A stretch of 63,432 nt of DNA, counting the filler. It is 5 parts of 5 records of this genome, joined end to end, with 100 filler letters (N's around TTAATTAATTAA, not from the genome) between each part and the next. Parts side by side here need not be neighbours in the genome. Positions count along the whole stretch, not along the records: positions 28,674 to 49,270 come from SRR20825019_2279; 4 more parts are not named here. One strand, written 5' to 3'. Below, piece by piece: positions 1-63,432 of this stretch. The translations under genes and the position numbers were made by a program. The notes beneath the pieces are model-generated. The model was not told the origin of the DNA. It searched no databases and saw only the letters and a program-made list of their open reading frames with translations. The first letter of the stretch is position 1, and every line of letters starts with the position of its first letter.

Positions 1-265
1 GAGGCTGACCGTCACAAAACGGTAAGCCATGCGTCAGACGTGGACGCGCCATGCGCCCGCAGACTCCCATTTTGCTCGGATTTGTGATAAGGTCTCTGAA
101 TTCGGTGAGGCAAAACGTCTCGCCTCGCCGCCGTTTCCGAGAAGGTTTCGGACCATACTGAGCGGTATCCGCAAAGACGGGCTGAGGCCTGCTTTTTAGC
201 GGTACCGGCGATTCCTTGCGCTTTACGCGTTTCACGTGGTCCTGACAAGTGAGAGAGACCAAATA

Positions 266-763
266 ATGACAAAAAAAGTGGAGTTCAAGGCTGGGGATTT
301 TGTGGTCTATCCGACGCATGGCGTCGGCAAGATCATTGGCACCGAGACGCAGCAGATCGCTGGTACTGAGCTCGATCTCCTGGTTATCACCTTCGAGCAG
401 GATCGCATGACGTTGCGTATCCCCGTCGGAAAAGCCAACGATTCCGGCCTGCGCCGTCTCAGCACGCGCAAACAGATGGATGTTGCGCTGACGAAGCTGA
501 AAGGCCGTGCACGTGTCCGGCGCACGATGTGGTCACGCCGTGCCCAGGAATACGAAGCGAAGATCAATTCCGGCGATCCGGTATCGATCGCCGAAGTGAT
601 CCGGGATCTGCGCCGTAACACCGGTCAGGCCGATCAGTCCTACAGCGAACGCCAGATGTATCAGGCGGCGCTTGATCGTCTTGCCCGTGAGTTTGCCGCA
701 ATTGAAAAAATCGACGAAGACGCGGCTACCGACCGGCTCGAAAAAATCATGGCGGCAGCCTGA
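266..763 (+). CDS. carD: CarD/CdnL family transcription factor
   Basis: FKAGDFVVYPTHGVGKI...LRIPV and MWSRRAQEYEAKINSG are typical of alphaproteobacterial CarD. ATG at 266 follows a GAGAGAG purine-rich tract. Confidence 0.93.
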   Translation: MTKKVEFKAGDFVVYPTHGVGKIIGTETQQIAGTELDLLVITFEQDRMTLRIPVGKANDSGLRRLSTRKQMDVALTKLKGRARVRRTMWSRRAQEYEAKINSGDPVSIAEVIRDLRRNTGQADQSYSERQMYQAALDRLAREFAAIEKIDEDAATDRLEKIMAAA

Positions 764-795
764 ACAGCTCCCGAAATATCATGATTATCTGATTG

Positions 796-827
796 CAGGC
801 GGCACTTCGGTGCCGCCTGTTTCATTT
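796..827 (+). terminator. Intrinsic terminator after carD
   Basis: Perfect 10-bp stem CAGGCGGCAC-TTCG-GTGCCGCCTG followed by TTTCATTT. Confidence 0.8.
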
Positions 828-906
828 CTCCCGGAGTGTCGGATTAACCACAAGCGTTGGCGATTGCCTATGGAATTGCTATCTGGGGTGTAGGAGCACA
901 TCAGCA

Positions 907-1758
907 ATGTCAGACGCGGCACAGAACGTGATCCACCAAACCGGCCTTTCACCCGAGACGGACAAGCGCTTCGCGGTGCTGCGCCGGTGCCGGAGGATCT
1001 GGGCCGTCGCCTCCATACATGGCGACGCTGAGCGGCTTGCAGCCCTGCATGACGGGCTGACCGATCGCTACGAGGCGGGTGACCGCTTTATCTATCTTGG
1101 AAATTATTACGGGCATGGCGAGGCCGTTCTGGAAACGGTGAACGAGCTGTTGCGTTTCCGGCGCATTCTGCTGGCGCAGCCGCCCTACACGCATCTCGAC
1201 GATATTGTGTATCTGCGCGGCCGCCAGGAAGAAATGTGGCGCAAGCTGCTGCAACTTCAGTTCGCCGGCGATTGTCAGGAGATCCTGGACTGGATGCTGG
1301 AGCGCGGTGCGGATGCGACCCTTGCCGCCTATGGCGGGCGTCCGGCGGATGCCCGCATGGCAATCATGGAGGGACTGCTCGCCGTCAGCAGGTGGACCGG
1401 GCAATTGCGTCAGGCCATCCGTGGCCACCCGGGGCATAACAGCTTCATGACAGGTTTCCGGCGGGCGGCCTATACCGATGAGGGCAAGCTGCTGTTTGTC
1501 AGCGGCGGACTCGATCCGTTGAAAGACCTGAGCGATCAGGAAGACGGCTTCTGGTGGAACAGCCAGGGGTTCACGGAAATTCCGTCATCGGGATATGGCT
1601 CTTTCAGCCGTGTGGTGCGCGGATACGACCCGAACCACGAGGGCATCGTTGATAAGGGTGCCACACTCAGCATCGATGGGGGCGCCGGTTTTGGCGGCGT
1701 GCTGAATGCGGTCTGCCTTGATGCGTCAGGGCATGTGGTCGATCAGATCAGCGCATAG
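907..1758 (+). CDS. Metallophosphoesterase-fold (PrpA/ApaH-like) protein with degenerate active-site motifs
   Basis: Motif spacing matches calcineurin-like phosphoesterases (ASIHG, YLGNYYGHG, LRGRQEEM, FVSGG, VVRGY, IDGGAGFGG), but metal ligands are substituted. ATG at 907 follows AGGAG. Confidence 0.75.
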   Translation: MSDAAQNVIHQTGLSPETDKRFAVLRRCRRIWAVASIHGDAERLAALHDGLTDRYEAGDRFIYLGNYYGHGEAVLETVNELLRFRRILLAQPPYTHLDDIVYLRGRQEEMWRKLLQLQFAGDCQEILDWMLERGADATLAAYGGRPADARMAIMEGLLAVSRWTGQLRQAIRGHPGHNSFMTGFRRAAYTDEGKLLFVSGGLDPLKDLSDQEDGFWWNSQGFTEIPSSGYGSFSRVVRGYDPNHEGIVDKGATLSIDGGAGFGGVLNAVCLDASGHVVDQISA

Positions 1759-1915
1759 GGCCGGGGCTCTGTCCGCCATGGACATCCATATCTGGTAAGC
1801 TCGCGGTGATGTGATCCGATAGGAGTCGCCAAGGGCGAGCCAAAATGATCCGATTTCCATGAGGGAGCGTATTCACTTGTGAGAGTGCTCACAGGTGCGG
1901 TCTGGAGGTGGAGCC

Positions 1916-2800
1916 ATGGCACATATCGACGATCCCGAAACGCGGCGCGCCAACGTCTCTTATATCAAGTCGAGCATGAACGAGCCGCTGCTTGAGCGGG
2001 ACGTGGAGTTCGAGCTTGCCAGGGCCTGGCGTGAAGAGCGCTGCGAGAAATCCCTGCATCTTCTGGTGCGGTCCTACACCAGGCTGGTGGTCAGCTCCGC
2101 AACGCGATACCGCAATTACGGCCTGCCCATTGGCGACCTGATACAGGAAGGCAATGTCGGCCTGATGCAGGCCGCCGCCCGGTTCGAGCCGGAGCGTGAG
2201 GTGCGTTTCTCCACCTATGCCAACTGGTGGATACGCTCCGCGATCCAGGATTACGTGCTGCGTAACTGGTCCATCGTGCGGACCGGGACCACGGCCGCCC
2301 AGAAATCACTGTTCTTCAACCTGCGGCGCCTGCGGGCAAAGATCCAGCAGGCATCCGAAATTCTCTCCCCGGAAGAGCAACGCAAACAGATTGCAGTCGA
2401 GCTTGGTGTCCCCCTCAAGGATGTCGAGGCCATGGAGCAGCGCATGTCCGGCGCCGACCAGTCGCTCAATTCCCCGATAGGGGAGAGCGGCGAGGATGAG
2501 TGGCTGGAGATGCTGTCGGATGAACGTCCGACTCCGGAGGCGATCGTGACTGGGATGCGGGACGCGGAAACCCGCTCAAAGTGGCTGAAGGATGCACTGT
2601 CGGAGCTGAGCCCGCGCGAGCAGACGATTATCGAGCGCCGCCGCCTCGTCGAGGATGGTGCAACGCTGGAAGAGCTCGGGACGGTTCTCGGGGTCAGCAA
2701 GGAGCGCGTGCGGCAGCTTGAGCATCGCGCGATGCTCAAGCTGAAGCAGCATATCAGCCGTAATGTGGACCGCAGCTCGGATCTTTATTCCGAAGTCTGA
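1916..2800 (+). CDS. rpoH: RNA polymerase sigma-32 family factor (RpoH2-like)
   Basis: DLIQEGNVGLMQAAARFEP, RpoH box QKSLFFNLR, region 4 TLEELG..LGVSKERVRQLE. GGAGG RBS upstream. Confidence 0.92.
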   Translation: MAHIDDPETRRANVSYIKSSMNEPLLERDVEFELARAWREERCEKSLHLLVRSYTRLVVSSATRYRNYGLPIGDLIQEGNVGLMQAAARFEPEREVRFSTYANWWIRSAIQDYVLRNWSIVRTGTTAAQKSLFFNLRRLRAKIQQASEILSPEEQRKQIAVELGVPLKDVEAMEQRMSGADQSLNSPIGESGEDEWLEMLSDERPTPEAIVTGMRDAETRSKWLKDALSELSPREQTIIERRRLVEDGATLEELGTVLGVSKERVRQLEHRAMLKLKQHISRNVDRSSDLYSEV

Positions 2801-2822
2801 TGCTCCAGCGGCGGGGCGCTCT

Positions 2823-4346
2823 CTAGCGCGGCCTGATTGTTTTTACGCGGGATCCGGAAGGCGCCTGCGCGCCGCCTTCAAGGCCATTCATGACCTTGAA
2901 ATAACGCACTTCGTATCCGGGGAACGGTATCGTCGATGCAAGCGATGCTTCCGACGTGCCGGCGTCCATGCGGACCACTTCAACCTGATAGGGCCGTATG
3001 CCCGCGCGTTCCTCGCTGGTCAGTGGGCGGAAGCTGTAGGTCGTCCTGCGCATATCTTCGTTGAGGCTGCCTGCCCGCTGTTGCGGGATCAGAAACTGCA
3101 TGCGGTAAAGACTGTTCGCATCATAGCGGACGGTCAGCAGCCGCAATGTGTATACGGTGCCGTCCTTTGCCGTGATGGCCAGCCAGCCGGTCGCCGCGTC
3201 CATGCCGTTGATGGCGATGCTTTCGAGATCCCGGACTGAATAGTCTTTCGCCCAGATATTCCGCAAATACGCAGCCGGTGCCTGTCCATCGGCCTTCGGG
3301 GCCTTGTCGAAAATAAACCGGCCGCCGCTCTGGTCCGCAGCCAGAACGCGGCTCTCTTCATTGATAAGCCGGAAGCCCGGCGGTACTTCGAAGCGGAAAT
3401 TGAGATCCTTGTGCAGGAAGACCCGGTCGCGGATCACCCCTTCCTTCGGATCGCTTCCGAAGAGGATGCCGTCAACCTGGTCCAGAAACGGGTCTTTTCC
3501 GATGAACGGATTGGCGACCGGCCGGACGCTGGCCGCTGCCTGTGCTTTTTGCACCCGGTCCACGGTGCGCGGGTGGGTCGCCATCAGGTCTACTGCGTCG
3601 GGATCATGATCTGCACCGGCAATTTCCGCCTGGAGGCGGCTGGCATTGCCGAGTTTCTGGAGGAAACTTGCCATGGCGCCCGTCTCATATCCGGCGCGGC
3701 TGAGATAGCGCACACCCAGCGTGTCCGCCTGAAACTCCTGTTCCCTGGAATAACCCTTCAGGTAGAGCTGCGATCCGAGATTGGCGAGATCGGAGACGGC
3801 CTGACTGTCCGTCAGTGCACCGAGGACGGCGGCGCCGAGCCCGATGGCCGTGCCCCGGCTGTAGCGCTCGGCGCTGTGCCGGGCCGTCACATGGCCAATC
3901 TCATGGGCGAGCACACCGGCCAGTTCCGCCTCGTTCTCTGCCAGGGCGATCAGGCCGCGTGTGACGTAAACATACCCGCCCGGCAGGGCGAAGGCGTTGA
4001 TATCCGGCGTGTTCAGCACGGTGAATTTGAAGTCGAGATTGGGCATCTCCGACGTTGCTGCGAGCTTCTTGCCGATTTGTGAGACGTAGGCCGCCAGCTC
4101 GGCATCGCTATAGGCGCCGCCAAATTCCTTTTTGATTTGCGGGTCCTGTTCCTGGCCGACCTGACGTTCCTGTTCCGGCGACATGAAAGCGGTGAAGCTT
4201 TGCTCTCCGGTGGCGGGGTTGGTGCTGCAGCCACCGAGGACTGGCAGGACAGTGACGATGGTAAGCACAAGGGCGGTATGCAGCGGCCTGATCGATATGG
4301 ACAAGAGTCTCTCCAGCGGTCGGATCACGGTTCCCGTGTTTGTCAT
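2823..4346 (-). CDS. M48 family zinc metalloprotease lipoprotein (BepA/YfgC-like) with C-terminal extension
   Basis: Lipobox-like LGGC, INAFALPGG, HEIGH zinc motif, YSREQEFQAD, THP. Confidence 0.9.
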   Translation of the reverse strand: MTNTGTVIRPLERLLSISIRPLHTALVLTIVTVLPVLGGCSTNPATGEQSFTAFMSPEQERQVGQEQDPQIKKEFGGAYSDAELAAYVSQIGKKLAATSEMPNLDFKFTVLNTPDINAFALPGGYVYVTRGLIALAENEAELAGVLAHEIGHVTARHSAERYSRGTAIGLGAAVLGALTDSQAVSDLANLGSQLYLKGYSREQEFQADTLGVRYLSRAGYETGAMASFLQKLGNASRLQAEIAGADHDPDAVDLMATHPRTVDRVQKAQAAASVRPVANPFIGKDPFLDQVDGILFGSDPKEGVIRDRVFLHKDLNFRFEVPPGFRLINEESRVLAADQSGGRFIFDKAPKADGQAPAAYLRNIWAKDYSVRDLESIAINGMDAATGWLAITAKDGTVYTLRLLTVRYDANSLYRMQFLIPQQRAGSLNEDMRRTTYSFRPLTSEERAGIRPYQVEVVRMDAGTSEASLASTIPFPGYEVRYFKVMNGLEGGAQAPSGSRVKTIRPR

Positions 4347-4348
4347 GT

Positions 4349-5164
4349 TTACTGAACGTCCAGAACTTCAAGTTGTTCCGGATGGGTTATCTCGATCAAG
4401 GGGCCATTTTGAGCCTTGACCCAGCCGCGTCCGCGCACGGCCCGGCCCGTAAAGGATAGAGGATCTATACCGGCGCGTTCAAACAGCCGGAGGGCACGAT
4501 GGTCGATCCTGAAGGTGAAGTCGGTCCGCCAGTCCGGCCCGAAATTGAGATAGACGACATTTCGAACCCGCGCCGCGTCGACCACCCGTCCCTCGACAAG
4601 CTGGAAGCTGTTGATGTCGTCCCAGGTCTCGGCTGGGTTTCGGATACGGTAATAGGGCAGGGCCCAGATACCGCGCCGGTCGCGGCGGGCAATTCGTTCG
4701 AGGGCGAGCATTTCACCGATCAGTTTGCGGTTGTCCTTGAAACTGTAGACACGCGCCATGCCGGCCGCGAGCAAGGCTCCCTGGATCCATGTGCCGTCGG
4801 GCAAGGTGAGATGGGCCAGATAGCGCCTGTACCGGTCCTCCCGCCGCCCGCCGAAATGGAGGGAGACAGCTTTTCCGTCCGACAGCATCTGCAAGGCGGT
4901 TCTGGATTCCTCCGCCAGCGGCCATGTCTTGAACCCCGCCCGGCCCAGTGGAAGTTTTGGAGCTTGTATGCCAACGAGCCGCACTTCCTTGCCTGACGCC
5001 AGCAGCACTGTGTCGCCGTCGACAATCTCCGTCACGGGTTGTGCCTTGATCGTTGCGGCCGGTGCACCCGGCGGCCATTCAATGGCCTGGGCAGCTCCCA
5101 TGCCGGACAGCAGAAGGCTGCCCGTCAGAAGGAGGGACCGTAATGTCTTGAAGGAAAAATCCAT
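4349..5164 (-). CDS. Thermonuclease (SNase) family exported protein with C-terminal OB-like domain
   Basis: Signal peptide; VDGDT, VRLVGIQAP, DRYRRYLA, GMARVY, RRGIW motifs. Confidence 0.88.
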   Translation of the reverse strand: MDFSFKTLRSLLLTGSLLLSGMGAAQAIEWPPGAPAATIKAQPVTEIVDGDTVLLASGKEVRLVGIQAPKLPLGRAGFKTWPLAEESRTALQMLSDGKAVSLHFGGRREDRYRRYLAHLTLPDGTWIQGALLAAGMARVYSFKDNRKLIGEMLALERIARRDRRGIWALPYYRIRNPAETWDDINSFQLVEGRVVDAARVRNVVYLNFGPDWRTDFTFRIDHRALRLFERAGIDPLSFTGRAVRGRGWVKAQNGPLIEITHPEQLEVLDVQ

Positions 5165-5371
5165 GCGCTATCCGATCATGCCCGGCGCGCGGTCTCAAGA
5201 GCGGGGGCTTGTCCGGATGGATAATCGATTCCTGGCGGAGAAGCGACCCGGTCATTGGATGCCCGCCCACCGCCCATCGGCCCATCAGACGTGACGCGGC
5301 CGGGGGCGCGGGGTAAGGATGGTCGGGTGAGAATGATTGAGTATTCTTTAGGATAACGTGCAGGAGTTGAT

Positions 5372-6322
5372 GTGTCGGACAGAGTTCTTTTCCCACGGAC
5401 GGATCCGCGTCTCAGCGGTTACCTGGATGTAGGCGAGCCGCACCGGCTTTATTGGGAGCAGATTGGCAATCCCGATGGCATACCTGTTGTCTTCCTGCAT
5501 GGCGGGCCGGGCTCCGGAATTTCCGACGCGCACCGCAGGTTTTTCGATCCCGATCATTTCAATGTTCTGTTGTTCGATCAAAGGGGAACGGGGCGCTCGG
5601 CGCCCGTTGCGGAACTGTCGGGTAATACAACGCAGGATCTGATCTCCGATATCGAACGTTTCCGGGAGATGCTGGGGATTGAGCGCTGGATCGTTTTTGG
5701 CGGGTCCTGGGGCAGCACCCTGGCCCTGGCCTATGGAGAGGCGCATCCGGAGCGATGTCTCGGCTTTGTCTTGCGCGGAATCTTTCTCGGCACGGATGCC
5801 GAGCTCGACTGGTTCATGCACGGGATGGGGCATTTCTTTCCGGAAGCCGCGCAGCGTTTCGAGCAGTTCTTGCCGGAGGACGAACGCGACAACCTGCTGA
5901 TCAACTATTACCGCCGCCTGATCGATCCTGACCCGGCCGTTCACTTGCCGGCAGCGGAAGTCTGGGCGCGTTATGAGGCGGCCTGTTCGACCTTGCTGCC
6001 GCTGCCCTCCGTCGGGCAGGAAGACCCGTCGCGCGCGCTGACGCTTGCCCGGCTGGAAGCACATTATTTCGTGAACCGGGTGTTCCTTGAGCCGGGGCAA
6101 TTGCTGGATCGCCTTGAGCGTATCGTGCATTTGCCGGCCATTATCATTCAGGGGCGGTATGACGTGATCTGTCCGATGAAGACGGCGCTGGCCCTCGTTT
6201 CGGCCTGGCCGGGGGCGGATTTTGACGTGATATCGGATGCCGGACATTCAGCCATGGAGCCCGGCATTGCCAGAGGACTCGTCGCGGCAATGGAACGTCT
6301 GAGGACGCGTATCGACGCTTGA
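5372..6322 (+). CDS. pip: Prolyl aminopeptidase (proline iminopeptidase)
   Basis: HGGPG, FDQRG, GGSWG nucleophile, GRYD, AGHS catalytic motifs. Confidence 0.93.
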   Translation: MSDRVLFPRTDPRLSGYLDVGEPHRLYWEQIGNPDGIPVVFLHGGPGSGISDAHRRFFDPDHFNVLLFDQRGTGRSAPVAELSGNTTQDLISDIERFREMLGIERWIVFGGSWGSTLALAYGEAHPERCLGFVLRGIFLGTDAELDWFMHGMGHFFPEAAQRFEQFLPEDERDNLLINYYRRLIDPDPAVHLPAAEVWARYEAACSTLLPLPSVGQEDPSRALTLARLEAHYFVNRVFLEPGQLLDRLERIVHLPAIIIQGRYDVICPMKTALALVSAWPGADFDVISDAGHSAMEPGIARGLVAAMERLRTRIDA

Positions 6323-6372
6323 TGCATGCGCCGGTCTGGCTATCATACGCACATCCAAGTGGGGGGATTACG

Positions 6373-6885
6373 GTGCGTAAATATCTGAGCGTCGCCATTC
6401 TGGCGATTACTGCTTTGGTTTCTATGGAAAAAACCGTCCTGGCCGAAGAACCGGCTTTCCTGTCCGTCGGTGCCGGTGTCTACGATGTGAATGATAGCGA
6501 GACGACCGCGGAGGGCCGTGTCGAATACCGGTTTTCCGAAGCCAACAAGATTTGGCATTTCTCGCCGTTTATCGGACTTATGGCGAATGCCGAGGGCGCG
6601 ACCTATGGCTATGGCGGGCTCGGTCTCGACATTTTCTTCGGTAAACGCTGGGTCCTGACGCCGAACTTTGCGGTTGGCCTGTATGGCAACGGAGACAGCA
6701 AGGATCTTGGCCATGCTGTCGAATTCCGTTCCGGCGTGGAGCTGGCCTACCGGTTCGATGACCGTTCCCGGCTTGGCCTGACCTTTCACCATATATCGAA
6801 CGCGGGGATGGACGACCAGAATCCGGGAACGGAATCGGTGCTTTTGGTCTACTCGATGCCCTTCGATAAACTGTTCAGCAATTAG
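6373..6885 (+). CDS. PagL-like acyloxyacyl hydrolase / lipid A deacylase family outer-membrane protein
   Basis: Signal peptide, beta-barrel pattern, EFRSGVELAYRF and HHISNAG...NPG motif. GTG start assumed. Confidence 0.8.
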   Translation: MRKYLSVAILAITALVSMEKTVLAEEPAFLSVGAGVYDVNDSETTAEGRVEYRFSEANKIWHFSPFIGLMANAEGATYGYGGLGLDIFFGKRWVLTPNFAVGLYGNGDSKDLGHAVEFRSGVELAYRFDDRSRLGLTFHHISNAGMDDQNPGTESVLLVYSMPFDKLFSN

Positions 6886-6900
6886 TCTGGCGCGGCCTGG

Positions 6901-7338
6901 TCAGGGCTCGATGCCCTCTGCGCGGCACCATGCCTTGAAGTTTTCCATGCCGGTCTCGTCATTCGCATAGAGAACCTGATCGCGGTATTCGAGATCGGAA
7001 GCGTAATCCACCTCTCCGACAGGCTTGTTGGTTGCCGGATCAAGCTCGTTCCGGATCAGGATGTCGGCCCGAAAACTGACTTCCCAGCCGTCCGCGCCGG
7101 GCTTGATGAATGAGCCCCGCCGGATCTCGTGAATGACGGTCTGCAGCTGGTCGATCTTGGTTTCCTGTTTGACCATTTCCTCGAATGCCGGATCGAAGAA
7201 CAGGGCCTGATAGCCCATCAGCGCGATGGAAAACTGATAGCCGTCTGTCTGGCGCGCATGGACAAGCTGACCGATAGCGTCAATGAAGTGCGGGTCGGTA
7301 AGTCTCGGATAGTCTGCGCTGGTCCAACTAATTCCCAT
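6901..7338 (-). CDS. Hypothetical protein
   Basis: 145-aa ORF with normal codon usage and GGACGGA upstream; no recognised motif. Confidence 0.7.
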   Translation of the reverse strand: MGISWTSADYPRLTDPHFIDAIGQLVHARQTDGYQFSIALMGYQALFFDPAFEEMVKQETKIDQLQTVIHEIRRGSFIKPGADGWEVSFRADILIRNELDPATNKPVGEVDYASDLEYRDQVLYANDETGMENFKAWCRAEGIEP

Positions 7339-7514
7339 TATCGTCCGTCCGAATGCTGTTTGCGGCGATCATTTGCGTAACCCGGTATACCCTGTCCCGA
7401 GCATAATGAGAACGCAGCAAGAAGCATGCCGCTCGCTTCTGGCGCTTTGCAGAAATTTCTGATAGTATCAATTAGATTGTATTTGCGACAAAAGCGTTGC
7501 GGTTAGGGGGCAAA

Positions 7515-7718
7515 ATGCGTCCATGCACCAGATTTCTTGGCCTTTTGATCATTCTTGCCGGTCTTTCAGGCTGTACTGCCGCGGTTGTTGGCGGCGCGAC
7601 ATGGGTTGGCACGGAAGCTTATGCCGATAAGAACCCGTTCGAGTATATGGCTGGTTTTTTTGAGCGCGATTGCGCGAATTTAACACTCTATGATCAGCCG
7701 CCACGCTGCCGCCGTTAA
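7515..7718 (+). CDS. Small putative lipoprotein
   Basis: Hydrophobic N-terminus with lipobox LSGC; AGGGGG RBS. Confidence 0.65.
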   Translation: MRPCTRFLGLLIILAGLSGCTAAVVGGATWVGTEAYADKNPFEYMAGFFERDCANLTLYDQPPRCRR

Positions 7719-7775
7719 TATTCCCGCCTTTTACCTCCGGGTTTTAGCCGCTATCCTGCCGTCAAAATTCGGAGG

Positions 7776-8528
7776 ATGGCTCTCGTGGCTTCGGCAAATA
7801 AAACAGCATTCATCAGTGGCTCGGCGCGGAATATCGGGCGGGCCATAGCGCTCCGTCTGGCTCGGGACGGGTGCAATATCATTGTGAATGGAAGCCGTGA
7901 CCGCGACGCTTGTGAGCGCGTGGCGGCCGAAGCCCGTGAGGCCGGTGTCGATGCCATGGTCGTCATGGGAAATGTCGGCAGCAGCGCCGATGTGCGCAGG
8001 ATGTCCGGGGAGGCGCTTGAGCGGTTCGGGAGAGTCGACATCCTCGTCAACAATGCGGCGATCCGCCCCCAGAAGAAGCTCCTGGAGATGTCGGATGACG
8101 ATTGGGACCAGGTCATTTCCGTGGACCTGAACGGCGCCTTTTACCTCTCCCGTGCGTTTTTGCCGGGAATGGTGGAGGCCGGCTGGGGCCGTATCGTGAA
8201 CATGGCGGGAATGAACGCTATTCATGGATATGCCGGCCGCGCTCCGGTCTCTGCCGCCAAGCACGGGGTCTGGGGATTGACGAAGGCGCTGGGCAAGGAG
8301 TTCGCCCCGGCCGGGATTACCACGAATGTCATTTCACCGGGTCCCATCAGGCCCGAGGAAACCGATACGGAGCACGCGGAGCATATCCGCTCCCAGTTGT
8401 CGCGCATACCGGTGGGACGCCTGGGGGAGGCAAGCGATATCGCTGCCATGGTCTCCTTGTTGTGCAGTGACGAGGGTGGTTTCGTCTGCAGTCAGATGAT
8501 TGCCGTCAACGGGGGCACCGAAACCTAG
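7776..8528 (+). CDS. SDR family oxidoreductase (FabG-like)
   Basis: SGSARNIG Rossmann motif, VNNAA, NVISPG. The YxxxK motif appears as VSAAK (Tyr absent). Confidence 0.88.
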   Translation: MALVASANKTAFISGSARNIGRAIALRLARDGCNIIVNGSRDRDACERVAAEAREAGVDAMVVMGNVGSSADVRRMSGEALERFGRVDILVNNAAIRPQKKLLEMSDDDWDQVISVDLNGAFYLSRAFLPGMVEAGWGRIVNMAGMNAIHGYAGRAPVSAAKHGVWGLTKALGKEFAPAGITTNVISPGPIRPEETDTEHAEHIRSQLSRIPVGRLGEASDIAAMVSLLCSDEGGFVCSQMIAVNGGTET

Positions 8529-8828
8529 GCCCTTCTGAAAATAGTTGAGTAAGGGCATGTGCGTCGAAGGGAAATAAAGGTTCTTCGTATTTATGAATAA
8601 ACTCTAAACGAATCCTCGCCTGATTCGCATTCAAGTCGTGTATAATTACATACAGGCGGATGCTACTTCGTGATGATGGAACTTAGAACTGTGATCCGCT
8701 GTTTAACTTGGAAACTTGCAGTTGAAGCTGCAAGACCATTATTTGCAGCCGGCAGAACGCCGTGCGCTTGTGATCGGCGGCGCTAGAAAATTGGCAATGC
8801 CGTCGGATTCAAGGCGGGGTTATCAATT

Positions 8829-9557
8829 ATGGATTACTCATCTTCAGCTCTAGTGCCGCGTTGTCGGCGTGTGTTCTCGAGTTACCTTGAAAGCTTCGGG
8901 TATACTCTTGAAAGCGGTACGGACATGGAATTCTGGTGTGATGAAATCCGCCGGCACTCCGAATTCGTGAATCCGCAATTCATGCCGGAAAACCTCGATC
9001 AGTCAGCAAGCCGCTATGTCAGCATCCGGAAAGACACAGGAGAGCTTGCCTGCACGATTGCTTTCCGTTTCTTCGAGACAGACGACTTTCTGGATGATTT
9101 CGAGGAAGGCCGCTTTTTCTACGACCGTCCGGAAGAGCATGACTGGCGGCATCACCAGTCTGGTCTGCGCGGCAAGGTCGATCTGAGCGGGAACATCTGC
9201 TCGCGCGGTGGACTCCACAGCTACGACCGCGGCAATAGCATCAGCTGGTATATCACGACGGTGGCCTATACCTATGCGATCGAGGCCGGTGCCTCGGCGA
9301 CTGTCGGTAACACGCTGCCGAAGATCACGGCAGCCCAGCTTGCCCCCCGCCTTTATGGATATCGTCACTCGCTCATGGCGGAGCCGCATGCTTTCCCGTT
9401 CGCCGAGGGAGAGGTGCCGCTTGCTCTGGTCTGGATCACTGGAGATGAAATGCGGGAAGAGGTGCGGATGCGCACTCAATTCCTTGAATCGGCTCCGGGG
9501 CACAGCATGCGCACCACGGTCGACAGCTTCAACGGCGTTCTGATGGCCGCCGAATAA
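8829..9557 (+). CDS. Hypothetical protein, possibly GNAT/acyl-synthase-like fold
   Basis: 242-aa ORF. Recalled pattern (GYTLE.G.D, P.F.P, D.GE....A.R, RG, YGY, LVWI) of an uncharacterised alphaproteobacterial family. Confidence 0.6.
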   Translation: MDYSSSALVPRCRRVFSSYLESFGYTLESGTDMEFWCDEIRRHSEFVNPQFMPENLDQSASRYVSIRKDTGELACTIAFRFFETDDFLDDFEEGRFFYDRPEEHDWRHHQSGLRGKVDLSGNICSRGGLHSYDRGNSISWYITTVAYTYAIEAGASATVGNTLPKITAAQLAPRLYGYRHSLMAEPHAFPFAEGEVPLALVWITGDEMREEVRMRTQFLESAPGHSMRTTVDSFNGVLMAAE

Positions 9558-9580
9558 TTCCGGATTACCCCGCAGGTCTA

Positions 9581-9614
9581 CCTTTCCGCCGCTTTTTCTG
9601 AAGCGCCGGAAAGG
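9581..9614. terminator. Stem-loop between convergent genes
   Basis: CCTTTCCG.CGCTT ... AAGCG.CGGAAAGG inverted repeat, overlapping a 13-bp direct repeat GGAAAGGGATGGC (9608-9620 and 9622-9634). Confidence 0.5.
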
Positions 9615-9653
9615 GATGGCTGGAAAGGGATGGCCAGAAGGAAGGGAAGCGGG

Positions 9654-9962
9654 TTAATGAGGAAGCGGTTTGAGCCGCTGGACGTTATGACCTGGGGCCG
9701 GGGGCTTTCTGTAGTCGGGAGAAAGCCGGGCCCGGATTGAATTCAGGCGCTTTTCAAGCAGGACCCGCCGTCCCTGTTCTTCCTGTGCCAGATAGCCGGC
9801 GGAATCTTCCATGATCACAGTCAGACGCATGACCATGTTCTGCACCAGATCCTGATCGGCTCCGAATTTTTCCGGCCGCTCTTCGATGAGCGTTTCGGTC
9901 GCCTTGATCAGGCGTTCGACCGTGCCGAAAAAATTCCAGTTCGGTGGGGCTTCATAATCCAT
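9654..9962 (-). CDS. Hypothetical protein
   Basis: 102-aa helical ORF with GGGTGA upstream. Confidence 0.6.
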   Translation of the reverse strand: MDYEAPPNWNFFGTVERLIKATETLIEERPEKFGADQDLVQNMVMRLTVIMEDSAGYLAQEEQGRRVLLEKRLNSIRARLSPDYRKPPAPGHNVQRLKPLPH

Positions 9963-10036
9963 TGCGGTGTCACCCGTGCCAGTGATGTGAGTACCATAGC
10001 GTGTTCCGGGCGGTGTCGCAACATTATATGCCTCAG

Positions 10037-11776
10037 TTATTTTGGGTTATTGTTTAGCGACTGCAACATACTGAAATCGCAGCCTTGATCGGCTTGAAGG
10101 ACCTGTTCCGCATAGAGCCGGTCATAGCCGCGCAAGTTATTCGGATCGCGTTCCGTGGTGACCAGTTCAGCCCTCCGCCGGTTCAGCTCTTCCTCGTCGA
10201 CAAGCAGATCGAGCTTCTTGTTTGTAACCGACAAGGCGATCCGGTCGCCGTTGCGCACCAGGGCAAGCGGGCCGCCGATCGCAGCCTCCGGCGTGACATG
10301 CAGGACGATGGTGCCGAAGGCGGTGCCGGACATGCGGGCATCGGAGATCCGCACCATGTCCTTCACGCCTTTGGAGGAGAGTTTCTTCGGGATCGGCAGA
10401 TAGCCGGCCTCCGGCATGCCGGAGGGGCTGCGCGGCCCGGCATTCTGCAATACCAGGATATCGTCGGCCGTCACGTCGAGATCCGGATCGTCGATCCGGG
10501 CGGACAGATCTTCCAGCGAGGTGAAGACAACGGCGCGGCCTTCCTTTTCCAGCAGGGCCGGGTCGGCGGCGGAGCGTTTCAGGATGGCACCTCCAGGGGC
10601 CAGACTGCCGAACAGCGCGACCAGTCCGCCCTTGGGCTCCAGCGGGGCGCTGGCCGGGGACACCACATCCCGGTTTACCGGGCCGCTCTCTGCGGCAAGA
10701 CGCTCGCCCAGGGTTTCCCCGGTTACGGTCATGCAGTCGAGATTAAGCAGCGGCTTCAGCTCCCGCAGTACGGCGCCAAGGCCGCCGGCAGCGAACAAGT
10801 CTTCCATGTAATGGCTGCCGACGGGCTTCAGATTCACCAGCACCGGCGTGGTTTCCGAAAGCTCGTTGAACCAGTCGAGCGGGATATCGATACCGGCCCG
10901 CCCGGCAATGGCGGTCAGGTGGATGACGGCGTTGGTCGAGCCGCCAAGGGCGAGCAGGACGCGCAGGGCGTTCTCGACGGATTTTCGGGTGACGATCTCG
11001 GTCGGCTTGATCGGCCGGCTGATCATCCGCACGGCGGCAGCCCCGGTAGCCTCGGCCGCACGCAGCCGGTCGGCATGGACGGCCGGAATGGCGGCGGTGC
11101 CGGGCAGGGCCATGCCGAGGGCTTCGGCGATGCAGGCCATGGTCGAGGCGGTGCCCATCACGGCGCAGCTGCCGGCGGTGGTGGCGAGCCGGCGCTCGAT
11201 GTCCCTGATCTCCACGTCGTCCACGGTACCGGCGCGGTACTGCGCCCAGAACCGGCGGCAGTCGGTGCAGGCGCCGAGCCGTTCCTCGTCTCCGGCCGCG
11301 GTCGTGTAGCGGGAGGTCATCATCGGCCCGCCGATCAGCTGGATGGTCGGCAGGTCGGCGGAGACCGCGCCCATCAACTGGGCTGGCACGGTCTTGTCGC
11401 AGCCGCCCATCAGGACCACTGCGTCCATCGGCTGGGCCCGGATCATCTCCTCGGTATCCATGCTCATCAGGTTGCGGAACTTCAGGCTGGTCGGGTTGAG
11501 ATAGACCTCACCGAGGGAGATGGTCGGAAAGTCGATCGGCAGGGCCCCGGCCATCAGCACGCCGCGCTTCACCGCTTCCAAAAGCTCCGGGAAATGCCGG
11601 TGGCAGTTATTGAAACCGGAGCCGGTATAGGCGATGCCGACAATCGGTTTTTCCATGGTTTCCGGCAGATAGCCCATGGAGGCGGCGAAGGAGCGGCGCA
11701 GATAGAGCGAGAAGTCGAAATCGCCGTAATTGGTCAGGCCCCGGGCGAAGCCGTGCGATGTGGTGTTCTTCGTCAT
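10037..11776 (-). CDS. IlvD/Edd family dehydratase (dihydroxy-acid or sugar-acid dehydratase)
   Basis: FNNCH, GGCDKT, CAVMGTASTM, GGSTN, GMPE, SDARMSGT. Confidence 0.93.
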   Translation of the reverse strand: MTKNTTSHGFARGLTNYGDFDFSLYLRRSFAASMGYLPETMEKPIVGIAYTGSGFNNCHRHFPELLEAVKRGVLMAGALPIDFPTISLGEVYLNPTSLKFRNLMSMDTEEMIRAQPMDAVVLMGGCDKTVPAQLMGAVSADLPTIQLIGGPMMTSRYTTAAGDEERLGACTDCRRFWAQYRAGTVDDVEIRDIERRLATTAGSCAVMGTASTMACIAEALGMALPGTAAIPAVHADRLRAAEATGAAAVRMISRPIKPTEIVTRKSVENALRVLLALGGSTNAVIHLTAIAGRAGIDIPLDWFNELSETTPVLVNLKPVGSHYMEDLFAAGGLGAVLRELKPLLNLDCMTVTGETLGERLAAESGPVNRDVVSPASAPLEPKGGLVALFGSLAPGGAILKRSAADPALLEKEGRAVVFTSLEDLSARIDDPDLDVTADDILVLQNAGPRSPSGMPEAGYLPIPKKLSSKGVKDMVRISDARMSGTAFGTIVLHVTPEAAIGGPLALVRNGDRIALSVTNKKLDLLVDEEELNRRRAELVTTERDPNNLRGYDRLYAEQVLQADQGCDFSMLQSLNNNPK

Positions 11777-12020
11777 CTCATTCTCCCATTATCCGCCCGT
11801 CGCACCGGTTCGGTCCGCCAGCGTATTTTGTTCGCTTGTTGGTCTGCGGTAACGATGATCCGTCACCAGGACATGTCGGGCGCCAGACTTCCCCATTGTT
11901 GGCTTCAGGACAAGTGCCCGGAATGGAAAATATTCGTATGGAAAATATCCGGGCGGGGTGCTTCGACATGCGCGCGATCCTCGCTTATAGGTGAGAGAGG
12001 ATTCGGCACGGGAGCAGATC

Positions 12021-13133
12021 ATGGCCAAACATCTTATTGTCGGCGGCGGCGTCTATGGCGCGGCTGTCGCCTGGCATCTGGCGCGGAGCGGGGAAGAGGT
12101 CGAACTGATCGAGACCGGCGGGCTGGCCACCGGTGCGTCGGGTGGCCCCGGTCGGCGCGGCGTTCGGGCAAACGGACGCGATGTCAGAGAGATTCCGCTG
12201 ATGGTCCGGGCCCGGAAACTCTGGCCGGCGCTGCACGAGACCCTTGGCACCGAGCCCCTGTTCGAGACGACCGGCCAGTTGCAGCTTATCGAGCGCGAAA
12301 TCGATATCGCCCCGGCGGAAGCCCGCGCGGCCTTGCAGACCCGGCTTGGCATTCCGTCCCGCGTATTGTCTTCGGATGAGGTTCGGGAGCTTGAGCCGGA
12401 TGTCTCCCCGGCGATCCGCGCCGGCCTGTTCTGCCCGGATGACGGCGTTGCCTTTCACCAGAAAACCACGCTGGCCTATGCCGCTCTCGCCAAAGAAGCG
12501 GGCGCGGTTCTGCGCGAGGGTGTCGAGGCGGCGCAACTGCTGGAGCGGAACGGCAAGGTTTTTGGCGTTCTGACGGCGGCAGGGGAAGAGATCCTGGCGG
12601 GCGGCAAGGTGCTGCTGTTCTGCAATGCCGGGGTGAAAAGCCTCGCTGCCCCCTGGATCGACCTGCCAGTCTGGAGCCGGACCTTCCTCGTCGCGGTCTC
12701 CAAACCGCTGGAGAACAACCCGGTGCGCCATCTCGTCGGCCATGCCAGCCGCACCCTGTCCCTCAAGCGGGAGCCGGACGGACGGCTGATGATCTCCGGC
12801 GGCCGCCCCGGCATCTGGGATCCGGCGACGCGCACCGGCACGCCGATCCAGAAGGAAGTCGATCTCAACGTCGCCGATGCGGTCGCGACCTACCCGTCGC
12901 TCGAAGGCATGCAGATCGAGACCGCCGACACGAATCATCTCGAGGCCGAAAGCACCGACCATATCCCGATCATCGACAGCCTGCCCGGCAATGCCAACGT
13001 GCTCTACGCCGTCGGCTGGAACGGACATGGCTGGGCCATCGCGCCGGCGGTGGCGGAGATGATGGCGGACTGGGTGCTGAAGGGTACGAAGCCGAAACTG
13101 CTGGAGCCGTTCGCGTTCTCGCGCTTCGGGTGA
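12021..13133 (+). CDS. FAD-dependent oxidoreductase (DAO/sarcosine oxidase family)
   Basis: IVGGGVYG FAD motif; GWNGHGWAIAPAVA C-terminal motif; F..SRF end. Confidence 0.9.
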   Translation: MAKHLIVGGGVYGAAVAWHLARSGEEVELIETGGLATGASGGPGRRGVRANGRDVREIPLMVRARKLWPALHETLGTEPLFETTGQLQLIEREIDIAPAEARAALQTRLGIPSRVLSSDEVRELEPDVSPAIRAGLFCPDDGVAFHQKTTLAYAALAKEAGAVLREGVEAAQLLERNGKVFGVLTAAGEEILAGGKVLLFCNAGVKSLAAPWIDLPVWSRTFLVAVSKPLENNPVRHLVGHASRTLSLKREPDGRLMISGGRPGIWDPATRTGTPIQKEVDLNVADAVATYPSLEGMQIETADTNHLEAESTDHIPIIDSLPGNANVLYAVGWNGHGWAIAPAVAEMMADWVLKGTKPKLLEPFAFSRFG

Positions 13134-13151
13134 GGGGGGAAGCGTCACCTT

Positions 13152-14315
13152 TCACAGTGACCATGCCTGCCTGATGCGTTCGCGGATGCCGGTGAGGCGA
13201 GCGACCGGCTCGTTGGCGAAGACGAAGCGGAGATAGCGCCCGGCGCGGTCCGGGGCGCCCCAGCCGGTCATTGGTGTGGCGGCGATGGCGCCCTTTTCGA
13301 ACAGGCTTTGGGAGGCATCTTCCGGTGCCATGCCGAGGGCTTCGGTGTCGATCAGCAGGGACCAGCCGCCGTCGGGTGCTACGACGGGGATATCGTGCAG
13401 CTCGGTCAGGATCAGGTCGCGCCGGGCTTCCCATTCCCGTGTCGCTTCGGCGACGCCGTCCTCTTCGGTGGAGAGCGCGGCGGCGGCGCCCGGCATGCCG
13501 ATGCCGACCTGACAGACCACATTGGTCAGGCTGACCAGGCCGATATCGTTCATGATGGATTTCGGCCCGGTGATCCAGCCGACCCGCCAGCCAATCATCC
13601 TGTATTCCTTCGAAACGGAGCCGACCGTGATGACCCGCTCCGCCATGCCGGGCAGGGAGGCCGGATGGATCATCGGGGCGCCGGTGAAGAGGACCCGCTC
13701 CATCGCCGCGTCATGCAGGATCCAGGCATCGCAGCGTTCGGCGACCTCCGCGATCACGGCCCATTCCTCCGCATTATGGACGATGCCGCTCGGCATGGAC
13801 GGGCTCATGGTCAGGATCGCGCGGGTCTTGGCCGAGGCCGCATCCCGGAGCGCGTCGAGATCGAGCCGCCAGCGCCCGCCGGCGACCAGCAGGGGCACGA
13901 ATTTCGGCACTCCTCCGGCGAGGCGGATGCGGTTGATCAGTCCGGCATAGGCCGGGTCGGAAATGATCACCTCGTCGCCCGGCTCCAGGATCGCGAGCAG
14001 GCAGTTCAGCACGCCGGAAAGACCTCCGGCGGAGACAATGCATTGCGCTTCCGGATCGTAGCTGACGCCGGTGGTGTCCGAGACCCGCTGTGCGGCGGCG
14101 TCGCGCAACGCATGAATGCCGAGGAAGGGCAGATAGCTGTTCGCATCGTCCCGTGTGACGGCGGCCAGAGTCGCCTCGATGGCCGCTTTCGGCGGCGCGA
14201 TATCCGTGTCGAGATTTTCCAGCCGCAGCATATCCGCATTGCCGAGCGCATCCGCCGCATTGCCCATCCTGTCGACCCCGATGCCCGGAATCTCCGCCAG
14301 TCGTGATATTGTCAT
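13152..14315 (-). CDS. PLP-dependent aminotransferase class I/II
   Basis: SVSKEYRMIGWRVG PLP-lysine motif, HDAAM, YLRFVF. Confidence 0.9.
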   Translation of the reverse strand: MTISRLAEIPGIGVDRMGNAADALGNADMLRLENLDTDIAPPKAAIEATLAAVTRDDANSYLPFLGIHALRDAAAQRVSDTTGVSYDPEAQCIVSAGGLSGVLNCLLAILEPGDEVIISDPAYAGLINRIRLAGGVPKFVPLLVAGGRWRLDLDALRDAASAKTRAILTMSPSMPSGIVHNAEEWAVIAEVAERCDAWILHDAAMERVLFTGAPMIHPASLPGMAERVITVGSVSKEYRMIGWRVGWITGPKSIMNDIGLVSLTNVVCQVGIGMPGAAAALSTEEDGVAEATREWEARRDLILTELHDIPVVAPDGGWSLLIDTEALGMAPEDASQSLFEKGAIAATPMTGWGAPDRAGRYLRFVFANEPVARLTGIRERIRQAWSL

Positions 14316-14400
14316 GCAAAAATCCTTTTTGGATCCAATTATGAATATGAATGCAATTAGGCGACTTGTCTGTCAAGCCACTCGCTGATACGAACGGTTC

Positions 14401-15060
14401 ATGAATGCTATGCCGTTGAAAAAAGGGGATCGCGCGGAGCGGCTGGTGGAGGAGATCCGTCAGGCGATTATTTCCGGCGCGTTGAAACCGGGTGCCGCGC
14501 TGCGCCAAGAAGAGCTAGCCAAAACCTACCAGTCGAGCCGCATGCCGATCCGCGAGGCCTTGCGCACTCTGGGTGGCGAGGGGCTGGTTCAGCTCACGCC
14601 AAACCGGGGAGGCATCGTGGCGCCGATCGACGCGGCGGAGCTGCGCGAGAATGTGGAGATGCGCGAGGCGGCGGAGGTGCTGGCGATGCGCGTTGCCCTG
14701 CCGCATCTCTCGAATGCGCAGATCGACACGGCCGCAGCCCTGCAGGAGGAGCTTGCACGATCCGGCCTCGAAGATTTCGGGCGCCTGAACAAGGCTTTTC
14801 ACCTGACTCTCTATGCACCGTCCAACCGTCCCCGGCTGCTCACCCATATCTCCGGGCTGCACGACATCGCGGAGCGCTATCTCCGCCTGACGCTGGTCGA
14901 GTTCGACTATATCTCCAGGTCGTCGTCGGAACATGGAGAGATCCTCGACGCCTGTTACCGGCGCGATGCCGAGGCGGCGATCGCGGCGACCTCGCGTCAC
15001 ATCCTCGATGCGGGCGAGACGCTTCTGGCCTTACTCGAAAAGGGAAGGCATGCCGGTTGA
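14401..15060 (+). CDS. GntR family regulator (FCD domain)
   Basis: LKPG..LRQEELA....SRMPIREAL wHTH; NKAFH and EH..I FCD motifs. Confidence 0.92.
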   Translation: MNAMPLKKGDRAERLVEEIRQAIISGALKPGAALRQEELAKTYQSSRMPIREALRTLGGEGLVQLTPNRGGIVAPIDAAELRENVEMREAAEVLAMRVALPHLSNAQIDTAAALQEELARSGLEDFGRLNKAFHLTLYAPSNRPRLLTHISGLHDIAERYLRLTLVEFDYISRSSSEHGEILDACYRRDAEAAIAATSRHILDAGETLLALLEKGRHAG

Positions 15061-15085
15061 AGGACCGCGCGTTTTTGTCAGGTGA

Positions 15086-15940
15086 TCAAGACGCCTGCGC
15101 CAGATTGTTTTTCACGAACGCGCCGAAGGCCGTGGCGATGGCGGGTGGTTGTGTCGAGGCGTAGGCGAGGCTGATGCCGATATTCGGCAGGGCGGGCAGG
15201 GGGCCGTTCAGCACATGCAGGTCCTGCGGGACGGCGGAGCGGGTGACGACGCTGATCGCTTCTCCGGAGCGGGTGACGGCAAGCAGTCCGGCAAGGCTGT
15301 TACTGGCAAAGGCGATACGGTAGGCGGCCCCGGCCCGGCTCATCGCGCTGATCGCCGCCTCGTGGTCCAGCGTGCCGGGCGCCGACAGGGCAAGCGGCAG
15401 GACGGCGCGTTCAAGGATCGGCGGGCGCGGGTGATTGGCCACCCAGACAAATGTTTCCGGCCGGATGATGTGTTTGGCTTCTGTCTCTTCCGGCACAGAG
15501 ATCAGCGCGAGATCGATCCGCCTGCGCTGCAGCAGTCTGCGGAGCTCGACCGTACCGGCACAGACAACCTCGATCTCGACGCCGCTGTGAACGGCGGCAA
15601 AGCCCTTCAGCAGGCTTGGGAAGAAGGTGGTCAGATAATCCTCGGGGCATCCGAAACTGATCGCCCCCTGCAGTCCGGTTCCCAAAATGGCCGCGAAGGC
15701 CTCGTCATGTGCGCCCAGAATCCGCTCCGCATGGGACAGCAGCCGGTCTCCTGCCGCGGTCAGCGCGACACCGGCGCCGGTGCGGCGGAGAATGGGCTGG
15801 CCGACGACGGCTTCGAGCCGCTGCATCTGCATGCTGATCGCCGATTGTGTCCGGCCGACCTGCCGGGCGGCGGCACTGATCGAGCGGCTTCTTGAGACAG
15901 CGACGAAGCTGCGCAGCAAAAGGATTTCAAGGTCGGACAT
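15086..15940 (-). CDS. LysR family regulator, divergent from dgdA (DgdR-like)
   Basis: LRSFVAV..SISAAARQVGRTQSAISMQMQRLE HTH; divergent arrangement with dgdA. Confidence 0.9.
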   Translation of the reverse strand: MSDLEILLLRSFVAVSRSRSISAAARQVGRTQSAISMQMQRLEAVVGQPILRRTGAGVALTAAGDRLLSHAERILGAHDEAFAAILGTGLQGAISFGCPEDYLTTFFPSLLKGFAAVHSGVEIEVVCAGTVELRRLLQRRRIDLALISVPEETEAKHIIRPETFVWVANHPRPPILERAVLPLALSAPGTLDHEAAISAMSRAGAAYRIAFASNSLAGLLAVTRSGEAISVVTRSAVPQDLHVLNGPLPALPNIGISLAYASTQPPAIATAFGAFVKNNLAQAS

Positions 15941-16017
15941 CTGATATCAATATAAATTATTTCCGGTTCTTATATTATGAATTTGGTTGAAGGTAATGCT
16001 CCGCGTTATGGCATTGA

Positions 16018-17376
<1,359 letters not shown>

Positions 17377-17528
17377 CACACGGCAAAAAAGCTTGCTGAA
17401 TATAGGTGATGGTCCTGGCGCTTCTGTACGCACTACGCCCTTGATAGTACCTTGATTTGACGGATCTGCTCGACGAGTGATCCGTGCGGATGGAGGGTGC
17501 GCATGGGGCGTCCGGAGGGGCTGGTGGC

Positions 17529-17978
17529 TTGAATATTCTGCGTATCGTGAAGCTGCTCCTGCCAGCCTTGTTCCCGTCATGGCGTTTCTTTGACGTGATC
17601 GGACCGTCACCGCGCGTAGAGCTTTGTCTGCTCGATCACGCGGACGACGCGCCGGAGGGCTGGCGGGAATGCCGCCCGAGGCCTGCGCGGCTCGGCTTCC
17701 GGGATATGCTCAAGGCGTTCTTCTGGAATGCGCGCTGGAACGAGACACTTTATCTGGGGAACTGCGCCGAACGCTTCATTCAGGGGCAGGAGGAGCATTG
17801 CAGCCGGGAGATCCGGCGCCGCCTGCGGGCCGATCTTCTGGCCGGGACGCCCTCACTTCCGGCCGAATCCTTCTTCCGTTACAGGCTGGTCTTCGTCAAT
17901 CCGTTCGAGGGCGCTCTCAGGCGCGATGTCGCCTTTGTTTCTCCGCCGCACCCGGTATCGGACCCGCTCGACCGATGA
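17529..17978 (+). CDS. Hypothetical protein, SdpA/DUF5819-like partner of the HTTM protein
   Basis: LFPSWRFFDVIGP motif; stop overlaps the next start (ATGA). Start uncertain (17484 or 17529). Confidence 0.6.
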   Translation: MNILRIVKLLLPALFPSWRFFDVIGPSPRVELCLLDHADDAPEGWRECRPRPARLGFRDMLKAFFWNARWNETLYLGNCAERFIQGQEEHCSREIRRRLRADLLAGTPSLPAESFFRYRLVFVNPFEGALRRDVAFVSPPHPVSDPLDR

Positions 17979-18664
17979 GTCTCGAACTCGCGATCCGTTG
18001 GACGGAAATCCTGCTGTCGATTGCTCTGATCCAGCAAAGTCTGGAGCATTTTTTCGGGCTTCGTGACGAGCGGCTGCACTACTTCGCGCGGCTGGTCCTG
18101 AGCGTATTGCTGCTGGCCGGCATCCAGCCGCAATGGGTCTGCGTTGCCCTGTTTATCAATATGCTGCTCATCCTTGGGCGGTTTCAGGGACCCTATAACG
18201 GCGGAAGCGACCTGCTGAGCATGTTGCTGATCACCTGCCTGTGCGCCGTGCACTTGATGCCGAATGCGCAATGGCGGGAATATGTCATCGGCTATCTGGC
18301 GCTGCAGGTGGTGTTCTCTTACTTCAAATCCGGCTGGTCCAAGGTCATCCATGCGGACTGGCGGAACGGGCAGGCCTTGCGGGATGTTTTCCTTTTCTCC
18401 GTTTATCCTGTCAGCGAGAGGACGAGAGCGTGGGCGAACTGGCCGCGCCTGCTTCTGGTCATGTCATGGGCCGTCATTCTGCTTGAGCTGCTGTTCCCGC
18501 TGGCGCTGCTGTCCCGGGAGGCACTGTTCGCCGGACTGGCACTCGCCATGGCGTTCCATGCCGCCAATTTCATCCTGTTCGGTTTCAACCGTTTCGTCTG
18601 GGTCTGGGCCGCCGCCTATCCATCACTGATCTGGCTGCAAGCGCGGCTGGATCTGCTCGGCTGA
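17975..18664 (+). CDS. HTTM-domain (SdpB-like) membrane protein
   Basis: Multiple TM helices; NGGSD, YFKSGWSK....W.NG.AL, ELLFP, FH..N...FGFNRF.W motifs. Confidence 0.8.
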   Translation: MSLELAIRWTEILLSIALIQQSLEHFFGLRDERLHYFARLVLSVLLLAGIQPQWVCVALFINMLLILGRFQGPYNGGSDLLSMLLITCLCAVHLMPNAQWREYVIGYLALQVVFSYFKSGWSKVIHADWRNGQALRDVFLFSVYPVSERTRAWANWPRLLLVMSWAVILLELLFPLALLSREALFAGLALAMAFHAANFILFGFNRFVWVWAAAYPSLIWLQARLDLLG

Positions 18665-18686
18665 GCGGCAACCCAAGACCGCTCGG

Positions 18687-19847
18687 TCATGCAAACAGAA
18701 TATTGACGTCCTCGATCTTCGCGACGCCGATGAGGGAGACGGTGACGTCCCCGGCTGTGAGGGTGAGGCCGGTTTCGGTGGCGGCGGAGGTCACGTTGGT
18801 GCCCGCGTCGAACTGGATGACGTCGCCTTCGGCCGCGCTGTAGCCGGAAACGGTGTCGTTGCCGTCTCCGAAATGGAAGATGAAGGTGTCCGCGCCGAGA
18901 TTGCCGAACAGCAGGTCGTTGCCACTGTTACCGGCGAGACTGTCGTCACCTTGCCCGCCGTAAAGCGTGTCGGCTTCCTGCCCGCCATGGAGAGTGTCGT
19001 TTCCGCGATTGCCGTAGATCACGTCCGCGCCGCGGTTGCCGTAGAGGATGTCCGTGTCCTGTCCGCCGAAGATGGTGTCCGCGTTCTGGCCGCCGAACAG
19101 GGTGTCGCTGCCCTGATTGCCGTAGATCAGGTCATTCGCCTGATTGCCGTAGATCAGGTCGGCCCCGGTCCCGCCGTACAGCGTATCGTTGCCGTCATAT
19201 CCGTAGAGTGTGTCGTCTCCGGCAAGGGCTGAGATGGTGCCTGCACCGTTGCCGCCGGTCAGGCTGTCCGCGCCCGAAGTTCCGACGATGGTGCCGCTAT
19301 CGCTGCCGCTTCCGGGTGTGGCGGGGACGGGCGTGATGTCCGTCAGGGTGACATCGTTGCCGTCTCCGGCTGTGTAGCTGATCTGGAAGGTGCGCCCGCT
19401 CGAAGTGAAGCTGCTGCCCTCGGCCAGCCCGGTGAAGGTGCCGGTGATGGCATCGGCGCCGTCATTGTCGATCAGGGTGAAGACATTACCGTTCGCCGGG
19501 GTGAAGCCGACGGAGGTCGAGAGCGTGGCGCCGGTGACGTCGACGGTGCCGGTGACGTCGATCTGGTCGTACTGGGTGCCGGCCGTCGTGCCGTTGAGCT
19601 CGAAGGTTGTCGTGGAGCCGGCGGAGAGGGTGAGGTTGCCTGTGGAGAGAATACCGGGGCTGTTGCCGGGGGTGAGCGACCCGCCGGAAGCCACTGTGAC
19701 ATCGCCGGTAATGCTGCCCGACCCGGCGAGCGTGCCGCCCGAGGCGACGGTGAGTGTGCCGCCGCCATTGAGGGCGCCGTTTACCGAGAGGGTGCCTGCA
19801 TTGACGGTGGTGGTGCCGGTATAGGTGTTGGTGCCCGTGAGCGTCAG
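18687..19847 (-). CDS. Large secreted protein C-terminus (5'-truncated): autotransporter-associated beta-strand repeat plus RTX Ca-binding repeats
   Basis: Frame is open to the contig end: LTLTGTNTYTGTTTVNAGTL (PATR) followed by about 13 GG/GNxGxDxLx nonapeptides and a GADTF T1SS-type tail. Confidence 0.85.
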   Translation of the reverse strand: MTLTGTNTYTGTTTVNAGTLSVNGALNGGGTLTVASGGTLAGSGSITGDVTVASGGSLTPGNSPGILSTGNLTLSAGSTTTFELNGTTAGTQYDQIDVTGTVDVTGATLSTSVGFTPANGNVFTLIDNDGADAITGTFTGLAEGSSFTSSGRTFQISYTAGDGNDVTLTDITPVPATPGSGSDSGTIVGTSGADSLTGGNGAGTISALAGDDTLYGYDGNDTLYGGTGADLIYGNQANDLIYGNQGSDTLFGGQNADTIFGGQDTDILYGNRGADVIYGNRGNDTLHGGQEADTLYGGQGDDSLAGNSGNDLLFGNLGADTFIFHFGDGNDTVSGYSAAEGDVIQFDAGTNVTSAATETGLTLTAGDVTVSLIGVAKIEDVNILFA

Positions 19848-19947
19848 NNNNNNNNNNNNNNNNNNNNNNNNNNNNNNNNNNNNNNNNNNNNTTAATTAAT
19901 TAANNNNNNNNNNNNNNNNNNNNNNNNNNNNNNNNNNNNNNNNNNNN
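19848..19947. other. Artificial contig spacer
   Basis: N44-TTAATTAATTAA-N44 (stops in all six frames). Confidence 0.99.
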
Positions 19948-20115
19948 AGGGGTACGGTACGGAGAGCCGGGACCCGGACCCTAACCCTGACCTGGGCACC
20001 GATGGCCCGCTGACCTAACTTAATGCTTGTTATAAGGGAAACGCCTGCTCGTGATGCAATGACCTGCTTGCTCTCGAACGGGAGGGACTGTTGAGCCGGG
20101 TGCACGGTGAAGGGC

Positions 20116-23100
20116 ATGGGGACGGCCAGGCCGCTAGGGTTGTTGATCATTGTCCTGGGCGTGCTTGCGGGTCACTCTGCGCTGTCGGTGGACATCCCTG
20201 AGGAAGCTGGGACCGGCCACTTCAACTCGTGGTCACCAGTCAGGTTCAACGACACAGTCCCATTGGCCCGATGTGAGTACTCGCACTGGCTTCTCCGAAG
20301 CCGCTCCTGCCACGAGTTGGTACGCGATGCGGCGAGATCCAGCGACAACAGACGTCTGTTGGTTGTTCACGGGGGACTCCGGCAAGGGTTGGAGCTGGGT
20401 CGGCATTATGCGATGGATGGCGGTGTGTATGACGACTGGTGGTGTTATGACTTTCATGCTGCCGTGTGGACGAACCTCGGGCCGGGAATGTCAGCACCGC
20501 CAGGACCTCCGGAGAAGGTACAGGGTCACACGCCGATATTGGTGACGGTGCCCTGCACGGGCCAGCTGGCGGACGAGGGTTGTCGCATGACGGAGCTTTG
20601 GTCATTCGGCGGGAGTGACACTCACGACTACCGGAATATGACCCTTGTCAACCCTTCGACGGCGCGGGTATTGAGACACACACCAGCAGGCGCAACGCCA
20701 CTCACACTGGACCGCTATGAATTTGATTTGAATGATGACTGCGGCATGGGGGCGCTGCCCTGCCGGCGGATAAACCCTGTCTATGCTGTGGATGAGAACA
20801 GAAGGGAGGTATTCATGACCGGTGGTAGGAGAAGCGCGTACGACAAACAGAGCTTGTGCGACGCGTGGTCATTCCATATGGATACGGGTAAGTGGGAAAG
20901 ACGCTTCACCGGCGACGGCGAGTGCCAAGGCTTTGTTGCGGACGCTACGTGGTTGCACTGGGACCGGCTGTACGGTGAGTGATATCTCTCTTTGCTCTAA
21001 TTCCCAGAACTAACTGTTTAGGCACAGTCGTCTCCAGGCACAGTCTTTCCTTTTATCTGCCCTTGTCTAATCCGAAGGCGGGTTGGAAGGTGGTGCCGGG
21101 TGAAGAACGAATCCACAGTGTATTTTCAGTGGTTGACAGCGATGCCAAGGTGTTCATGCTGTACAACGAGGGCGATGCGGTCCACTTCGGAGCGCGAAAT
21201 CCGTTCTGTGGCAGCCTGAGTATGGTACCAAGCATCCTTACTGGTTATCTCACCAAGGACGGGTGGAAGGATGGCAAACAAAAACACCTGTGTATGAAGT
21301 CAGAATGCGAAGATCGGATACTGCACGGCATCCGAAACGGGCGTGTCGCCACCGAAATCTCCAACACCGGCGTAAGATATTTTATTTATTTCAGCATGGC
21401 ACAGTTAGTGACGGGCAAGAACGCATGTCCTCCTACTTGGCACTCTTTCAAGACTCTTCTGCTGCATCATTCCGCGTTTTCCGCGCGGGGCGAGCCGCAG
21501 CCTACCCTTATAAGCAGTATGGTGACGATGGGATATGGCAAGCGGGCTTCGGAACTCGTGTTTCTCCATGCGGCGGCACCAGTGGGAAGTGAGGTCTATA
21601 TCTTTGGTGGGACGCCTTTGTCGCAGTATTTTGACTTGAGCGAGAGTAACTGGCGGTTGGCACTAAAGCTAATGGATGCCACAAGCAACTTTGTTAAGTT
21701 CAATGTCGCGATGAATAAGATGGAGACGATCAATACCGTCTCCAGCCCAGAGGATTCTCAATCATTGCAATACATTCTTCCCCAGCCTCGCCTGATGCAT
21801 GCGCTGTCATTGATGCCCGGGGATGTGCTGGTGGTGACGGGAGGAATCGGCAGTCCCAAACACTCCAAGGCCGAGTGTGGTACGTCCGAGTTCGCAGCGT
21901 ACGACCTGTGTAGAGTCCCTGCAGGGTTCTGGACCCATGCAGGCGTTTGGATAGGGCGCCTAGGCGTGCGCAATTCCACCGTGACTGCTCTGCTGTCACG
22001 GTTCGGTCACACCAGCCATGCTGTGAACGTTCGGGGCGTCGACGGCATCGCTTTATTTGCCGGCTTCAAGGAATCCGGCGAGGTGCCTGTTGATGTTGCT
22101 TTTCTCTCGTGGTACAGCTTATCAGGCCGCGGGTGCAGCTACGATCCGGGCCAACCCCTGAATATGGCTGACTGTGTTTTGGATGGCCAGGCTGTGCTAG
22201 CGAGTGGCCCGCGGCCCACCCCCCGGGGGATGCATTCAACAACCACTGCAGATGGTCGCACCGTATACCTATCGGGTGGTTGTGTTCATCAGTATGAAGA
22301 CTCCATTCCCATGGGATGCCGGGAGGCGGCGTCTGATCTATGGCGGTGGGATGCGCACTCTGGGGCGTGGTCCCTCCTCGATGCCAACGCACTGCCACCT
22401 ACGTACGGCCACTCCATGTCACTCCTTGGAAAGCACAAACTGTATATATTTGGAGGCCACGTGCTGTCCTCAGATGGTCAAACGGTGTCTCAGTACGTTT
22501 CCGAATGGACACTCTCGAACCAGCTATTGCTGCACGACCTCTCGGTGGGCACCACCGTGCGGGTGACAGGTCCACTGTCTACAGATCCCACCGCATGGCA
22601 CATTGCTATCGCCCTGCCGTCCACATCGGTGAGACCCATATGACTGGTGCTGCCATGTAGCTCTCGAAGCGGTCCTGACGGGTTTGTGCTGCAGAAACTG
22701 TGGGTTTTTGGGGGGTACTCAAAGTACTATGCAAGCCAGATCTCCGGCAATGGCATCATGTTGCAGGCCGGCTGTGCACCTGGGACGTGGAGCGAAGATT
22801 TTTTGGAGGCACCGTGCTCAACCTGCCCCAAGGGGACATTCAAGAAAGATGGTCCCGGCCAGTGCAGGTACGTGCAGGCGGGGAGAGGTGATGCTGGAAG
22901 CTTGTCTTGACATAGCCGTGCACTGCAGCCCGTGTCCCCGTGGAACGACGACGTCATCAGCTGGTATGTGCAGTAGAATCGCTGGCCAAGGCGTGAATAT
23001 AGGTGACGGCTGACTAATTACCAGGTTCGTCCACAATGGACGAGTGCTCCTTGTGCGAACATGGGTACTGCTGGCTTGGCACGTGCAAGGTGGATGTAAC

Positions 23101-24437
23101 TGCTCAGTGCGAATGCCGTGAGTTCACATGCAATGCATCCCCGCTCCACGATGCTGCTGTCTGACACCCGCGTCGTAACTGCAGCATTTGGGGTTTCCGG
23201 AGAGAGATGTCATGTATTTTGGCTTGTTTATATCATGGCGTCACTGGTCCTTGCGGTATTGGTGATGATATGTTGCTTAATCATGCGACGCTGGCTCCAG
23301 CTAAGAAACAGTCTATGGGGTCAGAGCCGTCGCACAAAGAAGGCCCAAGTTGTGCCTGGGTTTGATTTCGGGTGGTCCAAGCGGTCCGTCTTGGATATTG
23401 ATCCCAAGTCTGTTATGATCCACCATCGCGTTGGTAGTGGGGCATCCGCCGTCGTGTACAAGGGCACTTGGGCGGGTAAGATGACACGTTGCCTGGCGCC
23501 CCTGCGTTTGTGTACTGATCCAATATTACCTAGGAAACACTGTCGCTGTGAAGGAACTGTTAGATGTGGGACAGGCAGAAGGATTCAGCGCCGAGGTCGA
23601 GATCATGTGTTCACTCCGCCATCCGAACATCATCGCTTGCTGGGGGGTGGTGACACAATACCCGCCCAGTATTGTGATGGAGTACGCCCCTGGTGGTGAT
23701 CTCAGATCTCTTATATATGACCAGGAGCGGCGCGGCATCATGGATAGCTCCCGCCTGCACAGACGACTCGCGACAGACATTGCTCGTGGCATGGCTTACC
23801 TCCATGACAAAGGTATCATCCACAGGGATTTGAAGGTGCGGTTGTCCCAGCGCGTGCAATTGGTGTACAATCTTGACTGGTCTGATTGACAGCCGGAGAA
23901 TATACTCCTCACGCAAGACTACGACGCCAAGGTCACAGACCTGGGCATAGCACGCAGGATGGAGGACGGAAAGATGACCGTGAATGTCGGAACCGCGGTC
24001 TACGCGGCTCCTGAGATCTGGCATCTAGGGAGCAGACCCGTTGGAGCCCAGTACGGCGAGTCTGCAGATGTTTATTCCTACGGAATGGTGAGTTGGGGTG
24101 GTCTGATTCACGTGTCATTGTGGGCCTGACACGAGTGCGATATCAGGTTCTTTTCGAACTCGTGACCGGAAAGGCCCCTTATTCTGATTCAATGTGGGTA
24201 TCCAATGTCGTGCAGTCGGCCAAAGACGGCGCTCGGCCCAGCTTCGAAACTGGCGCTGCTGTTGGTGAAAGCACACAAGAGTCTCAGGGGCTTGAGATGG
24301 AAAGCCGACTGATGCAGCATGAACATATCGATGGCGATGCGTCGCTTCTACGGAACATTGCTGAGCGGTGCTGGGTGGCGGACCCCATGGCCCGGCCTTC
24401 ATTCCGGGAGATACTACGAATGCTGGATGAGCGATAG
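20116..24437 (+). CDS. Eukaryotic multi-exon receptor-like kinase: signal peptide, kelch repeats, Cys-rich/EGF, TM, TKL kinase
   Basis: Splicing (e.g. intron 20975-21021 GTGAGT..CTAAC..TAG) joins kelch motifs (VYIFGG, RFGHTS, RGMHS), CAPGTWS..CSTCPKGTF, an EGF-like segment, a TM helix and kinase motifs GSGASAVVYKG, AVK, HRDLKPEN, DLG, APE. Confidence 0.85.
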
Positions 24438-24727
24438 ATCAAGGTATGTCAACACAACGACCAGGGCATTCTGGTGGAGCTTCTCCAGAAACAGTCACAC
24501 CATATCCAGCGTATCGTTCATGCACATGACCAAACTGACCTCATGGGTCGGATGAAAAAGAAAAAGCGCTAGCTCAGGGGGGGGTGGGCTGGTCGCAGGT
24601 GGCAACTATACGGCGTCTCCTCGAGATCGGAGAAGCGGTGATTCCCTCCGCCCTTGGCTTCGATGTGTCAGTGCAGGAATTACAAGGCACGCAGCTCAGC
24701 TTACTCGATGGCAGTGATCTTTCGCAT

Positions 24728-27700
24728 TTATTCATAAGCGACCTCCCCATCAGGGTCAGAGCTGGTCTCTCCATTAGCTTCCTCGTCCTCTCCATCATCA
24801 GCTTCCTCGTCCGTACACTCCGCCAAGTTCGCAACAACATCTTCGATCTTAGGATCATCTCGGATTGCCCTTGTCCCGGCGGCAAGCACTTCATATCCGT
24901 CGTTATGCGGGCTGGCTTGATCCTTGTTCATCATCCATCCCAGTCCACCCCCATATCCATTGGTCAACAGGTATCGATACATCTCTTCCGGAGATCTGAG
25001 ACCCTGGTCCGTAACGTCTTGGGTGGCAAATTCACCGATAATAAGGGGTTTGGTGAGCCCATAGGCTGTAAAAACCCGCTTGAACGAGTCTTGATTCGAG
25101 AAACGGCCGTGGTTTGCGTAGTTGTGGACCTCAAAGAAATCTAGATGCGCCCCAGTACCCGCACTTGGTGCCGCCTTCTGCATGCATTCATCCGAGTACC
25201 TCTTGACAGTCGCTTCATTGCCAGGGAAGTTGCCAGTTGTGACAAGGGCATCGGCGTCCTCTTCGTGGACCACGGCCGCTGCTTTGGCGACGAACCCGAT
25301 CAATTGGCGATAGTTTGGAGTCCATTCGCGGTTGGCAGGCCATCCTTGGTGCTGAATCATCCAGTCGAAATCAGGCACCTTCTCATTATCAGTCAACGGA
25401 AGGCCGCCGTTTTCCACATATGGAGAGGACTTGTTATGCACCCACCTGGCAGTGGTGAAAACACGTCAGGATAGTGAACAATCAGCAAGGCACTACAAAC
25501 TTACTGGTTTTGTGAAGCTTGGAAGCAATGGGGGTCGTCGTTTGCAGGGTCAGCTGCCACACCCAAATGATTCAGTCACCGCCATTCACGGCCACATGGA
25601 TACATCACTCACCTCTGACCAGACCTTCGCCCTCGTTGAAGATCTCCCACGCAGCGATTGCAGGATGGCCCTTAAGAGCTCGAACAGTAGGCCGGAGGAC
25701 CCGAGTCAAGTATCTCTCCTGCACCTCTGGCTGGGTCAACAGTAGTGGCGCGAATGACCGCATGAAGCGAGGGCTGTTGAGGTGTCGACTGCCGTCGCTT
25801 TTGAGGTTAAGAGGACCCGAGATGGAAGCACCGTCCCACAAGACAACTAAACAACAGGGTGAGAAATCGACATTACGTGACACTTCATGGGGGACACATT
25901 GGCACGGCCGCGTCGAATGATCCCTTACCTAGGATGAGGATGTTATGGTCCTTAGCCTTGTCGAGTATAGCCTTCAAATCAGAAATGAACTTAGTGGGCT
26001 CAAAGGTAGGAGCGATCTCGCATTGAGTGTACTCCGCATACGTCTTGCCAGGAGGCGAATTCCCGTCGGCACCGCCCCACCACAGATTGCAAGCGGATCC
26101 GTCCTTCTTCTGCCACTTAATTGAGTCCAGGCCTTGTGTGTGGGTCCACAGGCGCATGATGTTGCCGCCAGCCTCAGCCAACTTTCGCATGCTCTCAGAG
26201 ATTGCGTTGATTGAGTCTACGCCCTCCGCACCAACATCTTTGTTCCAGGTGTGCCAAGCGAGATTCATTCCGCTAAGGAACACCTCCTTACCATTGAACT
26301 GAACATACCACATGAGATGCGAGATAGGTCTTCACGTCACAAATCTAAATACCATGAACTTAGTTCCGTCAACTGAGAGGCGGCCCGGGCACCCGGGAGC
26401 GGGGTCCGCATGGCATTCTGGCTGCGTCTTGGAAATTTGTGTCTTCACCTAAGATGACCAGCGGCATCAGATTCTTAGAACACGGGTCAAATCAACTATC
26501 TACATACATCTCGCTTCGGGCAGAACGCCTTCATAATGTTGGCGATTCTCTTACACCTCTTGGGGCCCTTCCTACCACTACCACCAGCAAAGTTGGACCA
26601 CTCAGTTGGTAGGAAAGGACACTGGCTTGTGTTCTCGTCGTTCGCCTTGATCCAACACTTCCTCTTTTCAAACGTCTTGCATCCTCCTGTCTCAGGGTCG
26701 CTTCCTTCGCTTCCTTCCCCGTCGAAATTGAAATTCGGCAATGGTCCCAAAGGTTCCATTTCGGCCGGTGACTGCACGTCATTGACGACTTGAGCAGTGA
26801 ACGACGACGGGTGGACGGGAAGAAGAGATTCCTTGCCCAGGAAGTAACACGCAGGATTGGCATGCATCTGGAACCACACTGCTTTGTTCGCGTTGGCATT
26901 ACCCGGGTTGGTCGGAGTAACCTTCACGGTAGTCTTGTCAATCGTAATCTTGCTAGGGGCCACGTAATGCGGGGCTGGGTTTGTGTACTGCTGCGCCAGA
27001 GTGGAATCCGGAACCACGGGCCGCATGTTGATAACGCCCCGATCACCTGCCTTCATTTCGCTCTCAGGACAGGGGGTAGCCTGGTCCTGGCTCTTGCGAG
27101 CAATCAACTCGGTGTCGCTGCCAGTGACGCTGAAGGGAATAGCAATTTCGCCCGACTCCATGGCAACACGGCGTGGGGCACCATTATAGTCGAAAGTCGG
27201 GAAATAAGGCCTGTCCGTCTTGCCATGGAGATGCCGGTACATCGACAGCGCAAGACGCCTCCCGATCTCAGCTTTTTGGTACAACTTATTAGGGTGCATG
27301 ACTGCGAGGCCTGTGGCATCTTCGCCGCTTCCCAGATCAATGGTAGGAACCGAGTGGACGGACGGGACATCATATCTATATGGAAGAGGAAGCACACGTG
27401 ATTCATCAGAATGTATAACACTGCAGTCTAGTACAATAGGATTACCTGAGATCGTAGACTGCCTCTCGCAGGAACTGAAACGACCCCAGTGATCCCTCCA
27501 CGCTGGGATTGGTCACTTTCATGGTGGGTAGCTCCACGACCACAACTCGAGCATTGGCAGTGCCGCGGCGTTCTCTGTAGGTGTCAATAATGAGTTTCAG
27601 TCCATCCCTGTAACTTTTCGCGGTATGGTACGCGGACGACTCGCCCTGGTACCAAACCATCCCGGCGGAAGGGATAGCATCACGGGTTGGGTGCAGGAAC

Positions 27701-28573
27701 GAATTGTACACCAGGGAGCCACGAGAACGAGGTTTGACTGCCAAACTGTTAAATCCAAGTATATACAAGGCACGGACGTAACCAGCACCTGGAGGCCAAA
27801 GGGCTTCGAACTTCGGCCCCGGTGGTGCCCAAGCCCAAAGCTCTGTCTCCCCAGAAGCTGTTCAAAGTTTCCTTCAGATACAGTAGCGATAACCTCCCCA
27901 CAGTATACTACCTGCGGACAATAGCCCGATATAGTTGGCACCAGTATCCATTGCAGCAAGGTGGGCTCCGAAATAAAGGCACACGGCGCTGAATGCTTGA
28001 GAGGGCAGTGGCTCCTTGACAAGGGTCCACTCTCCCGGCTCGCTTTCAGTTTGGATGGAGTTCAAGGGCTCGGCTGATACCGGCGGGATGTGGGCAAAGT
28101 AGCGAACTGGCACACTGTCAGTATATAATCATGATACGGGCGAAGTGCCACCAACCCTTGTCTGGCGTGATTGTTGGAGCTGGACGGTTCAGCGGGTCAA
28201 CGCTGTTGGAGTCTAAAGTGCCTGGGGCGGTGGCCATGTTCGACTGGCCCAGGCAGATGTATACATCACCAAACACCACATCAGTAAGCGTGACAGAGGT
28301 CTCGCCATGGGTGAACACGACATCAAATGGCTCGTTGGTCTTGACGTCTGCATAATTCCAACATAATTTGGTTACTCCAGCGCCCGCCTCAGCGGCCCTG
28401 GAGGCCCTGCCGTTCAGTGTGGCAGTCGGTGGATCCGCGACATTCGTCCCCGATGCGACAAGACAGGGATCCACCCCTCTCTGCATTACCATATGGTCCT
28501 TGTATACTCCCAACAACCGCAATTCTTCCGACCCGCCCTGTCCGGGCTGCGTGTCCGCCCATTCAGTCTCCAC
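24728..28573 (-). CDS. Eukaryotic multi-exon SASA/sialate-O-acetylesterase-like + GH5 (subfamily 10-like mannanase) fusion, 5'-truncated
   Basis: DHMVMQR, GDVYICLGQSNM, WYQGES, HP..K..IGRRLA, then spliced RLSVDGTKFM|FNGKEVFLSGMNLAW, AWEIFNEGE, EVHNY, KPLIIGEF. 3' end uncertain. Confidence 0.8.
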
Positions 28574-28673
28574 NNNNNNNNNNNNNNNNNNNNNNNNNNN
28601 NNNNNNNNNNNNNNNNNTTAATTAATTAANNNNNNNNNNNNNNNNNNNNNNNNNNNNNNNNNNNNNNNNNNNN
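28574..28673. other. Artificial contig spacer
   Basis: N44-TTAATTAATTAA-N44. Confidence 0.99.
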
Positions 28674-28999
28674 CCCCCCCCCCCCCCCCCCCCCCGCGCG
28701 GGCGAGTGTAGGAAGCAGCGGAGCACCGGCGGTCCCGCGGATAACCGGAGAGAACCACACGCCCGCCGGTGGTGCCCCGTCCGTCACCATGGCACACAAC
28801 TCTATCCCGCCTTCTCACTGTCGTCATGACGCTCGGCCGGTGGGGTACACGGACACGGACCGAAACGGGGGGCAACAGAGTTGCACGGGGAGTCGGCTTT
28901 GCGCTGCACGCGCAGTGGCCGTAAATTTTCAAGACAAAAATAATCAACTGTGCCCGCAGTTAGAGCAAAGACGAAAGACCATTAAGGATTCTTCATTAA

Positions 29000-29568
29000 A
29001 TGTCTGGAGGAGCTAGGAGAGACAAAGAAACTACCATGGTGGCAGAACCGGTCGTAGAAGGCCGGGCACTGCGGTGTCCACACTGCCGCGAAGTCCTGCC
29101 TCAAAGCACCTTGTCTGTGCTCTCTCAATACGGCCCGCGCACGGGACCGCAAAGCCATGGCTTCACCAACGCCACAAGAGGATTTGAGCTTGGGGCGTCA
29201 TACCAGCTACCCCCGGTACTACAGACTGGATACGCCTTCGGTGGAGCGGCGCTTGGGGGCGCATTTGCAGGATTTACCTTCTACCCACGTATCATGGAGT
29301 AAGTTCGAAACATTTGTTTGTTAACTACTACTCAAAACCGTGTTTTCACAGTCAGGCCGTCCGGAGATTTCCAAAGCGTGCAGGCATTCAATGGCTCGTC
29401 ACTCTGCCTCCTACAATCTTCATAGCCGCAGTTGCGGCTGGCGCTGGCAAGGCGGCATTGCCCGCATTTGTTGAGTCCTGCTTCCGGGCATACCACGGAA
29501 CTGCGGGTGCCGTTGATGGGGCGGTGGTGGATATGAGGAGCAAAAAGGAACCTCCTAGTAAGAACTAA
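29000..29568 (+). CDS. Small two-exon CxxC + membrane protein resembling an uncharacterised plant protein family
   Basis: GTAAG..CACAG intron near 29300-29351 joins CPHC...GGAFAGF with WLVTLPPTIF..A.PAFV...YH. Family match is from recall. Confidence 0.6.
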
Positions 29569-29587
29569 GCATTCCGGAGACTGCAGT

Positions 29588-30330
29588 CTAGAAAAGGCGG
29601 GCAAGGCTCTGGGTGGTGTACCAGCTAGTGTGACCAAGCCGATAGGCAATCGAGAGAACCTGGAGATAAACGTGTCAGCACACCCTTCACAACAGCAAAC
29701 TTCATCTTGGCTTACCGTGAGGTAGTATATCGCCGCTGCAATCTTTTCACAAAGGTAAAGCGGAAAGAAACCGCCGTAGGTCCACAAAGCAAGGTATGGG
29801 ACTCCAGTCAACTTAGCAGCCTGGTGGAACACTAAATGTCAGCGTACTGCAGGTATTACAAACGCCGTGGGTTTTCATACCACTCGATATGCTTTCACCA
29901 CAAGAAAGAGGGTGCAGTGAATAGGGGTAATTAGGAGAAATGAGCGCAGCTTCTTGGCAAGGGGGAATGCCAGCCCAAACTTCAGGTAAACAGTCTCCGT
30001 AAGCATTAAGTAAATTGCAATAACAGTCAAGAACACCAGAACGAGTTGAAAGCTAAGTACTTGTGAGAGCTTGATCGCTACACAGTGAGAAAACACACTT
30101 ACACCGACTTCACAAGAAGAGCAGGCAAGTTGGTTTCTATCTCGCTGTCCCACAAGTTGTTCACGAGCATATCAGCGAATAAAGAGGCATACACCATGAA
30201 CAGCTTCAGCGTAAACCTAATAATATAAGAGTGAGCAGCCAAACGGGAAAATACATCCACGCCCAAACCTGAAGGCATTCGTCGCCCTTGGGTCAGTGAG
30301 CGTAGCCCAGTTGATACTACTGAACTTCAT
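29588..30330 (-). CDS. TMEM138-like ciliary transmembrane protein (multi-exon)
   Basis: Spliced product D.LVN ... T..LKFGL...L.KKL ... W......LY..EKIAA.IYY|VLSIAYRLGH..WY resembles TMEM138. Confidence 0.72.
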
Positions 30331-31387
30331 GTCTGGGTTGTGCAGTATTTCACACCTCAACACGCAGGCACTATTTGTACCTGTAGCCCTGAGTGCCTCA
30401 GTTGCGACAGTGTTAGTGGGCTGGTGGAGGCACAGCCCCGAAGGACACGGAACTTGCTACTTCACACATAGGTGCCCTCTGCGGCAAGGTGGTGGTGTGA
30501 AAGGCATGGACAAGTCGGATGCGCCTTGCCGGCGCGCCACCTGGTCCGGCGCCGTCACTCGCCCTAACTGACTACGGGTTCACACAACCAACGATACCAG
30601 ATCGACACGGGCTACCCGGCACCCGGACGGGCCTGGCGCCCGCGCCACGGTCGGCCCGGCCGGTCCGTCCCCGCCGGGGGCGACGAGCCGGAGCGCAGCA
30701 CGGTCATGACCGGCGTGCGCTGGTGTGGGCATGGGGGCCGCTACCCGCAGTGCCGGACGGGCCGGCCGGCCGCGGGTTTCTGGGCGGGAGGCTGGGGCCC
30801 CGAGTCCATGGTGAGGCTGCCCGCCACCACGGCCCGCGGCGGCCGGGCCCACGCGGGCCAGCGCCGGGCAGTTTGAACGTGAATTCCGTCGTTCCGATCG
30901 TCACATGTATACTATCAACAAGTCCCATAATTGATACATGTAACCAATTTGTTGGGTCTGTGCATAACGATATTCCTGATATAATGAATATCCTACGCAA
31001 CCCTCTCCTTGAGCTGCCCGACCACGTGACGCGGCCCAAGGCCGCACCATGGCACTGGCAGTCCGCGGGCTCCTGAGCCCCGGCGGCCTCCCCGTCAGCC
31101 CGCGCACGGCCGCGGCTGCCTGCCACGGTTCATCCGCGGCTACGATCCGGGCGCAGTCCCGCGAGCGCCGCGCTCACGGCGGCATGCTCGGCAACCACAG
31201 CCGTGACAATACTGCGAATATGGCGGGCGGGTTAGGCAGGCCGTGATGTTGAGAGCTCTCGCCGGCTGCCCGGGCCATACCGGCCGACTGGAAGCTGTTG
31301 TGGGGAGGTAAGAAATTATGGGCTAGACGACCGCCCATACATAAAGTTTTCACGAGAGAGGGCGTATTACCTTAGGTGACAGCAAGT

Positions 31388-34300
31388 ATGGGTGGCTTCC
31401 GAGCCTCACTATTGCTTGTCTATGTGGTCGGGGCACTGGCCATTTCGACAGGCACTGGGGATCATCCGAAAACAACCGGTGGGCAGTCTGAATTTGATGC
31501 AGAGTGGCAGCAGCTTCTCCATGAAAACGCCAACCTTATCAGTGGTGCCTCTGCTATGCCAGGGGATGCCACACAGCCCGAGCTAGACGAGTCTGCGCAC
31601 TCTGTGAACTCGCCTTCTAGTCTAACATCTGCAGATGCGGAGCCTTCTAACTCGGCGTACCAGTCAATGCTGCGTGGAAAACTGGTGGCCGCGTCGGGGG
31701 GTGATAGCGTATCTGCTCATGAGCACGACGCGGGCTCCGAAAAAGGCCCGGTTGACGCAACCTCCGTGAATAGCCACGAGGGTGGCCACGGCGACCACGA
31801 GGCGGAGAATGGCCATGACAAAACGGGAGAGCATGGCGAGACTTCTGTTAGTGCTGAGTCCCACGCCAAGGCTGAACCTAAGCACAAAGATACGAGTGAT
31901 AAGAAGAATACCGACAAGAAAGACAAGAAGGCGAAGAAGGCTGAAGGCGGCCCGGCGGCTTTGAGGGAGGCGGATGAACGCAACTATGAAGCCGCTCAGG
32001 AGGAGCCTCGCGACAGCCATGGACACCACGACACGACAGCGGATAAGCACAAGCTTTCTTCTGATCATCATGCTCCTGGTAAGGCAGGAGAAAAGGTGGG
32101 TGACGGAGTCCACGCGGACAAGTCTCAGGTTGGTGCGGCCGACGCGCAGAAGAAGCACGAGGAGGCCGCGGCCGACACCGAAGCCCCAGTCACCAAGGAA
32201 GAGTCAGAGGCCGAAAAGGAGAAAGCAGTGAATGAGGCCGCCAGTGAAGAGCGTGAATCCGAAATTGGTGATGGAGCATCGGTCGACATAGGTGGCGGAG
32301 ACGATGACGCAGATGGCACTAGTGGCGAAACTGCTGATGATTACAGCAATTCCGCAGGCACGTCTGAGCGGATTCTTGCTGAGCAGAATATCCCATCTTC
32401 TTCAAACGAAACGGAAATAGTGGACTCGACTGCTGTAGCAGGGGCGTTGAATAGCACGAGTAACCACACGGCGCCGGGCGGACTTAATCAAACGGCCATG
32501 CCTATTGGAGCGAATAATACCGGCTCCGAGCCCGTTGCACAAGAGGGCGATGATGAGGAAGTTGACGCGGCAGGTCTGGCTTCTGCGAATTCAACAACCG
32601 CATCCAACGGAACCTTGGGTGGGAATTCTACCGAGACAATGCCGACAAGAAGAGAGATTCGGGAGCAAATTCGCGAAGACAACGAGGACGCAGAGAATGT
32701 CGATGATGCGATCAGTGATGACACAAGGATGAGACGCGAGGCAGAAGGAAGGCTTGAAGCCCAGCATGAGGCCAATGAGACTCTTAGTGATGCTGTTGTC
32801 GAAGATAAGCTGAAGGATGAGGTGAAGAAGAAACAGGAGAATAAGGATGAAGAGGAAGAGGATGATGAACTTGAGAAGAAGAAGGAAGAGATGGAGAAGG
32901 TCGAGGCCGAGGCGGAGAAAGAAAAGGAGGATGTTAAGGCTGAGAAGGCACGCCTTGATAGCGACGAGAGAACCAAAGCCAAGGCAATGGAAAAGCAAAT
33001 TCAGGACAAGAATTCTGATGACACGAACTCCAACGCGGCCGGTGAACGCACTTCTGGAGACGTTGGAGACCCTGTCGAAGCGACGAACTCGACATCAAGC
33101 GCTCCGGCGGACGGCGAGGACGTGCCAACAACTGCTGACGATGGGATGAACGATATCACAAGTGATGTAGATGCCGTTGATGGAGTAGGCAATTCCACCG
33201 AGTCAGCGTCATCCGACAACAGCACCGCTCCTGCTTCACCTCTTGGCGAAGAGGCAGTAAAGCAGCCTGACGACAGCACCCCTGCCAGCAGCCAGGGTTC
33301 TATCGAAGAAGAAGCGGATCAGGAAAGCGATCAACAAATGAAGGAATCTTCCGTGCCCGATACAGATGACGAGCACGAGTACTTCATTATGCTCGATGCG
33401 GGATCGGTGCGCACCAAGCTGGCCATATCCATGCACTATCCGAAGCCAAGGGGGGACGCCGACGCAAAGGCACGTACAGAAATGATGGAGATTGATGATT
33501 CATACGTGACGCAAACCACGCCTGGTTTGGTGTCCTATCTGGACAACCTTGACCAGATCGAGGACGCACTCCATCCCCTATTGGAGACGGCGCAGAATTC
33601 GGTACCGCCGGCGAAGCGGAGCTCCACTCCTGTTGCTGTGTTCCTGACGGGAGAGATCACGCAGCAGTCTCGCCAGAAGGTGTCTCTCCTTCTCGACGAG
33701 ATCCGCTCGGTGATGGCTACTTACCCCTTCGAGTTCCACTACGGATATGTGCGGATAATGCCGGGAGATGACAAGGCGGCATACACGTGGATTAGTGCCA
33801 ACGAAGGCTTCAAGAGGCTAGATGAAGGAGCCAATACCCTTGGCGTTATCTCTCTTGGGTCGCAAGAGACCGTTGTGGCATACCAGCCAACGAAGGACTT
33901 CCTGCCCCTGGATCCCAATGCTGGTGGTTACAATATTTCGTTGGCAGCCGTGAAACACGACTTGTTCGCGTACGGCTATGCGGGGCTGGGCATGGAGTCC
34001 AGCATGAAAGGCTACTATAATCAACTGGTATCATCTTCAGAGACTCCTACGGTTGAGCTGGAGGAGGAGCTTGTGCATGCGCTAGAAGGGGCAGCGATGA
34101 GTCCTTGCCTACTGCTCGGTGATACCAAAGAGGTTGGGAACGGAGCGAAGGTGACCACGGTGAACTCAGGGAAGCATGGGGAGACACTAGTGATTGGAGG
34201 CGATTTCAAGGAATGCGTCAATGATATTACCACCATGGTTGTGAAGGGTGAGCGTGAGGTGACCTCGTTTGGCAAGACTTCATTGAAGAGCACTGCCAAT

Positions 34301-34900
34301 GAGCCGCTGCCTCCCAGCAAACTCACCGAAAACGGGCCGGTGCTGTTGGCAAGGGGATTTTTCTACATGAGTAGATTCTTTGGGATCATGGGCGAGCAGA
34401 CTGTGGATGTGTTCAAGACCACTGGGGAGAACTATTGCGGGATCAGCTTGGCCACAGCTCGTAAAGAGTACAAGGGTGTCCTTGAGAAGTACTACAGTAC
34501 ATTCTCCGAAGAGAAGAGAGACGAGTATCTGAAGAGCTACTGCTATGGGCTTTCGTTGACTTACTCCCTGTTGACCGAAGCGTACGGGCTGAAGGACTCT
34601 GACAACGTGAATATCGTTGATTCAACGGGCGGACACACAATTGATTGGCCCTCCGGCGCTATTATGTGGTATAGCAGCGAGCATCACGAGGAGGGAGAGG
34701 TTCAAACCGTGCAGAGTACGGCCAGCACTAGCCAGAATACAGCAATCCTGGCCTCTATCGCGCTGTTGGCAATGCAGGTGTCAGCATTAGCATTGTGCCT
34801 TGGCATCGTGGTCCGCAAACTGATTCTCCTTAATGAGCATAATGAAATGGTCGATCAGATTGAGGACAAGCTTTACCAGGCTCCGGGATACCGCAGCTAA
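31388..34900 (+). CDS. GDA1/CD39 (apyrase/NTPDase) family protein with long acidic N-terminal region and C-terminal TM; probably catalytically degenerate
   Basis: Signal peptide, MLDAGS (ACR1), PGL.SY, Y.W..AN, G.I.LG, SPC, YC, W..GA, C-terminal TM. Single exon. Confidence 0.85.
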   Translation: MGGFRASLLLVYVVGALAISTGTGDHPKTTGGQSEFDAEWQQLLHENANLISGASAMPGDATQPELDESAHSVNSPSSLTSADAEPSNSAYQSMLRGKLVAASGGDSVSAHEHDAGSEKGPVDATSVNSHEGGHGDHEAENGHDKTGEHGETSVSAESHAKAEPKHKDTSDKKNTDKKDKKAKKAEGGPAALREADERNYEAAQEEPRDSHGHHDTTADKHKLSSDHHAPGKAGEKVGDGVHADKSQVGAADAQKKHEEAAADTEAPVTKEESEAEKEKAVNEAASEERESEIGDGASVDIGGGDDDADGTSGETADDYSNSAGTSERILAEQNIPSSSNETEIVDSTAVAGALNSTSNHTAPGGLNQTAMPIGANNTGSEPVAQEGDDEEVDAAGLASANSTTASNGTLGGNSTETMPTRREIREQIREDNEDAENVDDAISDDTRMRREAEGRLEAQHEANETLSDAVVEDKLKDEVKKKQENKDEEEEDDELEKKKEEMEKVEAEAEKEKEDVKAEKARLDSDERTKAKAMEKQIQDKNSDDTNSNAAGERTSGDVGDPVEATNSTSSAPADGEDVPTTADDGMNDITSDVDAVDGVGNSTESASSDNSTAPASPLGEEAVKQPDDSTPASSQGSIEEEADQESDQQMKESSVPDTDDEHEYFIMLDAGSVRTKLAISMHYPKPRGDADAKARTEMMEIDDSYVTQTTPGLVSYLDNLDQIEDALHPLLETAQNSVPPAKRSSTPVAVFLTGEITQQSRQKVSLLLDEIRSVMATYPFEFHYGYVRIMPGDDKAAYTWISANEGFKRLDEGANTLGVISLGSQETVVAYQPTKDFLPLDPNAGGYNISLAAVKHDLFAYGYAGLGMESSMKGYYNQLVSSSETPTVELEEELVHALEGAAMSPCLLLGDTKEVGNGAKVTTVNSGKHGETLVIGGDFKECVNDITTMVVKGEREVTSFGKTSLKSTANEPLPPSKLTENGPVLLARGFFYMSRFFGIMGEQTVDVFKTTGENYCGISLATARKEYKGVLEKYYSTFSEEKRDEYLKSYCYGLSLTYSLLTEAYGLKDSDNVNIVDSTGGHTIDWPSGAIMWYSSEHHEEGEVQTVQSTASTSQNTAILASIALLAMQVSALALCLGIVVRKLILLNEHNEMVDQIEDKLYQAPGYRS

Positions 34901-35009
34901 CGGCCGACATAGGCCTCGTTTAATAAATGTACGAAGTGATGACGGATCCATCGCAGTTGCGGAATGCGTGGCAGGTTGAAGTACCGTCCAGTGTCTCTTG
35001 GTGGCTTAA

Positions 35010-36534
35010 GTGGTATTCCAAGCCTCTACACCTGCGTCGTGGGTTCGTAGCGAACCCGTTGCCATACCATTACCATATCCCCAGCCCGTTGCTCCATTAA
35101 GTGCTCCTCCAAGAGGACGGTAGTCCGAACTACTGGGTTCTCTTCGACATCAATATCAGGATGTGCGAGAGGCTGTGTGTGAATGTTGTGAACAACCTGT
35201 TGAAGTAATCGTTACCATGTTGATCGCTGATGTACGCTTGGGCAGCACACCTTTGAGTTCGTTCCCATATCATGCAACATGTACTTTCCCGTGTGGCTAG
35301 ACATGACTGTCCAATATCCACTAACCTAGCCACACAAATGCAGTCAGTCCGCAAGCAATGGTGGACCAATTTGTAGCCCGTATGCACCTTTCTTCCTTGT
35401 TTCCGCTGCATCAGCATTTCGCTTACGCTGCCATCAAGCCCATAGAACAGCGTACCCTCGCGGCGAGGAACGACCGGCGATCCCTTAACATCCATAGATT
35501 TGAGCGCCCACACTCCATTAAGTCTGTCCGCTCCCCGAGGCTTCAGCCCCATGAACTCAGGATTAGTTGGGATGGCCTCCGGCATTCTAATGAACGGCTC
35601 CCCCTTTGCAATTTGGTCGGGCGGCCGCAGCATACCAGGCACTGAATTTTGATATAGTCTGTCAAATGCATGCCGCTCCACTTTCTGCTTCTTTTTGGAT
35701 TTCGGCAGCACCTGCCGCGAAACTTGCACCCTCCTGCTCTTTTTCATAATTGATGAAAGCTGATCAATCAGCTCTTTTTCTGCCTTGGGAAAGGCTATCT
35801 GCAAACGCTGCCGATCGTAATCAAAAAATCCGACGGCAATCTATAAAGGAAGCCTCCCTGGTTTAGTTTCGAGAATATTGACTGCCAGGCTTGCTCGTGG
35901 GCTTACCATTCGTTCAAATATCAAAAGATACTTCAAGTAAATGTCGAGCAACGGTTCCAAGTAACGTTCATGCTGCGACACCTTGTAGTTTACAACCTTA
36001 AATACATCTTTGACTACAGTTGGCCATTGCTTCTGCAGGATAACCTATAGCCCACAAATCAGCCTCTCGAAGGAGTTTCCGCATAACGGCATACGCTGTC
36101 GATTCCCTTCAGGCGCTTCACAACAAGAAAATAGTCAAGAAGGGCTGAGTGCTTTGTGAGCATTGTGGTGCATAAGTTTTCGGTGCCCTTACCAAGCTTC
36201 CTATCTCCACAGTCCACGCACCCCGACTCCGGTGCCTCAAACGGGAAGCCAAACATTTCGGCAATGCGGCGAGTACTCTTAGCAAACTAAAAGAAGTCTC
36301 AGCACAAAGATGTCAACATGGAATGAGTCATGAGCCCCATACCTCTTTGAAAGACGATTGTAGACTTTCCAGAGTGGGCTCCGCTTGATCGTCGCCCTCA
36401 TCTTCTTCTTTCGGCGCAAGAGTTTGTTCGTTCTGTTCCTTTCCCTCCTTCACCTCCTCAGGCAACCCCACAGGAGCGAAATTGGCTGTCATATCGTCCT
36501 GTGATGCCTTCATGCCCATATCTGCTACACCCAA
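35010..36534 (-). CDS. Hypothetical eukaryotic multi-exon protein
   Basis: ORFs 36328-36534, 36059-36256 and 35130-35804 are linked by short GT-AG introns. Both ends approximate. Confidence 0.55.
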
Positions 36535-37499
36535 TGGCTATACCGGTCCGAATATGCTGATAGTCCAGCCGTCGCAGTCGATTCCATTACTTAAATCTTC
36601 ACAACAAAGCCTTATAGCACCCGCCTAGAAGAGGCATGAGGGTGCTTGATAAGAGCACATGTGTTAGCTAGCTGGGTCTGGTGAGGGGTGAGTAGCGACC
36701 CCGGCCCAGCGCGCCTGGCGGGCCGCCCTCAGCCACGGCACGGCACGGGGCGTCTGGCGCCGGGGGCGGCCTGGCGCGGCCGGCGGTCGGGGCGCCGAGA
36801 TGGGGGGGGGGCTGTGAGTGGGTTTGGGGTCGCGAGTGGGTGAGAACGCACGGCCTGCGCAGCCCACGCCGCGGCGGCACCGGGACGGGGGGCGCGCCAC
36901 TCGAATGGACCGCGGCCCCCGGCCGGCCGGGCCGCCGGGGGTGCCGGCGGCGGCTGAGCCCGCGCCGGTGAAGGCCCGGCCGGCCCTGACCCCGAGTGTG
37001 ATCGGAGTCAGTGCGCTAAATTAGAAGTTCTTTGGATTGACGGGACCCGCTGAAATCAGTGACAGGTTTTCAGAGTCGCGGAGCGCCAGTCAGGTCACTG
37101 CGCGGCCATCGCGCCGCGTTCCTCAGCGTTCGGGGTCGTATTCATGACCGCCTGCACCAGCCATGGCCCCTTCAGCCCATGACACTGAGCGCCGCAAGCC
37201 GGCCGGGCCGGGCATTGCAGCATTCCATAACCACACAACAAAGGTCATCATGTATCACAACAGCCCCACGGTCCCACACAGCACGAACCGTAGCCAAGTT
37301 TACTTCAGCAAAGTCATCCAGCGGCTCACAGTGGACCCGGCCTCCACCAGCAAGACCCTCGTCAAGAGACTCTTAGTTGAAGCTGTAGGATCCAACCTCA
37401 ATGTTGGGTCCTCTTTTGTGATGAACTGACATCCTCCGTTGTAAAAGCGTCGTTAACTTTCAACCTGGACTCTTCTCACTACTCCAACCCACTCAAGCA

Positions 37500-38019
37500 T
37501 TACACCGACGCCTTTGTGGAGACGTCATCATGATAGTTTTCAGGCACCGCGAGGCCCACAGTCTGCGCAGACTTCTTTACACGTTCACGGTCTAGGTCTA
37601 GCTTGTCATCCAAATGACCAATGTCCTTCAACAAGAACTACAGCAAAGTTAGAAATTCATGAAGCATCGCTCTCCAAGCACTTACAACGTGCCGATCCAA
37701 AGCTTCCAGGTGTGTCACATACTGTACAATATCATTACATCAGAGGCAATTCTAGAATGCTTACCCCGTCAAACATACCATGGCCGCATTTTTAGTCAAG
37801 CCCTCGGCCTCGGCCGGCCCAGCAGAACGGTTTTTTCTGTACTCATCCAATATAAAAGTGCTTAGACCTTTCATACTGCAAAAGGGACGGGGAATTCAGA
37901 CCACTACTTCGAGAATCCACTACCATGCACAAGTAGCACCTTTCTGCAGAGTGGGAGTTCCTCTTTGAAACTCTTCGGAGAAGCTGCCTCAGAACAGATA
38001 CAGTTTCAACTGACGACAT
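37500..38019 (-). CDS. FMC1-like (LYR-family) mitochondrial ATP synthase assembly factor, 4 exons
   Basis: Manual splice: MSSVETVSVLRQLLRRV...FILDEYRKN...YVTHL...LL...RVKKSAQTVGLAVPENY. Absent from the ORF track. Confidence 0.7.
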
Positions 38020-38462
38020 AACCAGTCTTCCTTGTGAGTAAAATCAAAATTGAACATAGATATAGCTTCCGCGAGGTGACGATGCCCAGCCCCCGCGGCC
38101 ACAGACGATCGTCCGAGCACGCCCGCACGGGCCGGTCTTCCCCTGGCGTCCCCGCCGGATGCAGCCGCCCGCCACCGGGCCGCCCGCGACGGAGCGCCGG
38201 GCGCCAGCCCGGCCCGCACGTGCCAGCAGTGCGCCCAGCCGCCGCCCGCCCCGCCGCATCTGTCAGGCGGCCTGGCTGCGGCACGCTTGGGGACTGCCGC
38301 GCTGCGCCGATGAGTCATCATCAGTGACGGGCCGCAAAGGAATTGCTGCATTGTTCGTAATAACGGCGGTCATCGCTATTCACCGATTCAGAGTGATCAT
38401 CGGACCTCTTCCGGAACGGCACGCCTCACTCACATGACGGCCAGCCTTCTCATAGCAAGTGG

Positions 38463-39900
38463 GTGGAGTATGATGACCAGACACTCGATCCATTGAACGG
38501 CATGCCCCAGCCTGATGAGCCGCGGCCGCCGCGGCCACTGGACTCAACCGGTGGGCAGCCCGTCCGGGCCCGGTCGGCCGGCATTCCCCGGGATCGAGCC
38601 AAGGGCCGGCCGGGGCTCAGCAGTACTCGGCGCAGCAGTACTCGGCACGAGTCCAGCGGTAGAACGACGCGGCGCGGCCGTCCCGCGGGCCCCGCAGAGG
38701 AGCCGAGCTATCAAGTCACTTCGGGAATGGCCTGTCATTTCGCAACCACTGCTGGTTTCTCGGCCCTAGCCTGGGTAACAATGGTGACTGTTGGTGAGCC
38801 TGGGTCGCCTTGGCTCAACTTCGGGTTCAGTCTGGGAATTCTCAGATGAGTGAGAATGCGCTGCCTTTATGCTGGAGATGCCAGCATATATACTGGCGGT
38901 CTCCATTGATGATATGTGACGTTGGTGGCCTTTGTGGTCTCTGGGCCATGTATGGTAGGAAAAAGAGGGACTCTGTGGTGGCAATTTCTGCCACCACTGG
39001 AGGGGAGGGAGTGACTGCTGGAAGGTACGAAGGTGACTTCAATAAGGGAGGGAAGAAGCATGGACTAGGAGTCTACATGTGGGGTGACAAAAGCAGATAT
39101 GAAGGGGAATGGAGAAACGGTGAAAAGGAACCATATGGAGTATATACTTGGCCTGACGGGAGTCGTTATGCTGGAGAATGGCTACAGGGGAGGAAGCACG
39201 GGTTCGGTGTTGCCATTCACCCGGATGGGAGACACTTGGAAGGCAAATGGATGGAGGGTAACTATGTTGGGTTCAAGGACGGTAACCTGCCTGTTGGTGA
39301 GTGTGATTCCTGACCGAGTGACCTCTCAGTGTTCTAATAATAGTGCAGCCAAGGAGCAAGAAGACGTAATGGCCGGGCTTACACAGCAGTCTTTCAGGGC
39401 TGCGGAGGTTGCTTTCTTGACCGCAAGGAAAGCACTGCTTCGCTCACCCTCTTTTGGGGATTTCTCTATGGACTACACAGACGACAAAATTGAGTGGTGT
39501 CGCGAGTCCCGTGTCCCCACTATTGAAGAGATTGACCTAGACATCTTGAGGGTATGTTGTACCTCTGTAGATTACAGTGCAGTCTTCTGATGTACGAGAA
39601 ACCTGCAGAAGAAGCCCCCGCCAGGAAAGTTCCCCGCTCCGCCCCCTATGGTTAATGTGCCTGAGCGCTTGCTACCAGAAGGAAAGTGGCCGCATCCACC
39701 GAATGTATGTCCCATGCCGTTCCGTGGCTGGGATGTGTGCTAATGTTTTGTTGTAGCCCTTGAACGAGGTCATGGAACTACTTGAATACGTTGACTCGGA
39801 AGGGGAGGGCACATATGACTCTGATATTAGCGTTGAAAAGGAGCAGAATGCAGATCCAGAAACTGACTCTGACGAGGATCCCCCTGTCGCCGACCCCTAA
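38463..39900 (+). CDS. MORN-repeat membrane protein (multi-exon)
   Basis: YEGDF..GKKHGLGVY.W.D.SRYEGEW.NG repeats preceded by hydrophobic segments. Start uncertain. Confidence 0.75.
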
Positions 39901-39999
39901 CTGCACTGAGAAATACCAGTATGGGCTAGTGAAGTGTACAGAATGGAGCGCGGATTCTTGCTGAGGTGAGGTCGGCGGATTGAGAGTGCCCACCGCAAG

Positions 40000-41843
40000 T
40001 CATGAGGAATGATTTGGGTGTCCATGAAAGTAAACATGGGTTCATTCAAGGTTTGGTTTTATGTGACATGGTGCCATGCTACCTGTATGCGCGCGTCAGG
40101 ATCAAAGAGCTTGGCGTGTTTTTCGATTACTCTCCATGCGTTGATAGACGTGCAGCCAGCTATTCTGACATCCTCTAAGCTGGTGCTCTCCCCAATGTCT
40201 AGAACTTGCAGCGATTTCATCCCTGTGCAATCCAATGACACCAGTCGGGGAAGCCGTGCCTGAATCTACGCAATAATGAGCGTGTTAGTTCTTCACATAT
40301 ACTTAAAGGGATCCCCTCTCACCAAGCCAATGCTAAGGCATCCATTGAGGTTTAGGGACATCAGCTCAGGAGATGCCTCAAGGACCTTCCCAATATTGCT
40401 CAATGTTCTGCACCCAAAGCAGTTCAGTTCTGTCAACCGACACGTCCACGGCGGCCCTTCCATGCCATCCTTGGTGACCGTTGGATCAGGAAGCACTTCG
40501 ATATCTTCAAGAGATCTACAGTTAGTGGCTACAATTCTCCTGATGTTATTTGACCCGGTAACTGTTACTCTCTTCAGCACCTTGCTGTTAGATAGATGAA
40601 GTTCTTCCAAGCAAGGGCATTGCAGACTCAGCGTTGTAAGATTTGGGCACTATAATACAATAAAACGCAACTTAGGACGCATACGGTGTCACAAGGCAAT
40701 TCCTCACCTCGTTCAACCGAATCACAGTCAAGGATAGGTGTGTGAGCGATATGGTCGATAGCCGGTTGCAGTGAGACATGTCCAGTGATGTCAGACTGCT
40801 TCCGTATTTCTCAATTGATCTCATGCCATCTTTCGAGAGCCGGCCGCATTTAGATAGGGTAGCCGTTTGTAGTAGCTAGATAAAGCGTCAGTGCCAACCA
40901 GAGCAAAGGCGCCAAGTCACGTACCCGACAGCGCTGTAGAGTCAGAGTCAGAACCTCATCATTCATTCCGCGGCAATTCGACGCGAGCAGGGTCCCTAGA
41001 TTCGGGTGGTAAGGCCATGTTTCCTCATCAAAGTCAGAGTTGGAGACAGCCAGCCTCCGAAGCACAGAACAATCCAATATTGCCTCTTGCAGCTCTTCCA
41101 AGGAGACATCGTCGTGGGATACACCACATACATCCAAGTTTGTGACTGTCCTTTCAACAGATCGCACTATAGCTGGGGTATAGACACTGCACACATTTCC
41201 TAACACAAGTGACGCTGGTTTCTCGGTAAGTTGTATTAGCGCCCGCACATATGGAGTAGGGAGTCGTGTTTTGTGTGCGACAATATCCCGCTTCGATTCT
41301 GACAGATGGTGTGCCGCAAGCATTGCCGTTGCTCTAGAGCACTATGACATGGCACAACGATTACTATGAGCATATGTGGACTAACAAGACCAATTACCCT
41401 GGAGAAGTTAAGAAGATCCTTAAGGGCGATCTTTTCGAAGATAGAATGCAGGAGCTCGTAGGGAAGAGTGTCAAATATAGTCTCAGAATGAACGGTACCA
41501 CCCTTCGTCTCGTTCAAGAGTCCGGCATGGCTCTCCGAGTGACTCAAGACAAAGTTCACACCCTCCTCGACTGAAAAGACCCCGCTACAAGAGTCCAGAG
41601 CGAGACACACGCGGTCTGCGTCGATGCCCATCTGCAAAACACACACATCGAATATCTGCTCCCTGAAACTCAGTCAGCTATCACGCGGGGGGCACGTTCC
41701 CAGCGACACTATTACCGAAGAAAGTCTGAGAGAGGCACAGTCTCCACTTTTGGTGGACTCGACACGCGAAGACCAGTAAATCGCCCAAATACCTCGGGGC
41801 TATTCAGAGCACGGCCTCTTCCGGAACTTCCTCGTCGCGGCAT
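40000..41843 (-). CDS. UBA-like + F-box + leucine-rich-repeat protein (multi-exon)
   Basis: MGIDADRVCLAL..C...VEEGVNFVL (UBA-like), LPYELLHSIFEKI..KDLLNFSRV (F-box), Cys-containing LRRs (LxLxxC). 3' end approximate. Confidence 0.72.
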
Positions 41844-42958
41844 GGGAAAACTTCAGCTTCCAAACAAAGTATATGGAGCTTGAAGCGAACAAGGTGGGCT
41901 ACTGAAAGGTGAAGTATATATGAGTTTACGTGAGTGAATATCGGCCGCAGAGGCTCTCACCAAGTCAGAGCTGACAAGGTGGCCTGCAACACACGCCGGC
42001 GCCTCTTCGATTGGGAGCGGCCCAAGGACTCGGACTCAGGCCATTGCAGCCCCTTCGAGTGGCGACCGGAGTTTGTTAGTGGTGACCGCCGGCGGGCACG
42101 AGGAAGTGGGCAAGCGCGGACCACTGGCGAGCGCCGCGGCACGACTGCGCCGCACCTCCTCACGGGGCGTGCCGGCGGTGCCCAGCCATTGTTGAGTGCG
42201 GATCGGATCATGACTGCTGTCGTCCAACTAACTAATGATGGATCCGGCTCCATGACACAACTGAACCCTCGGCTCACCACCACCGTGACAGTGCCGGAGA
42301 GTGAACTTCTCCACGGCACTGTGGGCATGATCTGGAATCAAGTCGCGTTCCTGTTCCCGAGCGCATTAGTGTCAATTAGCCGTCCGGCCTGTTTGGCGTC
42401 AGCCGGGCTCATATCCTCCAGAGGCGGCCTTCCCACTGACGGACTCATCGGCCTGGCGCGACGCGGCAGTCGCCCGGGGTCGTAGGCTTGCCACCATAGG
42501 ACGTACTCCGTTAGTTCGTCAGTGTCGGGCCGGCACCGTGCGGGGGTGGCGGGGGACGAGGGCCCAACCGGAGGTGCTCAGAGAGGGACCGCCTCGTATC
42601 GGAGCGGTGAGTCTCGGATCGAAGAGAAGGCTTCAATTGAATTGAGTCGGATCAAGTGCCTCGGCCTTCGCCCGTAAGCGGTCACGGAACGCGGCCCCCC
42701 GCCCGGGGTGCCACCCCCGGCGGCGCTGAGCCCGCGACGCCGCCGCCGCGCCGCCGGCGGCCCCACTCGGCCCGCGGGGACTGCAAGCGGGCCGGACCGC
42801 CGGCCCCGGCAGTGTTCGCAAGGACCCGCAAATCTACTGTGTTTTCCCATTGCCTTCACCATGTATTCTCCGAGCCAAACAATCCTGAGGCCCGGTCCTC
42901 TCGGTATAAATACCCTTGCGCGCACCAAAAAAAAAAAACTAAGCTGCTGAGACACACA

Positions 42959-43718
42959 ATGGGTGACACTATGATGACCAAAGACCTCTACGGTGGGGCC
43001 ATCACCGTTAATTTGGAGAGTCGCTTCGTGGACGTCAGGTATATAGGAATATTCCATTTTTACTGTGAATCTAACGAGTCATTTGGGTAGCGAAATAAGG
43101 CAAGTCCCCGACCACCAGGAAGTATATGCGGATGTAAACACGGATCAAAGTGTGATCTTCGAGCTTCTATCAAAGGCTGAAGTGGCAGACGAGCAAGCTG
43201 GCAAGTATCACTTGGATGATTTGGTGTCAGGAGAGCACACTGTCCTGAGTGATGAGTCAATTAGTAGCACCGATTGTCCCGGAGTCGGGTATGATCCTCG
43301 CTTATTCATCAACTTGATCGTGTCTAAAGGATCGTCGCTCGTCGCAGAGAAGGCGCAAAGCGGGTCGTGACCTGCGAGATGCTGGAGTCAAAGTTTAAGG
43401 AGGCTGAAAAAAACAATGTTATAGTGTTTCTGGCGGTTCTTCGAATGGAGTCTGTCGAGACTGACTTCATCGTAAGCATGAATGTTCCTGTGAGCATCAA
43501 TCAAGGTGAGTCGCTGCACTGGTGGCGTTTTGATCTTGAGTTTAAGAAGAGTTGGTGCAGATAGTAGCAGCGCAAAGAATGCCCTTGAGGGAGGCGCTGC
43601 TGTGCTTGTTGGGAATAGGGATTTTGGCACCAAAGACGCCGTTGTAAAGGGCGCTCTTGATTCCTTCAAGGCTGTTCTCAAGTCGCTGAAGATTGTCAAC
43701 TGGGGGCTCTTCGGGTAA
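42959..43718 (+). CDS. MOG1: Mog1 / Ran guanine-nucleotide release factor (multi-exon)
   Basis: LYGGAI....F.DVS|EIRQVPDHQEVY....DQSVIFELL ... SKFKE ... ETDFIVSMN ... WGLFG. Confidence 0.88.
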
Positions 43719-43867
43719 CAAACCTGACATCCCAGTAACTCCAAACTCCCATTTTTGCGCGTAAGCGTTGCAACCACTTGCGCTCTCTCTTGTTCTTGTA
43801 TTCCGAATACCATCAGTGTCCTATATGCATAAATAAATCTGTATCGCCTACCTTTGCTGCACGACCA

Positions 43868-45333
43868 CTATAGCTTCAAAGACAAATCATTCGTGAGCTC
43901 CGTAGCACTCGCCAGTGCGGTACGCAGTGACTTGACTAGCTCTTTGACATCATCCCTCTGAGCTAGCATTCGCTCTCGGATCATGCTGGGCTCCTACCAC
44001 CGCATTAGAGACAAATACACTAAGACCTGGGCCACGTTACCATCTTGAAAATACACGCATTCCTTCTTATAAGTGGATCGCCGGTGCTTCCTGTGAAGTA
44101 TACATCCGGGGTCGATGGCTTCATCACCCGGATTTCCACGATCCAATGCATTTTTCCATCAGGGGATTCTTCTGCCTGGATATCATCGGGAACCCCTATT
44201 CCACAGTCCCAGTCAATATCTCATCCACTACACTCACGCTAACTTAGTACCGAAAACTCGATGGAAATCAAGGTGATACATGGCCTCAGATACAGGGGGA
44301 TATATATCATGAACTCGCTTGCTCACTGCCTGTCGGAGGTGGTCCTTGTCTTTGTCACTCAATGATTCTCCAAAGACGCATTGGTCATCCCGCACACCAA
44401 AGAGGATGCGGCCGCCTTGACTGTTCAGAAAGCCTACAATATATCTTTCGGCCGTCTCCGCAATTCGTGATACAAGACGTTTTTGGTCTTTCCTCTCGTA
44501 AAAAAGCTTAAACTCGAACTCTACGTCTTCCTCAAACTGGAAGATCTGGCCGTACACAAAAGCCCCGATGCTGGCGAATGGTCAGAAGCCAGCAGTATCG
44601 CACTAAAAGGGTGAACACCTACTCTTCTGTTGGGGCTCTTAATCTGAACTCGCGGTCCTTCCCCGGAGGGATTGCCTTTCGCTCCCTCAGGGCCTTGATG
44701 ACCTTGTGGGCAGCATAGTCCTCTAAGAAGGGCTATTAGTCACAGCTCTGGTCATCCAACACAACATCATACCGGCCTCGAGCTTTGACGAGCCCCAGCC
44801 AACCACTACGAGTTTTTCCTTGAATTTGTGGTGGTGACCAGTTTCCGTCCCGGTAATGACTTCCAAAGGGACTCCGATCGGAAGCAACCCTTCAGAGTTT
44901 GATCTTTGCAATGGCGACTTTTGCCCATCGTCCCCAGCTGAACCTGATGATAATACCATTAGAAACCTTACACGGCAACCTGCCAATCTCGCTTCCCACC
45001 TTTTCTTTTCCGTACCGCCCCGCTGCTCGTGCTTGGTTTCTCGCTTTCTTCACGCTTACCTTTCATAACGTTATAGTACACTGTCAGTGTGCAACGCCAC
45101 TCAGGCACCGAGGTTGATGAGGTATCAGGGGATATTTCCTTCCCGGGATTTGAACCATCCTGTGCAATGTCTTCATAGACGCGACGAAACGCAAGGACTT
45201 GGTTCCTTTTCAGGTGGTATAGGAGGGACCGTGGCTCATTCTCAGCGAACATCCTCCTTATGTTGTTCTGTTGGTGGCTAACATGTTCTTCTGCTGGAGT
45301 AAACACTGTGGTTCTGCTCATGAATAAGAACAC
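43868..45333 (-). CDS. dsRNA-binding domain + Schlafen/AlbA_2 domain fusion protein (at least 6 exons)
   Basis: Introns 44944-44999 (or -45059), 44723-44772, 44571-44622, 44196-44250 and 43994-44040 give an open frame with DSRM motifs PRSLL..., GWGSSKLEAEDYAAHKVIKAL and Schlafen motifs EEDVEFEFK, FLNSQGGRILFGVRDD. Start uncertain. Confidence 0.8.
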
Positions 45334-46453
45334 GTGCTGGGTGCTGACGCCATTTCAGTGGTGTCGCAGGGTCTTGGGCATCTACAAAGAGGAGGATGGG
45401 CCCAAGGCACCAGTCAGGGTGAAGGGATCACGGGCCGGCCACCCGGCCCGGGTGGCCCGCAGTCCCGCCCACTGCCGAGACCCGGCGGCCACGCGACTCG
45501 ACCCGGCCCGGCCGGCTGACGGACCTGTCACTGAACGCGGGGTGATGGGCCATCATTCGAGGGCGCGGGTGGCCGGGGGGCGCCGGCCCCCAGTGAGCCC
45601 GGGAATCCCCGGTCGTGAGGGGCGCCGGGGGCGCGGCGGGCCGCCGGCGGGGGTGGAGAAAAACGACGGGTTCTGCTCAGAGTGTTGAGTGGCGTCCAGT
45701 GAGGAGTGACTGGACTTGTACTTGGGGAGGGCCCACACGAGATTGATCCTCCTCGAAACCCCAACTATAGTTGGCCATTGCAAGGCGGGACTGCAGGCCT
45801 CATCATCCAGTACCCTGTCTTGATGCCGTGGGGGGCGTATCAAAACGGTATGCTCGCTGTCTTGCAAGGTCGTTGTGAGGCCAATTTGAGTTGCCAACGG
45901 CGATAAGGCTGAACTCCCAGACTCCCCATGGCAACATGACTCCCATGCGCGGTCCGTTCATGGCCGCACGTGGCCTCAGTATGGCCTCCCGACACGCCGC
46001 AGCCTTGGGAACGAAGATCAAAGCCCATCTTCCTCGAAGAGGTACTGCCTCGAGCCTGACTGTGTTGTAAACGCTTGTCATTGCTCAACTGATCTGTGCG
46101 CGCCGCTCGCCCCCGCCGCGCCGGGCCACAGCGGCGCGGGGCAAGCGCGATTAGCCTGCGCTGGTGAGCTGGTTTGCACAACCCTCCCTCCTACTGGCCC
46201 ACTAAATGATGGCGTACCCGTACGGGCCTCATTGCCAGTGCAGCGACGGCCGTGCCCTTTCGGCTTCGTGCCACCACTCAAGAGACCGGCACTGCCCTAT
46301 CTTTTCCAAGACGACGAATTGTGGTTCATGAGCAGGCTATGGTGCCCTTGCCGAATGCCCAACTCCGCAACTTCAACCTCCCTACCCATAAAACTGGCTC
46401 TCAAAACCACATTCTCTTATAAAATATATATTACATATTTCATATTGATCAAT

Positions 46454-46768
46454 ATGTCTCGTGTGCGTGTGTTGAGTGAAAGGCTGATGAAGGCCGGAAA
46501 CGAAAGAACTCTGTCCGAAGGAATCCAAAAGTTCCACGAGCTTGCCCGCACGAGAAGCGGTTTTTTGGGTTTGGAGACCGCGTTGAAGCACGAGTCGAAC
46601 GGCCAGCGATGCATGGTGTTCAGCCAGTGGCGCTCCAAAGCCGAGTGGGAGGCCTTCATTGCTGATGACAAGACCCAGCACATCGTGCAAAAGCTGGAGC
46701 CTTTACAGAAGGAGCCTACTAAGCACCAAGTGCTGGTAGCCAAGAGCGAGAGCACTTTCTTGCTCTAG
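46454..46768 (+). CDS. ABM (antibiotic biosynthesis monooxygenase-like) dimeric alpha-beta barrel protein
   Basis: SGFLG.E.......N...VFSQWRSKAEWEAF pattern; intronless. Confidence 0.7.
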   Translation: MSRVRVLSERLMKAGNERTLSEGIQKFHELARTRSGFLGLETALKHESNGQRCMVFSQWRSKAEWEAFIADDKTQHIVQKLEPLQKEPTKHQVLVAKSESTFLL

Positions 46769-46999
46769 ACTATTCAATGCCTACTTGGGTGAGATTGAGC
46801 GCCACCTCACCTTTGCCGAGGTGTTGAAGCTGTCTTGACTGTATATTGAAATGTAAATAAAACTGTAGTATAAGTATGTCCTCGGTTTTTTCCACCACTT
46901 GTTTCGTGTAGCGGCAAGCAGTGGTGGCAACTTAGTTTGACTGCAGCAGTCACGGTGCACTCGTCATGACACTCAGGTCTTGACATGGTGTATCTGAAC

Positions 47000-48697
47000 A
47001 TCTTTTACTCACCTAACCTCTTGTCAGTTTTCACACTTAACTCGGCAAATGATACGACTATCGTCCCTGTGCCAGTCTCAGAGTCCTGTGTGAAATGCTT
47101 TTGCAACTATGTCTGAACTTCATCAATAGAAGTGCATCATGATGATACAATTCAAAGTAAGAAGACCTACGACATCCTGAAGTACTCACCAAATATAGTT
47201 AGGGTTTCGACTAATTGTTCTTGCGAAATGCTCCCGAATTTTCTGCGTTTCTGTTATAGTTGTACTACCTGAAGAGCGTGCTTTGGCCACGACCAACAGT
47301 CAATCAGCTCATACGACACCATTTGTGCAATCATTAAGAAATCATGTGAAAAAATTGCCAGGTATATCATTTATAGATCCGGATTGGCAGGGCATCGTAC
47401 TTTGTTCTTACAGTACTGTGCTGCTACTCATTTTTTCTTGGCAGCCTGGCCCGTCTGCCGCTGTGCCATGTCGACCATCTGATTGTCATTGTACTTGCGG
47501 AGCCAGATTTTGCTTGCTACACGTTGGAGACTGTAAGTTCTCAACCCCATCCATTACACCAGACCAACAGCTAGCCATAACAATGCCAAGTAGAAATAGA
47601 ATGCAAAAACTTAGACACGGAACATGATCGATATGCACATCTCCATAGTTTTCTAAAATTAGAAACTTTCGGGAAATCTTCCATTTCCACCCTTGCCATG
47701 GTACTGCAGACTTACCGAAGAGCACGACGCAGAGAAGCGCAGTGGTACCGTACTGATCCCACCAGGACAGCTTCGACACGGCTTCTTTCGCGTTCGCGCC
47801 GCGTTTCTCAAAACTCATGATGTCAATAGTGCCAGCCCTAAAAGGGTTGTTAAAACTGAAACACAAACTCCAGGTTTGCTCGTACCTCATGTCCGATGGA
47901 ATAATGGTTATCGTAAACGTGTCTGGGGCAGAAATCACAAGCTGGCAGTGGCCAGGCAGTACTCCATGGTGCTAATAGTGAACAATATGGTTAGGCGGTA
48001 CATGGAACATGATATGAGAAGCAGCGAGAAGGACATGCTAAACAGCAACTGCACTCCACCACCACAACGTACCCTACTAAAAGAGTGCCAAGTGGAGCCT
48101 TGGCGATAAAGGAGGAAATCAAAAACCTTTTCAAATGGAGCAACCTCTGCAAGTAGGACAGTCAGATTATACTTTGCACCAGTTGCCAAATTTGTTGACA
48201 CAAGTTGAGTTTACCATCGAGCTCTCCAGAAGCCTCGGCAGCTGTTTCATAGTAACTTCCCGCTCGCCCATTTTCACGAAGCAAACTGCGTCAGCATTAA
48301 TACCAGTGCCTCATCTAGCAACAGAAGGAAAGGCTCCACACCCACATCTTTACCGAGCGTGAGGCACCCGAATAATCGACCATTTCACCTGATAGCATGG
48401 AGCCATCGCTACTCTTTTGAAGGGAGAGTTTCGCGCGATCGCCAGAGGTCTTCGCCTGTACCGCTTCCATTAGGACGTAACTCTCACGATCATCATCTGG
48501 CCCAGCTTCGAGAAATACGTGGTTTGTCATCATGCTCCATTCACTGGAAAATTATGAAGTCGTGTTTAAATTAGAGGTGCTGGGTCATAAACCTGTCAAC
48601 TGACCCACCCGTCAAAAAATGAGGCTGTGTCAAAAGCGGACGATGTTGCAGCAGTGGCAAGAACCAAAACCAGGGCAACAATACACTTATTTCCCAT
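47000..48697 (-). CDS. Putative secreted/membrane multi-exon protein of unknown function
   Basis: Signal peptide MGNKCIVALVLVLATAATS, followed by exon-sized ORFs with GT-AG boundaries and hydrophobic segments. 3' end unresolved. Confidence 0.4.
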
Positions 48698-49270
48698 TGC
48701 GGTGATTGACAGAGAGCCGGAAGAATGGTGACCGTGATACTTGTAAGTTAGAAAACGTTTCCATTAAAAGTCTCGGCTGCCACCGTCACTGAAGCTTCCC
48801 GGGGGCCAATGTCGGCCAGTCGGGCTGGGCCGCTGGCGGCCGGCAGGGCGGGCTTACAGAGTTCGCCGCCCACGACGGCACGCCGGGCGGGACCGGCGGC
48901 GCGCGGCGGCACGACTGCATGGCCGTCGGGCTCGCATGCGTCATCGCCCCCGGTCCCGGCGCCCGCCGGGCCGCGGCCGCCCGGCGCCGCGCGGGGGCCG
49001 GGCAACCGGGGGTGCAGGGCCCGGGGGGCCCGGCGGTGACCGGGCACGTCAGTCCATGATTGATCCGTTACAAAGGAAATGCCGTTTCCGATCGAAGGGA
49101 TGATCTGGTTGAGTGGGTAGCATGAGAAGATTGTTAGTAATCACAACGCATGAATCAATCAGGAATTCCAATACAAGACCGTGCTGCTTCACCTGGGCCA
49201 AGACCACCCGGACAGAAAGAAATGCATCTATGGCAGCGGAAGCTACACCCGCGCGAATGCGGAATTCATG

Positions 49271-49370
49271 NNNNNNNNNNNNNNNNNNNNNNNNNNNNNN
49301 NNNNNNNNNNNNNNTTAATTAATTAANNNNNNNNNNNNNNNNNNNNNNNNNNNNNNNNNNNNNNNNNNNN
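49271..49370. other. Artificial contig spacer
   Basis: N44-TTAATTAATTAA-N44. Confidence 0.99.
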
Positions 49371-49778
49371 AAGCCGGGCCAGACCTGGCAAGCAGGTCCC
49401 TGGCGAGGAGCCGGAGCGGACTGAGCTGGCCAGTCAGTGTGGTGGCCAGGACCGAAGTCCCCGGCGTCCGGCGGTCCCGCCTGAGTCCCGCGGTCCCGCA
49501 GCCCGTCGTGGCTGAGTGCGGCCACGGGCCCGCCGCGGCCCGGCCCGGGCGGTCCCTCCTGGTCAGTTGACGGCATGCTTGGCATTCGGGTCCTCACCAT
49601 GCGCCCGGCGCCCCGGCGCCCCGGCGGCGGCGGCGGGCCGCGGACGGGCGAACGATGGTGTCAGCAGTGCCCCGGGGCCCGGTAGAACTTGGTGAAATAC
49701 TTGATGCATCCGCAGGCCTTTAGAGAACAGGTCTGAACCGCGGACAAGACGGAGCCGGTGTGAGACCGCGGGCTGCGG

Positions 49779-51353
49779 ATGGTGGGAGGTCTCGGCACTG
49801 CGGCCGCGGTATGGATGGTCCTCTTGAGCACCGCAACAGCACACACAGGTGACAAGTTCGTGGTGGGACTGTGCTGTGCTTGGGGCTAGAGGGACTGACA
49901 TGTTTGTTAGGTGTTGTGAGGCTCGATGTCGAGCAGAGCCGGAGCACTGGCCCCTGGAGCGACAGTACTTTCACAGGTGTTGGGGGTGTGGACTTCACCT
50001 CTGCACAGCCCTCGTCTTTCCACGTCAGTCGTCTCACTCCGTCATTGTTCAACATTTATATATGTGTTTGCAGGTGGGCCATTGCGTCCCCGGCGTGGAC
50101 GCAGACTGCAAGGAGCTGTCATACGTGGCCAAGGTTCCCAAGGTACGGCTGATTGAAGGATGGGAGCAGCGGCCTGCTGACGATCCTGGCATTGCTTAGT
50201 CCGTCCTCCGTGATGCCCTGATGGCATCGCTCCGCGGGGAGTATCCGGGCCCTGGTAAGTACCACGGGAGCATTCGCACATGCAGCGGCAGGTGGTGACT
50301 GAGAGGTGCAGAAGTAAGCAAGATGGAGGGGGACATGAAGGTCCTGCTCGACGCTGTCATCGTGTGGATCAGCCTGCCCCGGGATGTGTTCTGGGTCAAC
50401 CTCAAGCCCAGCATGCCCGACCACATCGTGGATCCGCGTTTCGCCGCCACCAATACCGCTCGCATCCTGTTGGAGACAGATATCCTCCTCAAGAAAGCGT
50501 GAGGCTATCGTGGGTCTGTGTGTGTGACCAGCGGGGCCGCTGACCATGACGCAGGGTGGCGCGGTTTCTGCATCCTGAGATGGCGGAGGGGAAGCGGTTC
50601 TGGAGCCAGGTGCTCCAGGGTGTGACCGCCGGAAACGCAGATATGTCGCGGGGGATGTGTTTCTTTATCAGACAGTGGATTCTCTCGGGAAAGTCATCTC
50701 TAGCCGAGGACCGGGATATCGTATATGTGGAATCCGCGCCATTGGATGTGGAGTTTGAGTCAGAGCATTACAAGAGTGCTTTGTCGTTCCCCGAAAGGTG
50801 AGGCGGTGTGCATATACTGCCGGCAGGTGAACTGAGACTATACCATTTGTGATAGTGAAGGCGCATGTCCTCCGGACGCCGACATACGAGTGCAAAAGCT
50901 CGCCGAAAGCGTCATCCGGAATTGCACTTTGGATAGCCTCCGAGCGTACATCAACGATGCTCCCGAGGTATGAGGATATCAGGTGAAGAGAGCAAAACTT
51001 AAATCCGCGTTTCACAGTTCCACACACTCCGATGGACATACTATGCTAGGGTGCTTGCAGAGTGGCTCCTGAATAACCCAAGTGGCCAACATATCATGCA
51101 CAATGCCCAAGACGCGATTCGCCAAGGGCGGCACCAACCGCCGCGGTTTCACCTCCCCAGTGATTTCTCTCCATTTGATCCTCGTGGTGTGTGGGAAAGC
51201 TATATCGAGTACATCCGAGTGGGAGACTTCTCTGTTAAGAAGAGATTCAAATATAAGGTGGATGGCCATGAGTATGTCAAGATCCATACACTCGCATATG
51301 GTGCAATCAACTTCACTCATGTTGACGATGTAATCGTTCACCATCATCCGTGA
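49779..51353 (+). CDS. Secreted protein (8 exons) resembling an uncharacterised bacterial family (GGVDF / FWVNL.P / LLE.D..LKK)
   Basis: Seven GT-AG introns can be removed to give a ~390-aa open frame with a signal peptide. Confidence 0.75.
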
Positions 51354-54300
51354 ACCCCCCCCAGAATATACGAACAAGAGAGTTCAAACCAACAATACAC
51401 AGAGCCAGAATCAAACACGAAAAGACAAAGTTGCTGTCATAGAGAAGGCTTCGCGAATCATGGGCAGCGTATACATTTGGCCAGCAATATTTATTGGTGT
51501 ATTGTGGGAAGACCGCAATGAGGGATTGCACATTGGACCGGGCAACCTCTTGCAGCAATAAATCAACCCCCTGTGCTATGTTGAACCGCGTTCACACTGA
51601 TGCTCCGCAGGACAACGGACTCGGTCATCGCCCAGCAGTGGATGAGGTTGGCAAGGTACCCACATATGCAGCCTTGGCCTTCTCAAAGCACTGGCGTAGT
51701 TCCGACACCCGATCCTCGGTGTGGGCCTCGAACCGCCTCGTGAGAGTCCCTAGCTTAAGCGTGCTTGCTCCCAACTTGCTACGGATGGAGTCTATCTGTC
51801 CTTCGAGCTCCTCAATGTAGGCCCCCAATGACTGCGTCATCTCGCGAGCTTCGAGCTTGGATGCCTCAATCTCAGCATTCAGCCACTGGATGGATGACTT
51901 CAGTTTCTTCTTGTGCTCCTTGGCTGGCATCACACACACGTTAGGAAAATCAAGGAATACTCAAGCACTGCTTGTTGCCCATACCTTTCACAATGGCCTT
52001 TTCGATGTCGTCCCGCTGCAGAGCCAGGCATCGTGCATAGTCTCGCTCAGGCTGGTAGTACATGGTGGTAGGACTGATGTTGCTGTTCTCATCAAACACG
52101 CTGGTGTCTCCCTTGCATGCTTTGTCACTGTGGACAATCTCACCGCAGGCAGAGGCAATCGACTCTTGAATCCTATTCTTACGCTCGTCGAGTGTCTCCC
52201 GCTTAAACGTGCACCTGCGTATCGTGGGCGCCACCATGCTCCCGACGGCGTCGGTGGATTTGGGGGATTTTTTCGACTTTCTCTTGACGCGCTTGCTGCC
52301 TACGCGTTTCTTCGCAGACACATCTGCATTATCAAGGTTAGACTGTGAAGCACATCGCAGCAAGCCTAGTTACGGTACCAGTTTCATCCCTGGGCTCACT
52401 ACGCAAACAATAGCATTTCTTTCCATCAATCATTCTGGACTCGAGGCAGAGGTACATTCCTTCAGCACGGCTGGTCTGGGTCTGCACATTCACATATTCA
52501 TCTCGCAGTCTATTCAGCTCCGCCTGGAGATCGTTCTGCCTCTGGATGATGGATTCGTCGATGGATCCGGACGACTTCTTTTCCTTCATGAGACTTTTTT
52601 CTTCCTTGGCGAGTGCCGCTATCTCCCCAAGAATGGCATCTAGATCACCGCGCTGAGCACTGTTGACGCGCTCCATGTGGGGAAGATCAGACTCGAATGC
52701 CGACCGTTGGTTGTTCAACTTTTGCTGCATCGGTACCAGGATATTGGTATAAACCCACTTCAACTTCCTTCTCTTCGCACTTGCATCCATGGATAGGCTC
52801 GACCACGTGGTCTGAACACCACTCAGGCCCTGTCCAACAGAATCAGCACACGGTTTTACCACAGCCCCTGAGATTACTTACCGGAATCCGGGATCTATGC
52901 TTCTTGAAGGGACCCGAAGATATTTCTTTACCACCCTTGCAGGTAGGGCAGTACCCACTACCAGATTCTTCGTGAAGCCGGGCGCAGACCTCCTGGACAG
53001 GGCACCTAAAGCTATCAAACATACCTCTGCCTCCATCCATGCAGCCATATATGACGTAGTTGGGCAGGATGGCATCCGACCCGGCCGCGCGCCGTTGCAT
53101 TCCCTCCACCAGTAACGCATCATCACCATCGATGCCGAACCACTTGAACATGCTTTCATTGAGCCTTGGATCAAAGAGTTTCACCTTCTCTTCGTCAAAC
53201 GATGTGTCAAACACGACCAAGTCGGCCCGTGAATCCGCCTGGGAACTTTGTAGGAAAGGCCATATATTGACATATGTGCACACAAACATCTTACACAAGT
53301 CACAAGAGGACTTCGCCTTGCTCGACGACTTTGCAAATTCCTGCATAAAGGAACTGACCGAGCGAACAGGTGGCCCATGGGGTTGCAGGGCGCTCTCCAG
53401 GGCAGTGTCCTGCCTGGCCTGAATCTCCGTGTCTCCATCCTCGTCGGCATCCGAATCACCTATCTCCAACATAGACATGAGTCCAGAGGTCGTCTTGCCT
53501 TCAGGGGAAGGGCAGGTCATCGGGTTGCTGAAGCAGTCCAATACGTCTGAAAACGCGGCGGACATCATCGCCTCCACAGAATACGCTTCCTCCGATGATA
53601 CCTGAATGATTCCCTTCAGCTTCTCCATCTCCGCCATCGCGCCCAACCGGACCTGCTCTGTCTTCCGAGCAGCTTCCGCCTTGTTCTGGGAGAGCAGGGC
53701 GGTGTGTACCTGTGCCTCCTGCAGCACCAACGCAATCTGTCGAATTCCATTTTCGCAGCTTGCTTTTGCTCGCCGTATTTGCTCGATCAGAACGGCAAGA
53801 GAATTGAGCCTTCCCCTCAAATCATGGATGGGGTCGTACGTCACGGTGCCGCAACCCGCTTCACACACGTCGGCCTGGTCAAGGCACGGGGGCTCCGGGA
53901 TAGATAAGTAGTCGACATGAATACTAGGAGGTACAAACGCCCGGGGGCCCTCATGCTCAGTGTTATCACGGTCACCGGGTGGTGCCTCCTCCAGGGCCTT
54001 TCTCCCGTCGCTCCTTGGGCACACACAGTAATCCCCGTCATCCACAGTGCTCTTGACAAGGGTAGTTTCTTTCAACACGCGGACCCGGCTGGTAACCTCG
54101 TCGCGCAGGCCTTGCACCTCCTGCCGCAGGCGTGTTATCTCTGTCGACTCTAGGGTCTGCACGCCAACCACCTCAGCCCACACACTCGTCAATGGCTTCC
54201 TTCTACCTACCTCCCGAATTTCAGTGGTGAGAGTGCTGATTTTATCGTTTTCTCCGTTCAAGTCCTCCACGAGTTGTTCAAAGTCGGACTTGCAGGAGGC

Positions 54301-54895
54301 CACCTCGCTCTCCAGCAGTCGCTTGACCTCCAAGCCTGCTTCCATGGGATCCCCACTGCCTGAAGTGAGTTGCATACGGCTCAAAAAGCTATCTACCTCG
54401 TTCTGGTAACTACGTTACTATCCACACCATTACGTCGGCCATGCCTTCACTCACCTTCGCCGTGGCACGGGCGGCATGGGAAGGGGCGCCCTCCTTCACA
54501 AATGACGGGCATGTTGTCCCCGCCGTGCACAGCCCCACTGCTTCACAAACCACGTGTGTTGGGCAAGCGAAGGGCTCAAACTGCACTCTGGACCCCTCGA
54601 AGTCCGCATAGCACCCGTTCACTTGCAGTGTCTGCACCTTACGCTCAACTTCAGCGCGCTCCGCGCTGCTCAACCCAACGCCGGCCTCAGAAGGCAAGCT
54701 AACACCCACAGAGGCCGGCACCCCCGCAGACGTAAACTCACTCCATATGGGCCACCGTAGAGTCTGCCCACATGCATACTGCTTGCATGCTTCGCATTTA
54801 TCGGCAGAAGCGGGCAGGCTGAGGCACAACGCCACCATGGCAACTGCCACGGCCTGACACAGCCACGGCACCACACGGCCGCCGCGACCCCACAT
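51313..54895 (-). CDS. Large multi-exon protein: signal peptide, Cys-rich N-terminus, long coiled coils, C-terminal TM
   Basis: Consecutive minus-strand ORFs (54410-54895, 52843-54384, 52338-52862, 51950-52363, 51625-51939, 51313-51558) are apparently joined by short introns; not every junction was resolved. Confidence 0.6.
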
Positions 54896-55430
54896 GTTGT
54901 TATGGCAGCTTTAGTAGGTCTACGGACACCTCCATATAGTCTCAGACTAAACCCAACGACAGGGGTACGTGGTGTTGGTGTGTTGTGAACTCTCTCCACA
55001 GCTGACGGCACAACTCCCAAGAACGTGGCACGGCAGGAGGGCCACGGCCTTGCCGGCGAGGTCGCGTCCACATCCTCCGGCGAGTCACGGGCAGGCCTCC
55101 GGCGCCTGCCGGCCCGGGCCGCGCGGCCCGGGCCTGCTGGGCCAGCGGGCGCCCGGCGGCGGCACGCCTCTCATCATTACACGCCGTGTTCCTACTACAC
55201 CCTTGATCCGTTCGCTATACCGAGACTCGTGCCGGCTAGTCAAGATTTGGCGGCGTAAGTAAGGTGAGGCGTCAGCAGTCCTGATCGCCGGCCGGACAAG
55301 TTTCGCGATCATCAACGGTCCCGCGGTCCTCCGCCGCCCGGCCGCACCCCGGCGACCGCGGGCCCGGTCCGGCACCGGCTCGGCGGCCCGGGCGGCCCGG
55401 GCGTCGCCCCCCCCCCCCCCCCCCCCCCCC

Positions 55431-55530
55431 NNNNNNNNNNNNNNNNNNNNNNNNNNNNNNNNNNNNNNNNNNNNTTAATTAATTAANNNNNNNNNNNNNN
55501 NNNNNNNNNNNNNNNNNNNNNNNNNNNNNN
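55431..55530. other. Artificial contig spacer
   Basis: N44-TTAATTAATTAA-N44. Confidence 0.99.
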
Positions 55531-55531
55531 T

Positions 55532-55894
55532 GTGACCAACTACTTCCTGACCAACAACATTTCCGGTGCATGGTGTGGTTCTTTCTTTGCCAACGAAGAA
55601 CGTTGGAACGAACTTCCGGAACATCTGAAAGTTCTGTTCAAGCTGTGCATGGATAGCTCGCACTATTATCGCCAGCATTGGTACTGGGGTGGTGAAGCCA
55701 AGCTTCGGACCCAGGGTACGAAGCTGAAGCTGACTTCGATCCCCGATGCGGAATGGGCGACGGTTGAAGCCGAAGCACATAAATTCTGGGACGAGATTGC
55801 ACAGACCAGCCCGCGTTGCGCCAGAGTTGTGGACATCTTCAAACAGTATGCTGCCGTGATGGAAAAAGCGGGCAAGCCGTATCGTTACAGCTAA
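55532..55894 (+). CDS. TRAP transporter substrate-binding protein C-terminus (5'-truncated)
   Basis: ANEERWNELPEHLK and FWDEIAQTSPR..RVV motifs of DctP/TakP-type SBPs. Confidence 0.8.
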   Translation: MTNYFLTNNISGAWCGSFFANEERWNELPEHLKVLFKLCMDSSHYYRQHWYWGGEAKLRTQGTKLKLTSIPDAEWATVEAEAHKFWDEIAQTSPRCARVVDIFKQYAAVMEKAGKPYRYS

Positions 55895-55923
55895 GCCAAT
55901 CGGGAATGGTCACATTTGACCGG

Positions 55924-55964
55924 GCAGGGGGCGCAGGCGCATCATTTGTGTCTGTGTTCCTTGC
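55924..55964 (+). terminator. 18-bp RNA hairpin downstream of the SBP gene
   Basis: GCAGGGGGCGCAGGCGCA-TCATT-TGTGTCTGTGTTCCTTGC pairs fully when six G-U pairs are allowed. Confidence 0.55.
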
Positions 55965-55992
55965 ATTCCCTAGGGTTTAGTTGATGTTCCAG

Positions 55993-56060
55993 TTTGTAAC
56001 AAATAATACAAATAAGCAAAATTTATGTTTATTTGTTGCATAGTGTAATTTATATTACGC
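55993..56060. promoter_or_regulatory. Two GTA-N8-TAC palindromic operator-like sites
   Basis: TTTGTA-N8-TACAAA (55993-56012) and GTGTAATTTATATTACGC (56043-56060) in an AT-rich region upstream of the GS-like gene. Confidence 0.55.
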
Positions 56061-56150
56061 AACAAGACGTCACAAGACGCGATGACCAAAAACGGGCAGG
56101 AACCGGTCAGTCCGATACAAAAACAAAGCCCAAATCACAGGAGGCCGCCG

Positions 56151-57518
56151 ATGCAGGCGAAGGATGTCAAAACCGCCGATGACGCACGAAAACTGATTAA
56201 GGAACGAGACATCAAATTCGTCAAAATCGGTATTTTCGACGTCGACGGAATCATGCGCGGCAAATACATGCATCGCGAAAAATTCCTGTCGGCACTCGAT
56301 TCCGGTTTTGCCTTTTGTGATGTGGTTCTGGGTTGGGATTCAAATGACCAGCTCTATGACAAATCCGAGTTTACAGGATGGCACACGGCATATCCGGATG
56401 CACCGGTGCGCGTGATCCCCGAAAGCTGCCGCGAATTGCCGATGGAAGACGATACCGTTCTGTTCCTTGGCGAGTTCGAGGGACGGGCGGAAACCGTGTG
56501 CCCGCGTGGCACATTGCGCCGTGTCCTCGATAAAGCCGATAAGATGGGATATGACGTTTCGGCCGCCTGCGAGTTCGAGTTTTTCCTGTTCGAGGAAGAC
56601 CCGCATTCCGTGCGCGAGAAGAACTATCGCAATCTGAAGAACATCACACCGGGCTTTTACGGTTATTCGATGCTGCGCAATTCCGTGCATTCGGAATTCT
56701 ATCATGACCTGCTTGAACTGGGTGAAAGCATGGATTTCCCGATTGAGGGACTTCATACCGAAACCGGCCCTGGGGTTTTGGAAGCTGCCCTTACCCATGA
56801 TGAGGCGATGAAAGCCGCCGACAAAGCCGCACTTTTTAAAACATTCACCAAGGTTCTGGCCCAGCGTGCCGGATGGATGGCAACATTTATGGCGAAATGG
56901 TCACCTGATTGGCCGGGGCAGTCGGGGCATATGCATGTTTCGATCAAGGGCAAGGATGGCCGGGCGGCATTTTATGACGCCAACAAGCCGCACAATATGT
57001 CCGATGAAATGCGGTGGTTCCTTGGCGGGCAACAGAAATTGATGCCGGAACTGCTGTCGATGGTGGCCTGCACGGTGAACAGTTATTCGCGACTGATCCC
57101 GGGTTTCTGGGCACCGACGACGGCAACGTGGGGTGTTGAAAACCGTACCACGGCCCTTCGTGTCATTCCGGGTAGTGCCAAGTCGCAGCGTATTGAATAT
57201 CGCATTGCGGCGGCGGATATTAACCCCTATATCGCGCTTTCGGCGGCCATCGGTTCGGGGCTTTGGGGCATTGAAAACAAGGTGGAGCCGGGCGAAATGG
57301 TCGTCGGCAACGCCTATGCGCAGGAATTCCCCGAAGATACGAGCTTGCCTGCAACGCTTTACGAGGCAGCCGGACGTTTGCGCAAATCCGAGGCGGCAAA
57401 ATCGCTGTTTGGTGAAGAATTCGTGACCCATTACGCCCAGTCGCGGGAATGGGAAGAACGCGAATTCCGCAAGGCGATTACCGACTGGGAAATGCAGCGT
57501 TACTTCGAAATCATTTGA
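56151..57518 (+). CDS. Glutamine-synthetase-family gamma-glutamyl ligase (PuuA-like)
   Basis: GIMRGK, EFEFFLF, HTETGPG..E, GQSGHMHVS, NSYSRL.PG.WAP, ENRT, RIEYR. AGGAGG RBS before ATG 56151. Confidence 0.92.
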   Translation: MQAKDVKTADDARKLIKERDIKFVKIGIFDVDGIMRGKYMHREKFLSALDSGFAFCDVVLGWDSNDQLYDKSEFTGWHTAYPDAPVRVIPESCRELPMEDDTVLFLGEFEGRAETVCPRGTLRRVLDKADKMGYDVSAACEFEFFLFEEDPHSVREKNYRNLKNITPGFYGYSMLRNSVHSEFYHDLLELGESMDFPIEGLHTETGPGVLEAALTHDEAMKAADKAALFKTFTKVLAQRAGWMATFMAKWSPDWPGQSGHMHVSIKGKDGRAAFYDANKPHNMSDEMRWFLGGQQKLMPELLSMVACTVNSYSRLIPGFWAPTTATWGVENRTTALRVIPGSAKSQRIEYRIAAADINPYIALSAAIGSGLWGIENKVEPGEMVVGNAYAQEFPEDTSLPATLYEAAGRLRKSEAAKSLFGEEFVTHYAQSREWEEREFRKAITDWEMQRYFEII

Positions 57519-57602
57519 TCTGTTGCATGCGGCGACGCATCGTCGCTTCGCGCCTGGTCACATATCTTAGCGCCCTAACTCATTCTCCAATTGTGAGGCA
57601 TC

Positions 57603-58994
57603 ATGTCTGAGAGTTTACGCACCATCTCGCCCGTTGATGGATCCGTTTATGTCGAGCGTCCGCTTGCCGGTGCCGCCGAGATCAACAAGGCACTTGATGT
57701 TGCCCGCGCCGCACAGGCCGAATGGCGCAATGTGCCGGTTGCGACCCGTCAGGAAATCCTGCGCAAGGCGGTTGCCGCCTTTGTTGCGAAAAAGGATGAA
57801 ATTGCCGCTGAGATCAGCTGGCAGATGGGCCGACCGATTTCGCAAGCCGGTGGCGAGGTTAACGGTTTTAAGGAACGCGCCGATTACATGATCAACATCG
57901 CGCCTGAGGCACTTGGCGATTACAATCCGGGCGAGAAGGCCGGTTTTAACCGTTTCATCCGTCGCGAGCCATTGGGCGTCGTTGCGATCATCGCACCGTG
58001 GAACTTCCCGTATCTGACGGCGGTGAACGGCGTTGTTCCGGCCCTTATGGCGGGGAATGCGGTGGTGTTGAAACATTCGCACCAGACCCCGCTTTGTGCA
58101 GAACGCTTTGCCGAGGCGTTTGAAGCCGCCGGTCTGCCCAAGGGATTGTTCCAGTATCTGCATCTGAGCCATGCGGATGCGGAAAAACTGATGGGCGATA
58201 TCCGTGTTGATTTCGTCAATTTCACCGGTTCGGTGCCTGGCGGCCATGCTGTTCAGAAAGCGGTTGGAGGCAAGTTCATCGCGACCGGTATGGAGCTTGG
58301 CGGCAAGGACCCGGCCTATTTGCGTTCGGACGTCAATATCGATCATGCGGTGGAAAACGTCATTGATGGCGCGTTCTTTAACAGCGGACAGTCGTGCTGC
58401 GGGATTGAACGGATTTACGCCCATGAAAGCGTTTTTGATGCCTTTGTAGAGAAGGCTGCCGATCTTGTATCGCAATACCGCCTTGGCAGCCCGATTGATA
58501 CGGAAACCAACCTTGGCCCGATGGTGCGTGCGTCATCAGCGGCCTTCGTACGGGGCCAGATTGCCGATGCCATCCGTGACGGGGCAAAGGCATTGATCGA
58601 TCCGTCGAAATTTACCGCCAACAAGGAAGGCACCCCGTATCTTGCGCCGCAGGTCTTGATCAATGTCGATCATTCGATGCGCGTCATGAGCGAGGAAAGC
58701 TTTGGCCCGGTTGTCGGCATTATGAAGGTGACATCCGACGAGGAAGCCATTGCCCTGATAAATGACAGTGAATTCGGGCTGACGGCATCGATCTGGACAG
58801 CGGATGAGGATGCCGCCCTTTCGATTGGGGACCGGCTTCAGACCGGAACGGTTTTCATGAACCGTGCAGATTACCTTGATCCGGCACTGGCCTGGACGGG
58901 TGTGAAAAATTCGGGACGTGGATGCACGCTTTCGAAACTGGGTTACGAATCCCTGACCCGGCCGAAAAGCTTCCACCTGCGGACCAAGATTTAA
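57603..58994 (+). CDS. Aldehyde dehydrogenase
   Basis: PWNFP, FTGS, ELGGKDP, NSGQSC, EESFGP. Confidence 0.95.
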   Translation: MSESLRTISPVDGSVYVERPLAGAAEINKALDVARAAQAEWRNVPVATRQEILRKAVAAFVAKKDEIAAEISWQMGRPISQAGGEVNGFKERADYMINIAPEALGDYNPGEKAGFNRFIRREPLGVVAIIAPWNFPYLTAVNGVVPALMAGNAVVLKHSHQTPLCAERFAEAFEAAGLPKGLFQYLHLSHADAEKLMGDIRVDFVNFTGSVPGGHAVQKAVGGKFIATGMELGGKDPAYLRSDVNIDHAVENVIDGAFFNSGQSCCGIERIYAHESVFDAFVEKAADLVSQYRLGSPIDTETNLGPMVRASSAAFVRGQIADAIRDGAKALIDPSKFTANKEGTPYLAPQVLINVDHSMRVMSEESFGPVVGIMKVTSDEEAIALINDSEFGLTASIWTADEDAALSIGDRLQTGTVFMNRADYLDPALAWTGVKNSGRGCTLSKLGYESLTRPKSFHLRTKI

Positions 58995-59023
58995 CGTCGC
59001 GTTTGCGCGCAAAGGATACAGAA

Positions 59024-60193
59024 ATGACCAAGAAGATTGTTGGAAACTGGAACTTCCCGACCTCCGTGCGTTTTGGTCCGGGCCGTATTTCAGAACTGGC
59101 AGATGCCTGCAAGGCAACCGGCATGAAAAAGCCGTTGCTGATCACCGACGAGGGTCTTAAGGATCTGCCGATGGTACGTGATGCGATTGCCGCAAACGAA
59201 GCCGCAGGACTTCCGACCGGGCTGTTTGCCGGGGTCAAAGGCAACCCGACAGGCAAAAACGTTGAAGACGGTCTGGCGGTCTATCGTGCCGGCGGTCATG
59301 ACGGTGTGATTGCCTTTGGTGGCGGTTCGGGCCTTGATGCGGCCAAGGCCGTGGCCCTGATGGCAGGGCAGATCCGCCCGATGTGGGATTTCGAAGATAT
59401 AGGTGATTGGTGGACCCGCGCCGATCCGGCTGGTATCGCCCCGATTGTTGCGGTTCCGACCACATCAGGGACCGGTTCCGAAGTGGGCCGTGCCAGCGTG
59501 ATTACCAAAGAAGACACGCATGAAAAGAAAATCATCTTCCATCCGAAGATGTTGCCAGCCATCGTGATTTCCGATCCGGAACTGACCATTGGCCTGCCGC
59601 CGCATGTGACGGCGGCCACTGGTGTCGATGCGTTTGTTCATTGTTTCGAAGCCCATTGTGCGCCGGGTTATCATCCGATGGCGGATGGTGTGGCCCTTGA
59701 AGGTATGCGCCTGATTGCCGATGCGCTGCCGCGTGCCTATGACAATGGCAAGGATATCGAGGCGCGTGCCGATATGCTTTCGGCAGCGTCGATGGGGGCG
59801 ACAGCCTTCCAGAAGGGGCTTGGCGGTGTTCACGCACTGGCCCATCCGATCGGGGCGATTTTCGATACCCACCACGGCCTGACCAATGCCATCCTTTTGC
59901 CGTATGTCATGCGGGCCAACCGCCGTGCGATTGAAGGCAATTGTGAAACGATTTGCCGTTTGCTGGGCCTTGCCGCACCGGGCTTTGACACCCTGTTTGA
60001 ATGGGTTCTGGCGTTCCGTACCCGTCTTGGCATCGTCAATACGCTGGCGGAAATCGGTGTCGACGTAAACCGAGCCGACGAAGTCGCGACCAAAGCCAAG
60101 GGTGATCCGTCCGATGGAGGCAACCCGATTGAACTTTCGGTGGCTGATTATGCCGAAATCTTCCGTCGGGCCTGTGTCGGCGAGCTTGGCTAA
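59024..60193 (+). CDS. Iron-containing alcohol dehydrogenase
   Basis: GGGSGLDAAK, PTTSGTGSE, DAFVH, HALAH, HHG. Confidence 0.93.
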   Translation: MTKKIVGNWNFPTSVRFGPGRISELADACKATGMKKPLLITDEGLKDLPMVRDAIAANEAAGLPTGLFAGVKGNPTGKNVEDGLAVYRAGGHDGVIAFGGGSGLDAAKAVALMAGQIRPMWDFEDIGDWWTRADPAGIAPIVAVPTTSGTGSEVGRASVITKEDTHEKKIIFHPKMLPAIVISDPELTIGLPPHVTAATGVDAFVHCFEAHCAPGYHPMADGVALEGMRLIADALPRAYDNGKDIEARADMLSAASMGATAFQKGLGGVHALAHPIGAIFDTHHGLTNAILLPYVMRANRRAIEGNCETICRLLGLAAPGFDTLFEWVLAFRTRLGIVNTLAEIGVDVNRADEVATKAKGDPSDGGNPIELSVADYAEIFRRACVGELG

Positions 60194-60239
60194 GTTCAAG
60201 AAACGATAACCGGAACAATCACGGGATCAGGGTGTTATC

Positions 60240-61097
60240 ATGGAAAACGTCAGAAAAATCCTGATTGTAGATGGCAATCGCCACGAAGTGAATGAATTGA
60301 ACCGTTCACTGGGGGGATCGCCATCGGGCGAGGGATATGAAGCGGCCCTGAGACGCCTTGATCCTGAACTTGATATCACGATTGTCCGGCCTGCGGATGA
60401 TGGGCCGGACTGTCTTCCCGACGGTGTGAAGCTTACCGATTTTGACGGCATTGCGTGGACCGGTTCGGCGCTGAATGCCTATATCGATGAAGACGCGGTT
60501 TTAAACCAGTTGCCATTGGCAAGGGCAACGGTTGAATCCGGTGTGCCGGTATTTGGCAGTTGCTGGGGCATGCAGATTGTTGCCCGTGCGTTTGGCGGTG
60601 AAGTGCGCGCATCGCCCAATGGGCGCGAGATTGGCGTGGGCCGCATGATCCGCCTGAACCGGGCAGGGGTTGCGCATCCGATGTATCGCGGGAAATCGGT
60701 CTGTTTTTCTGCACTGACCGTGCATATGGACGAAGTATCGGTTCCGCCCAAGGGGGCGGTGATCCTTGCCGGGAACGAACACAGCCATATTCAGGCGTTT
60801 GTGATGGAAAATGACGGCCTGAAATTCTGGGGCGTGCAATATCATCCCGAATATACGCTGGCGGAACTTGCCGCCATTTTCCGGCGGTACGGGCAGCGCC
60901 TGATTGATGCCGGATTGTTCGCCGATCAGGGGGCGCTTGAAACCATGGCGACCAACTGGATGACGCTGCATCAGGACCCGGATCGGCGCGATCTTGCGTG
61001 GCAATACGGGATTGATAATGATGCGCTGCGCTATGAACGCAGATTGCTGGAACTTGGCAACTGGTTGAAGTATTCAGTCGGTAAAATTCGCAGTTAG
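60240..61097 (+). CDS. Class I glutamine amidotransferase-like protein (possible gamma-glutamyl-amide hydrolase)
   Basis: TGS, GSCWGMQ nucleophile, GVQYHPE triad. Confidence 0.88.
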   Translation: MENVRKILIVDGNRHEVNELNRSLGGSPSGEGYEAALRRLDPELDITIVRPADDGPDCLPDGVKLTDFDGIAWTGSALNAYIDEDAVLNQLPLARATVESGVPVFGSCWGMQIVARAFGGEVRASPNGREIGVGRMIRLNRAGVAHPMYRGKSVCFSALTVHMDEVSVPPKGAVILAGNEHSHIQAFVMENDGLKFWGVQYHPEYTLAELAAIFRRYGQRLIDAGLFADQGALETMATNWMTLHQDPDRRDLAWQYGIDNDALRYERRLLELGNWLKYSVGKIRS

Positions 61098-62044
61098 ATC
61101 GTTTCTTTGTAGGCGTTTAACGCGCGTTCCTGAACCGTTTTGCTATCAAGGTTCCAGACAGTTGTGCCGTGGGTTTTCGCCGTCAGACTTGCCATGGCAA
61201 GGCCGGTACCAATCGCGGCGTCAAAGCCGGTTTCCAGTTTGCTGAACGCCGACAGGAAGCCCGAATAAAACGCATCCCCGGCTCCATTGACGTCAACGAC
61301 CTTGGTGGGCAAAGGACGCCAGAAGGCAGTTTCACGGCCATCGGCAGATACGACACCCTTGGCACCCAGCGTTATGACAATATGGGGAATGCCATGATCG
61401 CGTAGAACCGTGATTGCGTTTTTGGCATCATCAATGTCGTTGATTTCAATACCGGATAAAACTTTTGCTTCGGCCCGGTTGGCGATCAGGACATCAAGTT
61501 TGTCCAGAAGTGGCTTGAAGCGTGCCGATTTTGACGGGGATACGGTCGCGGCACAAAAGCGTGATGTGCCTTTCTGGTCGGCTAGCCAGATCAGCGTTTC
61601 GGTCGGCAGATTGGCATCGACCATCCACCAGGGCCAGTTTTGAATATTTGCCAGTTGATCAGCCAGAAGATCGTATGTCAGGCGGTCATAGATTTCGGCA
61701 TCCATCAGGCCGAGGGCCAGTTCGCCGGTTTCGTCAAGGATGGCGGTGTAACCCGCGGTATGGCCGCCGGGGATTTTGCGGATTTGCCGGGTATCGATAC
61801 CGATTTCCGATAAGGAGCGGATGATCTGATCGCCGTCGCCATCGTCGCCGACCGCACCCAGCATACCGACATTACATCCCAGCAACCGCAGGTGAACCGC
61901 GATATTGCGACTGACGCCACCGGGTTTTCGGTGCAGGGTCCGGACAGGGTTTGACGCCGCAGGCACGAATGTTTCCGTGCATTGCAGGGTTCGGTCAAAA
62001 TGGGCTGCGCCAAGGCAAAGGATGTTGCTGGCAGGGTTGATCAA
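61094..62044 (-). CDS. PfkB family carbohydrate kinase (pseudouridine kinase-like)
   Basis: PGGVSRNIA, VGDDGDG, DANL, N.AEA, DVNGAGDAF. Confidence 0.88.
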   Translation of the reverse strand: MINPASNILCLGAAHFDRTLQCTETFVPAASNPVRTLHRKPGGVSRNIAVHLRLLGCNVGMLGAVGDDGDGDQIIRSLSEIGIDTRQIRKIPGGHTAGYTAILDETGELALGLMDAEIYDRLTYDLLADQLANIQNWPWWMVDANLPTETLIWLADQKGTSRFCAATVSPSKSARFKPLLDKLDVLIANRAEAKVLSGIEINDIDDAKNAITVLRDHGIPHIVITLGAKGVVSADGRETAFWRPLPTKVVDVNGAGDAFYSGFLSAFSKLETGFDAAIGTGLAMASLTAKTHGTTVWNLDSKTVQERALNAYKETI

Positions 62045-62131
62045 GATGATGCTCTGTTTATTGTTAAACGGTCTTTGATGGCTGGCGCAAAGTCATAAGC
62101 TGCGGGGTCAATTCAACGCAAGCAAAACAAG

Positions 62132-62166
62132 AAGGGCGGCGTACGGGATCATCGTGCGCCGCCCTT
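62132..62166 (-). terminator. Intrinsic terminator after the nucleotidase gene
   Basis: AAGGGCGGCGTACG...CGTGCGCCGCCCTT stem followed on the minus strand by CTTGTTTTGCTT. Confidence 0.7.
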
Positions 62167-62189
62167 TGGCTAACCTGGTTAGTTCGGGT

Positions 62190-63432
62190 TTATTTCATCA
62201 TGATACGATCATGGGTTGCCGGGATCATCGGCGAATTCATGCCGATATATTCCGCCACTGCCTGTTCAAGGTTCGGACCGAAATCATAGACATCGGTTGC
62301 GTTATCGCGGAACAGGGCATAACCATCCCCGCCATTGCGCATGAAGTCGTTCGAAACAACGCCATACGTTTTGGCCGGATCAATCGGAACGAAAGTACCG
62401 CCTTCATCGACCATAACGTTGGATATGCGCGATCCGACCGGTGCGTTAAGGTCCAGATCGAATTTCAGACCGGAAACCTGCGGGAACTGGCCTTTGCCCT
62501 CGGACACCATTGATACGCCATGTTCAAGGGACGCCACGACATCGGCACCGGTCAGTTTGAAGGTTGCCAGAGCATTCTGGAACGGCAGAACCGTCAGGAC
62601 TTCGCCCATTGTCACGGTACCTTCGTCAATGCTGGCACGGATACCGCCACCATTCTGGATGGCGATCTGATACCCTTCGCCAGCTTTCCACAGCATGGCA
62701 TCGGCAATCAGGGAACCCATGGCGCATTCCATCGCGCGGCAGCTTTCACGCGATCCATCGGCGGCCGTGGTGAAGCTTCCGACCTCAACCGTGCGAATGG
62801 CATCGACCGCACCGCTGACTTCGGCTATTTTCGCCAGAACGTCTTCGGCCGGTTTGATACTGGCATCAAGGGTGATCGGTTCGCCCGACCATGCCTTTGC
62901 AACGCCGTCATCGTCAAAGGTGACCTCAAGCGCGCCGAGATAGCGGCTATAGGCGTAGGCCTGAACGACCAGAACTGGTTTGCCATCCGGTGCGGTTTCA
63001 ACGACCGGGTAGGGATAGTCGGCCTTTTCATTGGTGTTCGAGAAGAGCTGGTTGTCATGTCCGCCAACGATGACATCGATGCCGCTGACGGTTTTTGCCA
63101 GTTCAAAATCCTTGTAGGACCCGGAATGGCTCATAACGATAATTTTGTTGATGCCCTTCAGGCGCAGGCGGGCAACGGAATAGCGCAACGCCATTTCGGA
63201 ATCGGTGATGCTGACATGATCACCCGGGCTTGAAATATCCGGGGTTTCTTCGGTCGTGATACCGATCAGGCCGATTTTCTCGCCCCCGACTTCGACGATG
63301 GTGTCGGGCTTGATGAAGCCTTCAAGGCCGGAACCGCCAAGCGGCTTGACGTTGGCCGACAGAACCGGAATTTTGCTGGTTTTGATGAAGGCGGCAAGAA
63401 CATCGGGACCATCGTCGAATTCGTGGTTGCCA
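62190..63432 (-). CDS. Bifunctional metallophosphatase / 5'-nucleotidase (UshA-like), 5'-truncated
   Basis: Frame is open to the window end: GNHEFD, SH, GGHD, NGGGIR, VLPF.N, GGDGY. Confidence 0.92.
   Translation of the reverse strand, partial: GNHEFDDGPDVLAAFIKTSKIPVLSANVKPLGGSGLEGFIKPDTIVEVGGEKIGLIGITTEETPDISSPGDHVSITDSEMALRYSVARLRLKGINKIIVMSHSGSYKDFELAKTVSGIDVIVGGHDNQLFSNTNEKADYPYPVVETAPDGKPVLVVQAYAYSRYLGALEVTFDDDGVAKAWSGEPITLDASIKPAEDVLAKIAEVSGAVDAIRTVEVGSFTTAADGSRESCRAMECAMGSLIADAMLWKAGEGYQIAIQNGGGIRASIDEGTVTMGEVLTVLPFQNALATFKLTGADVVASLEHGVSMVSEGKGQFPQVSGLKFDLDLNAPVGSRISNVMVDEGGTFVPIDPAKTYGVVSNDFMRNGGDGYALFRDNATDVYDFGPNLEQAVAEYIGMNSPMIPATHDRIMMK

What the first reader, a model, noticed from the sequence alone, without database searches (positions are those of the whole stretch)
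43868..45333. Intron-hidden dsRNA-binding domain fused to an apparently intact Schlafen (AlbA_2) nuclease in a microbial eukaryote
Seen in sequence: removing five short GT-AG introns gives one frame. It starts EPRSLLYHLKRNQVLAFRRVYED...PEWRCTLTVY, runs through a long insertion and reaches KLVVVGWGSSKLEA|EDYAAHKVIKAL, which fits the DSRM C-terminal consensus GxGxSKKxAExxAAxxAL only after splicing. This is followed by FEEDVEFEFK...FLNSQGGRILFGVRDD...WIVEIRV...IRRNA and a short helical or coiled-coil tail. Established: the E-x4-EFK and GVxD acidic residues form the catalytic centre of Schlafen RNases, which cleave tRNA/rRNA in animal antiviral defence and occur in bacterial defence proteins. Inference: a compact dsRNA-sensor + RNase protein could be a one-component antiviral effector or small-RNA-processing nuclease in a protist. 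I do not recall this architecture being characterised.
Basis: partly seen in the sequence, partly recalled or inferred. Interest (0 to 1): 0.85.

Follow-up and report, generated by a model that had tools for sequence, protein, structure and literature searches.

The report
Spliced single-lobe Schlafen RNase gene
A six-exon gene of a microbial eukaryote encodes a small Schlafen-type RNA-cutting enzyme whose front end carries only the last third of a double-stranded-RNA-binding signature, making it a variant of the poorly understood "Schlafen-like 1" group rather than a proven dsRNA sensor.

Summary
A spliced contig of a public run removes exactly five short GT-AG introns (56, 50, 52, 55, 47 nt) plus a sixth in the 3'UTR. 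This joins all exons into one 397-codon frame on the minus strand.

The C-terminal half is a genuine single AlbA_2/Schlafen domain. Pfam gives E 1.2e-10 on exon 4 alone, and Ex4ExK, GVxD and a fourth Asp are all present.

The dsRBD claim is only partly supported. A bacterial dsRBD profile matches residues 148-177 (beta3-alpha2) only after splicing: 10.8 bits, reached by 0 of 3000 shuffles, against a best of 6.6 bits in the six-frame background. Only one of the three RNA-contacting lysines remains. I could not fold the spliced protein.

In my tree the domain falls in a 25-leaf clade holding all 8 eukaryote-named relatives. There AlbA_2 follows RRM (Nematostella SLFNL1) or cold-shock domains, or precedes NLR-type ATPases.

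Best reading: an RNA-binding-module plus single-lobe Schlafen endoribonuclease, a new variant of a known kind. Its biological role, RNA processing or defence, is open.

The parts
45000..45321 (-). CDS exon 1 (codons 1-107 plus 1 nt). ATG at 45321-45319, with an alternative in-frame ATG at 45252.
   Evidence: Frame open from 45354. The 3' boundary is set by the contig joint 44943|45000. The contig covers only up to 45259.
45001..45060 (-). Lys/Arg/Ser-rich 20-codon stretch (residues 88-107). It looks like a bipartite nuclear localisation signal; this is inference only.
   Evidence: Retained in the spliced contig; translation.
44944..44999 (-). Intron 1, 56 nt, GT..AG, phase 1
   Evidence: Joint
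44773..44943 (-). CDS exon 2 (residues 108-165 in part). Ends inside the dsRBD-like helix.
   Evidence: Joints
44723..44772 (-). Intron 2, 50 nt, GT..AG, phase 1. Splits the dsRBD-like beta3-alpha2 motif.
   Evidence: Joint
44685..44824 (-). dsRBD-like beta3-alpha2 motif, residues 148-177 (interrupted by intron 2)
   Evidence: Matches profile positions 42-71 of 72 at 10.8 bits. Scores 15.3-16.7 bits on sub-pieces, reached by 0 of 2000 and 0 of 3000 shuffles. The best E. coli RNase III HSP falls at the same place, 12 of 23 identical.
44623..44722 (-). CDS exon 3 (rest of the helix and a linker)
   Evidence: Joints
44571..44622 (-). Intron 3, 52 nt, GT..AG, phase 2
   Evidence: Joint
44251..44570 (-). 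CDS exon 4: first three quarters of the AlbA_2 domain
   Evidence: Pfam PF04326 E 1.2e-10, 42.4 bits against a cut-off of 25.3. Matches PDB Schlafen chains.
44507..44530 (-). Active-site motif E212-x4-E217-F-K219
   Evidence: Aligned to the matching motif of rat Slfn13 (5yd0). These columns are nearly invariant in 70 relatives. Ex4(E/D)xK is given as the catalytic motif in PMC13056530 (passages).
44342..44389 (-). Third and fourth acidic residues: D259 (GVxD) and D274
   Evidence: Alignments. PMC12680541 describes a site of three to four acidic residues (passages).
44196..44250 (-). Intron 4, 55 nt, GT..AG, phase 1
   Evidence: Joint. The family profile runs across the junction without a gap.
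44041..44195 (-). CDS exon 5: end of the AlbA_2 domain (domain = residues 202-341, 44086-44560)
   Evidence: Custom AlbA_2 profile, 159.7 bits over residues 202-341
43994..44040 (-). Intron 5, 47 nt, GT..AG, phase 0
   Evidence: Joint
43868..43993 (-). CDS exon 6: C-terminal helical tail (residues 357-397) and stop TAG at 43870-43868
   Evidence: In the homologue P0113 the matching tail is modelled as one long helix, with 10-residue block means of pLDDT 94-96 for residues 311-340 and 87 for 341-350.
43795..43851 (-). 3'UTR intron, 57 nt, GT..AG, 16 nt downstream of the stop
   Evidence: Joint

Best explanation
The locus is an expressed, six-exon gene for a 397-residue protein of the eukaryotic 'Schlafen-like' (SLFNL1-type) group. 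These proteins have one AlbA_2 nuclease lobe, not the two-lobed animal Schlafen core.

Shown:
- the exon structure
- a single AlbA_2 domain at residues 202-341, with the full set of active-site residues E212, E217, K219, D259 and D274
- a 30-residue stretch just upstream (148-177) that matches the last strand and helix of dsRNA-binding domains
- a C-terminal helix

Inferred: the protein is a divalent-metal-dependent endoribonuclease. The N-terminal region acts as an RNA-binding or adaptor module that brings a structured RNA (tRNA, rRNA or a duplex) to the nuclease. The basic stretch 88-107 sends it to the nucleus. Activity needs self-association, as in other Schlafen nucleases.

Open: whether it serves RNA processing or defence.
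For: Gene model: spliced contig; 397 codons.

AlbA_2 domain:
- Pfam E 1.2e-10 on exon 4.
- phmmer against PDB found 17 sequences at E<=10. Fourteen are Schlafen chains; 9 of these have E<0.001, the best being rat Slfn13 at 1.6e-7.
- A profile of the 150 listed relatives gives 159.7 bits over residues 202-341, continuous across the exon 4/5 junction, and finds only one lobe.
- The E-E..EFK, GG and D columns are nearly invariant in 70 aligned relatives.
- Catalytic meaning of these residues: PMC13056530, PMC13462974 and PMC12680541 (passages).

Fold of the family: the AF2 model of homologue P0113 has block-mean pLDDT of 87 or more (mostly above 93) over about residues 171-350. Foldseek matches SLFN12, 11, 5, 13 and 14 and the SAMD9 tRNase domain at E 3e-10 to 1e-5.

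dsRBD-like motif:
- It appears only after splicing and exceeds all shuffles and the six-frame background.
- P0113, which is 28% identical over 238 columns and has the same layout, gives its best match to the same profile part at the same place. That match scores 4.3 bits, and 16 of 2000 shuffles do as well.

Clade context: of 155 sequences, 152 kept a domain and were put in the tree.
- The window sits in a 25-leaf clade (support 0.90) with all 8 eukaryote-named sequences and none of the 5 bacterium-named ones.
- In that clade Pfam finds RRM+AlbA_2 (Nematostella 'schlafen-like protein 1').
- It also finds cold-shock domain+AlbA_2 (P0129 and P0007, the latter below Pfam's cut-off).
- AlbA_2 is followed by weak NB-ARC/AAA_16 matches, all below Pfam's cut-offs, in P0149, P0067 and P0070.
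Against: - No enzymatic or binding data exist.
- The first two thirds of a dsRBD are not detectable in either placement. Pfam's dsrm model hits none of the separate exons, nor P0113 at E<=10.
- N-terminal similarity between the window protein and P0113 is not significant: 54 of 500, 1993 of 3000 and 80 of 3000 shuffles reach the observed scores.
- Only 1 of 3 lysines of the recalled KKxAK motif is kept, so dsRNA binding may be weak or lost.
- The tree has very long branches (more than 2 substitutions per site). The third batch of name look-ups was chosen from inside the clade, so 8 of 8 is a biased count.
- The nuclear signal and oligomerisation are inference only.
- The sequencing run's kind is not on record.
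Confidence: 0.6

Rival explanations
1. On this view a complete dsRBD (alpha1-beta1-beta2 in exon 1, a roughly 60-residue insertion, beta3-alpha2 in exons 2-3) senses viral or other long dsRNA. It then switches on the Schlafen nuclease, giving a one-component antiviral or small-RNA-processing effector.
For: - The beta3-alpha2 match is real.
- The hydrophobic pattern of residues 29-87 is compatible by eye with helix-strand-strand.
- Relatives of this AlbA_2 clade sit in NLR-like proteins of protists and in bacterial fusions with PemK toxin or methylase domains, which points to conflict systems.
- Schlafen nucleases act in defence (PMC13056530 and PMC13462974, passages) and in piRNA processing (PMC10567574, passages).
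Against: - Residues 25-92 score -1.9 bits against the dsRBD profile, no better than shuffles: 1361 of 2000 and 2025 of 3000 do as well.
- They do not align to P0113's N-terminus above chance; 1993 of 3000 shuffles do as well.
- hhalign prefers a compact placement at residues 112-179.
- There is no evidence on induction or on viruses.
Confidence: 0.2
2. The upstream motif is not a working dsRBD. It would be a remnant, or a helix used for protein contacts or to cap the nuclease domain. The protein would then be a housekeeping SLFNL1-type RNA-processing nuclease whose substrate choice lies in the AlbA_2 lobe and its partners, as in the trimeric PUCH complex.
For: - Only a third of the dsRBD is detectable and the key lysines are lost.
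- The AF2 model of P0113 shows helices but no confident sheet upstream of the domain (low confidence).
- Single Schlafen-like lobes work through hetero-oligomers in PUCH (PMC10567574, passages).
- SLFNL1 is proposed to have ancestral RNA-biogenesis roles (PMC12492265, passages).
- The gene sits among ordinary genes (Mog1, ABM-domain gene).
Against: - The motif is kept at the same position in a 28%-identical homologue.
- Other clade members carry bona fide RNA-binding domains at that position, which suggests that an RNA-binding module there is functional.
Confidence: 0.3
3. The protein is a non-catalytic nucleic-acid-binding protein or regulator. AlbA_2 was first annotated as a DNA-binding domain.
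For: Database names of relatives include 'putative DNA-binding domain-containing protein'. SAMD9's AlbA_2 domain was crystallised with DNA (7ksp). Some mammalian Schlafens are not nucleases (PMC13462974, passage).
Against: All active-site residues are intact here and nearly invariant in relatives. Inactive Schlafens typically lack them (PMC13462974, passage).
Confidence: 0.08

Closest known systems
SLFNL1-type 'Schlafen-like' proteins (Nematostella 'schlafen-like protein 1', P0141/P0300; vertebrate SLFNL1)
   Same: - About 400 residues.
- One AlbA_2 lobe in the C-terminal half, with conserved catalytic residues.
- An RNA-binding module in front of it in Nematostella (RRM_1 E 1e-6).
- Same 25-leaf clade in my tree.
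- Function uncharacterised (PMC12492265, passages).
   Different: The N-terminal module here is not an RRM; it carries a dsRBD-like beta3-alpha2 motif. Identity is low and the branches are long. I did not test orthology to vertebrate SLFNL1, because no vertebrate sequence was in my set.
Stygamoeba regulata transcript protein P0113 (MMETSP/EukProt)
   Same: Same order of parts: N-terminal region with a weak dsRBD-like motif directly before AlbA_2, then a C-terminal helix. It is 28% identical over 238 columns, from the motif to the tail.
   Different: Its N-terminal unit is compact (about 80 residues) with no basic insertion. Similarity of the two N-terminal regions is not significant.
Mammalian Schlafens SLFN11/12/13/14 (tRNA/rRNA endoribonucleases)
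   Same: The nuclease lobe aligns to their C-lobe, including E-x4-E-x-K and the GVxD aspartate. The fold of the homologue matches them.
   Different: They have a two-lobed core plus linker and helicase domains. Here only one lobe is found, and there is no helicase.
PUCH (TOFU-1/TOFU-2/SLFL-3/4), the C. elegans piRNA 5'-processing nuclease
   Same: Stand-alone Schlafen-like lobes acting on small-RNA precursors; catalytic Glu essential (PMC10567574, passages).
   Different: PUCH is a heterotrimer that recognises the cap. No partners are known here, and I made no sequence comparison.
Prokaryotic Schlafen defence nucleases (pSlfn, Cash, Avs9) and the SAMD9/9L tRNase domain
   Same: Single AlbA_2 effector with Ex4(E/D)xK, fused to varied sensor domains (PMC13056530, PMC13462974 and PMC12680541, passages). 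Many of the 150 nearest relatives are such fusions.
   Different: This is a eukaryotic, intron-bearing gene, outside the bacterium-named sequences in my tree. Its partner module is an RNA-binding-like region, not a nucleotide sensor or STAND ATPase.

Membership tests
Pfam SLFN_AlbA_2 (PF04326) | Profile score above the curated cut-off | tested here: met
   Exon 4 alone scores 42.4 bits against a cut-off of 25.3, E 1.2e-10, profile positions 1-79 of 118. The rest of the domain lies in exon 5.
Pfam SLFN_AlbA_2 (PF04326) | Catalytic Ex4(E/D)xK plus downstream acidic residues | tested here: met
   E212, E217, K219, D259 and D274 are present and aligned to the conserved columns. Motif definitions come from PMC13056530 and PMC12680541 (passages).
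Pfam SLFN_AlbA_2 (PF04326) | AlbA_2 fold | not testable with these tools
The model of homologue P0113 matches Schlafen and SAMD9 structures.
Pfam SLFN_AlbA_2 (PF04326) | Metal-dependent RNA cleavage | not testable with these tools
   Needs biochemistry.
Animal Schlafen family (SLFN groups I-III) | Two-lobed Schlafen core (N-lobe plus C-lobe) | tested here: not met
   Only one AlbA_2-like region is reported even at domain E-values up to 1000. The N-terminal half has no AlbA_2 signal.
dsRBD (Pfam dsrm, PF00035) | Profile match over the whole roughly 66-residue domain | tested here: not met
   Pfam gives no hit on exons 1, 2 or 3 taken singly at E<=10. My 30-sequence bacterial profile matches only positions 42-71 of 72. 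The Pfam model could not be run on the spliced protein.
dsRBD (Pfam dsrm, PF00035) | C-terminal GxG-SK..AE..AA..L strand-helix signature | tested here: met
   Scores 10.8-16.7 bits, reached by 0 of 2000 and 0 of 3000 shuffles; six-frame background maximum 6.6 bits.
dsRBD (Pfam dsrm, PF00035) | alpha-beta-beta-beta-alpha fold | not testable with these tools
   The spliced protein cannot be folded here. Exon 1 alone gave mean pLDDT 48, and the N-terminus of P0113 was below 50.
dsRBD (Pfam dsrm, PF00035) | RNA-contact residues (KKxAK at the helix start, His in the beta1-beta2 loop; recalled) | tested here: inconclusive
   One of three lysines is kept. A His-rich G-HHH-KF stretch fits the loop only in the compact placement from hhalign, which is not supported on its own.
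Eukaryotic SLFNL1-like clade | Groups with named Schlafen-like proteins of eukaryotes in an AlbA_2 tree | tested here: met
   25-leaf clade, support 0.90, containing 8 of 8 eukaryote-named and 0 of 5 bacterium-named sequences. Long branches, and name look-ups partly chosen from inside the clade.

The most novel reading that the evidence does not exclude
A microbial eukaryote carries a one-chain dsRNA-gated Schlafen RNase. A divergent dsRBD, split by an intron and by a basic insertion, binds viral or antisense duplex RNA. It then licenses the adjacent single-lobe nuclease to cut tRNA, rRNA or the duplex itself. This would be a eukaryotic counterpart of the sensor-fused bacterial Schlafens, and a possible ancestral form of SLFNL1.
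Probability: 0.13. Interest if true: 0.8.

Novelty: new variant of a known kind. Interest (0 to 1): 0.45.

Why it matters
Single-lobe 'Schlafen-like' nucleases outside the mammalian cluster are almost unstudied; SLFNL1 itself has no known function (PMC12492265, passages). This locus gives a transcript-verified, catalytically intact example from a microbial eukaryote.

Together with its relatives it shows a pattern. In one eukaryote-rich AlbA_2 clade, the nuclease is repeatedly preceded by RNA-binding modules (RRM, cold-shock, a dsRBD-like motif) or followed by NLR-type ATPases. This offers small, tractable proteins for asking two questions: how a lone Schlafen lobe finds its RNA, and whether the ancestral role was RNA processing or immunity.

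If the N-terminal module proves not to bind RNA, the gene is an ordinary member of that clade.

Tried and rejected
- My first intron 1 (donor 45059, 116 nt) was rejected by the contig. therefore used a 377-residue model; its only use was to pick relatives.
- Word-indexed homologue search with exon 4, 'longer' lengths: 79 candidates, none at E<=0.001.
- Metagenome contig scan with exon 4: 247 pattern matches, none confirmed.
- No genome is held for the window.
- ESM Atlas with exon 1: best score 0.83, below the level of a lead.
- Rfam on the whole window: 0 matches.
- Sequencing runs: no RNA holder listed. The single holder, X1, is of unrecorded kind.
- Attempts to collect diverse dsRBDs through E. 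coli RNase III gave only near-identical enterobacterial proteins and loci. I replaced them with a sample of 81 genomes of one phylum, all 81 with a dsrm match, of which 30 loci were used.
- A MAFFT alignment that included the window's exon fragments misplaced exons 1-3 on the nuclease domain, so I did not use it.
- AF2 of P0113: N-terminus pLDDT below 50. AF2 of exon 1 alone: mean pLDDT 48. Neither tells us anything about a dsRBD.
- Homodimer test on P0113 residues 165-351: no verdict, score 0.25 against a mark of 0.32, controls not run.
- N-terminal similarity to P0113: not above shuffles.
- dsRBD profile against the 150 relatives: best score 4.7 bits, E 0.27.
- Earlier-findings look-ups by place and by sequence: nothing.
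- Repeats around the gene: nothing relevant.
- Considered and rejected: a retrocopy or DNA origin for the spliced contig. It also carries the oppositely oriented, spliced Mog1 gene.
Full report
WHAT IS THERE

The finding lies on the minus strand. I laid the one public run that holds the stretch (X1, kind not on record) on 42900-45700.

A single 1842-nt contig covers the region with nine joints:
- Six are CT..AC on the plus strand, so they are GT..AG introns of a minus-strand gene: 44999-44944 (56 nt), 44772-44723 (50), 44622-44571 (52), 44250-44196 (55), 44040-43994 (47) and 43851-43795 (57). The last lies 16 nt past the stop codon.
- Three are GT..AG introns of the convergent plus-strand neighbour, which Pfam calls Mog1.

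A contig that lacks the introns of two oppositely oriented genes can only come from RNA. It shows that all six exons are joined in one message.

Joining the exons by coordinates gives 1194 nt, that is 397 codons and a TAG. My own first model used a 116-nt first intron and was wrong. The transcript keeps 20 more codons, a Lys/Arg/Ser-rich stretch. The contig ends at 45259, so the start codon (45321, or 45252) is not verified. It differs from the window at two places, and both change residues of the N-terminal region (N58S, T70I).

THE NUCLEASE HALF

- Exon 4 alone passes Pfam's SLFN_AlbA_2 cut-off: 42.4 against 25.3 bits, E 1.2e-10.
- Against PDB sequences it finds 17 chains at E<=10, and 14 of them are Schlafens. 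The best is rat Slfn13 N-domain at 1.6e-7. The alignment puts the window's E212 and E217-F-K219 on that protein's E..E-F-K and its D259 on the second Asp of GVDD. That these are the catalytic E205/E210/D248 is my recollection. The general motif Ex4(E/D)xK and a site of three to four acidic residues are stated in PMC13056530 and PMC12680541, and an E-D-K triad in PMC13462974 (passages read).
- An exhaustive HMMER search gave 494 representatives at E<=0.001, none above 48% identity.
- A profile built from the 150 listed ones aligns to the spliced protein over residues 202-341 at 159.7 bits. It runs without a gap across the exon 4/5 junction and finds no second lobe. The protein is therefore a single-lobe Schlafen-type domain, not a two-lobed animal Schlafen core.
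- In a 70-sequence alignment the E-E, E-F-K, L-N, G-G, G and D columns are invariant or nearly so, and the window has them all.

THE dsRBD QUESTION

The spliced protein may not be sent to the Pfam, PDB or fold tools, so I tested it in the script box.
- I sampled 81 genomes of one bacterial phylum with Pfam dsrm (81 of 81 matched) and took the 30 best loci. I cut out their RNase III dsRBDs and built a 72-position profile.
- The profile matches the spliced protein once, at residues 148-177 against profile positions 42-71, the last strand and helix. The score is 10.8 bits.
- On sub-pieces the score is 15.3-16.7 bits, and 0 of 2000 and 0 of 3000 shuffles reach it.
- The best score among 1292 unspliced six-frame ORFs of the window is 6.6 bits. 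Among the 150 AlbA_2 relatives it is 4.7 bits.
- E. coli RNase III's best local alignment to the protein falls at the same place, 12 of 23 identical.

The rest of the domain is not supported.
- hhalign instead lays the whole profile on residues 112-179, a compact domain inside exons 2-3 with a His-rich loop (probability 58%, E 1e-4). Its confidence is high only over the last third.
- Residues 108-150 alone are no better than shuffles; 709 of 3000 do as well.
- Pfam saw no dsrm in exons 1, 2 or 3 singly.
- Of the three lysines of the helix-start RNA-contact motif (recalled), one remains.

Two AF2 jobs did not help. The homologue P0113 folds with high confidence over about residues 171-350 (10-residue block means of pLDDT 87-98), but pLDDT is below 50 over residues 1-96 and 103-132. 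Exon 1 alone gave mean pLDDT 48.

I put the chance that residues up to 180 contain a dsRBD-derived fold at roughly one half. I put the chance that it still binds dsRNA at about a quarter.

RELATIVES AND CONTEXT

One relative, P0113, has the same order of parts. It comes from an amoebozoan transcriptome, named Stygamoeba regulata by its source.
- It aligns from the helix of the motif to the C-terminal tail, 28% identity over 238 columns, E 8e-21.
- Its best match to the dsRBD profile is at the equivalent place: 4.3 bits, with 16 of 2000 shuffles doing as well.
- The two N-terminal regions are not significantly alike.
- Foldseek of its model finds SLFN12, 11, 5, 13 and 14 and the SAMD9 tRNase domain.

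I built a FastTree of the AlbA_2 domain. Of 155 sequences, 152 were used; 3 without a near-full domain were dropped.
- The window falls in a 25-leaf clade, support 0.90.
- I looked up names for 30 representatives; one search supplied two more.
- All 8 sequences with a eukaryote's name are in this clade: Stygamoeba, Endostelium, Giardia, Barthelona, Monocercomonoides, Blattamonas, Clytia 'schlafen-like 2' and Nematostella 'schlafen-like 1'.
- The 5 with a bacterium's name are outside it.
- The last ten look-ups were chosen from inside the clade, so the count is biased, and the branches are long.

Within the clade, Pfam finds:
- RRM_1 + AlbA_2 in the Nematostella SLFNL1.
- Cold-shock domain + AlbA_2 in P0129 (41 bits against a cut-off of 27) and, below the cut-off, in P0007 (21.9 bits).
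- AlbA_2 followed by weak NB-ARC or AAA_16 matches in three proteins (P0149, P0067, P0070). All these matches are below Pfam's cut-offs.

Two further clade members (P0062, P0081) are 1500-1800-residue proteins of oxymonads. Their sources name them 'putative ATP-binding protein' and 'NLR family CARD domain containing protein'.

Outside the clade the domain is fused to PemK toxin (4 of 70), DNA methylase (4 of 70), receiver, kinase, TPR and other domains.

An RNA-binding module in front of a lone Schlafen lobe is therefore a recurring eukaryotic layout. The window's version differs in the module.

HOW IT MOST LIKELY WORKS

Shown: the intact active site, the upstream dsRBD-like motif and the C-terminal helix.

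Inferred from the families:
- metal-dependent endonucleolytic cleavage of a structured RNA
- substrate capture or regulation by the N-terminal region
- nuclear import through the basic stretch 88-107
- action as an oligomer

A homodimer test on the homologue gave no verdict and is not evidence either way.

Whether the role is housekeeping RNA processing or defence cannot be decided here. PMC12492265 proposes processing for SLFNL1, and PMC10567574 shows it for PUCH. The NLR-like and bacterial relatives suggest defence. The gene's neighbours are ordinary.

LITERATURE

Four full-text searches found no paper describing a dsRBD-AlbA_2 protein. The terms were:
- Schlafen/AlbA_2/dsRBD
- Schlafen with double-stranded RNA-binding domain/protist/fungi/SLFNL1/evolution
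- SLFNL1/Schlafen-like
- Schlafen/dsRNA-binding domain/fusion/domain architecture

I read passages only, not whole papers, and supplementary tables were closed.

VERDICT

This is a new variant of a known kind, of moderate interest.

Noticed in passing
P0062, P0081, P0149, P0067, P0070 (relatives, not in the window): Protist proteins (Monocercomonoides, Blattamonas, Endostelium, Barthelona by their sources' names) carry this AlbA_2 clade at the N-terminus. In three of them it is followed by NB-ARC/AAA_16-type ATPase matches, a SAMD9/Avs9-like layout. PMC12680541 (passage) reports finding no SAMD9-like hits in protozoa. The NB-ARC matches are weak (E 4e-4 to 5e-4, below Pfam's cut-off).
   Followed up: partly
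P0001 (relative, 2337 aa): One representative matches the AlbA_2 query in 22 separate stretches (E 8.5e-73), so it is a long tandem array of Schlafen lobes. It is on a 401-kb NCBI contig with no name.
   Followed up: no
window 43000-43870: The Mog1 gene (plus strand, stop at 43716-43718) and the Schlafen-like gene (minus strand) converge. One assembled contig runs through both, so their 3' ends lie within about 150 nt or overlap. If they overlap, they could form a natural antisense duplex.
   Followed up: partly
window 43795-43851: A 57-nt GT..AG intron lies in the 3'UTR, only 16 nt after the stop codon.
   Followed up: partly
window 45318-45353 (minus strand): An 11-codon upstream ORF ends with a TGA that overlaps the putative start ATG (ATGA). 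It is relevant only if the 5'UTR reaches that far, which the contig does not show.
   Followed up: no
window 45113 and 45149: The only two differences between the transcript contig and the window in about 1.8 kb both change amino acids (T70I, N58S). Both lie in the poorly conserved N-terminal region.
   Followed up: partly
window 42640-42900 and 45420-45660: Very G+C-rich stretches lie upstream of both genes of the convergent pair, partly complementary to each other (23-nt arms, 83%). They are possibly promoter islands.
   Followed up: no
window 56049-58991: A glutamine-synthetase-type ORF (489 aa) and an aldehyde dehydrogenase ORF (465 aa) lie head to tail on the plus strand, 81 nt apart. Each is an uninterrupted frame, unlike the intron-rich genes nearby.
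   Followed up: no
window 31376-34897: A 1174-codon open frame has a GDA1/CD39 nucleoside phosphatase domain in its second half (E 1.4e-35) and about 660 unassigned N-terminal residues.
   Followed up: no
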